Assembly: GCF_035594765.1 (NCBI RefSeq)
Contig: NC_085844.1
Coordinates: forward strand, 202,508,107 to 202,572,106
Source: Anolis carolinensis
Lineage: Eukaryota
Direction of reading: 5' to 3'
DNA length: 64,000 nt
The notes beneath the pieces were generated by a model. It was not told where the DNA came from and made no database searches. It saw only the letters and a list, made by a program, of their open reading frames with translations. Every line of letters starts with the position of its first letter. Positions within the stretch are counted from its first letter, which is position 1. Shown here one piece after another: positions 1-64,000 of this stretch. A program made the translations under genes and the position numbers.

Positions 1-643
1 ATCATGTGATGGTTCTGGCGGGCTCTGCTCTGGCTCCATCCTGGAAGTGTCCTGGGTCAGAGCCCAAGTCTCATGTGATGAGGTCCTCACAGCACTTAAA
101 ATAGGGAGATTTATCAAATCAGGGTGGCACTGGCTACATATCCTGTATTGCAGCAGGAAGTCCTTAATGTGAAAGGTTATCTGAGGACATCTATTAAAGC
201 ACCATGATTCTTCTTTAACTGCTGTGGCAACCTCCTATAGAATCCTGGGTTATATAGCTTGGTGTGGCACTAGAGCTCTTTGGTTCAAAACCCCTCCCTA
301 AACCGCTGCTGCTTCCATAGGCTGCTGCTGTAGAAGTTAAACTGGAATAATAGTGCCATAATTCTATAAAGTAAATGGGTCTTTGGTCACAGCCTTCCAT
401 GTCACAGTATTAATACAGTACGACTGCTATATCCATATGGGATAAGAGAAACTACATATATCTAGGGGTCATGCCACATTTCAGTTAGGGTAATTCTAAA
501 TTTGTAGTTTAGTGCATAAAATATTTATGCAAATACATGTCTATTTAATATTGTTCTTTAATAAGTAATATTTTCTTTTGGAATAGCCATTCTTTACCAA
601 ATAATTCCATATAGGCACTGGAAGTTTACATAACATAGGAATG

Positions 644-924
644 CTTGTTTTTTCATGTCAGGAACGACTTGAGAAACTGCAAGTCGCTTCTGATGTGAGA
701 GAATTGGCTGTCTGCAAGGATGTTGCCCAGGAGACACCCAGATGTTTAATGTTTTACCATCCTTGTGGGAGGCTTCTCTCACGTCCCCTCACGGGGAGCT
801 GGAGCTGACAGAGGGAGCTCATCTGCACTTTCCCCGGATTTGAACCGGCAACCTCCAGGAGACCTTCAGGTCAGCAGTCCTGCAGGCACAAGGGTTTAAC
901 CCATTGCGCCACTGGGGGCTCCTG
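644..924 (-). mobile_element. tRNA-derived SINE (Anolis SINE2-type)
   Basis: Reverse strand begins GGAGCCCCCAGTGGCGCAATGGGTTAAA (A box) with B box GGTTCAAATCC; TSD CATAGGAATG at 634-643 / 925-934; second copy at 31748-32009. Confidence 0.85.
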
Positions 925-2436
925 CATAGGAATGTTGCAAACCACTGAATTACAACATTGAGCCATTTAAGCTCTCTAGGGTTTTAGGAGGAATTCCTGG
1001 ATATGATGATTTCCCACCTTGGAAACTGGACCTGGGACCATCTCCTTGCACTTTGCCATCTTTGTGCAACTTCCCTTTCTGCACCCATGTGTCATCCATG
1101 GCTTTCACAGCACCTGGTCAGGCTTCAAACCCAACCTTATAGCAGCAAACCTGCACCTGAATATGAACTGGGGACATTGTTAGGCCAAACCTTGCTTGCC
1201 ATCATTATCTTTCTGTCCACTTCCCAAGCAATTTTGAGAGGAGCGGCATGAACTTTACAATCTCTTTGCAGCAATGAGACATTAAAAAATCTTTCTGAAA
1301 TATTGAAGCTGTAGCTCATTATCAGGGAAGAAGTGACTCTTTATTTTCAGTAAGTGGCATGAGTGTGGGGGGAAAATGTCAGCATAATGATGTTAGGCGG
1401 ATCAATTATTTCATCATGATGGGGTAGCATAAAGTCTGGTACTTTGATAACCGCCCAGGATTTTTGATGGCCTTTTCTTTTTCAGATTAGAGAGTAATAA
1501 ATCTTTGTTGAGAGGATTTCAAGGCTGGTGTTTGTTCTTTCTCCAGCTGAGAATGGCTCCATGCTGTATAACAAAGGACCATGGCGAATATATAGATATC
1601 TAATAGCGGTTCTAAAAAAAAAATTCTGAAAGGAACTTATAAAAATTTCCATGTGCTGTCTGGCTCTAACATTGGTTTCAAATGCTTGGCAGACGATTGC
1701 TCAATGGGAAAGCACACAAAAAGAAAGGAAAATATCCCCACACCTATGTTTTAAAAAACCCAACACCATCAAGCCTAACTTTATTCAACACACCCATCCC
1801 TTCTAATAAATATGTTTCTGTTCTATAGTAGCACTGCGGGAAAAACCACACACAATAAAAAGACCCCAAATCAACCTTATAAGTTAGGTCCTAAGGACAA
1901 ATGACCCTCTTCTGTCAAGTAACTAGAAGAAAATAGTCTTACTTGTTTTGATATTTTCCTTCAGATCGGCTACCAGAAAAAATCCCAAAGGTCTGTCCTA
2001 TACACTATTTCACATTTTTTGTGACCAGACCTCTTTTATGCTAGGATTAGACTTGCCTTCTCATCATTAAAAAATAAATACAATAATTATTATATACCCC
2101 TTTCCCCAAAAATGGAAGTCATTGAAGCTTCCAACAGATTTACAGTTCAATAAAAGTGTAAATATAAAAGTAATTTATATTAAACAATTTATAAAGTTAA
2201 AAAAGTAAAAACAATAGTATTTCCACTGTAGGCAGACAGTTCCCTGAGAGAAGTGGTTTTCTCAGGACATCATAGGGGGAAAGGGAGTTAAAATTTATCT
2301 CCTTCCTCATAGTGATCCCTTTCATTGTGATCCTCTATACATAACTGATGCAATCTCAATTTTGCCCTAAATCAATCAAGCTGTATTTCAAAGATTCCAA
2401 ATACAGTTTTCTAGAGCAAGCAAGAATCCTTTAAAG

Positions 2437-2559
2437 CAGTGGTTCTCAACCTGTGGGTCCAAAGATGTTTTGTCTTCAATTCTCAGAAATCCTAACAGCT
2501 GGTAAACTGGCTGGGATTTCTGGGAATTGTAGGCCAAAACACCTGGTTGAGAACCACTG
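2437..2559. mobile_element. hAT-type MITE
   Basis: TIR CAGTGGTTCTCAACC; 8-bp TSD ctttaaag/ttttaaag. Confidence 0.88.
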
Positions 2560-2604
2560 TTTTAAAGAAATTTTCACTTTTAAGTGGAACATTATTCTGT
2601 TGTA

Positions 2605-2947
2605 CAATGTTCCCTCACTTATCACAGAGGTTAGGTTCCGGGACCACCCGCAGTAAGTGAAAATCCACGAAGTAGGGATGCTATATTTATTTTAATATTT
2701 ATACATTATTTTAGTAGTTATACACTATTTTAAGTATCAACCAATTGTGTGTTGATAAATCGCTTCCTTCTCCTCCCGTTGCTGCTTGGGTTCCTTTTCT
2801 CTCCCTTTGGCTTCTCCTTCCTCCCTTCCCTAGGCTGTAAATTGAATTTTTTTAAAAATTATTTATAATAGCATTTTAGAGTTTATTGAAAAACTGTGAA
2901 GCAGAGAATCCACAAAAAGTGAACCGCAAAGTAGTGAGGGAACATTG
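2605..2947. mobile_element. Tc1/mariner (pogo/Tigger-like) MITE
   Basis: TIR CAATGTTCCCTCACT / AGTGAGGGAACATTG; TA on both sides. Confidence 0.85.
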
Positions 2948-5900
2948 TATTTCCTCTTAATATGGAAGCAATGTCCTCTTCAGCTCAAATGTGCATGTAT
3001 TTCAACATTTCCTCTTCTTATAGTTCTTAATAGCTAAGTAGACTGTTTCTCCACTCAAAGGCCATTTCTTCACTTTTACACTTTACTGAAATTAATTCCC
3101 ATAACCATAATCCTGGGGCACATCTACACTGACCACTTAGGTTAGATGGACCTGAATCACTCTATGGCAGCCAAACACAGCACAGAACTGATATGAGGTA
3201 ACACAGGACAAGGCCATCTTAATATGGTCTTGACCTCTGTTAACCAAAGTGGGGGATACGTCAAATTCTGGCCAAGAATTCAGACTGTCCCCGATTGAAC
3301 AGTTGGACCTATTCTAGAAGGCAATTAGTGTCAGTGGGTCTGACTGCTATGCCATATTCCCTGTGCTCAGTTGGCCAGGGGATACGGGATGGCACTTACT
3401 GTCCCCTCCCATTCTCTATGTTAAAATGGTCTCCAGTAGTGATATGGCTGTCGCCTGCCATGACATCAGCTAGTATAATGGGGTATTCATGGAAGGGTGG
3501 TGGGAGAGAAGGAAATGATTCCTCCTTTCCCTCTTCCCTCATCTCAGCCATGTTACTGCAGGCAACAGCCAACAGGTTGGACCCAGGATGCAGCCAGAGA
3601 CCGCCATGACAGGAAGAATGAGTAGGGACAGCATAGATAGCCATCAAGTGATGCCAAACCACAGTGACTGGGCGAGTGCCTGTCACACTCATCATGAGAC
3701 TGGTCTGGTGTATGCCACACCATATTGGTCCTAGTTTATTGGGCCAGTGTTGATTCCCACCTGGACTCCATCTAGATTTGATCCATAGGACACCTAGCTA
3801 TCAGGTTGGTAAGATACTTTGGCTGAGAATTTTAAATAACCATCTCTAAACTTCAGATTGCAGAACTTCATATATTGTTATAGGGGTTAAACTGGAATTA
3901 TAGAGCTAAAATTTATGTAGCGTCCAATCCTTAATCTATCTGTGAGCCAGTAAGGCTGATTTTAACTTTGAGATGTAAACTTTTGCAATGCACCTTCTGT
4001 TTCATTGTCTTTCAGAATTCTTCAGATCATCATGAAAGCTTTGTATTGATCTTCATTTTTTATGTTAATGAAACCATAGATAGATAATATTTTTAAAATT
4101 CAAATTACCCTCCCTAGACAAACTGAGTTAAGCCAATATAGCCCTTTTTGAATGGGAAAATAAAGGCTAAGATTTGTCCACACAATGAATTCATAGCCAG
4201 ACAATCACTTTCACTTACATTTACTATGAATCACTTATAAAAAGAATCTTGCTGCCTGTCATTTATCTTATCTATATAATCTGCTTCATCTATCTTCTTA
4301 CAGTGCTGGCGTCTTTTTCCAAGAGGAGATAGAGAACATTTTACATGAAAAAATGGCAACTAGAAAGCTAACTACTTTTCACAAACATAGACCATCAGTC
4401 CAGGTAAGATAAGATCTCATTTCTAGCTATACAAATTTTAGTATAAATAAGAATTCCTGCACTTTTCTGCAAAAGATTTATGTTCATGATGGTACATGAA
4501 CATGCCTGTTAGAGGTTGTTGCAATTGAAAGCAGAGGTTGAGTTATCATTCTTTGTTATCTTGTGTCAATAGAAAAGTCCCCCTTTTATGATGCTGTTCC
4601 TGCTTTCCTTTAGGTTTCAGCACATGCCACTTTGCCCGTATTATATGTCATCATGAGCCACTTTGCAAGACTGACAGAACTTTTGTCTGGGGAAAAATTT
4701 CAGCTTTAAGTGCTTCAGAAATGAGCGTGCCACTCATCTCAAATGTTAGCATATTTAAGAGACCCTTTCTTTCCAATTTGTCAAATATTATTTCAAGCTT
4801 TTCTCATTGTTCACTCTTTAAAAAATGTTATCCACTCATTAGATAGTTCCCCTCTTCCTTGCTATGAAATATTATAGAGGGTTCATCCTATTGTCAATTC
4901 AGGTCTTTTTCTTTTCTTTTTTTTTTTTAAAAAAATCGTTATTCTATAGGCAGCTGTGCATAGGCCACACAGTTTTATCCTTGTGTCCTTCACAAGGCCT
5001 CTCTACTGCATTGACTGTGATCATATTCATGAAGGGTTCATCCCCTGCCACAAAAATTGCTATGCAGTGTACTGTATATAGAAGGCATCTCAAAACAGTG
5101 CAATGGTACACAATTAGATATACATAGAAATGTGCAGCAATTTAGATACAAGAATCAAGAACAGATATAATATTCTCTGAATTTCTACACTTTTTTCTAA
5201 CTATAGCAATTGATGATTCATTGGTAATAGTGCAAAGACCTTGCTAAGTGGGACGCCTTAGCACTATGGTAGTGAGCTTTTATTCTACTGAGTTCTGGTT
5301 TTCTCTTCTGCTGTCTCAGCAGAATCTTCTTGTAAAGCCATGGCTGCCATCCAGAGAAGCTTTCATCAAATACTGAGCTGAGTTTATCTATCACACCGGT
5401 GAAATATTTATGTGTAAGTCTGGCCTTTTACTAGTTTATCTGCTCAAATATTGATACTGCAGCATAATGACATGTGTTTGGCCCAAAAATATCAGGGTAA
5501 TTGTAAGGATGGGCTTCAAAGTTTCCAGAGGACTTTGCCTTCATATTGGCATTGGACTGCCTGCTGATAACTTATGTATGGGATTTGTAAACATACAGAA
5601 ATGAGTCATAACAAATGAGTCTTAGTAGTAAAAGGAAAAAGATTTACAGGTTCTGAGTATTATAAGACACGATCTGTTCTTTAACTCCATTCAAGTTATT
5701 GTTTTTCAAATATTATTTGTTGATTTTATTTCATGAAGCAGTTGCTCGTACAATGTCCCTTTTTGGCCCCCTTGAAAGATTTTGAAAATATTAATTTGTA
5801 TTTGTTTACTTGTAATATCCATCACTAAGAGATAAACACAAAACAAAAAGATAAACATGAATATACCAGCATATGACAAAACAAATTATATTCAGAAGAA

Positions 5901-6287
5901 GCCATTCCAAAGATAGAATCAGTTTTGCAGCAGAGTAAAAATATTTTTTATATATTTTAAACATGCCTGTTTCAAGTTGAAGATGTTACAAAAGATAGTA
6001 GAACCAGATATATATTTAGAAAGAGCTCTCTAGACAGTGAACTAATTACAATTACAATTCTGGTCAAAACATATTTATGAAAGCTCTATTGAGTGAGTTA
6101 TTAAATATTGCTATTGGTCATATTATCCTTGGTACCAATATAATAGTTATCAGAAATTTAGATAGATCTTTAAGATCTCCCAAGCTTTCTAAATCTATGT
6201 ACCAAAACAACTTAGATCTTGCAATATTGGAGTTGCTTGGAAATTTGAACTCCTAGCGATTAAAGATTTTACATTCTTTTCAGTTTG

Positions 6288-7189
6288 TGTCAGGACCCAG
6301 GCTGCAGAGCACCAATAACCATACGCAGAGGCCAGAATCTATCTAATATCTTTATTAAAGAAATATATAAAGTCAATAAAAACAAGTGTAGGATATAGTT
6401 CAGAAGTAGACCTTTCAGGAAAGGTCAAATATAGTCCAGAAAAACAAAGTCCAATATATGATATTAAGGTCCAAAGTTATAATCCACTTCACCGAAACAC
6501 ACACTATTTTGCAAGCAATAGTGTGGGGAACTGTCCATAGTCTTAGAGGCTTAAGGTAAATCCGAATCAAGGGAAACAAGGCTGGGATCCGAGAAGCAGG
6601 ATCCGTGGTTTAAGACGCAAGGCAAGGCAAACTTGAGGCTTGGCAAGGTCCAACTTGAACAAGACAATCGTGGAACAAGAACTGAGTCCATAGAAATCCG
6701 TGGAACAAGGCTGGGCTGGGAACTTGATTCAGGAGCTGGGAACTGGAGTACGTAGTCTACACGCGATCTCACTCCACGAGCTGACGAATTGACTCCGCAA
6801 GGAATCCTTTGTGGCCAACATCTATATAGGATCTTGTTTTCCCGCCAAAGCACACTTTCTCTGGGGAACAAGAACCGAAACCTATACTGTCCAGATGCAG
6901 GACTCCTTAAACTTTCCCAAGGGAACAGACTTAATCATCTAATTGTCTGGCAGCTATCCTGGCGCTTCGGCGACTCGCCTCCCTAGCATGTCTATCTTGA
7001 TTATAATAAAGGCGGCGAGAAAATGGGGGAGATTTCGGCTCAAGGCTTGTTTGGCTGTCTTCTTGTGGGCAAACATCCTGCAGCTGCAAGGGCTCCAAAT
7101 CTGGCAGAAACGGTGGGAAACCCAAGTTTTCCTCTTCATCTGTCACAACAGTACTAGGAACAGGACTACATGGCCCATGAGACATCACA
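6288..7189 (-). mobile_element. Solo LTR (902 bp) of an LTR retrotransposon, probably Gypsy-type
   Basis: TGT...ACA termini; perfect 5-bp TSD GTTTG (6283-6287 / 7190-7194); TATA-like TATATA at 6828-6823; AATAAA at 6356-6351; homologous to the LTR at 20368-21246. Superfamily is inferred. Confidence 0.88.
6931..7188 (-). CDS. Putative 85-aa LTR-U3-encoded reading frame ending in RRSARIAAR
   Basis: Open from LTR nt 2 to TAA; peptide-level similarity to the frame in the second LTR. Confidence 0.55.
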   Translation of the reverse strand: MMSHGPCSPVPSTVVTDEEENLGFPPFLPDLEPLQLQDVCPQEDSQTSLEPKSPPFSRRLYYNQDRHAREASRRSARIAARQLDD

Positions 7190-8154
7190 GTTTGGCATAA
7201 TGTGTAAACTTGTCTCTTTCTATTATGTCTAAACATTTACCATTTATTATGACTTTGAATATAAGCCTTATGGGGAGACTTAATTTGTCTCTTCTACTAA
7301 AATGCCATTCTAGGAAGAACTTGTCAAATATTAGGAACCTTTTCAAACAAAATTTCACTACAGGCAATCCCGAAACTACCGTATAGGATATGCTGAAGCC
7401 TATTTTGAATGGTTCCTTTATGAAAAAAGCAACCATTTATGTTAAAAAAAATAGAGAAAAAGACAAAGGAATTGGTCCATGCTATTGAATCTCTTACAAA
7501 AGAATACAAAAACTTTAGGAAGAAGGAATCATAGAACAACTTAAGTTAGGAAAGCAGAATTAACTTTGCCCATATTCAGTACAGTACAGTTTTATTACGA
7601 CCCATAGACCCATCAAGAATCCCATGTATTTCAGAAAGCGAGATATGATGAATTTGGTAATAAAATTCTCATCTTTTGAGTAGATTAATTAAAAACATAA
7701 TGAATCAAATCTTAAACCTATGATTTAGAGCATGAGTGGCCTGATCTTAACATTTCTCAAAGATATTAATGATGAATATAAATTAATTTACAAAAGATAT
7801 GATTCAGATTCTCAATCAAAGGTCCCTTTTAAGCAGAATTTACATATGTCTGTCCATACATCCCAATACATCTGAGTAATCACTCAAATTCAGATTCAGA
7901 AGAAATATAAAGCATTTTTTAAAATCACCAATCTTTTTCTTTGACTTGGTCCTAAGCACCTGTTGTTTCCCTTTATCCACTTATCAGACAGTAAGTTATG
8001 CTGAACACAGTAAGATTACTTCCAAGTAACCATTCTTAGGTGCCCAACCAGACCCAGAGGAGGCATTAAAGATTAGCAGTAGCTTTAGCCGAACCCCTTC
8101 TTTATTCTTTTTTCTTCAGCCTGGCCACCATTTTCCATACTCCACAGTGCTCCA

Positions 8155-8474
8155 GGAAGTCCCTGGTGGCACAGTGGGTTAAACTACTGAGCTGCTGAAC
8201 TTGCTGACTGAAAGGTCAGTGGTTTGAATGCGAGGAGCGAGGTGAGCGCCTTCTGGTAACCCCAGCTTCTGCCAACCTAGCAGTTTGAAAACATGTAAAT
8301 GTAAGTAGATCAATAGGTACCGCTCCGGCACTCCATGCAGTCATGCTGGACACATGACCTTGGAGGTGTCTGTGGACAATGCCAGCTCTTTGGCTTAGAA
8401 ATCGAGATGAGAACCAACCCCCAGAGTCGGACACGACTAGACTTAATGTCAGGGGAAAACCTTTACGTTTACCT
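8155..8474 (+). mobile_element. Sauria SINE
   Basis: tRNA-like head, BovB-like 3' end (AGAGTCGGACACGACT), (ACCTTT)-type tail; near-perfect TSD acagtgcYccag. Confidence 0.88.
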
Positions 8475-9659
8475 ACAGTGCCCCAGACACAATTTTGTAT
8501 TCAGTTATTGCAGATGTTGCTGGTAGAGATGCAAATACTGCGTAGAGAAAAAAAATCCTGCAGAGTGCTATTCTTATCCTTCTGAGATCCAAATTATATG
8601 ATCTTAGCTCACCTTTTGTTTATGTTTTTGTGGTAGGTAGAATTTTATTCAGACTGCAGACCTAATGATCAAAAATTTCCCATGACCCACCTTTTAAGCT
8701 GAAGTAGTCCCACTCCATCTCCACTTCCCACCAGCAGAATTATACTGGTCAGTGGGAAATGGGAGGTGGGCAGTATGTGGTCTTGGATGGACAACAGACA
8801 ATTTCTATAAGATCTCTGGGAGATCCCACAAGGTGCCTGTTGCTTCATCTGCTGTTCTTCCCTTCATCCGCCAGCAGCTTAAAGCGGGGATTGGAAGTAA
8901 GGAGATATGTATTCTAGTTCTATGTGGAGTTTTATGATACACCCCAATCCAGAACTTGGCCATTGTGTGTTTCTCCTGTTATTTCAGTAGAACACTTCTG
9001 TCATGTGAACTGATGCCAAAATGTCCCTGAAAAATTTTCTAACCAGATGTAATATTTCAGTGGCTGTAAGGTTTTAAGAAACTGTATATACACAACTGGC
9101 ATTATGGATCTTCTACCTACTTTTTTTCTTAAATGTCAAACAGAATTGCTCAGGGATCAAGTATTGACATATATTAACAGACTTCTACTTATTCAAATGT
9201 ATTTGACGAACTGAGTCCACAAGATTTTTTATCCCTTCTGGAAGTGGCCTTTTGGCTTTCTTTCTAGAGGGCAAAATCAATAGCCAATTGTCTCTTCAAA
9301 GGTATCCATTGTTTAAAGGGATATCCACCCGAAGTCCAGTTTAACAAGAACAAACCATAAGAAAGAGGGAGAGGACCCTGAAGTAACGCCTCAAACAGCA
9401 CTGAGTAGGTGCAGTTTTGCTAATAACAGCCTACCTGCAAGTGAGAAGGACTTATTATATTTCTATTTAAATTAATAGTTATTGTTTCCTCAGTTGCGCC
9501 TATACTTTCAAATAAGCACTTGCAACCTTTGTGCAAATCTATGTCATGTTTGACTTTATTTTGGGTGTGACATGGTTTCTTTTTTGACAATACATAAGCA
9601 GCCAAACTAATCTTCTTTGTCTGAAGCTTTGAAGGGCTTATGCTGTTCTTGAAACTCAG

Positions 9660-9880
9660 GGTGCATGTACACAGTACAGTTAATGCAGTTTGACACCACG
9701 TTAACTGCCGTGACTCAATGTTATAGAATGATGGGAGTTGTAGTTTTACAAAGTCTTTCACTTTTTCTGCCAAAGAATGCTGATGCCTCCCCAAACTATA
9801 AACCTTAGGATTCCATAACATTGATCAATGACAGTTAAAGTTGCACCAAACTCCATTAATTCTCCAGTGCAGATGTACCC
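9660..9880. mobile_element. Old palindromic MITE-like element; related copies at ~215-380 and ~16910-17120
   Basis: Imperfect inverted arms (gcagtttgacaccacgttaactgcc / gacagttaaagttgcaccaaactcc) and a shared ggagttgtagttt core. Confidence 0.55.
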
Positions 9881-11762
9881 CTGGAGTGCTGTTGCTATCA
9901 CAAGAAAGACTTTTCATGAAACCAAGTATCAAGAGCTTAACAACTGTCAATCTGTTTTGAGGCTCTGCCCCACAACATTCATCTCTGACTTTGGGAAGAC
10001 AATTCAGAGCTCCATATCTGGTGTTACACCCAGTGAATTTTGATATTGAAACTGCCTCTGGTTTTAATAGGGCAAAATAGTAACGATCTTTGGAGGAATG
10101 CATAGATTATCTCTGTAATCACAATGAACATGAGCTGTAATGTATTAATCACGACAGTGTGCCAATTATCCCTCCTCGCACAGCGTATGGAGGGGAGTTG
10201 CTACTGCCAATCAGCCCCATTGCTAGTGAATTAGCTATTTCTGTTCCCTGCCCTATGTTTCTATTCAGAATTTGTTTGGAACCAGGATTGGACAGTGCTG
10301 CGCAAAATGGCAGTAATTAACTCAGCTGTAGAATGTAGCAAGCTGAGAAAATCCCTATCATTTTCTAGAATGGGGGCGTCTGTGAGAGCAGCCTTCTACT
10401 TGCAGCCCTTTTCGTATTGTAATTGCAATAACAGATGCTGAAGGAGAGCTAATTTTGCCCCCCAGTCTTGGGCCTCTCTCTCCTTGTTACCACCTGTGAG
10501 GACAGCCACTTTCACCCCTCAAAAGCTAGTGTTTAATAAGCTTTTCTCAGTGGCACGTATCAATTATTACTCAAGTACCTTGGCTCAGGCTGGGTAACTG
10601 TAAAGCTATTGAGTTAAAAGAAATAATAAGTGGGAAGCCAACCCTCGCCATGGGGCAGCCACAACAAACCGGGGGCTCTGTTGTTAAGTGAAATTCGCCC
10701 CTTTCACACTGGGCTTTCAGATCTGAAACCTGTAGATGTTTTTCCCCCTCCTGTTCCTAAGCCATCTGCAGCATTTCAGATGGCTTCTTTATAAAATGTG
10801 TGGTGAGAAGGAAATTAAAAGCCCAACTGTATGTAAATAGGAACCTGAGCAAATGCGCTCAGCAGCTCTGGGGAGTGAGCAGCTGTGATTTGCCAAGCCA
10901 ACCAGAAAATTAAAAAGATTGTTTTACAAACAGGCAAAGGAGGTGTGTCGGAACATGAAACTCTGGGAGCACACATAGCTTACTAAAGGCAGCTTTGTGA
11001 GGATTTCCTGTGACTTAAACTCGTTTTCTCAGCCTCTTGGCATGAGCCAGACCATTGCAAGAGTGAGATTTACCAGGGGCTTATTTCCTTGAAGAACCCT
11101 TCTCCCTCCTCCCCCACCCATCTTCATTTGTGCTTTATCTTCTATAGAAGAAATGCTGACATCTTCGGGTTCCAAAGATTGCAGTTTTCTAAGCCTTGGG
11201 CAAAAACCTACACAGCAGGGTTGGGGACATGTCAGGTTGGGCATATCACAACTCATCTCAGATACAAATTCTGCTTGGATTTCTAAGGATAATCCTAGGA
11301 CTTTGTTGTGATGATGAGTCTCTTACTGATGAATCTTTTCCATGCAGACCAACTGTTTGGATGAAGTGAGGGTGGCATTCCTTTGGGTTTAATTGATTCA
11401 TACTATCCAATATTTTACATATGAAAACTGGGATATATGTGTCCAAGCAACATCAGAACTTTGATAAGATGGAAATTAATGGGAAAGAGCACAAAAAATA
11501 GGATAAGATGGTTGGCTGTCCTCGAAACCACTGAAAAGAGAAACATTCTGCCATTTTCTCTCCACTTTCCCCGCTTAGTTAATTGAATGCAAACTACTTT
11601 TGTATTTTGGACTCAGGCTCCATCTACACTGCCCTATAATTTACTGTGGGGGGGCATTATTCAGAGGTGTCCAAACAACACCTCATGACAATGCACATTG
11701 ACCTAGGACATCCAGGTTTAAAAAAACCCAGAAGGATCTGGACCTTTCAGTAAGGTCTAGAT

Positions 11763-11895
11763 CAGTGGTTCTCAACCTGGGGTCCCCAGATGTTTTGGCC
11801 CACAACTCCCAGAAATCCTAGCCAGTTTGCCAGCTGTTAGGATTTCTGGAGTTGAAGGCCAAAAACACCTGGGGACCTCAGGTTGAGAACCACTG
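11763..11895. mobile_element. hAT-type MITE (same family)
   Basis: TIR CAGTGGTTCTCAACCTG; perfect 8-bp TSD GTCTAGAT. Confidence 0.92.
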
Positions 11896-14552
11896 GTCTA
11901 GATCTTTGCAGGTGTGGAAACTGCAGGTGTGGAGGGCATGGAAACCTGGTATCTCCATTCACGATCCCAGGAGCAGTCCCCATAGTGATCCCACCTCTGC
12001 AGAGAAGGGATGGAAGTGCCCTCTTCTCTTCCCTTCTCTCTCAAAAGCTCAATGCATCATTTTACAGGTGCCATGGAGCAAAGGAGACTTCCAGCCTCTG
12101 TAAGAAGGCCATTTCTAAACTTGTAAAGACAAAAATGGGGAGAGCAGGGTGTTGAAGGTCATACCTCCCATGGCCAATTATGAATTGGCGCAGGTGGGAA
12201 TGTGACCACCGCTTTGCCAAAAGGCAAAGTTTTGGCCCCCTATGTGGGCACCAAATGAACAGGCTTAAACTCTGCATTTTCTATTGTCTAGAGGTGACCT
12301 CAGTTTACAGCAGTTAAAGTAAGCTGAAAATAAAGGTGGAAAGTTGGGGAAAGAGAGAGAAAACAGGTCATTTTAAAAGCAGGTTGGCAGACGATTAACT
12401 AGGTCTGTTCCTGCCAAATCAGGACAAATGGAGGGTCTGTCTGTTTGGGAATACATGCTGGCATTAGGCAGGGCTGAACCAAGTGGCAGTGGATAGTGAT
12501 CTTTTTATTTCCCTTCCGCACCTATGATGAAGTTATTTTCAATGTCTGATACATCCTCTCCCCCATCCCGCTCCCTTCCCAAACAGTAAGGTGCATAAAT
12601 CATGATTGCTAGATGTCTGAACTTCTCATCTGAGGGCTTTTGAAATTTCACCACGGGAGATATGTGGCCTTAGATATGTAGCCTTAGGGCTGCAATTTGC
12701 CAACTCCTGTGATAAATAAATGCTGTTAGAACAAATGCCCACTGGGGGTGTCATATATTTCCCATATTGTCACTGGTTGGAAGACCAATAAAATATTTCC
12801 AGCATACCCCATTCCAAGCTTTTATATAAGAAACCAGCTGGCAGTGCTTGGTGCTTCACAGCTAAGAAGCTAGAAGTATAAAAAACAAAATGGAAATAAC
12901 AGTGAGATGTCACAAACGATTTTATAACTTACGCTGGAATTAAAAGGTGAGCTGGGTAAAACATATCATATAAACACTTCAAGGAAGCTCTAAGGCAAGA
13001 GCCCTACAGTTAACCCCAAGACAAATGCTAGATCAGGAAGCTGGAAATGGTGCCAAGGTGAAATGCAGTTCAGCCAAACATTTGTATACAACAAAAAACT
13101 TGTTGATGATTCTGACATAAACATAAATGTGTAGAGGGAATTCACAGGACAGAATCAAAACAGACAAAAAGATGAGAAAGCGGGACGAGCAAAACCTTAG
13201 TCAGTAAAAGCGTCTCATAATGACAGTCAGGCAAACACCTGCTAAATGAGGCATAAAGCCAAGATCCTACTGTATGGGATTCAAAGTAACATCTGCATGT
13301 GTGTATGCATAATATGAATGTGTGTGTACGTATTGAAAGCTTGCCTTGCATTATACAAAGGAGCACTACAAACATCACTACTATCACTACTACTACTAAT
13401 TTCTGCCATTGTCAAGAAAAAAGGCCTTCAGCTTTACATGTTTGGGAGAGAATAGATTTTTCTGATAACAAAACACTAAATAATGGTTTAAAAGAAGCTG
13501 ACAGAGCCTTCCTAACCAGGGTGTTAACCAGGGTACTATTAAATCAGATAAGAGAAACTGTTGTGCTTATATAAAAATATATGATGTTTGTAGTTCTGCT
13601 TATTGTTGTGTCATACAACCCGGAAAGCTCACAGCAACTCTGCCTAGCTAAAGCTTGCAAAGTACAGAAGGCATGTTTTAAGGAGAATCTGCACTAAGAG
13701 GTAATATGTCACAGAAATACCTCAAACAAATATGTGCATCAATTACAGCTTAGAAAAAATCATTTTTGGACTGTATCACCTGTTTGGCACTGATATTTCA
13801 TAATGGGCCATTCCTGGTAACTGGTGGCCCTTCCTGACAGTCCTTAGTCTAATGTTTTCTCTTTAAGAATAGTTTCACTCAATTGAAGGTGGGCTTACCA
13901 CTCGAAGAAGGGACATGGGGAAAGCATGGTGCTAGATAAAAATCTGAAGAAAACAGCCTGCTACAGCATTGTGATTCTGTCATCTTTGAGTAAATAGCAC
14001 CCAAAGTATTTTTCTGTATTAATTTTGGATGGGGGGAACTATGATAATTTATTTCCATACTTAAAGTCTTTGGGACATTTATTTCATAGGGCTGGGTCAT
14101 AAGAATATAGAAGTGAAAGGAGCCATTACTGTGATGTAACAGGACAGAAACAGACAGTAAAGCATTCTGAGATGTGGCCATTCATACTCTCCATTTCCTC
14201 TTGAATTGTGCACAACACAGTGGAACAAAACTGCGCTCTACAGTTTCTATAAAATATAATATTTGTTTTTGGTTCAATGGTCATGGTGATAACCTGAGTA
14301 ATCACCTCAGAGGCATTCTTAAATTGAGACATATATCCCTAACAGCACCATTAAAACACATTTCAGAAAAAACACCAAATAGTATAGAGCTTGATTAACA
14401 AGGAATCCAAATGCAGAGTTTTTCCTTTTTGTTCTATTTATTTCTATATATGGTTGTGAAAGTTGGACAGAGAATAAAGGTGACAAGATTCAAATATGCT
14501 CATTGGAAATTTGGTGTGATTGATACCAAAAATAAATAAATGGGGTAAATAC

Positions 14553-15085
14553 CAGGCCTGAACTCTCCATAGAAGCCCATATGATTAAACCAAGGCTGTC
14601 ATACTTTGGGCATATTGTGAGGCAACATGACTCATTAGAAAATATGATAAAATTTGCTAAAATTGAAGGCAGTGGGAAAATAATGGGACTGCCTTACTGG
14701 TGGGTTGACTCGTAGAATCGTAGAGTTGGAAGAGACCTTACGGGCCATCCAGTTCAACCCCCTGCCAAGAAGCAGGAAAATCTCATTCAAAGCACCCCCG
14801 ACAGATGGCCATCCAGCCTCTGCTTAAAAGCCTCCAAAGAAGGAACCTCCACCACACTCTGGGGCAGAGAGTTCCAGTGCCGAACAGCTCTCACAGTCAG
14901 GAAGTTCTTCCCGATGTTCAGGTGGAATCTCCTTTCCTGTAGTTTGAAGCCATTGTTCCGCGTCCTAGACTCAATCAAAGAAACAGCAGTCTATGTTTAC
15001 AAGGCTTAGCAGAGCTGTTAATCTAATAATATGGTGTTATGGCGATCTCTCATTCATAGAATCACCACAAGCTGAACTGGCAGCA
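14553..15085 (+). mobile_element. Old RTE/BovB-like LINE 3' remnant split by the CR1 insertion
   Basis: Decayed RLSYFGHIVR...LE...KIEG...W.DSIKE peptide continuing across the CR1. Confidence 0.6.
14712..14967 (-). mobile_element. CR1 LINE 3' fragment nested in an RTE remnant
   Basis: Reverse complement of the CR1 3' end seen at 21300-21564; GACTC duplicated at 14707-14711 and 14968-14972. Confidence 0.9.
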
Positions 15086-18000
15086 ATTTTAAAAAGCCAT
15101 CTGAAGTCCTTACAATAGAGGTGGCTATGAGTCTAGTGGCATACCCAATATATTGCTGTAATATTGCCTGTATCTCACTCTTCCCAGTTTTTAAATTAAA
15201 GCCTTTTTCAGTTTTACTGGTGGAGAATTCAGCCACTGAGAAATAGTGTGAATTTATGTGATTAAAATGATCATTGTTTCCTCCTCCTCATTTTAGAGTT
15301 AGGGTATACACCCAGAAGGGTGGCTCCTAATATGAGCATAGTAGAGCTCTTCCTCTCTAATCCTACATGGAGAATTGAAATTCCACGCTGAATATAAATC
15401 CTAATGCATTCTGTTCCATCCACGCTAATGGGCATGGCATAGCTTAATGACTATGAATGAAAGAATTCTATATCCATATTTGCCCATCAATATTTTAAAT
15501 AATTAAATAAATATATGCTAAAATATTATCTCTTTTTTTCTTTAAAAGACTATTTTACTACTTCATTGATATGAAATATAGAAGAAAATGTAGTCAATCT
15601 CTTATCCCTCTTTCAAATAAAGAGAAGTGTCTTACTCTGGAGCTGAGAGAGTATGATTTGCCCAAGATCCCCCAGTGGATTTCAATGCCCTAGTGGGAAT
15701 GTGAGCTCTGTTCTCCAGAGCCATAGTTTCACATGTAACCATTACACCATGCTACCTGTCTTTGAACCATTGCTTGACCAAAATAAAATGCACATTTTCT
15801 TTGGCTCAACATTCCATTGAATCCAGTTTCTCAAGAGTGTATAATCTGGGAGGCAGAGAATTTGCCCTGAAGAATACAATGTTTCACAGCCCCAGGGATC
15901 TGTCAACCCCTATCACTTGGAACATACGTCCTAAGGACCCAGAAAATCTTAAACTTCTTTCCCAAATCTGTGTGTAATGCTCATTTGCTTTTGCAAATGA
16001 CAGGATGGTGCTCTCCCTTTCCCACCTGCAGCAGCCCCTCTGACCTACACCTGCCTGCCAAAGGCTAAAGTGCCATTTGAGAGTACTTGTAAAATATGCA
16101 TTGAGATCCCTGACCTAGATGATAAACTGCTGTACTGCCGGAGGCAATGCCTCTGTGGTGAGTGAAGGTTGACTGTGGGTTCCAGTTGCAAAAATCAAAT
16201 GACTGTGTCAAAAGAATGTTTAAAAATCTCATTCAGGAGCATTCCCCATTCAACTCTAGTCCCCAGCCACCCTCCTCCCATCCCTTTGGAGAAGCTGAAC
16301 ATGGCTTGAAAAAGAAAAGAAAGAAAAAGTGAACCTAAGCGTTTTATATCTTCCCTTCAAAGCCAGATCTAATTGAGATCTAACAAGGAAGAAAATGCTT
16401 TCCTCTTGCTTTCAGAAACTAGCAGCTGGACCAGAATTGCAATTTGGAGAGCATTAAGGAAACAGCCTCACCTGAAAGGAGGAAGAAGGTTTCACACAGG
16501 AGGCTTAAATAACCTTTTTGGTTTTTATTTTTTTATGTGAATGCAGAATAGAGGTATTTGCAATTCTGATGAACAGGCCACAAGTTCCCAAGAATGTCCT
16601 AGGTCCCCTGTTCTATAGCAGAGCAAGTCTCAAAGTTGGAAGCAAGTTTCACAAAGCTTGAAAAGGTTTCTGAATTAGTAATGGCATAATTGTCCAAAAC
16701 AATAAGTATGAAGGAAGCCACATTCATTTCCCCGAGGGCTTGAGGAATAAAATATTGGAGATGCTCAGAAATGAGCATCTCTCTTAACCGAGCTATCATG
16801 AGAACAATATCTTAGAGATGCAGGGATTATGGGAAGAATAGAGGTCCAGAGGAACAGAAATGTACAGTTCATTCCTGGAGTTAAACATGGTCACAACTTT
16901 CAGTTCACCCATGCTGTAGAATTATAGCAGTTTAATATTACTTTAATTGCCATGGTACAATTCTATGGAATCATGTGATTTGTAGTTTGTTGTGACACCA
17001 GAATCCTCTATTAGAGAAGGGTAATACCTAACAGAACTAGAAATCCTAGAAGTTTGAAGCATTAAGCCATGACAGTTAATGTGATGCCAAACTGCTAGAA
17101 TTCTGTAATGTGGGTACAACCTTTATTGGTAACAGCATTTAGAGCCTTGGTAAAGCATGAGATGTGGGCCGAGGCATTGTTGATCTGTTTGTTGGCCAAT
17201 TAACCCTCATCTAGTTACAGGGGGACATCATGGTATGGTTCCACCTGGGTGATTTTCAGCCTCCCCTCACTCTCCACTGACGAGGAAATAGCTTTGCAAA
17301 CAGAAGATGGATGTGAGGGAAGACAGGTGCCTTCTTTCAATTTGACAAAGCTTGATAGTATGTCATCCTGCTCCAAGATCTGCTATGATCCTAAATCCCC
17401 ATCACCCTCCCCTCCTCATGTTGAACCAATGATACTGCTAGGCACACTTTTCAAAAGATCACAAATGGAACAAAGCTAAAACAATGTAATGTACATGTGG
17501 TCTTTTCATCCCTTCTCCCTGTTGTAAGATGCGGCCCTACAAGGGCTAAAAAAATAGTACAATAACTGACTCAGAAAATGGTGTCAGGAGGAACTCTGGT
17601 TTCCTCGACTATGGCCTGCTTTTCCAGGAGGACGGCCTACTGGCAAGGGATGGAGTGCATCCCACACAAGTAGGAAAACACCTTTTTGCTCACAGACTTG
17701 CAAACATCATGAGGCACACTTTAAACTAGGTCTGCCAGGGGAGGGGGACAATAGCCTTGCGAAGAGTATTTTACCCACAACCACAGGGAGTCGGCATAAG
17801 GCTAAATGGAGGGTTGCACAAATACAACAAGGACCAATTACCAAGAGCCCAACAGTCCCAAATGAACAAACACAGGCGAAGGTCCCAGGGGCTTACATGT
17901 CTTTACACTAATGCACAGAGCATGGGAAATAAACAAGACGAACTCCGGCTTTTAGCACAACACCAGTTACGATGCCATAGGCATCACTGAAACCTGGTGG

Positions 18001-20367
18001 GATGACTCCCATCACTGGAATGTAGCCATTGAAGGCTATAACCTCTTTCACAGAAACAGAACAAAGGGGAGAGGAGGGGGAGTAGCCATATATGTCAAAA
18101 ACATTTACGTTGCAGAAGAAATGGAACCGGGACTCAAAAAGATCTCATTGGTGGCGACTACTACAGACCTTTGAGCCAGGATGAAGAACTCAATGAAGCC
18201 TTCTGTCAGCAGTTGACCAAACAGGCACAAAGAAGAGATATAGTAGACATGGGCGATTTCAACTATTCCGATATCTGCTGTAAAACAAACTCGTCCAAGA
18301 GTACAAAGTCCAACAAATTCCTCACTTGCCTTGGAGAACATTTTATGGTCCAGAAGGTAGAAGAGGCAACGAGGGGATCCTCTACTCTTGATCTCATCCT
18401 AACAAACGCGGAGGACCTGATCAATGCAGTTGAAGTGGTTGGATCCTTAGGGGCAAGCAACAATGTGCTCCTGCAGTTTGCGATACAAAGAAAGGCCAAA
18501 ACTAAGACAAGTCAAAACATTCTGGACTTTGGGAGAGCTGACTTCCAAAAAATGAAGGAAATACTGAGTGGCATTCAGTGGATGCCAATACTAAAAGACA
18601 AGGGAGTTCAGGATGGATGGGAGTTTTTCAAAAGTGAAATACTCAAGGTGCAAATGCAAACAGTGCCAACAAAGAATAAAAATAAGACAAGTGCGAAGAA
18701 GCCAGAATGGATGTCCAAAGAACTTCTAACTGGGCTAATATTCAAAGGAGACATGCACAAGAAGTGGAAAAAGGGAGAAATCACCAAAGGAGAATTCAAA
18801 CAAATATCCAATTCCTGTAGGGAAAAGGTTCACAAGGCTAAAGCGGAAAACGAGCTCAGGCTTGCCAGAGACATTAAAAATAATAAAAAGGGCTTCTTTG
18901 CTTATGCCGGTAAGAAAAGGAAGAACAAGGAGGCGATAGGGCCTCTGCGAGGAGAAGACGGGGTTATGCTGACAGGGGATAGGGGAATGCAGAACTACTT
19001 AATGTCTTTTTAGCCTCAGTCTTCTCACAAAAAGAAAGCAGTCCTCAACCTCAGCAACATGGAGTGGACGAAGGATTGGGGGAAATCCAACCCCAAACAG
19101 GGACAGAAATTGTCCAGGAATACCTGGCTGCTCTAAATGAATTCAAGTCTCCAGGGCCGGATCAACTACACCTAAGAGTATTGAAGGAACTAGTGGAAGT
19201 TATTTTGGAACCACTGGCAATCATCTTTGAGAGTTCTTGGAGAACAGGAGGAGTCCCAGCAGATTGGAGGAGGACCAATGTGGTCCCTATCTTCAAGAAG
19301 GGAAAAAAAGTACGACCCAAACAATTACCATCCGGTCAGTATCACGTTGATACCAGGCAAGATTCTGGAAAAGATCGTGAAGGAAGTGGTCTGCAAACAC
19401 TTAGAAACAAATGCGGCCATTGTTAATAGTAAACATGGATTTATCAAAAACAAATCATGCCAGACCAAACTGATCTCTTTTTTCGATAGAGTTACAAGCT
19501 GGGTAGATGCAGGGAATGCTGTGGATGTAGCGTACCTGGATTTCAGTAAGGCCTTTGACAAGGGCCCCCATGACCTTCTGGCAAACAAGTTAGTCAAATG
19601 TGGGCTAGGCAAAACTACGGTTAGGTGGATCTGTAATTGGTTAAGTGAATGAACCCAAAGGGTGCTCACCAATGTGTCTTCTTCATCCTGGAAAGAAGTC
19701 ACGAGTGGAGTGCCACGGGATTCCGTCTTGGGCCCAGTCCTGTTCAACATCTTTATTAATGACTTAGATGAAGGGTTAGAAAGCATGATCATCAAGTCTG
19801 CAGACGACACCAAATTGGGAGGGATAGCTAATACTCCAGAAGACAGGAGCAGAATTCAAAACAATCTTAACAGATTAGAGAGATGGGCCGAAACTAACAA
19901 AATGGAGTTCAACAGAGACAAATGCAAGATACTCCACTTAGGCAGAAAAAATGAAATGCAAAGATACAGAATGGGGGATGATGTCTGGCTCGACAGCAGT
20001 ACGTGTGAAAAAGATCTTGGAGTCCTCGTGGACAACAAATTAAATGTGAGCCTACAATGTGATGCGGCGGTAAAAAAAGCCAACGGGATTTTGGCCTGCA
20101 TAAATAGAAGTATAGTGTCTAGATCCAGGGAAGTCATGCTACCTCTCTATTCTGCCTTGGTCAGACCACACCTGGAATACTGTGTCCAATTCTGGGCACC
20201 GCAATTGAAGGGAGATGTTGACAAGCTGGAAAATGTCCAGAGGATGGCGACTAAAACGATTAAGTGTCTGGAGAACAAGCCCTATGAAGAGTGGCTTAAG
20301 GAGCTGGGCATGTTTAGCCTGCAGAAGAGAAGGCTGAGAGGAGACAGGATAGCCATGTATAAATATG

Positions 20368-21246
20368 TGTCATATCCCAGCCGCCTTTGGGTTCTGTACC
20401 TGGTTCAGAAATGAACTTTGACCAGGATGAAGCTTACTCTGACTTTCCCCCTAGTTCTCCTCCGAGTTCCTTCCAATTACAGACCCCAGCTGTGGATAGC
20501 TCCGAGGCTTCCTTAATTGGGAGAGATACTGATAACATTACTCCCGTGGAAGAACCAGATGTTCCAAGCTCCCCAGGAAATGTATCCTTTAACAGAAGAC
20601 AGTTTTTTGCAGCAACAGAGATCCCAGACACAGCAGCTTTGCAGGAGTCAACGATTGGCATCTAGAGGGGATACTGGATAGCAGATTGCTTTGGGAACCT
20701 TTGGAGAGTTGGGTTCCCTTCGCTGTTATTAGATCTAACTTCTATAAAAGTGTCTTGCACTGTGAACTACTTGTGGTGTCAACGTAGCGACTTCACCGTT
20801 TCCAGTTCCCTGATTTCACCAAGCCGAGTCTCTTGTTTCCTGGCGGCCAAGCTGAGCTGCGAGTCCCGTTTTAATCCGGAGTGAATTCACGTCCTTTCCT
20901 TGTTCCTGAATCCAGATTGCTTTTAGCTTCGTCTTTTGCCTGCCTTGAAATCCAAGACTTTCTAGTGACTTTGGACTTTGTTATTTACTCCTGCTTCCTT
21001 GTTGTTTTCCCTGCTCAAGAACATTTCAACAGTTTTGAGCATGTTTCGGTTTCTGGACTTTGGACAATAATATTGGACATATCTCTTCAACGCTTTGGAC
21101 TAATTCATACCATTCCTTAAAGGACTATTGCTCACTCATCCTTTCCACTTATTCTTTCCTGAATTTATTATTGTTTTAATAAAGATATTATATGATTATT
21201 GGTCTCTGTTTGGTTTCCAGTGTTCAAGCTGCCTTGGGGTGCAACA
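20368..21246 (+). mobile_element. Solo LTR (879 bp) inserted into the CR1 ORF2
   Basis: TGT...ACA termini; perfect 5-bp TSD ATATG (20363-20367 / 21247-21251); removing it restores CR1 ...MYKYVRGSHREEG; TATAAAA at 20743-20749; AATAAA at 21178-21183. Confidence 0.92.
20369..20681 (+). pseudogene. Frameshifted homologue (~103 aa) of the LTR-U3 reading frame, ending LCRSQRLASRGDTG*
   Basis: Open from LTR nt 2. Removing one T from the T6 run at 20603-20608 gives a gap-free 26-aa alignment with the C-terminus of the other LTR peptide. Confidence 0.55.
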
Positions 21247-22682
21247 ATATGTGAGGGGAAGTCATAGGGAGGAGGGAGCAAGCTTGTTTTCTGCTGCCCT
21301 GGAGACTAGGACGTGGAACAATGGCTTCAAACTACAGGAAAGGAGATTCCACCTGAACATTAGGAGGAACTTCCTCATTGTGAGAGTTGTTCGGCAGTGG
21401 AACTCTCTGCCCCAGAGTGTGGAGGAGGCTCCTTCTTTGGAGGCTTTTAAGCAGAAGCTGGATGGCCATCTGTCAGGTGTGCTTTGAGTGTGATTTTCCT
21501 GCTTCTTGGCAGGGGGTTGGACTGGATGGCCCGTAAGGTCTCTTCCAACTCTATGATTCTATGAATTAAAATTACAGGAGCTCTGGCCAAGATCCAATCT
21601 GGCAACCTTTCACTAGTTAGACTTACAGATAACCAACCAAACCTCAGACCTTACACAATTCTTAGCTGCCTAACTATGAAATGCTCACCATGCTCAATGA
21701 TTCAAGTGTTCTCCAGAATTTGTGCACAGGTAGTTGGATAGGTGTTAAATTCACTCAGCAGAGGCTACCCAGACCATCCCACTTACCACCTTATCACATT
21801 GAAAAATGTCCCAGTTGTAGGACACTTCAGCCTCTATTCAAACATGGAGAGGTACTGAGCTCATCACATGAGTTAAACTACTTCTGGCTGTCATACATAG
21901 CCCTCCATGGTTGAAAAGAGGCAGAAGTCTTCTGAAAAGAGGGAACTCATCACATTGATAAATTTCCACCTTGTAGAACACTTCAGCCTCTTTTCTAGAA
22001 TGGAGAGGCATGGAGCTCATCACATGTTCCAGGGCTGAAAAAAAGGCTGAAATGTTCTGAAAGGAGGGAACTTTGAACATGGGCCAGCAATTGTGATTAG
22101 AGCTCCAATCCTATCAAACTTTACTTACATTTTTACTACAGAAAAACAGGTGTGATGGGAACCATCAAAGTTTCCTGTTCTATTTCATTTCCCAACCATC
22201 ATTAGTCTCTTGTATCCGATGAGGTTTGATGCAGATCAGTAGGATCCCATGGAAAGCAATGGTTTTAACCTGGATCTCTGTCTCTTGTATCCTCTGGGGT
22301 TTGGGGGAGAATGCTTTTTTCCCATGAGAAGATGAGATTTTAAACTGATATCAGTCTCCTTTAATGTAAAGGGCTTTGGGCAGGGCAAGAGGTCTCTTGG
22401 TTTGTGGATATTATTGTTTCTCCTGATTAAAAACAAAAAAGTAATATTGACCTTTTGATGAATGTATTGCCAGCTCTTAAAATATGATGTGTGAGAGTGT
22501 GATGGGGAAGCAGAACATGAAACAGGACTGCTGACGACGTAAGAGGGGTGATTTTCTACCTTAAAGGGACAGTCACCTATGCTTTCCCATCTCAATGTGG
22601 TGAGGTCATAACAAGAGTGTACTCAGCAAAACAATGTTTGAATGTGTTCTAAACCCTTTTTTGTCCTGATTTTTTGTCCTGA

Positions 22683-22753
22683 TTTTCTTGCATGGCAGGG
22701 GGTTGGACTAGATGGCTATGTGGTCTCTTCCAACTCTATTATTTTATGATTCT
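22683..22753 (+). mobile_element. Very short CR1 3' tail
   Basis: ggcagggggttggactagatggc...tcttccaactctat matches the CR1 terminus. Confidence 0.7.
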
Positions 22754-24984
22754 TGGATGTCCCTTCTTATCTTCCTTAAAGGTATTTATTTAATTTATGT
22801 TGCCTTTTCCCAATAAAGGCCCCAAGGCTGCCTAGAACACAAGAAGGGAAAACCTATCAGCATAAAAGATCCATTGTCACACTTTAAAGTGCAGTGCATA
22901 TTCTTGGTAGGTGGGAGGGAGATACTCTTCATTATCTTGTGATTCCATCTCCCTTTGAGACTATTGAAAAGATTGCTCCCAGGCCAGAAACATTTCTGGT
23001 CCCTCACACATGCTCCTCATATTGTAAGCAGGTAGATTTGATACAGAGGTGACCTCCAGCCAACAATCCTCAGATGCCTCACCAAATTCTTCATCCTAAC
23101 TGCTCATCGCCAGAGAACTCATTTATGGCTTCCTCATTCTGATTTTTCTCTGCATGTAGACTCCTTCCTCAGCTTTCAGCAGTAACTGCAGCTGTTCAAA
23201 GGTTTGTTTGTGCTGAACACAGTGAAAGGTGACTGTGTTCTCTGCTGACCACTCAGAAACTTTGACTCTACCAGTCCAGGTTGGGCATCCAGAAGAGCCA
23301 AAGCAGAATTTCCTGTTGGCTTTTCCTCAGATTATTACTTTAAGAGAGACTGCTCTGGGATGAGATTATGGGCTTTACAATAGTTGGCAGACAAAGTTTA
23401 TGCAAATATGCACAGCTGAATAGGAAACATATAACACAATACAGATTTCATTGAGACAGACACCTATCTGATATTTCTGAATCACCTGGATGACTTTCTT
23501 GGAACCTGACCTTGGTTGCAACTCTAAGGAGGCTTCGCTTCCCAAAGGGGATTCCCTCTCAGAATCAGGACCTGTTTAGAAGCCAGAAATGACAAAAATA
23601 GGCTGCTCAGGATCTGACAGCTTCCCAGCTCCCAGGTAATCGAAGTGAACTTTTTTACTTCCTCTTTACACATCATGATGCAAAAAGTAAATTGCAATGG
23701 CATAGAAAGCAGTTATTATATATGAGGAGAATTTGGCCTCTGAAATCAGAAGCCAAATGGGGACAACTGCAGAATTTCTGTAGATTGTACCCACAAATAT
23801 TAACTGAATCCCAAAGTTCAATATCCCTTTTTAGAAGGACCTTTGATTTTGGACTTGGAGAGCCTTGGGAGACTAAAGGCTCCATAAGGCTCACTTGTCC
23901 TATCTGCTTTAGGTTTCATGTTGAAATTATTTTAAATCCAAACTTCAAAAGAGCAATGATTTATTTTCACTTTTGTATTTAAATTTTATTGTGGTAACTT
24001 TTATTTTATATTGTCCCCATCCCCCAAATCTTTTGCTATTTACTGTTTTATTCTGTTAATTGATTGTAGGTTGTTTTAATAATTCCTGACTTTTGTAAGC
24101 TGCTTTAAGAATGTTATCAAATTGAGAGGATAGAAGCTTGTGAAATAAATAATCCCATGCAAGCCTCATTGACCTCAACGGGTATATACAAAAGTAATTA
24201 AAACTTTCCTCCATCTACAAATTAAAATCAATTAATGCCTACAGCTCTAAAAATACCTTTGGCCAATGAAAACATTGATTTATTTTGTTTTTAAATCCAG
24301 ATGGTATAAGACCTACATTTAGCTTTATTACCATTGAAACAGAAACATTTTGCAGTCACTCAAGGAATTCATATTTTTAAAAAGGTTTCTCATATGTAAT
24401 TACACAAATACAGTGTCAGATAATATATAGAGTTAACCAAAATAGTAATTTTTTCACAAGAAACTACAAAAACAATGTGATATCTCAACATTAACCAACT
24501 CTGTTTGGAATGCAGTCATGGAGCACAATTTTCAAGAGCAAGAAGGATGAAATGGTACCCATAAAAATCCAGGAACCAAATGTAAAAATAATAGCCCAGT
24601 TCATTAATGCAATGACAAGCTAATGGGGATGTCTGTCTTAATTATCAGATGGAGTCATGGATTTCATTTTAATGTAATTGTTGTTTGAGTTCAGGCATGC
24701 CTCCTTAGTTATAGACATTTTGCTTCAGGGTGACTTAAGGAACAACAGAAACTGGATTCCATCACTGAAATTAATTATAAGGGTAAAATGCATTTAGTTG
24801 ACAGACTTCTGTAATATTTCAATATCTGTTGATTCATTTGCAAAAATTCTATGGTAAGGAAGGGAGCTTTTCAGTTTTAAGATGTAACAATTGTGAATGT
24901 TTTCAGTTTCCATACATGATCACACAAAGGGAGAAGCATATGTACAGAAGAACACTGTGCCTATTCAAAGTGGTTTTCTATTGT

Positions 24985-25166
24985 GTGATTTCAGATCATT
25001 TCTGACTTATGACAAACTTAAGCAAATCTGTCATGGATTTTTTTATTTGTGCAAAAGTCATTGGAGGTTCAAAAAATGTGACTTGCCCAAAGTCACATAT
25101 TGGATTTCTGTGGATGAGTGGGGATTTGAATCTTCCAGAAATTTAGACCATTATATAATGGTGGCT
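24985..25166 (-). mobile_element. Degenerate SINE (tRNA/MIR-like head)
   Basis: gtgacttgcccaaagtcac...ggggatttgaa motif; a related remnant lies at ~15640-15755. Confidence 0.5.
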
Positions 25167-27618
25167 TCCAAAGGGGTTGAGATCCAGATACATTTCCAAA
25201 TATTGTGCCATGTTAGTATTAGTGGGGTATTTCGTGAGCTCTACTTCCACTGGTTTTATAGCCTTAGGGGTAAATCCCATTGCAAATCACCAATGATAAG
25301 ATCTCAGCCTGACCACACATTTGGGAAGTCCATCAAGCAATCGTGTAATGGATCCAGGACTAATATGGAAAAAGTACCAGCATGTTCCGATTATCAGGGA
25401 CAGTGACATTAGTTGTCACGTCATCCTCCTTAAGCATCTTTGTTCTTTCTAAATCTATCTTCAATCCTCACAGTAGCTGAAGAGATTGGAATTAATTTTC
25501 CCACCAATCCTGTTATTATGGATGTGATTCTGGCTGGTCTTGAATGGGAAATGAAGTTCCATTAGCTCATCAAAAGACAAATGGAAGTCAACAAAATGAA
25601 TCATTCACCTAGGGACCACTGTGCACAGTTCCATTGTGCATCAGAATACACTTGCTGGTGTTGTATGACACATCTTCCCAATTCACTAATAAGTTTCATA
25701 GCACCTCCACTATGTAGCTAAATATGTGTAAAGTTATGTAATGTACACCATGATAGAAGATTCTATCTTTTTGTTTCTAACTTTACTCTATAATCACTTC
25801 TCATACTGTTCCATTATCTGGGCAGACTCCAAAAAAGGACCTTGACAGAGAAGGATAATCCATTTTATGGGGGTGGGGGAGTTGAAAGAGGAAAACCATT
25901 TTCTCTGGTTATTCCCCCCTCTTCCCATATCATGAACTAATGTTGTTTTTATGACAGAAACATGGATTGGGGGGGGGCGGGCGGGGAGAAATAACAGAAA
26001 ACGGGAAAATGGTTTAACTCCTTCAACCCCTTCCCCCTAAAATGGACTATCCTTCTCTTTCTAGCGCCCTTGTGGCCTCCGCTGAGATAATGGAATGGTA
26101 CCTCACTTCTTAGTGGTTCCAAACTGTGAATGTGCATGAATTAGATTTCAGTTAATTTCTTTTGAAAGAAGGTACCAATATTTGTAATGGAAATGTGAGA
26201 GGAACTGACAAATCCATTCATTCTGGTCCAGGGATATGTATTCTCAGCTTTTTGAAAGCCTGGTTTGAATGAGGGTTAGTCAAGCATATTACTGATAAAT
26301 TAAGGTTGGCATAGAGGTTCCTAATTTTTAAAGCCAATATGGGACATACATTCAAAACGGTCCTCTGCATGTTGGGAATATTTGCCCTTACTAAACCTGA
26401 CTGAAGGAACATTTCTTCTAGGGGTTTTTGTTTTGAAGAATTTACTTGCATTTATAGATTTTGGAAGAAAGAACTTGAGACATTAAAAAAATGATTGCAG
26501 CAGAAAACAATACTGGCAGGACCCTTCATTGGCATAAAGATAACAGCCTGACTATCTAATAGGACTTGGAAAAGTTACTTTTTGGATCACATCTCCTAGA
26601 ATACTCCAGTCACCCTGGGAACTGGACATGCTAGCTACATTTTGGGAGCTTTAATCTCCAAAGTAATGTTTCCTAACTCTGCCCCAACATGGGAGAAATT
26701 TTACATAAATTTCTTCTCAACTCTTCTAACCTATAAAGAAGCCACAAGTCTTTACTCTGAAATACACAGTGCTGTCAAAACTATTCCACTGTCAGGTCCC
26801 CCTGCTCCAACTTGCCATCATTGTGCATTCAAATCATAGAAAAAATATATTATTCTGCTCCTCCTGTTAGGGAAGACTTCATGTGAACACTCCCCTCCCC
26901 AGTTCCTGGAAAGAGGCTTGCAAGATTGAAAGGAGAATCATGCAGGGTAAGTAGGCTTTGCCTCTTTTATTGCAAAGTAATCCCTTCAAATTTAGAGAAA
27001 GTATTTCTTCAGATATTGTCTTAAAGCCTAGTGTTTCCTGGGTGACAGATATCGTATTAAGCAGCCAAATGCCATAATCTTCTGCCACAAAACCTCTGCA
27101 GATGGAATGCCCTTTGATGTACATAGGAAAGTGGGAACATCTGTTTGGTGCTATGGAGAAAAAAAGCAATCGCTGTCCTGAGTTAAAATGTGTGTGTTGT
27201 GTGTGGTTTTCCCAAGGTCCATGAGAAGATATGCTAAGTAAAAGAAAACATATAATTTCATCATACAATCAAGATTCATGGTTTCTGCAGGAAGCATACC
27301 TGAGACTTAATGCTGTAAAGAGATCAGGGTTCATTAAATAGCAGTCATCTCTAGAGCTCAACTGAAACAAGGGTTTGGGAAGTTCCTTTTACAAAGCAAT
27401 TTGTTTCTGTTATTTCTTACCATGTTACTTTTGCAGTCTGGTTATAAGAACTTCTCACTTTCATATTGGCATTACTCACTGCACTGTTGCAGCTTAGTGT
27501 CATTTCCATTCCTGACTTGAGTTATATATGAATAAAGATCCAGAGCTTCTGAGATAGCTATTTGCCCTTGGTTAGTAGTGACAGAGTGAAGAGTGCTGGA
27601 GGAGCTTGGAGTGAGAGA

Positions 27619-27665
27619 TGTGTGTGTGTGTGTGTATGTGTGTGTGTGTGTGAGAGAGAGAGAGA
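27619..27665. repeat. (TG)n(AG)n microsatellite
   Basis: Directly visible. Confidence 0.9.
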
Positions 27666-27890
27666 CAAAAGAAGGAAGTATTCAGTAGGGTGTGTGTATG
27701 TGAGTAACCCCTAGCTTCCATCTGATGTTAGGGATGCTTCTTGGTCCCCAAAGGATTGTGTGCCTACATGGTGAATCTTTTACAATCAAGTAGAGTTGTA
27801 AGATCAGGATTATACCAGCTCTGATATTTCCAGATCAAAATTTGAAGCTTGGAAATGGCCCTTAGTGATGTTGTGGGTGCAGGGACTGAT

Positions 27891-27962
27891 CCCCCTCGAT
27901 GGATTGTCACCTTGACATGGTGAGGGGGCTTGTGTGTTCCAATGAAACTGAGGGCACAACCA
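27891..27962 (+). ncRNA. Candidate HDV-like self-cleaving ribozyme fold
   Basis: P1 CCCCCTC/GAGGGGG, P3 ACC/GGT with a 7-nt loop, short P4, GAAACTGA linker, imperfect P2. Confidence 0.45.
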
Positions 27963-28268
27963 CTGGAGTCATGCACTCTTAGGAGTGGCCACAGGGGAGG
28001 ATCTAGACCAAGAACAATCCGAAGACCTCAACGGCGGAACAGGTGGAGGATAACATGGTACATGTTACAACGGCTGTGAAGGCGGAAAAAGGCTGCAACA
28101 GACTGAGAAGCCACTCTCGTTGTGTTAATCACACCACTGCTAGGACCTCACTCTGTGAATGTGTTGACCGGCCGTGCACCGACCGCCACACATTAAAAAA
28201 AAATCACGCACAGGCGTTTTCCAAGAAATGGAGAACCATCATCCTCAAACTATGCAGGATCACCTAAG
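27891..28268 (+). mobile_element. Short non-autonomous non-LTR retroelement with RTE/ingi-like 5' end
   Basis: Flanked by a perfect 12-bp direct repeat GCAGGGACTGAT (27879-27890 / 28269-28280); the 5' end resembles BovB/RTE and L1Tc Pr77 heads as recalled. Confidence 0.7.
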
Positions 28269-28563
28269 GCAGGGACTGATGATGGCAATAAGCACTGACA
28301 GAGTTGTTCACATCTTGCCATTCAAACAAACAGAGTGATATAATGTACTTTCTTGGTTGGAAATTCAGTGTACAGTATTTGGAAATTGCAACATTTGATT
28401 TAATTAATTAGGGCAAAATGCAACCAATGGTAAAGTCTCCTAAAAGGTTCTCTGTCTGGCTGGAGGTTTGCATGAAATCTTGCCTCTTACCTGGAGCTGA
28501 AACTATGAAAAGTGGAAATTATGAAGCCCTGTTTCTGGATCATCAAAACTAGGGACTGTGCAG

Positions 28564-28858
28564 CAGGGCCGAAGCCAGAAAAAAAATTCGGGGAGGGTTT
28601 TGAAAATTGGGGGGGGGGGGGGGTTGAACCCCTAACCCCCCCCCCCCCCCCGGCTACAGACCAGTTAATATCTGCTTGAGATAGTGCCTGGAGGGGCTCT
28701 TAATTTTTTGCGTCTCATAGACTTAGCATGGGGATTTGGTTAACCAGTTAAAATTCATGAGTAAACCAGGTTTTTTTTTAACCTGAAAAATTTCGGGGGG
28801 GGGGGGGGAGGTTTGAACTCCTAACCCCCCCCCCCCCCCCCCCTTCGCTACAGGCCTG
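28564..28858. mobile_element. hAT-type MITE with poly-G/poly-C tracts
   Basis: Imperfect TIR CAGGGCCGAAGC / GCTACAGGCCTG; perfect 8-bp TSD CTGTGCAG. Confidence 0.85.
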
Positions 28859-30495
28859 CTGTGCAGCACCCTGAGACTTGACAAGTCTACAAGTATAAGT
28901 TTGTGACTGAAACATTTTAGGATTGTGGGTGGTAAAGGGGGAACAATCATGTACAAAAGCCATATATTCTCTATTGCTATTTTCAGCTAGAGCAAAGACT
29001 TTATAGAGATGCAATCTCAATGGATTTTTCCCCAGACACACATCCTTCTGTGTATTCTACTACTAACATAAAATAAGACAGGAATTTAGCCATAATTTTA
29101 GTTTTACTAAAATTGGTACTAGCTGTCTGTACTTGTATGCGTTTCAAATATTTTATCAACAATGTTTTGAGAAAATACTTAAGCAGCTCTGACGTGTGGG
29201 GTTTGGTTGTTGTTGTTGTTTAAAAAAGATTGAGGAAATTCTATATGCTGTTTGTAAAAAGAGATGCCTCTTTACTGGTACACTTGTATTGCAGAGTCCT
29301 GTGAGTTGAAAGCAGATGGCATTCCTAAAGTGACTAAATTCATTTTATCTCAGCTGAATGTGTCTTGTCTCCCAGTGAACAGTGAAGAAGAAGGTTGGAC
29401 TTTCTCAGAAAATTTCCCCTTCAGCATGACTCTAAAGGCAGCTAAAAACTAGCCAGTTGTGAATTCACAGTTTAAAGAACTAGTTAACAGGGAATTAGAA
29501 TTTCATTACTGGTGATGGACCTCCATTGCCTGGAGAATCCAGCACAGGATATCAAGGTTGCCACACAAGGAAGCCATATTACCCACAGAACTTAATGTTG
29601 CAAACAGAACAATATCCAGTGGGAAATAGGCAAAGTCAGAGAGACCCAATTTGGAAATAGGGAGCAGGCTGCTTTTCTGACCTTATGGATGGTTAAATTC
29701 ACCACTGAGTCCTAGTATGCCACTGGAGCGATGCACATAATTAGCTGAGTGCTGCAACCAGATGAAGAAGATTGGAATGGTTTTCTTGCAGACTCTCTGT
29801 GGAATAAACAAAAGCACATTCCCATCATCTGACTCTCTTGCTAATGATGTCCTCAGTTGCTGAATCAGTCTGGGATTGCTCTTCTGGGAATACAAATAAT
29901 CAAATTCCATAAATAAGCTGTTTTAGCTTGGGTGGGAAAATTCACTCATTAGGCCTCAGGAGAGGCTCACATGATTAGGAGAATAAAATATTCTACTAGT
30001 GAACCTTTCTCGCACCAGAAGAAGGTAAGCTCTGAAGATCTGTGGAATACAGTGGAATACATTGAGCTGCCTGACACTACTACCCCATGATAAATTTAAA
30101 TTTCAAATGCATGACCCAGCTATACATGTTGGCTCAAAGGAATATTTATAGGAATAAAAGGCATTGGATTTTTGTGTTTGTTATCATCAATTTAAAACAA
30201 CCATCTGTGAATAAATCTAATTACATGATCCTCTCTAGTGAAGTGTTTGAAGAGGTGGAAAGATGTGGGGATTTCAAGAACTGCAGGTCAGAATTAACAT
30301 AGTGATTGTGTTTGATAATTGCAAATGCCATTGCCATATCCACTCAAAAATGTTTCCCATATAATATGGTTTAGAACAGAGATCAACAAAAGTTGAGATT
30401 GGAAACAATCAACAAAGATACTTAAGGGGCAAATTCAAAAGATATCAGATGCAATGAGAACAAAAAGAGTTTCATGACATCTTTAAGAATAACTA

Positions 30496-31225
30496 CTGTA
30501 TTTTCTGGCATATAAGAGTACTTTTTAACTCAGGAAAACCTTCTCAAAAGTGGGGGTCATCTTATACGCCAGGTGTCGTCTTATAGAGCAGGTGCTGAAA
30601 CTTTTGAGCCAGACTGGAGAATCTGCGGTCACTGTATATGGTGGGGGGAGCTCAAAAATGGTTGCAGCCACATCCCCACCGTATGCAGCACCCATATGAA
30701 AGCAGCAAGGGTGGCACTGTACAAGTATGGTAGAAGATTTGTGGGATTTGTGGAAAGACGTGGCTTAATGTGGTCCCAATGATGAGGTGAGGGGGTGCCT
30801 CACCAGAAAGGTGTAAGTGAAGGGTGGAGCAAGCTGTAGGTATCCGGGATGCCCAGGGTATGGAAAAAAGAGATAGAGTGGCGCTGTGCCCAGAAAAACA
30901 TGCTTCTTTCACCCATCTGGCTCGCCCTTGTATCCTATTACCGTACCTCCTTCTCTGCCTTTCAGGTCTTGCTCCTGCAGTGAAGTGGTGCAGATGCGCA
31001 TGTGCAAGATCTGAGAGGCAGAGAAGGAGGTACAGTAATAGGATACAAGGACAGGCCAAATGGGTGATGGAGGCGTGTTTGTGCTACCACTCTGATAGTC
31101 TTTTTATTTGGTGTGCGTTGGAAGAGGGGTAGTCTTGTACGGCAAGTATATTCCAAACTATATTTTAACTGGAAAAGTTGGGGTTGTCTTATGTGCCCCA
31201 TCATCTTTTATGCCGGAAAATATGG
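30496..31225. mobile_element. Tc1/mariner non-autonomous element with an internal long hairpin
   Basis: TIR CTGTATTTTCTGGCATATAAGA / TCTTTTATGCCGGAAAATATGG; TA flanks. Confidence 0.8.
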
Positions 31226-31747
31226 TAGCTTTTGTGGCCTGAGCATTGTTAGGCTGGTCCTGCTCCTCACTGATATGAAAGTTCACACTTCCACAAATCT
31301 GTTAGTCTTTAAGGTATTACAGGATTCTGTTTCTGTGCCAAAATTTAAGAAAGGGTTTTAGAAGCACAAATTTCAGAATGGTGGTATTTTGCAGAATATG
31401 TGAGCATGTGGATGAGCATCATTACACAAGCCACCAACACAAGCAATTTGGGTGCATTTATAGATAAGCAGCAAAGCTTAGAAGAATATCCATGCAAACT
31501 TAGAATGATGCAAGATGATAGCTGAATCAATGGTGAAATATTGCATGGGGTATCATAAATGATCGTTGTCAAACAGCTTATTCATGCCATACCATAGCAT
31601 TCTTTCCACATTTATGCCAGGAATGGAATAAAACAGAGTAGACATGTTAAATCCATAGAATTCAGATAATTAGCAATTCAGCCATTATGAATTACATCAA
31701 GGGGACAGATCAACAAACCTGATTTAGACCAGAGAAATCTGTTGTAT

Positions 31748-32009
31748 TTTTTTTCATGTCAGCAGCGAAAGAAACTACAAGTCGCTTCTGATGTGAGAGA
31801 ACTAGTCGTGTGCAAGGACGTTGCGCAGGGAATGCCTGGATCATGTTTGATGTTTTACCATCTTTGTGGGAGGCTTCTCTCATGTTCCCACATGGAGCTG
31901 GAGCTGACAGAGATGCTCATCCACACTCTTCCTGGATTTGAACCGACAACCTTCAGGTCAGCAGTCCTGCCGGCACAAGGCTTTAATCTATTGCGCCACC
32001 AGGGGTTCC
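31748..32009 (-). mobile_element. tRNA-derived SINE, same family as 644-924
   Basis: Direct sequence similarity over the full length. Confidence 0.85.
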
Positions 32010-33318
32010 ATGTGTTGCATTAAACATTTTCATTAAGGGGGTCTACAAAATCAAATTTGGAAACACATTATTAGTCTTGGTAGGCTATAAGAAATATAGT
32101 GGAGTGGGGAAAACACAGAAAAGGAAGGCAAGATGGAAAATTAACCTTTTCTAAATGTTGGATTCATCAGAATTCCTGTGGGGGCTCCTATCTATAATTA
32201 TATAATATCTGTACAGCTTTAAAGCCAGCAGTGTAATTTTGTTCAATCAGAATTAACCATGCTCCTTAAATATGAAGAAAGAGGTAATTTCCACAGGTGT
32301 CATTTTATGTTCCTTCAGAAGCCCTCTGGATGCTAGGCCTGGACTTGCCATGTTAGACAGAAGAGGTTGATAGGCCGAGGGTTTTGAGCAGAGTGTGCTA
32401 TCTGCATTTTATATTAACTTTCCTAAGCATCGTTTGACCTTGTCAGTGCAGATAAAGCCCTGTGAAGTGCACACCAGACAAAATGTAATTTTAATTAAGT
32501 ATAGTTATATCCGGCCAAGGTGGCATGGAATACAAATGACCCTGCCACCACAGAATCTTTCCCATTCAGATTGAAATTTCTTTTGTAACCCATAAAGCCG
32601 AGAGAGACAACGGTCTCCCTGAGGAAAGTTTTGGAGAAGGAATTTTTCGCTTTATGGTATCTGATTGCCTGTACTATTGAGATGTCCCTGAAACTCAATG
32701 GAATGTTTAACTTTCTCTTACTTTCTTGCATTCAATTTCCTTCACTTTTATCTCCCTTTCAGAAAAACATTTCACATTCCAAATGTGTATTGGCCACCAC
32801 GTAGCTTGCAGAAGGCCTTGTATGACAATTGAGGGTACATTCTCCCACTGTACTGTGTATGGAGAGGGGGTAGCCATACTCTGGATGATTGGCAATAGAA
32901 TCCATTTGCAAAGTTGAAGCTGTAAAGTCAGCAAATAACAAAACAAAAATCCTGATGATGCCCTCAGAACATTTTTTGATGTCACCAGATGACTCTTTGA
33001 GTGTAATGGTCTCATTTTGCCCCCTGCCGTGGATGTAAACCCCTGGATCTGAACTTGAAGAAGGAGTCTGAAGTTAGCATAGGACCACTAGTGGAGTTCA
33101 TCTGTAGTGATAGGCAATGTCCTCACTTTTTTCTTATCCCTGGCACTGTACATGTAGTCCACAGCATTAAAGATATTGACTGGTGGTCAGTTGAAGAAGA
33201 GGAATATCCTAGAAACTTATCCTGTTCATTGTGAAGGGAGCAGAGAGAATGGGAAGGTTGCTGACTGGGTTTGCTGGGTTGTATGACTCATAACTAGGAT
33301 CTGAGAATTACCGATATA

Positions 33319-33641
33319 CAGTAAGGTCTCACTTATCCAACACTCGCTTATCCAACATTCTGGATTATCCAACGCATTTTTGTAGTCAATGTTTTCAATA
33401 TATCATGATATTTTGGTGCTAAATTCATAAATACAGTAATTACTACATAACATTACTGTGTATTGAACTACTTTTTCTGTCAAATTTGTTGTATAACATG
33501 ATGTTTTGGTGCTTAATTTGTAAAATCATAACCTAATTTAATGTTTAATAGGCTTTTTCTTAATCTCTCCTTATTATCCAACATATTTGCTTATCCAACA
33601 TTATGCCGGCCCGTTTATGTTGGATAAGCGAGACTCTACTG
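33319..33641. mobile_element. Tc1/mariner MITE
   Basis: TIR CAGTAAGGTCTCACTTATCCAAC / GTTGGATAAGCGAGACTCTACTG; TA TSD. Confidence 0.88.
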
Positions 33642-34775
33642 TATATAAAGCATTGGGGTAATAATATTTTTTCTCACCATTCTTCCACTTCTGACTTTTT
33701 CTCATTTGTTACTACTGCTTTCAATCTGAATTGGCCCATATAGTTTACATATCCTGATGCTGGACTACTTGAAGGTTTAGAGTTTATGTTCCAAGCAAAG
33801 TCATTTCTACATTTTGTAAATTGGAGCATAGCTTCCAATAAAAACAGCATTCTGATCCAATGAGGCCATTGCCTCTGCACTGTTCTCAATAATGCAAAGA
33901 GATGTTTTATTGTTTAACCTGCAGGGCTCTCTACGTTCATAAAAAAAATCAAGAGTTTTTTTTGGAGCTGAACAAATGACCCCACCCCCTCCACCCTCCA
34001 CTTGGATTAGCATATTTCCTTTCTGCTCTCCCCAAAGGATCTCCATTTCTCTGTCTCTTCTCATTGCCCAGAGTAATTTAGGGCTGTTAGGGAAAGTTCA
34101 TTGCTGTAATTGCAACCAGATTGGTCATTAAAGTTGATAGACAGCTGTTGAGAAAGTCGTTCATTGATTCCTGCCAGTCAGCTGCAGCTCCTAGTGCTTG
34201 CTCCAAGGAAATCTTCAAATGCCTGGGAAAAGCAGAGCCGTCCTTTTACTTTCAAATGGCAATCATTTCTGAAAGGGAAAGTGCTCAGAAGTGCTGTCTT
34301 TGTATGTAAACAAGGGTTATAGACACTGTTCTGAAATCAAACCAGACTGCTCTGTAAATGAAAGATTCCCCTGGAGTTCTTTCTTAGGGCCCAAAAGAAG
34401 TCATGTGTTTGAGAAAGACAACCATGTAACACATGGGATCTTTAGGAACACAGGAATGCTTTACTATGTGTGTGCAGGTTCTCAGTCTTCTGGTTGGCTT
34501 TCCTTTTTCTCTTAGAACTATCTGCTTGTTCTGATTTAGCAGTATGAAACTAATGTCCTTATACTTTGAGTTTCTCTTTCCCTTTCCAATGACAATGAGC
34601 TATGCAAATTGCATATTAAGAATAAACTCCTTATCATTGTATTGTGGGATTTGAAGTGATACATTTTATGCAATCATAAATAATTTGTAGATGGGGTGCA
34701 GAATGAAGTAACTGTATTTGTTCATGGCACCAATTTAACACTATTAAAATAAGAATGGAAAGTATTGTTCTAACA

Positions 34776-35570
34776 CAGTGGTTCCCAAACTTATTTGACC
34801 TACCGTCCTCTTTCCAGAAAAAATATTACTCAGTGCCCCCTGGAAAGGAGGGCATGGCTTATAGGGGTGGGCGTGGCTCCTGCTCAAGAGGGCGGGGCTG
34901 AGCCTCTCCATTAGTCCAAGATGCAGGGCTGGGAGGGGGAGGGGGAGGTGGGCAGGGCCACAAATGGGTGGCCAGGAGTGGGATGGGCGGAGTTCTGAGG
35001 CAGGGCTGAGAATCTATATTTCTCCTGAGGCGCCTGCCAGGACACAGGGGGTGGGGCTAGAGGAGGGGGCGGGGCCTCTTCCCAAGTGCCTGACGGGGCT
35101 GAACCTCTATACTCCACCCCCATGTTCTAACAAGCGCCTCAGGGGAGGTATACAGAGGCTCAGCACTGTCTTGCACTCTTTGGAAGGGGCCCCATCCCCA
35201 CCCCAGTCCCGCCCTTTAGTCCTAAAAGGCCTCTCAGGAGTAGTATAGAGGCTCAGCCCTGCCTTGGGCTCTTGGAAGGAGGCCCCACCCCCTTCCCTAG
35301 CTCTGCTCTCTGTGTCCTAACAGGCGCCTCAGGAGAAATATAGATTCTCAGCCCTGTTTCGGGCCCTTGGGAAGAAGCCACACCCACTCCTCTAGCTCCG
35401 CCCCCTGTGTCCTAACAGGCACCTCAGGTGCTCAGCCCTGTCTCTGGCACTTGGGAAGAGGCCCCGCCCCTCCCCGGCCCTGCCCCATCTCCTAATAGGT
35501 GCCATCACCGCCCTCCTGGATCGCTGCAGCGCCCACCAGGGGGTGGTAGCACCCACTTTGGGAATCACTG
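34776..35570. mobile_element. Non-autonomous hAT element, GC-rich, with internal direct and inverted repeats
   Basis: TIR CAGTGGTTCCCAAA / TTTGGGAATCACTG; perfect 8-bp TSD TTCTAACA. Confidence 0.9.
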
Positions 35571-35840
35571 TTCTAACATGTACCAGAGTTAAAAAGTAAC
35601 CTATTTGAATATGAGAATAAAATGCTGCAACCAGTGTCAAGAATTGCTAGAAAATAACCCAGAATAACAAAAACATCATTTTGATTTCCAATCATCCTGC
35701 CTCTCTTATGGAACTAAAGAAACAAAAGAAATACAACAACCTTGAGTACTTTGCCCCATCTGGAGAAATCTAAAATTGTGGATCATGTGGTATACGTAAT
35801 ATTAGAAGCAACCACTTCAATGATTTAAGATAGACAAGAA

Positions 35841-35977
35841 AAGTGGTTCTCAACCTGTGGGGGTCCCCAGGTGTGTTGGCCTACAACTCCTAGAAATCCC
35901 AGCTAGTTTACCAGCCGTTAGGATTTCTGAGAGTTGAAGACCAAAATATCTGGGGATCCACAAATTGAGAACCACTG
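35841..35977. mobile_element. hAT-type MITE (same family)
   Basis: Same TIRs; perfect 8-bp TSD GACAAGAA. Confidence 0.9.
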
Positions 35978-36066
35978 GACAAGAAGAAATGTATCTTCAC
36001 ATTCCACGTAAGTTAAGACATTGCATTCTACATCACAGCTGTCAACCTGGGTGACTTAGAAAGGGA

Positions 36067-36270
36067 TAGAATCATAGAGTTGGAAGAAACCACAAGAGCC
36101 ATCTTCCAACCCTCTGCCATGCAAGCACCCCTGACAGATGGCCATCCAGCCTTTGCTTAAAAACGTCCAGAGAAAGACACACCACCACACTCTGTGTCAG
36201 CATATTCCATTACCAAACAGCTCTTACTGTCAGCATGTTCTTCCTAATAATTAGGTGGAATCTTTTTCCT
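36067..36270 (-). mobile_element. CR1 3' fragment
   Basis: tagaatcatagagttggaaga...gacagatggccatccagcc matches the other CR1 3' ends. Confidence 0.8.
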
Positions 36271-37124
36271 GGCAATTTTTACACACCATTTAAAGTTGAC
36301 TGAAGTGGGAAAATGCTCAAGTGGGGTGAGGTACATTACTGGGAGGAGACTGCCTTCTTAGCTGTACAACCCCATTTGATAAATGCTGTCCCCTTGGAGG
36401 CAGAATGGTGCTAAAATTGGCGTCATTTTAGTGCCATGTTATTATTTTAGTTGTTCACCCAATCTTTGAGCTTAAGGATCATGGTCTGACTTTTATTCTG
36501 TTGGATTGTTTTCCATATTGATTTTGTTTTGACTTATAAAAAGTAGTTTTAAAACTGAAATATTTAGATGGAGGATACCCTAGAAATATTTTACTAAATA
36601 AATACATAACAAGAAAGGATTTCAATGACAGCAAGTAACAGGTTGGGGCTAATGAGTAGGAGGGTGGTTGTACTCAGTAGTCATGGGCCCGGTATTTGTG
36701 TCACCCATTTATTTCATGTTTCCATTTTGTACCATCAATTCAGATGGGACGAAATGGTACACCCATTTCCCATTTTCCTTTCAGCGAAATGAACGGTAAG
36801 TGGGAATGGTAATTGGTTGCCTGGTTTTTGTCCCATTGGAGGCTATGGGTGGGCTTCCCATGATCTCCTTCCCCTCAGTTTTAGGGCTAGTAGATCTCAC
36901 CATTTCACTGATCCTCAGGCTCTCTCCAGCATTCATTTGAGTTGTTAGGGTTGATGGGATAAACCCCTGTCTCTGAATCTGGATAGGCAAAATGCAGTCT
37001 GTGGCTCATTGATGCTGTTTTTGCAGCCCTTGGGTCTTCTTCAGGCTCCATTATCTTTTTAAATGGGTACCAAGCCCCCCCTGTATTTTTCAACACACAG
37101 TAACTTGGAAAAAGACTCTCTTTA

Positions 37125-37127
<3 letters not shown>

Positions 37128-37158
<31 letters not shown>
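37128..37158. repeat. (GT)n microsatellite
   Basis: Directly visible. Confidence 0.9.
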
Positions 37159-37159
<1 letters not shown>

Positions 37160-37605
37160 CCTGCCGGCCCAAAGTGCCTGTGACTGCCAGGGCTTGCAGC
37201 TGAGCACCAAACAGTGCAGAACACCTCTTAATAGGGACTCGGCGCTTGACTGCAAGCGCTTGCAGTCACAAGCTCTAGGCTTGCAGGCCACATACACAGA
37301 GCCCGTGACTGCCAGGGCTTGCAGCCAAGCACCAAGTGGCTAGTAAGATTCATTCTACAGCATAAATACACCACAAGGTTTTCTTTTCTATTGCTGGAAG
37401 CTTTGGTGTTCTAACACTTTTGTTTTTAAAGAAGGAATTATAAGCATGCAGCCACTGTAATTTGTATTTTTGTCCAAATTACAAAGAGTGTACTTTTTCC
37501 TGCTGCACATTTACATTAGTCAACAAATACTTTTTTGGTTTCAGGGTTTTGAAAATTGAGGTGCGCATTAGATTCGATGGTACATTAGACTCAAGTAAAT
37601 ATGGG
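37158..37605. mobile_element. Partial DNA transposon (one Tc1/mariner-like end)
   Basis: Ends cattagattcga...cattagactcaagtaaatatgg then TA; internal repeats gtgactgccagggcttgcagc. Confidence 0.5.
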
Positions 37606-38006
37606 TATATCTATACACCATCCATTCTAAGACACATACTAATGTTAGTACCACCAACAGAAAAAATGTGTGCTTGTGTGCGCGTGCATGTGTGTATATA
37701 CATACATACATACTGCTAGGGTGCACCCCTTTTTTTGAAATGTTTATATGGGGAGAAAGTGTGTCTTAGAATTGATGACAGTACTGCATTTAAAGAGCCT
37801 TTTTCAATATGTGAAGCTAGGTGGCAGTATTTGACCTTCTTCACTCTTGAATTTTAAGTGCTTAGCATCTTAAAAAATAATTTATATATATTTTAAATGA
37901 ATCTCCTATTACTGATGTATTACTGATGTAAATGCATTAGTAAATCCCATCTATTCCAAGCCAAGCCCACTCAGGAACTAGATAGCAATATTTTTATCCA
38001 GTAAAC

Positions 38007-38012
38007 TTTATT
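38007..38012 (-). promoter_or_regulatory. Candidate distal polyadenylation signal AATAAA
   Basis: Sense context tgtactgttgttatatataAATAAAgtttactgg, with upstream TGTA elements; young repeats resume just beyond it. Confidence 0.5.
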
Positions 38013-41000
38013 TATATATAACAACAGTACAAAGTGAGTCCTTGGATTGCAAAATAGGAGTGTTTCATATTTACAATAGGTACACAATAATATATTAGAA
38101 TAATAACAAAAAAACCTTTCCTCCCCTCATTGAACATTTTTAAATACTTCAGCTTTCTTACATCCCCCCGCCTCCCCACAACACTTGTAAAAACAACAAA
38201 ATCCAGACAACCATCTTAAAAAAAATATAATACAGAACTCCAGTGTGTCAAGTATAAAGGAGAAGGAAGATGAGAAAAATGTTTAGGGTAGTTGGGAGAG
38301 GTTAAATGGAGACCTTGCCAGCCTCCTGAAGCAATTCAGTTCCAGGATAGGGACAAATTAAGAAAACAAAAAGCCCTTTCTCATGCCCTTCACATCTTCC
38401 TCAACTGGATCACTATTAAAAATTCCACAAGATTTGGGTTCTGTCTGTTACTATTACTATTATTATTATTATTATTGATATTAGTGCACTTGCAGAAAGA
38501 AACATAGACTAAGAATTAGGTTTGCCATATTACTGCACTAGGAAGAAATCCACTGGAGACAACTACTTCAGGGTTTCCATCCATTTCCACAAGACATAAT
38601 GGCAGATGTTCAGTGGATTCCACTCCTAGTGCTCTCAGAACACATTTGGTGGTGTGAGTCAGCCTTTGTGCATGACCAGGATCAACTAACATTTATGGAC
38701 AAGACCAGTATCATGCGTACAATAAGTCTAGAAAGCATTTGACAAGTTCAAAACAAAAAGCACCCATTCAGAAAGTGTGCAGTTTAGTTCCCATAACCAT
38801 TGTGAAATCATCTATCAACATTGCCATGACATTATCCAAGTAGAATGTTGACACCAATTTCGACACGTTAGCTATTTCTACTTTCTAGAAATGACAGCAA
38901 AAACTGGCAGATGCCAACGTCTCCCCCCACTTTAACTTATGAACAGGTTCTAGAATCAATCTTTGCATCTCCTTCCCCTCTCTCATTTGATAGCTCCATC
39001 TACAAAACATCCTTCAGTGTTAGGTCAAGTCTTTTTTTTATATATAATGGTATGAAAAGCTGGTTTTTAAAATTTTGCTGACTTCTCTGGAGCACCATTT
39101 ATCTTGCAAACAAGAAAAAAACCCAAACCAACAGAGATGGAAAATAACTTGAGTCCACACTTTTGTTTGTTAATTTGGATATTTCTGTCATAATTTGTTC
39201 ATGAAGGGATGGGTGGCTGGGAATATACAAATAAAAAGGTAATATACAGACAACATAAAGGGAGATTCTGGTCAAAAACAGCAGACAAACACAAGACACC
39301 TAAGCACTAACAACATTCAAAGCAAACGGTATCTCATTTGACTTGTTTAAATTCATATAATATGCCAAGAAACAATGTCAATCTCAAACGACTGTATGAG
39401 GTGAATTGCCACTTGTTTACCAACTCACTCCCCTGTCCGAAACTATATTCTTTTTGATATAGGATGGGGCAGAACATTCACTCCCTGCCTTACAGTTGAG
39501 GCAGGATATGTGCGTACAAAGAAACCTTCACTTCTGAACGGAAAGCCGTTCTGTGCTGTCTCCTTGTGAAAGCTTCTTCTGCAGGGCCACCACATATGAA
39601 AGTACTGTTAATGGACACAAATACAATTAGCCCATGGGGTTCTGGTATGAAGCTGTAGCCTAATTTGCCTGGAAATAATGTTCCACTGTTAGGATGGACA
39701 GAATGGTTTTATGTTAGGAGGAAGCATGATAGAGAGTGAATTTTTCTTTTTGTTCTTCTGATATAATTAGGATTGCCAGAGTGAAAACTGAGGATGGCTC
39801 CAATACCTCTAATGATTGAATGGAAGTGGAATTTCCAACTGGCGTTGCTAGTTACCTGTTGTGTGATGAGCAACACCTACTGATATTCCCTCTTCTATAC
39901 AACTATTAAAGATAAAAGAACCCTCCCTGGTTTTCAGTCTGTCAAACCTAGATGAAATATGTGAAGAGAACTTTGTGTTCTTTCCTCTGAGGAGGTACTT
40001 ATGCTCCAGATATACAAAGAAGAGATTCTTCTTATTGTGGGAATTGGAAAAGATTCCTCATTTCCATGTAAGATTGGGAATGCAAAAAGAGAGATGATGG
40101 TTCACTGCTGATCCTCCTTTCCCTGCTTTATGTACCATGTTAGATAAAATATTTGGAGAGGGAGATAAAAGAAAACCTATACAAAGTATAAAGAACATCA
40201 TTTCAAAACAACACAAAATCCTTCAAGGATACACTGACTAGAAATTAAATAGAAACATTTTCCCTTCTTAGAAACCAGTCTTTCAAAATAAAAATATTTT
40301 CTAGGTGATTTTTAAAAGCACCTGTTTATACTATTGAAATGCAGTGATTTGTATTTAGAGTGCAGCAGGTTCTCGGCCCTTTAGTTTGTGGACTATGACT
40401 TCTTATAGACATTTCCAAGGGTTGGTTTGTATTTTGAACCAATTTTAAATCCTTTGATTCACACAATCATCTAAAAAACAGCATCTGCATTACGTTGACA
40501 TGGGATGGCTTTTACAGTTGTCATATATAAGATACATTGGGAAAGACATGTTGTTTTGCTGAAAGGCCTAGAAAATTTCAGCAGATATCATGAAAGAGTG
40601 CCTTTTGAGTCTAACCAGAGTTCACTGAATGGGTACTGGATAGATGGGGGGAAATCATTGGGCTCAGAATGATGAGATAAAGATATTGCCTCTGAGGACA
40701 CATTAACTATTGTTAGAAGATCTGACTGTTTACCTAGCTCTAACTAGCAAGTAAAATATATACAGCTTAATATCACTGTATTGTTAATGCTATGTGGGTT
40801 ATTATATAAATGGATTACTGAAATCTGGGAAAGTCTAGCTGTCCTGGAGTTTAAATGGTCCTTTTCATACTGATTATCCTCCTTTCACGGTTTCTGTCAT
40901 TGTCACCTTTTTCTCCAGGTCTTCACTCAGTTTCACCTCTCTCTCCCAAAGCTTATTCAGGGTTATTATTTCCTCATGGAGCCCTCTGACAGGTAAATGT

Positions 41001-44000
41001 AGATAACACTGAAGCCTAACAGGAGAACTGTTGTGGAAATCATGGTACCTGAAAGCTGCTAATGGGAAATGCTCTCATTCTAACATCAGTTGAAATGAAA
41101 GCCCACTCCCTCCCCAGCTGCTGTAGTATTTGAAATGTATAGTATAAACTGACATTTCCTTTCTTGCAGGGTTTCACATGGTAAACCCAAATTTAGATGT
41201 AGACTGTTTCTAGTTCAGACAAAACTGGCTCTTTAGTGTTGGGATTTTGCTCTGCACACAGTAAAACAGTATAGAAGACCATGATGCAGATGCATTTATT
41301 TACTGTAGTGTTTACTTTTTCAAAAATTCCAAGGGGAAACACATAAACTACATATGCAGGCAGTCATTTCTGGTAGATTTCCTATGGCTCCAACAAACAG
41401 AGGTGAAAAGTATGGCAAGTGTAATCCATAATCATGGATGAATCTCTTACTGTGTCCATTATATATTGGAAGCTTCTAGTCCTAAGAGTTGATACACATT
41501 GGCCTAGTCTATTCATGCCCTATGCAGATGAGCAATGTGGGCAATTCAGAGCAGAAAGGAAGCTGAATACAGGTAATACTAGAGTAGCTCTTGTGTATGT
41601 AATAGGCCTTCTGAAGAAAAAAGACGCTTTTGTTTAGTTGATACAAATTTGTGAAAATTCATGTAGATTCATTTTAGTTCAATTAACTGAAATAGACTCA
41701 GGTGAGCAGTAATGAATTTCAGCAGAGTAGCATCCCTTCTACTATTCTGGTAGAGAGCAGAGAATAGCTGTCCGCCAGCCAATTTTCTGGCTTTGTAATT
41801 ATTATTTTTTTATAGAAGAATAAAATAAGTAGATACTTTGATGAAAAGACGGTGCTGTGAAAAGCTAATATAGATGCTACACATCACATGTGATTTCTTG
41901 GTAGGGCATCTTATAATGACAAGGATAGAATGGGAACTTGCTAATCCACATCTATAGTTTCCTAGGTAAAGCTACAAATTTCACATTCTGAATAATTTAA
42001 AGAGCCTTTAAGTATTCCAACTATTTTGTGAACTAGCAAAAACAAAGTATTTTAATTTCTGGCAGTTTATGCAAAATCACGTTCACTGTCAGTTTAGCTA
42101 TAACATTTTCCTTTATCCAGAGTGCATACAGTGATAAAGCTATTTGCCCCTCCTGTCACTTCCTGAGTTTTTGTGGAACATGTTCCTGGTGAAGTTACAT
42201 AGGCAGCCAGGCTGCTTGCTCTGGTGACTGAAGTGGCTGCAGAATTTTAGTTCTAAGAGGAGAAAAAATACAGGGGTAGGCGAGTGTGCTCATAAGATAG
42301 AATTTTTAAAATAAAGGCCTTCAAAGGAAAAAAAGCATTTGATTAGCACATCACTACCCCTTGCACTGGGCTCTTTGATGGCTCTGGATAGCACTCATCA
42401 GTGGAAGATTAAATGGAATTATTCAAACAGCGGTGCCAGGCACAGAAATTCCAGAAATGACGTCTCTGTCTTTGATGTGAAAACACCTGAAACAGAGCAG
42501 GCTGGAACTCAGACAGCAAGGGGATGAGGCAATGACATGGAGAGAGAATGTCACTTAAGGCAATCACAATGACTTCTAAATCCTGCTGGTGTCCAGAGAA
42601 ACTAGCTCCACAACACTTAAGGGTACCATCATGAACTTGGCTTTTTGGCTTCTTTCATTTTTTAAAATAAAGAAACATCGAGCAGAAATTGTACCATGAT
42701 GTCAGTTCCCAATTTATCTTGAAGCAAGGTCTATTGCCAAGAGAGAAGAAAATACTACATATGCTTCTCTGATTTCGATAAGAGCCAACCAGTTGACTGC
42801 TTGAATGCTATAGGGGTTACAAATAGAGAATTGTCATCTGAATGCAAAGGGATCTTGTAGCTCTGCTGAGAATAACTGTCAGATATAAAAGATTGAAGCT
42901 ATAGTACTATTGCCCATCTCATACAGCATTAAAAACAGGAAAGAAAGAGCTAAAGGAGGCTAACGTGATCTAATTATGAAGTGCTTGTAATTGGTTGAAA
43001 ATCCCTTTAACAAAAATTGGTGGCTAAAACTTGCCACTCACATCAATTTTGTTTAGGAACAGAGGACACAAATCTATATTTGCAGTCAATCTGACTACGT
43101 AGTTGAAGGATATCGAATAATCCTATTGAAATTGGGCTCCCCTGCTCCTGAGATGCTTTCTTCATTGGGTTCTTGGTCCTTGCTCCTGCCAAGTCAATGT
43201 AAATCAGAGCTTTCTAGCTGCAAAGCTTTGGCTGCTGTGAATGTCAAAGGCTTTAGCTTATTGCGCAAGGTCAGTCATTAGTATTTCTTTCAGGCTATTA
43301 ATAGGGCTAAGGGAAACTTAGGAAAGTGAATTATCAGGGGGAAAGTGGGTTTGGCACAGGTTTTAATGAATTATAATTAAAGCAGCAAGTTGCTCCATTC
43401 CTTTATCCTTTTGCTGGCAGTATTCAGGATAATGATTATAAAGTTTTTTTTTAAAAAAAAACCCTCAGAGATTCTCACAGAGTAGGTAACAATCTATTCC
43501 CCCTCAGAATTTTGTGGAAACAGCCCCCTCTCTTTTGAGGAAAAATAGAAATGGAGTGTACTGGAAGGGAAGGCTACAGCGTGATGGTTGATAGACTCCT
43601 GCACAAGTCATCTCTGTTAAATGTCTCTGTGAGAGAAGTTATTGCTAGTTCTTTCTCTGAGGCTCTAATCTTTTTCTGATATTTTTCAATGATATCTAGA
43701 GAGGTAAGCCTATGAATGTAGAACAGCACAGATTGGCTTTCAAGTTGTCCAGAACTCCAACTGTGTCAGGTTTCAGACTTTAGTTATGTACACTCAGTGC
43801 AGTGACACAGTGGATGGGGACCAGGAGATGTACAATTGGAATGTGAAGTCTACAATGCAGCATTACTTTTTAGTCAAATACAGCCCTCGTAATCAAATAA
43901 TGTGAGAAGGATACACTTCCAGGCTACCTCTTAAATTTTAACTCTTTGGGTGGATGTCTGACTATAGATGAAGGAGATGCAGGGTAGGAGAAAATGCTGT

Positions 44001-44382
44001 GGTTCTCTTTGTTCCAGCGACTTCTCTTCAATTATAGAATACTACAGAATGGTAATTCCTAAACCATATCTATTCCCAAACATCTTTATATTTCTGACAA
44101 TCTATGCTCAAAAGGTGATAGTATTCACAAATTCCATTTAGAATTGATAACTGAAAATACTACACACTCCAAGGAAACTGTGGCATAATCTGAATCAATC
44201 TGTAACTAGTGGTCTAATCATTTCATTCTTACTTTTAAATACCATTTTGCTTCTCTTAAATCTGACTTAGATTCTAGTCACGGGGTCTAAAATCATGTGG
44301 TCGATATCCTGCCTTCCATTAAGCCTAATCACCTTGCCCCCTCATCACCCCCTCTTAACTGCAGCCTGCACAAATATCAATA

Positions 44383-44388
44383 TTTATT
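44383..44388 (-). promoter_or_regulatory. Candidate proximal polyadenylation signal AATAAA
   Basis: Sense context ctctctgtAATAAAtattgatatttgtgc, about 1.5 kb after the stop. Confidence 0.35.
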
Positions 44389-45904
44389 ACAGAGAGAAAT
44401 ATTTACAGCATCCCACCTGCTACTTGGCACTCTTGAAAGGGACATGAAAGCTTTGGTCTTTTCCCTTTTTATATATATATAAAAGAAGAAGAACTCACAG
44501 ACATCAGCCTTCCACTGACCACTAGAAAATGGGCTGCTAGGGTCATCTAAAAAACCAAACCCAAGACAAGACATGGACAAAGACAAAGACAACAGCCATT
44601 AACAGGCATGCAGAGCATGCCATTTTCCTTTTGTCTAGAAAGAAGGACCCTCATCACTTCTCTTCCAGAGGATATAAAAGCTTTATGCTTGACCTTTGTA
44701 AGAGGTTGCCTGTAGTATGAGAAAAATGCAAATGCCATTTGTCCCAATTGCATAAGCATCACTGAGTCTAAAGAAGGGAAATAATAAATATCGTGGCTTA
44801 CTAGGTCTACACTGTTCAAGTATTGCCTGTTGTAAACACTTTGTTTAAGTTTCAAGAAATCACATAGTGACTAGAAAAAAAATGACAATAACCTTAATGC
44901 TGATCTGCCCACATACTAAGCAACTAACTAAGAAAGCCAGTAAGTTTTTTTCACAAATTGTGCACAATATGCCAGTTTCAACTTAACCTTCACTCAACAT
45001 CCTTAGAACATTCCTTAGGAACATGGCTGTCTAAAACAGGGAAGAATCTTTGAAATGTGGGTGGGGATAATTTTGTCAAAGTAAAAGAGGAATGAAGGAC
45101 TTCCATACAACCATAGTACCCCTTCAATGGTAAATAAACAGTATTAAAAAAATATCTGCACTCTATGAATACATTGCTGAAGTTAGATTTCAAGACAGAT
45201 GTGCTGGATGACTGGATGGCTTTTTTACTCCCATATATTTTTTCTAAGTGCCTCTTGCAGACTTAGACTGCATGGCATGTACCCCAACTGCACAGTATAA
45301 AAGGTTTGGTGCAAATTTGTGTTTGTGGGGTTTTCTGTATGTTCCCAGAAAAAGAATAATGGGATTTTTCAAACATTCCCAAACCATCCATCTGCGCCAC
45401 AAACAATGGGGACCTCATGAGATGGGAGGGGCAGTGTGTGCAGTGGGATCTTTTTAAAGGGATATTTGATGTGGCCACTGTGGTGTTTGTTACATTTCAT
45501 TTTTCTTCTCTCTTTTCTTTTTCTTTTTTAAAAAAGAAAAAAATTAAATAGTATTTTGTTATCTCCTAATATACATCAAACAACTTTCATGCAAAGCAGC
45601 AGTCATGGAGGAAATCTAGGTTTCCCGGGATCCTTCTTGGTTACAAATTGAGAAGAGGAACTTCTTGGCAAATCCAGCTGGTTCTTGAGATGCACTGTTG
45701 CTGTTGGTTTTCTCCCATCCTTTCAACTCGAATCTAATGAGTGAGTCTTGAGCTAAATGGCTGGACCAACTTCTGTTTCTTTTAGGAGGGTGCCACAATA
45801 CTTCAGGTATGTTCCCTGTGTCCTCCATGCTGGTTTGGTTTTTAATTCCAAGAAGACTTTGCAATAACCACTTCCTGCTGTTTTAGGAGTTCCTGCTCCT
45901 TTCT

Positions 45905-46000
45905 TCAACTCTCCATGGACATGGCACCAATAAGCTGTTCTACTTTGTATGCCAAGCGCTGCCGGCGCGCCTGCTCATCCTGCTCCAGAGCCCCAATGAT
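45905..46000 (-). CDS. PLXNA2: Plexin-A2 terminal coding exon ([31 protein letters not shown])
   Basis: Manual translation. Acceptor ttccAG at 46002-46001, TGA stop at 45907-45905. The C-terminus matches plexin-A2 as recalled (…[24 protein letters not shown]). Confidence 0.95.
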
Positions 46001-46226
46001 CTGGAACCAAAAGCAATGCAAATATATTTAAAAGAGTAGAAAATAAAAGGAGTTAATAAAGGGAGATGAAATAGTGAAGGGTGGTGATTTCTGTGTCTCC
46101 ATTAGGGATAAAAGAGTATTCACTTTGTCTTTGAAAATAAAGGGTGGAGTCATAATATAAACATGGTGACTTACTACAATGTATTTTAACCCTGCACGAG
46201 AGCAAAAGGACCAGTGCTTTGTTTTT

Positions 46227-46262
<36 letters not shown>

Positions 46263-46263
46263 T
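46227..46263. repeat. (ATC)n microsatellite in the last PLXNA2 intron
   Basis: About 12 ATC units; explains the poly-Met ORF. Confidence 0.9.
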
Positions 46264-47794
46264 TCAACAGAAAAAAATTATCCAGCATTTTTGAGTGACA
46301 TGTTTGCATATTTTTGAATGGGGTGTAAGAGCCTATTCTCTAACTTTTTGTGCCTTGTGTTAACCTTCCTCTCATAGCTGCTAAGCTTGTGAGGTTGTTC
46401 TTCTGGAAAAAGGGAAAAGGAAGGAGGAAACTGGATAACAGGGAGTCTATCCATTCCCCTGCATTTTGCACAGATGAGAAGCAGAGAAACTATAGTATAT
46501 TACAGTATAGTTGCTTCTTTTCCTTGCCTCTATAGCAGACCTCAGGGAAATTGAGTGGAGGCTCCATGGTATACAGTCACCTCTCTCCAGAGAATTTTTA
46601 AAATGACAGCAGAGTTGGCTATTGCGGAGAGGGAGGGAAAGCATTTCACATTTGTAAACAAAATAGCTGAACATTTACATCCTCAGTATTCACTGCTAGT
46701 GTTAATTATATAACATATGGGCCCCATTTCAGAGATTTTGTTAATAGTTCTTGTAAACCCGCAAAGTCTTTTTTAGAGGCTGGGAGATCCAGTTGTAACA
46801 AAGTCGCATATCAGTGGGAATGTATACAAGAGGTAGTTTCCCAGAAAAAAAAATGTGAAGGAATAAAAGGAAAGCAAAGCAGAAAATGCCAGCGCACTCA
46901 TGAGTCCATAACTATTTCTGTGTGATTGGACTGGTGTATATTACCAGCAAGAAACACAGCCATATTCTGGATGCTACATTTCCTGTATCATTTAGCAAGA
47001 AAGTAATGAGGTTCTCCAGTCTAATCGGCAAATGGCTGCTACACTGTGTCACACGCTCATACACACAATTAAATGACAAAAGCTTTGGCTTTAATGGTTG
47101 TAATTGCAAAATAGGCTTTTCTTGCACTGCAAATTAAAGGGCTGAACAGATGGTGTGAACTTGGTTTCAAGTGATGCATCCATCAGAAGAGTCCATGCTG
47201 CCAGTAACACTTTGCAAAATAGATCGTGTTTCAGTTAGTGGGATAGCCCAATAGGTCAGGATTGTTTCTGAAAATATTCAGAGAAACCTGCAGCTCTTCA
47301 AAATGGAGAAAACACATGTCTTGTTTTCAATAAAGGTTATGATGCAATTACATAATGATTTTCAAGGAATTTCCATCCACTGCCCACTGCATTACAGTCC
47401 ATCGAATTCGGCAGAGTCCTCCAACTCAGTATGTAGCATTTTTAAGGGGCTGGAAAAACTTCTGCAAGAAGAAACTGATGCAAAATTCCTGTTCTGCTAG
47501 CCTAGTTACATACACCTACATTAGATTTAGCTCAACCACTATAATAATAAATGAGGCAGTCTCAAATATTAAGTAGAAGGGGTTATACAATCCATAAAAG
47601 ACATGGGTAGAGTACACTACTAGATAAACAAGTATAGGATTGCAGTTTAAATTCAGATTCAGTTAGCCTCAAATACACACACACACACACACACAAATTA
47701 TAGGAGAGAGAAAATTGTTAGAACTACCCAACAAAATTAGTAAACAATTATATCCTTTCTCCTGCCATGTATTATGTTTCTCCTGATCATGTTA

Positions 47795-48028
<234 letters not shown>

Positions 48029-48627
48029 TTATTTGGGTTGGATCAGGATTTAGGCATATGCAACTCAAAGAGTGGAATGGATTTCCTTGTCTTTTTTGAC
48101 TTGGCAATCCCTCCTGGCCACTGGAAATGTTATGTGGAAGGTTAGGGGATACTGTGGTACAGGTGGGAAGTCTTGAAAATCAGATGGAGAAAATCTTTTA
48201 TGAGTTTTGTTGTGCATATAGTGATAATTTTGATAGGAAAGAAAAATAATATGAGTTTGAGATACAGGCTACATTAGTCATGTTCAGTAGAGGTTCTGAT
48301 ACAAAAAGAGAGCTAAAGAACTAAAAATGTCAAACGAATCTTGTAAAAGATAGATCATACTCCTTAAAGCAATGGGCACTACTTCCCAGTTATATTTGTA
48401 TCACCACATACCACCTTATAGCCTTTTATGGTTAACTAGCAACAATTGTGTGTCTTATAAAACAAACACAAATATGCAATTTCACTTGTAAAAAAACTTT
48501 TGAAGTTGGAGAACAGAGAAGAATCTTTAATGGTCAAAAACTGAAGGTTCACTAAAACAAACCCCTAAACTGCATTAGATATAACTGTAAGGAAATAAAG
48601 AGGATATCATAACTGAAATATGTGTAT

Positions 48628-48840
48628 GTGTGTGTGCCTTCAGGTTGCCTGTCAACTTATGGCAATCACCATGGGCTTTCTCAGGCAAGGAATATTCTGA
48701 GTTGGCTTGCAAATTCCTTTTTCTGCAGCACAGACAGCACCTGGTATTCAGTGGTCGTATCCCATCCAGGTATTCACCAGGACTGAGCCTGCTTTCCTTC
48801 CATGATCAGATAGTATCCGATGCCTTTAGGGTATTTAGAC
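48628..48840 (-). mobile_element. 5S rRNA-derived SINE (SINE3) with RTE-type tail, intronic
   Basis: Reverse strand TCTGATCATGGAAGGAAAGCAGGCTCAGTCCTGGTGAATACCTGGATGGGA...GAATACCAGGTGCTG aligns to 5S rRNA; tail ...gaaggcacacac. Confidence 0.75.
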
Positions 48841-49980
48841 AAGTCCATAAAACATAAGATGCCCTCCTGCCTCTGTCCTGGTTCCAAGACTTTCAAACCT
48901 AAATGCCTGAAATTTGGCACAGATGCTAGAAGGACCATAGGGATATGAATCTTGTAAACATTTGGTTTAAAAATAGGTTTCTAACTTTTCCAAAGCTGGA
49001 AATGTCTGCTAGCTAGAAAATAAAACAAGGCATGGATACTGATAAATGGTTTTATTAAATGGAAGTGTTGAAATATAATGCTAGGTCAGTCTGAAATAAG
49101 TTTGATATGATTTATGATTTAACTGTGGATGATAAAACTCATCCTATATAGATCACTGAGAATTGGGTATCACTGAGCTGACACATCTGTTCCCACTTGA
49201 ATATTTGGCACAAAACCAATACAGGTCAGAGGGCCAAGGGATGCAAATCACTATACAGAATGCCATGTTCCTCATCATGAAACCTTTCTCATTTAAGATG
49301 GGCTATGAGGCCATTCAACTATAAATTACCAAGGAGAATTGTCTAGCTTTCAAGACAACTTTAGCTAGTCCAATCTGGTAGGCTCTTGGGTAATATGAGA
49401 GGTTATGCATGAACAAAAACTAAATCAAGGTTGCACTTGAATGCAGTGACAGAGTAGATGAAGACTAATAAGCTGAGGCTGTAGAGTTCCCCAAACTGCA
49501 AGCCTGAAGTGGTGCTTTTACGATGTGAGCATACCAAAATATCATAAAGACATCTGATCCTGTCTAAACAAGATCAGTACTGTACTTGATTGACAGCTTT
49601 CTAGGAATTTTCTAGATACTCCAGCATGGCTCTATGGTGACTTCTAGTGGAAACTATTAATTTCACTGTTCACAATTGTCCATGGTTTCCTGTTTCCATA
49701 GACATTTCAGGAATGTATTCCCCACAAACAGGGGCCCAGTGTTGTATTTTATTTCCCTGTGATATAATTGTAAACATATTCAGGAACTGTGCATAAAAAT
49801 GACAACTCTTCAATTCCTTGATTTCCCTAGAGTGCAGATATTGTTTATTGTAATTTTGTTTAGTGCATTTAATTAAGAACCATTTATACACAAATACACT
49901 ATTCCTGTTTGTGCAGTAACTAGAAACTCGGGAAAGCTTTGAAGAAGGAACAGGATCCAAAAGTGGCTCATTAATTCTTA

Positions 49981-50229
<249 letters not shown>

Positions 50230-52967
50230 TTAGAAATCTAAGAAAATTAGGTTTCATTACCATCCACCTCACCACTTTTTGTGTTCTTTTCACCAAATGC
50301 CATTTAATGGCTAAAACAACAGTAATTATAATAAAATATACCATATTTGACAAGAAGAAGAAAAAAGGAGAAAGGGAAGGAGGTGGCAGCCAGAAGTATT
50401 GCAATAAAAAATGAGAATCAAATTCTACTTGGTAGCTAATTGCAAACAAACTAAATATACTTATTTTCTCTGATATTAGGATAAGCACACAATCTATATG
50501 GAGCTATTTCTTGATCTGAATTAATCAGACACCTTGGACTGTGCTGGATCACCACTGAAGTGAAAATAAGTTATGGCTAGTCCTATGAGGTTCCTGTAAT
50601 ATAGTTACTCTCTATATTCATGTATTTTTCTGTTTACCATGTTGATAAGCATAAGTTATTTGCAGTGTGCAACATAAGCTTTCCACTGTGCTATTGTTGC
50701 ATCAACACCACAATATTATACTTCAACCTACAATGAACAAAAATTCAAATGAGGATATGTTTTGCATCTTCTCTTTGCTTACTTGAGTTCTTTTTAATCT
50801 TATGAAAGCTAGTGTTGTTCAGTCACTAGGTGCCACTATTTGTTGCCTTTGAATGTAAAGAACAATGCTATATTCTGAGAACAGTCAGACATAACAATGA
50901 ACACAAACAACCAAAAATTCCACTTTTAAAACCCAATATATGAAAATTGGAAACCTAGATAATCAGTGACAAAAAGAGAACCAGAAATATTGATCATGTA
51001 AACTAGGTACTGAGAGCAGTAGCTCTGTTGTGTTGCCTTAGGATGATAAGAGTAGAAGCACTGAAGTAAATGTACTTGTCTGAATTTTGGAAATCATGTA
51101 GTTACTGCTAACTTCTACAACTATTTGTACCCATTATGAATGGGAGAAAACTGAATAAATAGTCGATAAATCAATGCAGATAGTTTCCATAAAGCTCTAT
51201 ATTGGCTAAGGTACAATTTATCTGAAAGACCCATATGGGCCTGTCTGAGAGAGGCCCTTCTTTCTGTCCCACCACCTTCATGGAACATGGTAGAAAATCC
51301 TCTTCCCAAATGCTTCCAGGCACTGGAACTAATTGATGACAGGTTTTATTATTAATGTATCATCTATGTTTGTTTTTAATTGTTCTGCTTTTGAATAATG
51401 TTTTATTTCTATGGATAGTTCAATTTTATCAACTTCATTTTGGGTGATGTGATCTGTTTTCATTTTTGTAAATTGTCTTGGGTTCCAGGGCCGGGGTACA
51501 TGTGAGATTTAACAAAAAGCAAACAAATAATAATTTGAATAGTCATGACAATGATAATGATACTGTTACTCCCCGCTCCCTGCATCCACAATCAGATGCA
51601 ATACCCAGACATGTTTCTGGCATATTATTGGGAAAACCTTGGTATTATCCATTATCTCAAGACTTGCCCCATGTGCATTTACACATTACAAAGTTGTGGG
51701 ACACTTATAGCTATGCATCTTTCACAAAAACAGTTATAGGCCACGTAGCTGCACATCTTGCTGTTTCACCATATAACTATTTCACCACAAAAGGAAAGGA
51801 TGTTGGCTGCACAATGCTCAAAAATTTGGGAATAAATCATAAGATTTATTTCTAAGGACGTTATCACACCTGCGTGCTGTCTCACCACAATCCTGGTAAT
51901 TTAGGGAATTGACATATAGAACAATCTGTATTGCACCTCTCTGTATTGTACATCTCTGCTGCTTTGGTAATCTGTAATTCCTTGATCTGTCTTCCTGCCT
52001 TCTCATCATGCTTTCAGATTATTATTATTAATATTAATTTAAATTTATTACACTTCTATATATATAAAAGAGTGATGGCATCAGGGCAGCGGACAAAACA
52101 AGCTAGTTATGTAATAAATGGCAATACAAAAGAAAGAAATGTAAAAGAAGATAAACCAAATGGGGAGGGAAAACAGTCTGCTTGGGAACAGTGAAGGAGA
52201 GAGGAGGAGAATCATACTCACTGATGTCACACAACTGCTGGCATATCGGAATAGAAGTGGAAGGGACCTTTCATACTGAAGTAAATAAGTAATGGGAAGG
52301 CAGTGGTATGGAAAACCAAGGACAAGTTTTACCCATCAATGAAAAGGAGTGCTATTGTAACTGAGGGAAGGCAAAGTGACAATACACACAGGTGACAACT
52401 ACTGGCAACAAATACTATTATACCACTGCAATTCCAATTTGCCAGCTTTGCGTGATAAAGTCCTAAATCTTTGGCATCTGTAGTCAGAGAAGAATTATGA
52501 TTCACTTTTCTCTGTGGCAGGATAAAAACAAAGCCAAACCTTCCTGTTAGCTTTCAAGTGTGTGATGAGGCATCCAGCTTTGATCTGAAATTAAGTCATA
52601 CTTTAAAAAATGAACTGGTGGTATAACCAACAGCAAATCACTCTCTTGCTGTTCAAGTTCACATGGATATTGTAACAAGCTTGCCCTCATGCAGTTCTCA
52701 TCAAAGTCGCCTCTCAGCCACTTCTCCTGACTGACCTTCAAGCTCCAGGAAAACATTCTAGTTTTAGGTACTCTATGAGGCTTAAATTTTCAGTATCATT
52801 TAGGGATAAAACTAATCTTTTCAACACTGTAATGGAAGTCGCTGGTCAAACATGCAGTGAAAAAGGGTGGTGTAAAGGTAACACAAGATATTGGCACACT
52901 GAACTTTATTTATGTAGTGTATGTTACTTAATTTTGATGAGAGGAGTTCCCCAATTTTAGCATGACA

Positions 52968-64000: not shown

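What the first reader, a model, noticed from the sequence alone, without database searches (positions are those of the whole stretch)
6931..7188. Solo LTR encodes a conserved U3 peptide ending in an HMGN-like nucleosome-binding motif (RRSARIAAR)
Seen in sequence: this LTR and the divergent LTR at 20368-21246 both have a reading frame starting at LTR nucleotide 2 and stopping upstream of the TATA box. The N-termini align (VMSHGPCSPVPSTVVTDEEENLGFPPFLPDLEPLQLQ vs VISQPPLGSVPGSEMNFDQDEAYSDFPPSSPPSSFQLQ). The C-termini align without gaps once one T is removed from the second copy (FSRRLYYNQDRHAREASRRSARIAAR vs FNRRQFLQQQRSQTQQLCRSQRLASR), although the DNA there looks poorly similar by eye. That pattern suggests coding constraint. 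Established knowledge: RRSARLSA is the core nucleosome-binding motif of HMGN proteins, which engage the H2A-H2B acidic patch, and some retroelements tether to chromatin via short Arg-anchor peptides (foamy virus Gag). Inference: the two LTRs share no start ATG, so the frame is probably the read-through tail of Pol/integrase crossing the PPT into the 3' LTR. It would form an acidic linker plus a chromatin-tethering motif, or alternatively a nef/sag-like U3 accessory protein.
Basis: partly seen in the sequence, partly recalled or inferred. Interest (0 to 1): 0.85.

Follow-up and report, generated by a model that had tools for sequence, protein, structure and literature searches.

The report
Retrotransposon integrase tail with nucleosome anchor
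This stretch of lizard DNA is the leftover end-repeat of a jumping gene whose integrase protein reads on into that repeat and ends in a short, selectively conserved arginine motif that likely clamps the element onto nucleosomes the way host HMGN proteins do.

Summary
Window 6288-7189 (minus strand) is a solo LTR of an anole Ty3/gypsy chromovirus, and 7188-6934 reads as an 85-aa frame ending RRSARIAARQLDD. In full-length copies this frame is the end of Pol: integrase, chromodomain, polypurine tract, then LTR nt 2 in phase (20 of 20 chromodomain-bearing elements of this clade). It is not a separate nef/sag-like gene. The frame is under purifying selection: third-position excess p=4e-5 with none downstream, and dN/dS 0.08-0.16 at the motif against 0.3-1.0 in the acidic linker. 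The motif persists across anole tails of 85-153 aa through synonymous codon changes, and RRSARIAAR recurs in one non-anole-labelled chromovirus protein (P0380). It matches yeast Dot5's proven acidic-patch motif at 7 of 8 residues. Fish and snake relatives also appear to read into the LTR but end differently. Most likely: a nucleosome tether on integrase working beside an HP1-like chromodomain. Binding is untested. Ten literature searches found no such integrase-borne motif; plant CRM elements and foamy/MLV Gag tethers are the precedents.

The parts
6288..7189 (-). Solo LTR (902 bp, TG...CA) of a Ty3/gypsy chromovirus, family 1
   Evidence: 95-97% identical to LTRs of full-length elements L061-L066
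7190..7194 (-). 5-bp target-site duplication CAAAC, 5' side
6283..6287 (-). 5-bp target-site duplication CAAAC, 3' side
6931..7188 (-). U3 reading frame = C-terminal 85 aa of Pol/integrase in full-length copies, plus stop
   Evidence: 96.5% to the Pol end of L064
7117..7140 (-). Acidic-aromatic patch DEEENLGF at the start of an acidic, basic-residue-poor linker (10 D/E, 1 K/R in the first 52 aa)
6934..7017 (-). Basic C-terminal segment (tail residues 58-85), predicted helix
   Evidence: helix 138-164 of the L064 construct, pLDDT 76-88 locally, whole model weak (mean 52)
6949..6972 (-). HMGN-like motif RRSARIAA (tail residues 73-80)
   Evidence: compared with RRSARLSA, RRSARIAT and RRSSRLTS
6823..6829 (-). 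TATA box (CTATATA), downstream of the frame
   Evidence: function inferred
6789..6798 (-). GCGGAGTCAA, complement of the element's primer site; likely transcript 5' end used for self-priming
   Evidence: PBS GTTTGACTCCGC in L063
6351..6356 (-). AATAAA polyadenylation signal
20368..21246 (+). Second solo LTR, related older family 2, TSD ATATG
20369..20681 (+). Family-2 U3 frame, broken in this copy by a frameshift near 20603-20608; open for 103 aa in other copies
20640..20663 (+). Family-2 motif position, reads CRSQRLAS here (RRSQRLAS in 10 of 30 copies)

Best explanation
The frame is the C-terminal tail of a lizard chromovirus integrase, encoded in the U3 part of the 3' LTR, and its terminal RRSARIAA motif likely acts as an arginine anchor that tethers the integration complex to the H2A-H2B acidic patch of nucleosomes. 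Shown: Pol runs integrase core, SH3-like domain, chromodomain, about 20 aa across the polypurine tract, then into LTR nt 2 in frame; the tail evolves under purifying selection concentrated on the motif. Inferred: the tail stays on mature integrase; the acidic linker is a flexible spacer; the chromodomain, with a full aromatic cage, would read methylated H3 while the motif grips the nucleosome face, giving two-point binding that helps the element reach and hold chromatin. The solo LTR in the window is a passive remnant: the frame lies upstream of its own promoter and would not be transcribed from it.
For: Read-through in phase in 6 of 6 family-1 elements and in 14 of 14 chromodomain-bearing elements among 20 further stretches fetched from primer-site hits; same junction phase in L079-L082 and in the family-2 relative L156. 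Pfam order RT, RNase H, integrase, SH3, Chromo, then tail. DNA-only alignments of 4 disjoint pairs: mismatches by codon position 72/60/111 in the frame (p=4.3e-5) against 110/141/124 downstream (p=0.56). dN/dS: motif-to-stop 0.08-0.16 in 5 of 7 pairs (synonymous sites saturated in the other 2), acidic linker 0.29-0.96, integrase core 0.05-0.09. Family 1 holds three shared codon versions of the same RRSARIAA (10, 8 and 7 of 30 copies); the third arginine uses AGG, AGA, CGG, CGA or CGC across families, which argues against a DNA-level site. Motif found in 26 of the first 30 primer-site loci and in tails of 85 to 153 aa. P0380, a chromovirus protein 52% identical over SH3 plus chromodomain, ends ...RRKGGT-VMPHSDDVRRSARIAARV. 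Dot5 RRSARIAT binds the acidic patch and needs arginines 1, 2 and 5 (PMC13347269, passages); these three are the conserved ones here. Foamy Gag and MLV p12 tether to the same patch (PMC9040877, PMC12336834, passages).
Against: No binding data. The motif is not general: only 3 of 443 chromodomain-bearing proteins not labelled Anolis carry RRSxR[LI] after the chromodomain (3 or more in 8 of 1000 shuffles), and 0 of 80 metagenome loci. Snake and amphisbaenian tails keep the acidic linker and a basic end but lack the motif; fish tails end in RxxSP(E/D)(Y/F) (46 of 443). The motif is predicted inside a continuous helix, which also fits a DNA-binding or nuclear-import role. One of 7 pairs shows no significant constraint over the whole tail (dN/dS 0.63, p=0.099); the pairs are not independent and were chosen among open frames. 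Position 4 varies (A, L, Q, T). Whether the protease leaves the tail on integrase is unknown.
Confidence: 0.68

Rival explanations
1. The tail is part of integrase and is selected, but its basic end is a nuclear-localisation or DNA-binding helix and the HMGN likeness is incidental.
For: Predicted continuous basic helix; other squamates keep a basic end without the motif; an NLS-like basic stretch is noted in plant chromovirus integrases (PMC3605345, passages).
Against: Constraint is on RRSxR(I/L)A, while the equally basic 17 residues before it vary freely (dN/dS 0.32-0.90); Ser and Ile/Leu are kept, which charge alone would not need; the same 9-mer recurs in P0380.
Confidence: 0.2
2. The motif binds the acidic patch but acts off the integrase: a cleaved or separately made tail competes with host chromatin factors, for example to weaken silencing.
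For: Overexpressed Dot5 disrupts silencing through this motif (PMC13347269, passages); family 1 and P0380 have Met at codon 2; one predicted anole transcript (P0227) includes the tail.
Against: The frame is contiguous with the chromodomain in all 20 junctions examined; families 2 and 3 lack that Met; the frame lies upstream of the TATA box.
Confidence: 0.08
3. The frame is a chance open frame or reflects a conserved DNA element (enhancer or factor site) in U3.
For: Young copies keep any open frame for a while; the first codons are fixed by the LTR end.
Against: Third-position excess only inside the frame, synonymous motif haplotypes, length changes of 21, 15 and 36 bp between subfamilies against many 1-2 bp gaps downstream.
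Confidence: 0.02

Closest known systems
Plant CRM group A centromeric chromoviruses (CR motif)
   Same: [quoted passage not shown]
   Different: In CRM the CR motif stands in place of the chromodomain; here a full group I chromodomain lies upstream of the PPT and the LTR adds a second module. CRM use a tRNA-Met primer and are centromeric; this element self-primes and looks dispersed.
Sushi/Tf1-type vertebrate and fungal chromoviruses
   Same: Domain order, group I chromodomain, no env, self-priming site, short TSD.
   Different: An 85-153 aa acidic tail in U3 ending in an HMGN-like motif; fish relatives have about 20 aa with another end motif.
HMGN nucleosome-binding core and its mimics (Dot5, tardigrade Dsup)
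   Same: RRSARIAA matches RRSARLSA at 6 of 8 and Dot5 RRSARIAT at 7 of 8, with the three essential arginines.
   Different: It sits at the end of a retrotransposon polyprotein, not in a host architectural protein; no Pfam match for the tail; binding untested.
Foamy virus Gag chromatin-binding sequence and MLV p12
   Same: Retroelement peptides that tether the integration complex to the acidic patch.
   Different: Those are Gag products with unrelated sequences; this one is on integrase and LTR-encoded.
HIV nef / MMTV sag (recalled, not from a call)
   Same: Coding sequence overlapping U3.
   Different: Those are separate genes from their own transcripts; this frame is continuous with pol.

Membership tests
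Ty3/gypsy chromovirus (sushi/Tf1 type) | RT, RNase H, integrase order in Pol after a gag gene, no env | tested here: met
Ty3/gypsy chromovirus (sushi/Tf1 type) | Chromodomain at integrase C-terminus, group I aromatic cage | tested here: met
   PF00385 E=1.2e-9; F, W, F align with the Y, W, F of HP1-family chains; cage definition from PMC3605345
Ty3/gypsy chromovirus (sushi/Tf1 type) | Self-priming site complementary to the transcript 5' end | tested here: met
   predicting the same rule for family 2 found 6 junctions against 0 controls
Ty3/gypsy chromovirus (sushi/Tf1 type) | Placement in the clade on an RT tree | not tested
   no tree built; nearest proteins are fish, frog and fungal Tf2-like polyproteins
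HMGN-like acidic-patch motif | RRSxRL-type core with arginines at 1, 2 and 5 | tested here: met
HMGN-like acidic-patch motif | Acidic-patch-dependent nucleosome binding | not testable with these tools
   needs a binding assay
HMGN protein family | Stand-alone HMGN protein matching the family profile | tested here: not met
   0 Pfam families for both tails at E<=1; tail is part of Pol
CRM group A | Pol extends into the 3' LTR | tested here: met
CRM group A | CR motif in place of a chromodomain; tRNA-Met primer site | tested here: not met
   chromodomain upstream of PPT and self-priming site
CRM group A | Centromeric concentration | tested here: inconclusive
   first 100 of 4443 primer-site hits spread over 33 Mb of one contig (about 3 per Mb against 2.4 genome-wide); centromeres not mapped
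nef/sag-like U3 accessory gene | Separate ORF with its own start, not continuous with pol | tested here: not met

The most novel reading that the evidence does not exclude
Anole chromoviruses, and at least one relative outside anoles, carry a two-part nucleosome reader on integrase: an HP1-like chromodomain plus an LTR-encoded HMGN-type arginine anchor. This would be an integrase-borne acidic-patch tether in an LTR retrotransposon, held in a module that is swapped between lineages with the LTR, with fish and snake elements using different end motifs at the same slot.
Probability: 0.55. Interest if true: 0.8.

Novelty: new variant of a known kind. Interest (0 to 1): 0.7.

Why it matters
How vertebrate chromoviruses reach chromatin and choose sites is untested. 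This gives a short, precise candidate: one 8-residue motif with a known binding mode and known critical arginines, in a family with thousands of copies in the anole genome. It would extend acidic-patch tethering from retroviral Gag peptides to a retrotransposon integrase, add a mobile-element case to the convergent HMGN-like motif set (HMGN, Dsup, Dot5), and show that U3 in these LTRs is coding and not only regulatory, so solo LTRs scatter a nucleosome-binding exon candidate through the genome.

Tried and rejected
Complex prediction of tail residues 51-85 with the lizard's own H2A and H2B gave no verdict (score 0.01, mark 0.34; peptides and disordered partners are outside the tool's calibration); it counts neither for nor against. 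AlphaFold2 on chromodomain plus tail was weak overall (mean pLDDT 52). ESM Atlas returned only chromodomain clusters under 0.9. PDB sequence search matched only the chromodomain. No full-length family-2 element with both LTRs was found: L073 has a family-2 5' LTR and pol but stops inside integrase; a PPT-junction pattern gave 5 hits, none family 2; read-through for family 2 rests on relatives at 74-80% LTR identity (L155, L156, L081). P0380 had no match in viral contigs, and its 80 metagenome relatives lacked the motif, so its PPT-LTR junction is inferred from protein; L175 shows the same KKGGT-V junction in DNA. The motif tally missed minus-strand loci and was redone. Net in-frame length differences are partly by construction, as the copies compared were open frames. 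Six of 20 stretches held no chromodomain and were left out of the junction count; one of the 14 (L148) is interrupted before the motif. Earlier-findings look-ups were empty. Expression was not examined. No supplements were read. Gao et al. 2008 on chromodomain targeting could not be opened, and subscription papers and Repbase entries were not searchable, so read-through in these lizard families may be noted there.

Full report
What is at the locus. Window 7189-6288 (minus strand) is a 902-bp TG...CA repeat with a 5-bp target duplication, CAAAC, on both sides: a solo LTR. From its second base an 85-codon frame runs to a stop at 6933-6931 and ends RRSARIAARQLDD. A TATA box follows about 100 bp later, then a 10-mer that is the complement of the element's primer site, and AATAAA near the end. 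A second, related solo LTR lies at 20368-21246 (TSD ATATG); its frame is broken by a frameshift in this copy. Protein hits are labelled Anolis carolinensis.

What the element is. A DNA search of the genome returned the 40 best of 5381 candidates, among them six LTR pairs. These full-length copies have gag, an overlapping pol and no env. Pfam gives RT, RNase H, integrase zinc finger and core, Tf2-type SH3 and Chromo in that order. The chromodomain keeps the three aromatic cage positions when aligned with HP1-family chains, the group I type of PMC3605345 (passages). The primer site GTTTGACTCCGC is complementary to LTR sequence about 30 nt after the TATA box, the self-priming arrangement described in PMC2864245 (passages). 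This is a sushi/Tf1-type chromovirus; I built no tree. A primer-site pattern has 4443 hits against 1 control hit.

Read-through. In 6 of 6 family-1 elements the Pol frame passes the chromodomain, crosses the polypurine tract and enters LTR nt 2 without a stop, ending at the same stop as the solo LTR frame. Of 20 further stretches taken from primer-site hits, 14 held a chromodomain and all 14 were open and in phase across the junction; 13 reach the motif. Eleven elements have a single open frame of 1256-1274 codons that includes the motif, most with 5' and 3' LTRs 99.7-100% identical, so the clade spread recently. More distant families show the same junction phase (L079-L082; L156). For family 2 itself no 3' junction was found, so it rests on these relatives.

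Selection. With DNA-only alignments of four disjoint pairs, mismatches fall 72/60/111 on codon positions 1/2/3 inside the frame (p=4.3e-5) and 110/141/124 downstream (p=0.56). Across seven non-independent pairs of natural copies, dN/dS for the whole tail is 0.25-0.63 (6 of 7 with p<0.01), for the acidic part 0.29-0.96, for the 17 basic residues before the motif 0.32-0.90, and for motif-to-stop 0.08-0.16 where measurable, close to the integrase core at 0.05-0.09. Among the 30 best family-1 copies, 28 are open and 26 read RRSARIAA, in three shared synonymous versions. In the older family 2, 16 of 30 are open and most motif changes are at CpG sites (R to C, H or stop), as expected of decay after insertion. 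The motif is present in 26 of the first 30 primer-site loci by position and in tails of 85, 92, 97, 103 and 153 aa whose linkers are acidic and nearly free of K/R. So the linker is elastic and the motif is the constrained part.

Range. Among 443 chromodomain-bearing proteins not labelled Anolis, 3 carry RRSxR[LI] after the chromodomain (8 of 1000 shuffles reach 3). One is striking: unnamed P0380, 52% identical over SH3 and chromodomain, ends RRKGGT-VMPHSDDVRRSARIAARV, the same nine residues after a 7-aa spacer; its closest held relatives include frog-labelled proteins at about 59%. Rattlesnake, viper, amphisbaenian, tegu and wall-lizard models show the same DSV/DGV junction and acidic linker, with a basic end but no motif where the end is visible. 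Fish proteins show a short tail ending RxxSP(E/D)(Y/F) (46 of 443). These junctions are read from protein only; L175 shows the pattern in DNA. None of 80 metagenome loci had the motif. Read-through thus looks widespread, while the HMGN-like ending is patchy.

How it most likely works. RRSARIAA matches the HMGN core RRSARLSA at 6 of 8 and yeast Dot5 RRSARIAT at 7 of 8; Dot5 binding needs arginines 1, 2 and 5 and an intact acidic patch (PMC13347269, passages), as does Dsup (PMC12480509, passages). Those arginines are the conserved ones here. Foamy Gag and MLV p12 use the same patch to hold the integration complex on chromatin (PMC9040877, PMC12336834, PMC11054761, PMC5072296; passages). I infer that integrase carries a chromodomain and, at the end of a flexible acidic spacer (low pLDDT 62-128, helix 138-164 in a weak model), an arginine anchor, giving two-point nucleosome binding. 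Inferred and untested: retention of the tail on mature integrase, H3 methyl reading, and patch binding. The main rival is a basic NLS or DNA-binding helix (0.2). The solo LTR itself is likely inert, since the frame precedes its promoter.

Relation to the known. Pol reading into the 3' LTR to encode a targeting segment is known from plant CRM group A (PMC3059260, PMC3605345; passages), where the CR motif replaces the chromodomain; this element fails that membership. Ten full-text searches listed no paper on an HMGN-like or acidic-patch motif in a retrotransposon integrase, nor on this U3 frame; I saw listings only, apart from the passages cited, and the passages of an LTR-structure survey covering Sushi LTRs had no hit for 'ORF' or 'open reading frame' (PMC3601003). 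Subscription journals, Repbase and supplements were not seen. Verdict: real, coding, a new variant of a known kind; interest 0.7.

Noticed in passing
window 18042-21562 and 53130-53728: The second solo LTR interrupts a LINE fragment (CR1-like by recalled motif); a second copy at 53130-53728 is continuous across the insertion point (families D1, D2, D8).
   Followed up: partly
fish proteins such as P0030, P0058, P0137: A conserved C-terminal RxxSP(E/D)(Y/F) ends Pol in 46 of 443 proteins, often after RxRGRP (AT-hook-like, recalled; 28 have both). Apparently also LTR-encoded; function unexplained.
   Followed up: partly
P0224, P0242, P0289, P0363: Snake and amphisbaenian chromovirus tails have an acidic linker and a basic end (e.g. 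DARRRRQLARVRQQRSMKHL) without the HMGN-like motif.
   Followed up: partly
L064 vs L134 and other pairs: Synonymous divergence is much higher in the LTR tail than in the integrase core (1.41 vs 0.35), suggesting LTRs are exchanged between internal backbones or evolve faster.
   Followed up: no
window 7140-7117 (-); L080, L158: An acidic-aromatic patch (DEEENLGF, TEGDFGF, KEDFGF) recurs near the tail start across families; it loosely recalls acidic FxGF docking motifs (recalled, not an exact match, untested).
   Followed up: no
P0227: An NCBI-predicted anole protein joins an unrelated N-terminus to a whole LTR tail with the motif, a possible exonisation of a solo LTR.
   Followed up: no
P0102, P0202, P0212: Unnamed distant chromovirus proteins end in RRSSRIEGG or carry TRRSARQK shortly after the chromodomain, possibly convergent arginine anchors.
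   Followed up: no
window 56385-56717 and 35001-35469: Arrays of 83-bp and 95-bp units with internal inverted repeats.
   Followed up: no

What the first reader, a model, noticed from the sequence alone, without database searches (positions are those of the whole stretch)
20369..20681. Second LTR carries the same U3 frame, broken by lesions that look post-insertional
The frame is open from LTR nt 2. One extra T in the T6 run (20603-20608) shifts it; correcting this gives ...FNRRQFLQQQRSQTQQLCRSQRLASRGDTG*. The Cys codon TGC (20640-20642) sits where the other LTR has Arg and is one CpG-type transition from CGC, which would restore RRSQRLASR. Homopolymer slippage and CpG decay are typical neutral lesions, so the active family probably encoded an intact ~103-aa tail. 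This copy is independent support for the finding above, and the ORF track misses it.
Basis: partly seen in the sequence, partly recalled or inferred. Interest (0 to 1): 0.7.

Follow-up and report, generated by a model that had tools for sequence, protein, structure and literature searches.

The report
Decayed retrotransposon LTR hiding integrase tail
This is a dead leftover end-repeat of a lizard jumping gene; its two defects are mostly absent from sister copies, which suggests the active element's integrase ended in a tail with a possible nucleosome-gripping motif.

Summary
20368-21246 is a solo LTR (5-bp TSD) inside a CR1 LINE of a probable anole. Its frame is open from nt 2, slips by one base at the T6 run and ends CRSQRLASRGDTG*.

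In contigs of four runs the window's letter at 20640 is the minority state (4-15% of depth, CpG type). In 28-54% of depth the run differs in length by one letter so that the frame is unbroken; this is probably a lower bound. Of 16 listed variable sites, 11 are third codon positions (p=0.004; downstream control flat). So the family frame looks selected.

The other LTR is a different family. In a named Anolis protein its frame follows a chromovirus integrase chromodomain, and its motif matches yeast Dot5's acidic-patch motif at 7 of 8 residues.

Not shown: a chromodomain link for this family, the majority run length, exclusion of an assembly error, or any binding. Pol frames running into the 3' LTR are known in plant chromoviruses; I found no report of an HMGN-like integrase tail. 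This copy is ordinary decay, but it gives real support for a testable new variant.

The parts
20368..21246 (+). Solo LTR B, 879 nt, TG..CA, probable Sushi-like chromovirus (Ty3/Gypsy)
   Evidence: joint skipping 884 nt and mixed loose ends at 20368; 5' end fits the Sushi motif TGTYANR
20363..20367 (+). Left target-site duplication ATATG
21247..21251 (+). Right target-site duplication ATATG
   Evidence: single copy at the empty site of the CR1 near 53414
20369..20602 (+). U3 frame from LTR nt 2, 78 codons, acidic and Pro/Ser-rich; inferred continuation of pol after the chromodomain
   Evidence: 9 of 13 listed variable sites at third positions
20603..20608 (+). T6 run, site of the one-base frameshift in this copy
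   Evidence: length difference in 28-54% of depth and lowest depth of 23 LTR bins in 4 of 4 runs
20610..20681 (+). Downstream piece in the next frame, basic, ending CRSQRLASRGDTG*
   Evidence: 7 of 1000 shuffles reach its score against family-A tails
20640..20642 (+). Cys codon at the first position of the HMGN-like motif; minority state among family copies, CpG type
20663..20665 (+). Stop reached by the nt-2 frame in this copy
20743..20748 (+). TATAAA, candidate TATA box
   Evidence: function not tested
21178..21183 (+). AATAAA, 69 nt from the LTR end, same distance as in LTR A
18042..21562 (+). Host LINE (CR1 type; name recalled) with broken endonuclease and RT frames, interrupted by LTR B
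   Evidence: Pfam endonuclease and RVT_1; 83-84% match to the copy at 53130-53667 on both sides of the LTR
6288..7189 (-). Solo LTR A, 902 nt, TSD CAAAC, different family
6931..7188 (-). Intact 85-aa frame of LTR A from nt 2, with RRSARIAA at 6949-6972; follows the integrase chromodomain in P0005

Best explanation
A dead solo LTR of a squamate chromovirus (Ty3/Gypsy) family, left by LTR-LTR recombination after insertion into a CR1 LINE. In the active family the pol frame ran past the integrase chromodomain and the polypurine tract into U3 at LTR nt 2. It added an acidic, probably disordered tail of about 100 residues ending in a basic RxSxRL/I-type motif. This copy has lost continuity at a T run and the first motif residue at a CpG. 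SHOWN: LTR anatomy, both lesions, minority state of the Cys codon, unbroken copies at the run, codon-position bias, chromodomain-to-U3 read-through for family A and for an amphisbaenian protein. INFERRED: the same read-through for family B; the majority run length; post-insertional timing. MECHANISM (inferred, about 0.4): the tail is a tether whose end docks on the H2A-H2B acidic patch like HMGN, Dsup and Dot5, holding the intasome on nucleosomes beside the chromodomain. In the solo LTR itself it does nothing.
For: TSD and empty site. Minority state at 20640 in 4 of 4 runs; the window letter persists in all runs at 4 of 4 CpG-type sites but is absent from at least one run at 10 of 13 other near-fixed sites, as recurrent CpG decay predicts. 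Unbroken copies at the run, and that bin is the lowest of 23 in 4 of 4 runs. P0005 (Anolis) has Chromo, then GDS, then the first 38 residues of tail A. P0009 (Rhineura) has integrase SH3, Chromo, GDS-VM and an 87-residue acidic tail with a basic end. The two natural pieces of B, placed separately, imply 2 residues between them on 2 of 3 family-A tails, where the window has 7 nt. Charge pattern is alike in 5 of 5 tails.
Against: No protein or contig joins a chromodomain to tail B: searches found no relative, and one search gave four 23-nt chance matches. 46-72% of depth at the run shows no gap and cannot be scored. Only 3 listed sites lie after the run. 30 of 70 variant rows were hidden. The B-to-A likeness is modest: 8 of 1000 shuffles reach the profile score; the piece before the run is not significant alone (136 of 1000) and the third tail gives another register. 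P0004 lacks the anchor Arg, P0009 lacks the motif, and P0005 leaves the tail after 38 residues, so no single record joins chromodomain and motif. B's 3' end does not fit the Sushi motif CNTNACA.
Confidence: 0.75

Rival explanations
1. The tail is real and translated, but its basic end is a nuclear localisation signal or a non-specific DNA-binding patch, or the tail is tolerated read-through. The HMGN likeness is incidental.
For: P0009's tail ends in a different basic sequence and P0004 lacks the anchor Arg. Basic NLS-like stretches in retrotransposon integrases are discussed, and Ty1 NLS papers cited, in PMC3605345 (passages). B matches the three reference motifs at only 4-5 of 8 as it stands.
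Against: A matches Dot5's tested motif at 7 of 8 and HMGN at 6 of 8. Two families with unalignable U3 DNA keep S-x-R-[LI]-A at the same distance from the tail end.
Confidence: 0.4
2. The frameshift is not private decay. The T6 state is common in the family (recurrent slippage or a non-autonomous subfamily), so many or most copies never joined the two frames.
For: No gap is called in 46-72% of depth at 20603.
Against: The bin with the run has the lowest depth of 23 in 4 of 4 runs, as expected if contigs with an indel are clipped (inference). Two of 3 sites after the run are third positions only in the shifted frame. The register fits family A in 2 of 3 tails.
Confidence: 0.12
3. The break at the run is a homopolymer assembly error, and this copy's frame is in fact continuous.
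For: It is the only run of five or more T in the LTR. No laid run carries the window's haplotype (letter absent in 4 of 4 runs at 20447, 20863 and 21023), so nothing confirms the run at this locus.
Against: The copy differs from the family at 17 or more of 879 positions and its host LINE is broken, so one real indel is unsurprising.
Confidence: 0.12
4. The frames are chance: a stop-poor U3 plus a short basic word.
For: About 5% of shuffles give so long a frame. No Pfam, protein or PDB match for the tails beyond Anolis copies. The motif pattern I scanned with was drawn after seeing both motifs.
Against: Third-position and silent excess with a flat downstream control; chromodomain read-through in P0005 and P0009; top four of 576 words.
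Confidence: 0.07

Closest known systems
Vertebrate chromoviruses (Sushi clade, Ty3/Gypsy, Metaviridae)
   Same: TG..CA LTR, 5' TGTYANR, AATAAA close to the 3' end (PMC3601003, passages); the sister family A follows an integrase chromodomain.
   Different: No internal region seen for family B; its 3' end departs from CNTNACA. A long U3-encoded tail after the chromodomain was not mentioned in the passages seen.
Plant CRM group A (CR motif) and Reina 'Bingo' chromoviruses
   Same: The gag-pol frame extends into the 3' LTR; in CRM the LTR-encoded part is the putative targeting domain (PMC3059260; PMC3605345; passages).
   Different: In CRM the CR motif replaces the chromodomain. Here the tail comes after a chromodomain. 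Sequence likeness to the CR motif was not tested.
HMGN / Dsup / Dot5 nucleosome-binding motif
   Same: RRSARLSA, RRSSRLTS and RRSARIAT bind the acidic patch by an arginine anchor (PMC12487698; PMC13347269; passages). LTR A matches 6, 4 and 7 of 8; B as it stands 4, 5 and 4 of 8.
   Different: Those are host proteins with tested binding. Here nothing is tested, and B has Gln at position 4 and, in this copy, Cys at position 1.
Viral acidic-patch tethers (foamy virus Gag CBS, MLV p12, KSHV LANA)
   Same: A short arginine motif holds the incoming genome on nucleosomes (PMC9040877, passages).
   Different: Those sit in Gag or latency proteins, not at the integrase end; that review has 0 occurrences of 'retrotransposon'.
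Arabidopsis Tal1/EVD Copia integrase C-terminus
   Same: A single basic residue in the integrase C-terminal region steers target choice (PMC11735389, passages).
   Different: Copia, not LTR-encoded in the passages seen, and linked to CENH3 chromatin.

Membership tests
Solo LTR of an LTR retroelement | TG..CA ends with 4-6 bp TSD, no internal region, empty site in related sequence | tested here: met
Chromovirus (Sushi clade) | Integrase ending in a chromodomain in the parent element | tested here: inconclusive
   Met for family A (P0005). No parent of family B found. The search for longer P0005 relatives could not be made.
Chromovirus (Sushi clade) | LTR end motifs TGTYANR / CNTNACA and AATAAA near the 3' end | tested here: inconclusive
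   B: 5' met, 3' not met. A: 3' met, 5' 6 of 7. AATAAA 69 nt from the end in both.
Chromovirus (Sushi clade) | RT/RNase H phylogeny | not testable with these tools
   No internal sequence; no genome held.
Endogenous retrovirus (Retroviridae) | Retroviral pol/env in the parent | tested here: inconclusive
   No parent seen for B; the only linked proteins (family A) are chromodomain integrases, which point away from it.
HMGN-like acidic-patch motif | Arg at motif positions 1, 2 and 5, Ser at 3 (PMC13347269, PMC12487698) | tested here: inconclusive
   Met in A and P0003. In B, positions 2, 3 and 5 are met; position 1 is Cys in this copy and mostly Arg in other copies. Not met in P0004 or P0009.
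HMGN-like acidic-patch motif | Acidic-patch-dependent nucleosome binding | not testable with these tools
   Needs a binding assay; no histone sequence was at hand for a complex prediction.
CRM CR motif | LTR-encoded motif in place of a chromodomain, with CR sequence conservation | not tested
   The architecture differs in family A (chromodomain present); no CR alignment was available.

The most novel reading that the evidence does not exclude
Several squamate chromovirus families encode in their LTR U3 an integrase tail that ends in a true HMGN-like acidic-patch anchor. Integrase would then read nucleosomes twice, by chromodomain and by arginine anchor. Every solo LTR of these families would scatter a ready-made nucleosome-binding coding piece through the genome, and two Anolis gene models already include one (P0003, P0004).
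Probability: 0.35. Interest if true: 0.7.

Novelty: new variant of a known kind. Interest (0 to 1): 0.45.

Why it matters
This copy is a dead repeat with two ordinary lesions. Its value is as a second, diverged witness. Two LTR families whose U3 DNA no longer aligns both keep a pol-frame tail with a basic end, and in family B the variation among copies looks like coding selection. How vertebrate Ty3/Gypsy elements engage chromatin is little studied. An acidic-patch anchor on integrase would parallel foamy Gag and MLV p12, would extend the HMGN motif to transposons, and can be tested with one short natural peptide.

Tried and rejected
Own genome: none held, so no copy-by-copy count. Protein searches with the B frame: 0 of 246 and 0 of 35 candidates at E<=10. 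Viral and metagenome contigs: 29 and 588 pattern hits, none confirmed. A 20-nt pattern gave 4 loci, all 23-nt chance matches. The search for longer relatives of P0005 could not be made. Pfam: nothing for either tail. PDB sequences: 0 hits for tail A. Atlas on P0007 gave only chromodomain clusters under 0.9; the B frame was not searched there. P0006 (E 3.5e-4) was dropped as a repeat match unrelated to the tail. P0007 and P0008 leave the element at or before the LTR start, probably by splicing in the gene model, and were not counted as tails. Expression: no RNA holder listed; two laid runs are RNA only by guess, so nothing is claimed. Depth as copy number: rejected on the tool's warning. Earlier findings: five look-ups, all empty. 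Host gene: the last plexin exon matched lies 27 kb away (110 of 143 listed minus-strand frames sent, plus the long ORFs; short plus-strand frames not scanned); no link found. No structure was predicted: the tail is low-complexity with few relatives.

Full report
WHAT IS THERE. The finding is the 5' third of an 879-nt solo LTR, 20368-21246, with TG..CA ends and the 5-bp duplication ATATG. It interrupts a LINE with endonuclease and RT remnants (the CR1 label is recalled). A second copy of that LINE near 53.4 kb shows the empty site. No genome is held. Named relatives of the window's other LTR are Anolis carolinensis proteins, so the host is probably an anole (inference). The last plexin exon matched lies 27 kb away.

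OBSERVATION. The frame from nt 2 runs 98 codons to a stop at 20663. After the T6 run (20603-20608) the next frame gives QQQRSQTQQLCRSQRLASRGDTG*. With X at the run the whole is 103 residues. The length alone is borderline: 5.1% of 5000 shuffles give 78 open codons. The other LTR (A, 6288-7189, minus, TSD CAAAC) has an intact 85-residue frame from nt 2 ending RRSARIAARQLDD*. A and B are different families: 74% over 117 nt near the polyadenylation signal, 30% over 44 residues of tail, E 4e-4. Both have AATAAA 69 nt from the end.

ARE THE LESIONS LESIONS? I laid 4 of 24 listed runs, from four studies, all contigs, at 88% likeness. At 20640 another letter is read in 96, 89, 85 and 91% of depth; it forms a CpG and changes the codon to arginine. 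Of 34 listed LTR sites, 17 differ from the window in at least 77% of depth in every run. Four of these are CpG type, and at all four the window's letter persists as a minority in every run. At 10 of the other 13 it is absent from at least one run. That is the pattern of recurrent CpG decay. At the run, a one-letter length difference that leaves the frame unbroken is seen in 54, 33, 28 and 30% of depth (12, 4, 2 and 3 contigs). The rest is unscored. The bin holding the run is the lowest of 23 LTR bins in 4 of 4 runs, which suggests clipped contigs and an undercount, but this is inference. No listed contig has 31 letters on both sides of the run. The window's own haplotype is missing from all four runs at three sites, so neither an assembly error nor the age of the lesion could be tested. 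Four of the 7 near-fixed differences in the frame are silent (p 0.05-0.11), so part of the divergence may predate insertion or reflect another population.

IS THE FRAME SELECTED? One search showed 40 variant rows and hid 30. Of the 40, 16 lie in the frame, 18 downstream in the LTR and 6 in the LINE. Nine are silent, against 23-28% expected (p=0.004-0.018). The 18 downstream sites split 7/6/5. Among the 9 sites polymorphic between copies, 7 are third positions (p=0.008). Only 3 sites lie after the run, 2 of them third positions in the shifted frame, so selection on the motif piece rests mainly on likeness to family A. Its score is reached by 7 of 1000 shuffles. Placed separately, the two natural pieces imply two residues between them on 2 of 3 family-A tails, where the window has 7 nt. 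The third tail disagrees, and the upstream piece alone is not significant (136 of 1000).

WHAT THE FRAME IS. Tail A found 4 proteins among 1.84 billion. P0005 has a Pfam chromodomain, then GDS, then the first 38 residues of tail A. P0003 and P0004 carry whole tails inside other gene models, ending RRSARIAAK and RRSLSIAAR. P0006 was dropped as unrelated. P0009 from Rhineura floridana has integrase SH3, chromodomain, GDS-VM and an 87-residue tail with a different basic end; its LTR boundary is inferred by analogy. All five tails have an acidic body (net -9 to -14) and a basic last 30 residues (+3 to +6). So in this clade LTR nt 2 is the pol frame. For B the link is by analogy: same start geometry, shared 3' end, Sushi-type 5' motif. 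No parent of B was found, and no single record joins chromodomain and motif.

MECHANISM. Most likely the tail is a flexible tether on integrase. Its end may dock on the H2A-H2B acidic patch. Tail A matches yeast Dot5's RRSARIAT at 7 of 8, and that motif's arginines 1, 2 and 5 are required for nucleosome binding (PMC13347269). HMGN2 and Dsup use the fifth position as anchor (PMC12487698). B keeps positions 2, 3 and 5, and mostly 1 in other copies. Against this, P0004 lacks the anchor, P0009 lacks the motif, and a basic end could be an NLS. I put the acidic-patch reading at about 0.4, and the decayed-tail reading as a whole at 0.75.

WHAT IS KNOWN. Pol running into the 3' LTR is described for plant CRM and Reina chromoviruses (PMC3059260, PMC3605345). 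Acidic-patch tethers are known for foamy Gag, MLV p12 and LANA (PMC9040877). An integrase C-terminal Arg/Lys steers Tal1 (PMC11735389). LTR end motifs come from PMC3601003. For these seven papers I saw search passages only, no whole text and no supplements. PMC5053271 was seen as a listing only. Searches for an acidic-patch or HMGN-like motif in a retrotransposon integrase gave 0 papers, 2 listed papers on Dsup and Dot5, 9 listings none of which held both 'RRSxR' and 'integrase C-terminal' and 1 retroviral review. Squamate-specific searches showed nothing on this in their listings. The library lacks most subscription papers and Repbase reports, where a pol-LTR overlap in reptile Gypsy elements may be noted.

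VERDICT. The CpG lesion is well supported, the frameshift probably so, and the timing and assembly question is open. The locus is ordinary decay. It is useful as independent support for an LTR-encoded integrase tail with a candidate nucleosome anchor, a new variant of a known kind. Interest 0.45.

Noticed in passing
window 47795-60118 (-): Four consecutive exons of a plexin cytoplasmic RasGAP domain (profile 199-441) at about 59.9, 59.3, 50.1 and 47.9 kb.
   Followed up: partly
window 53014-53728: Second, 5'-truncated copy of the host LINE, 83-84% alike, holding the empty site; it lies in a plexin intron.
   Followed up: partly
window 14705-14972: Inverted 3' fragment of the same LINE, 92% complementary to 21302-21569.
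   Followed up: no
window 56385-56747: Array of about 83-nt units, direct and inverted, with long open frames on both strands; the one frame scanned had no Pfam hit.
   Followed up: partly
window 34998-35428: Units of about 95 nt in direct and inverted arrangement.
   Followed up: no
window 28609-28840: Two 43-nt G-run/C-run palindromes 189 nt apart.
   Followed up: no
P0003, P0004: Anolis gene models that end in a whole family-A LTR tail, one behind an unrelated N-terminus and one behind a LINE RT; either exonised solo LTRs or prediction artefacts.
   Followed up: partly
P0007: Anolis model joining a Gypsy chromodomain to a second domain listed as PF01393 (chromo shadow, recalled), which mimics HP1; probably a mis-joined prediction.
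   Followed up: partly
P0009: The Rhineura tail ends in a different basic motif (RGRPVSLRPKR); a likeness to the foamy virus Gag chromatin-binding motif is recalled, not tested.
   Followed up: no
window 20447, 20863, 21023: The window's letters are absent from all four laid runs, so this insertion may be polymorphic or from another population.
   Followed up: partly
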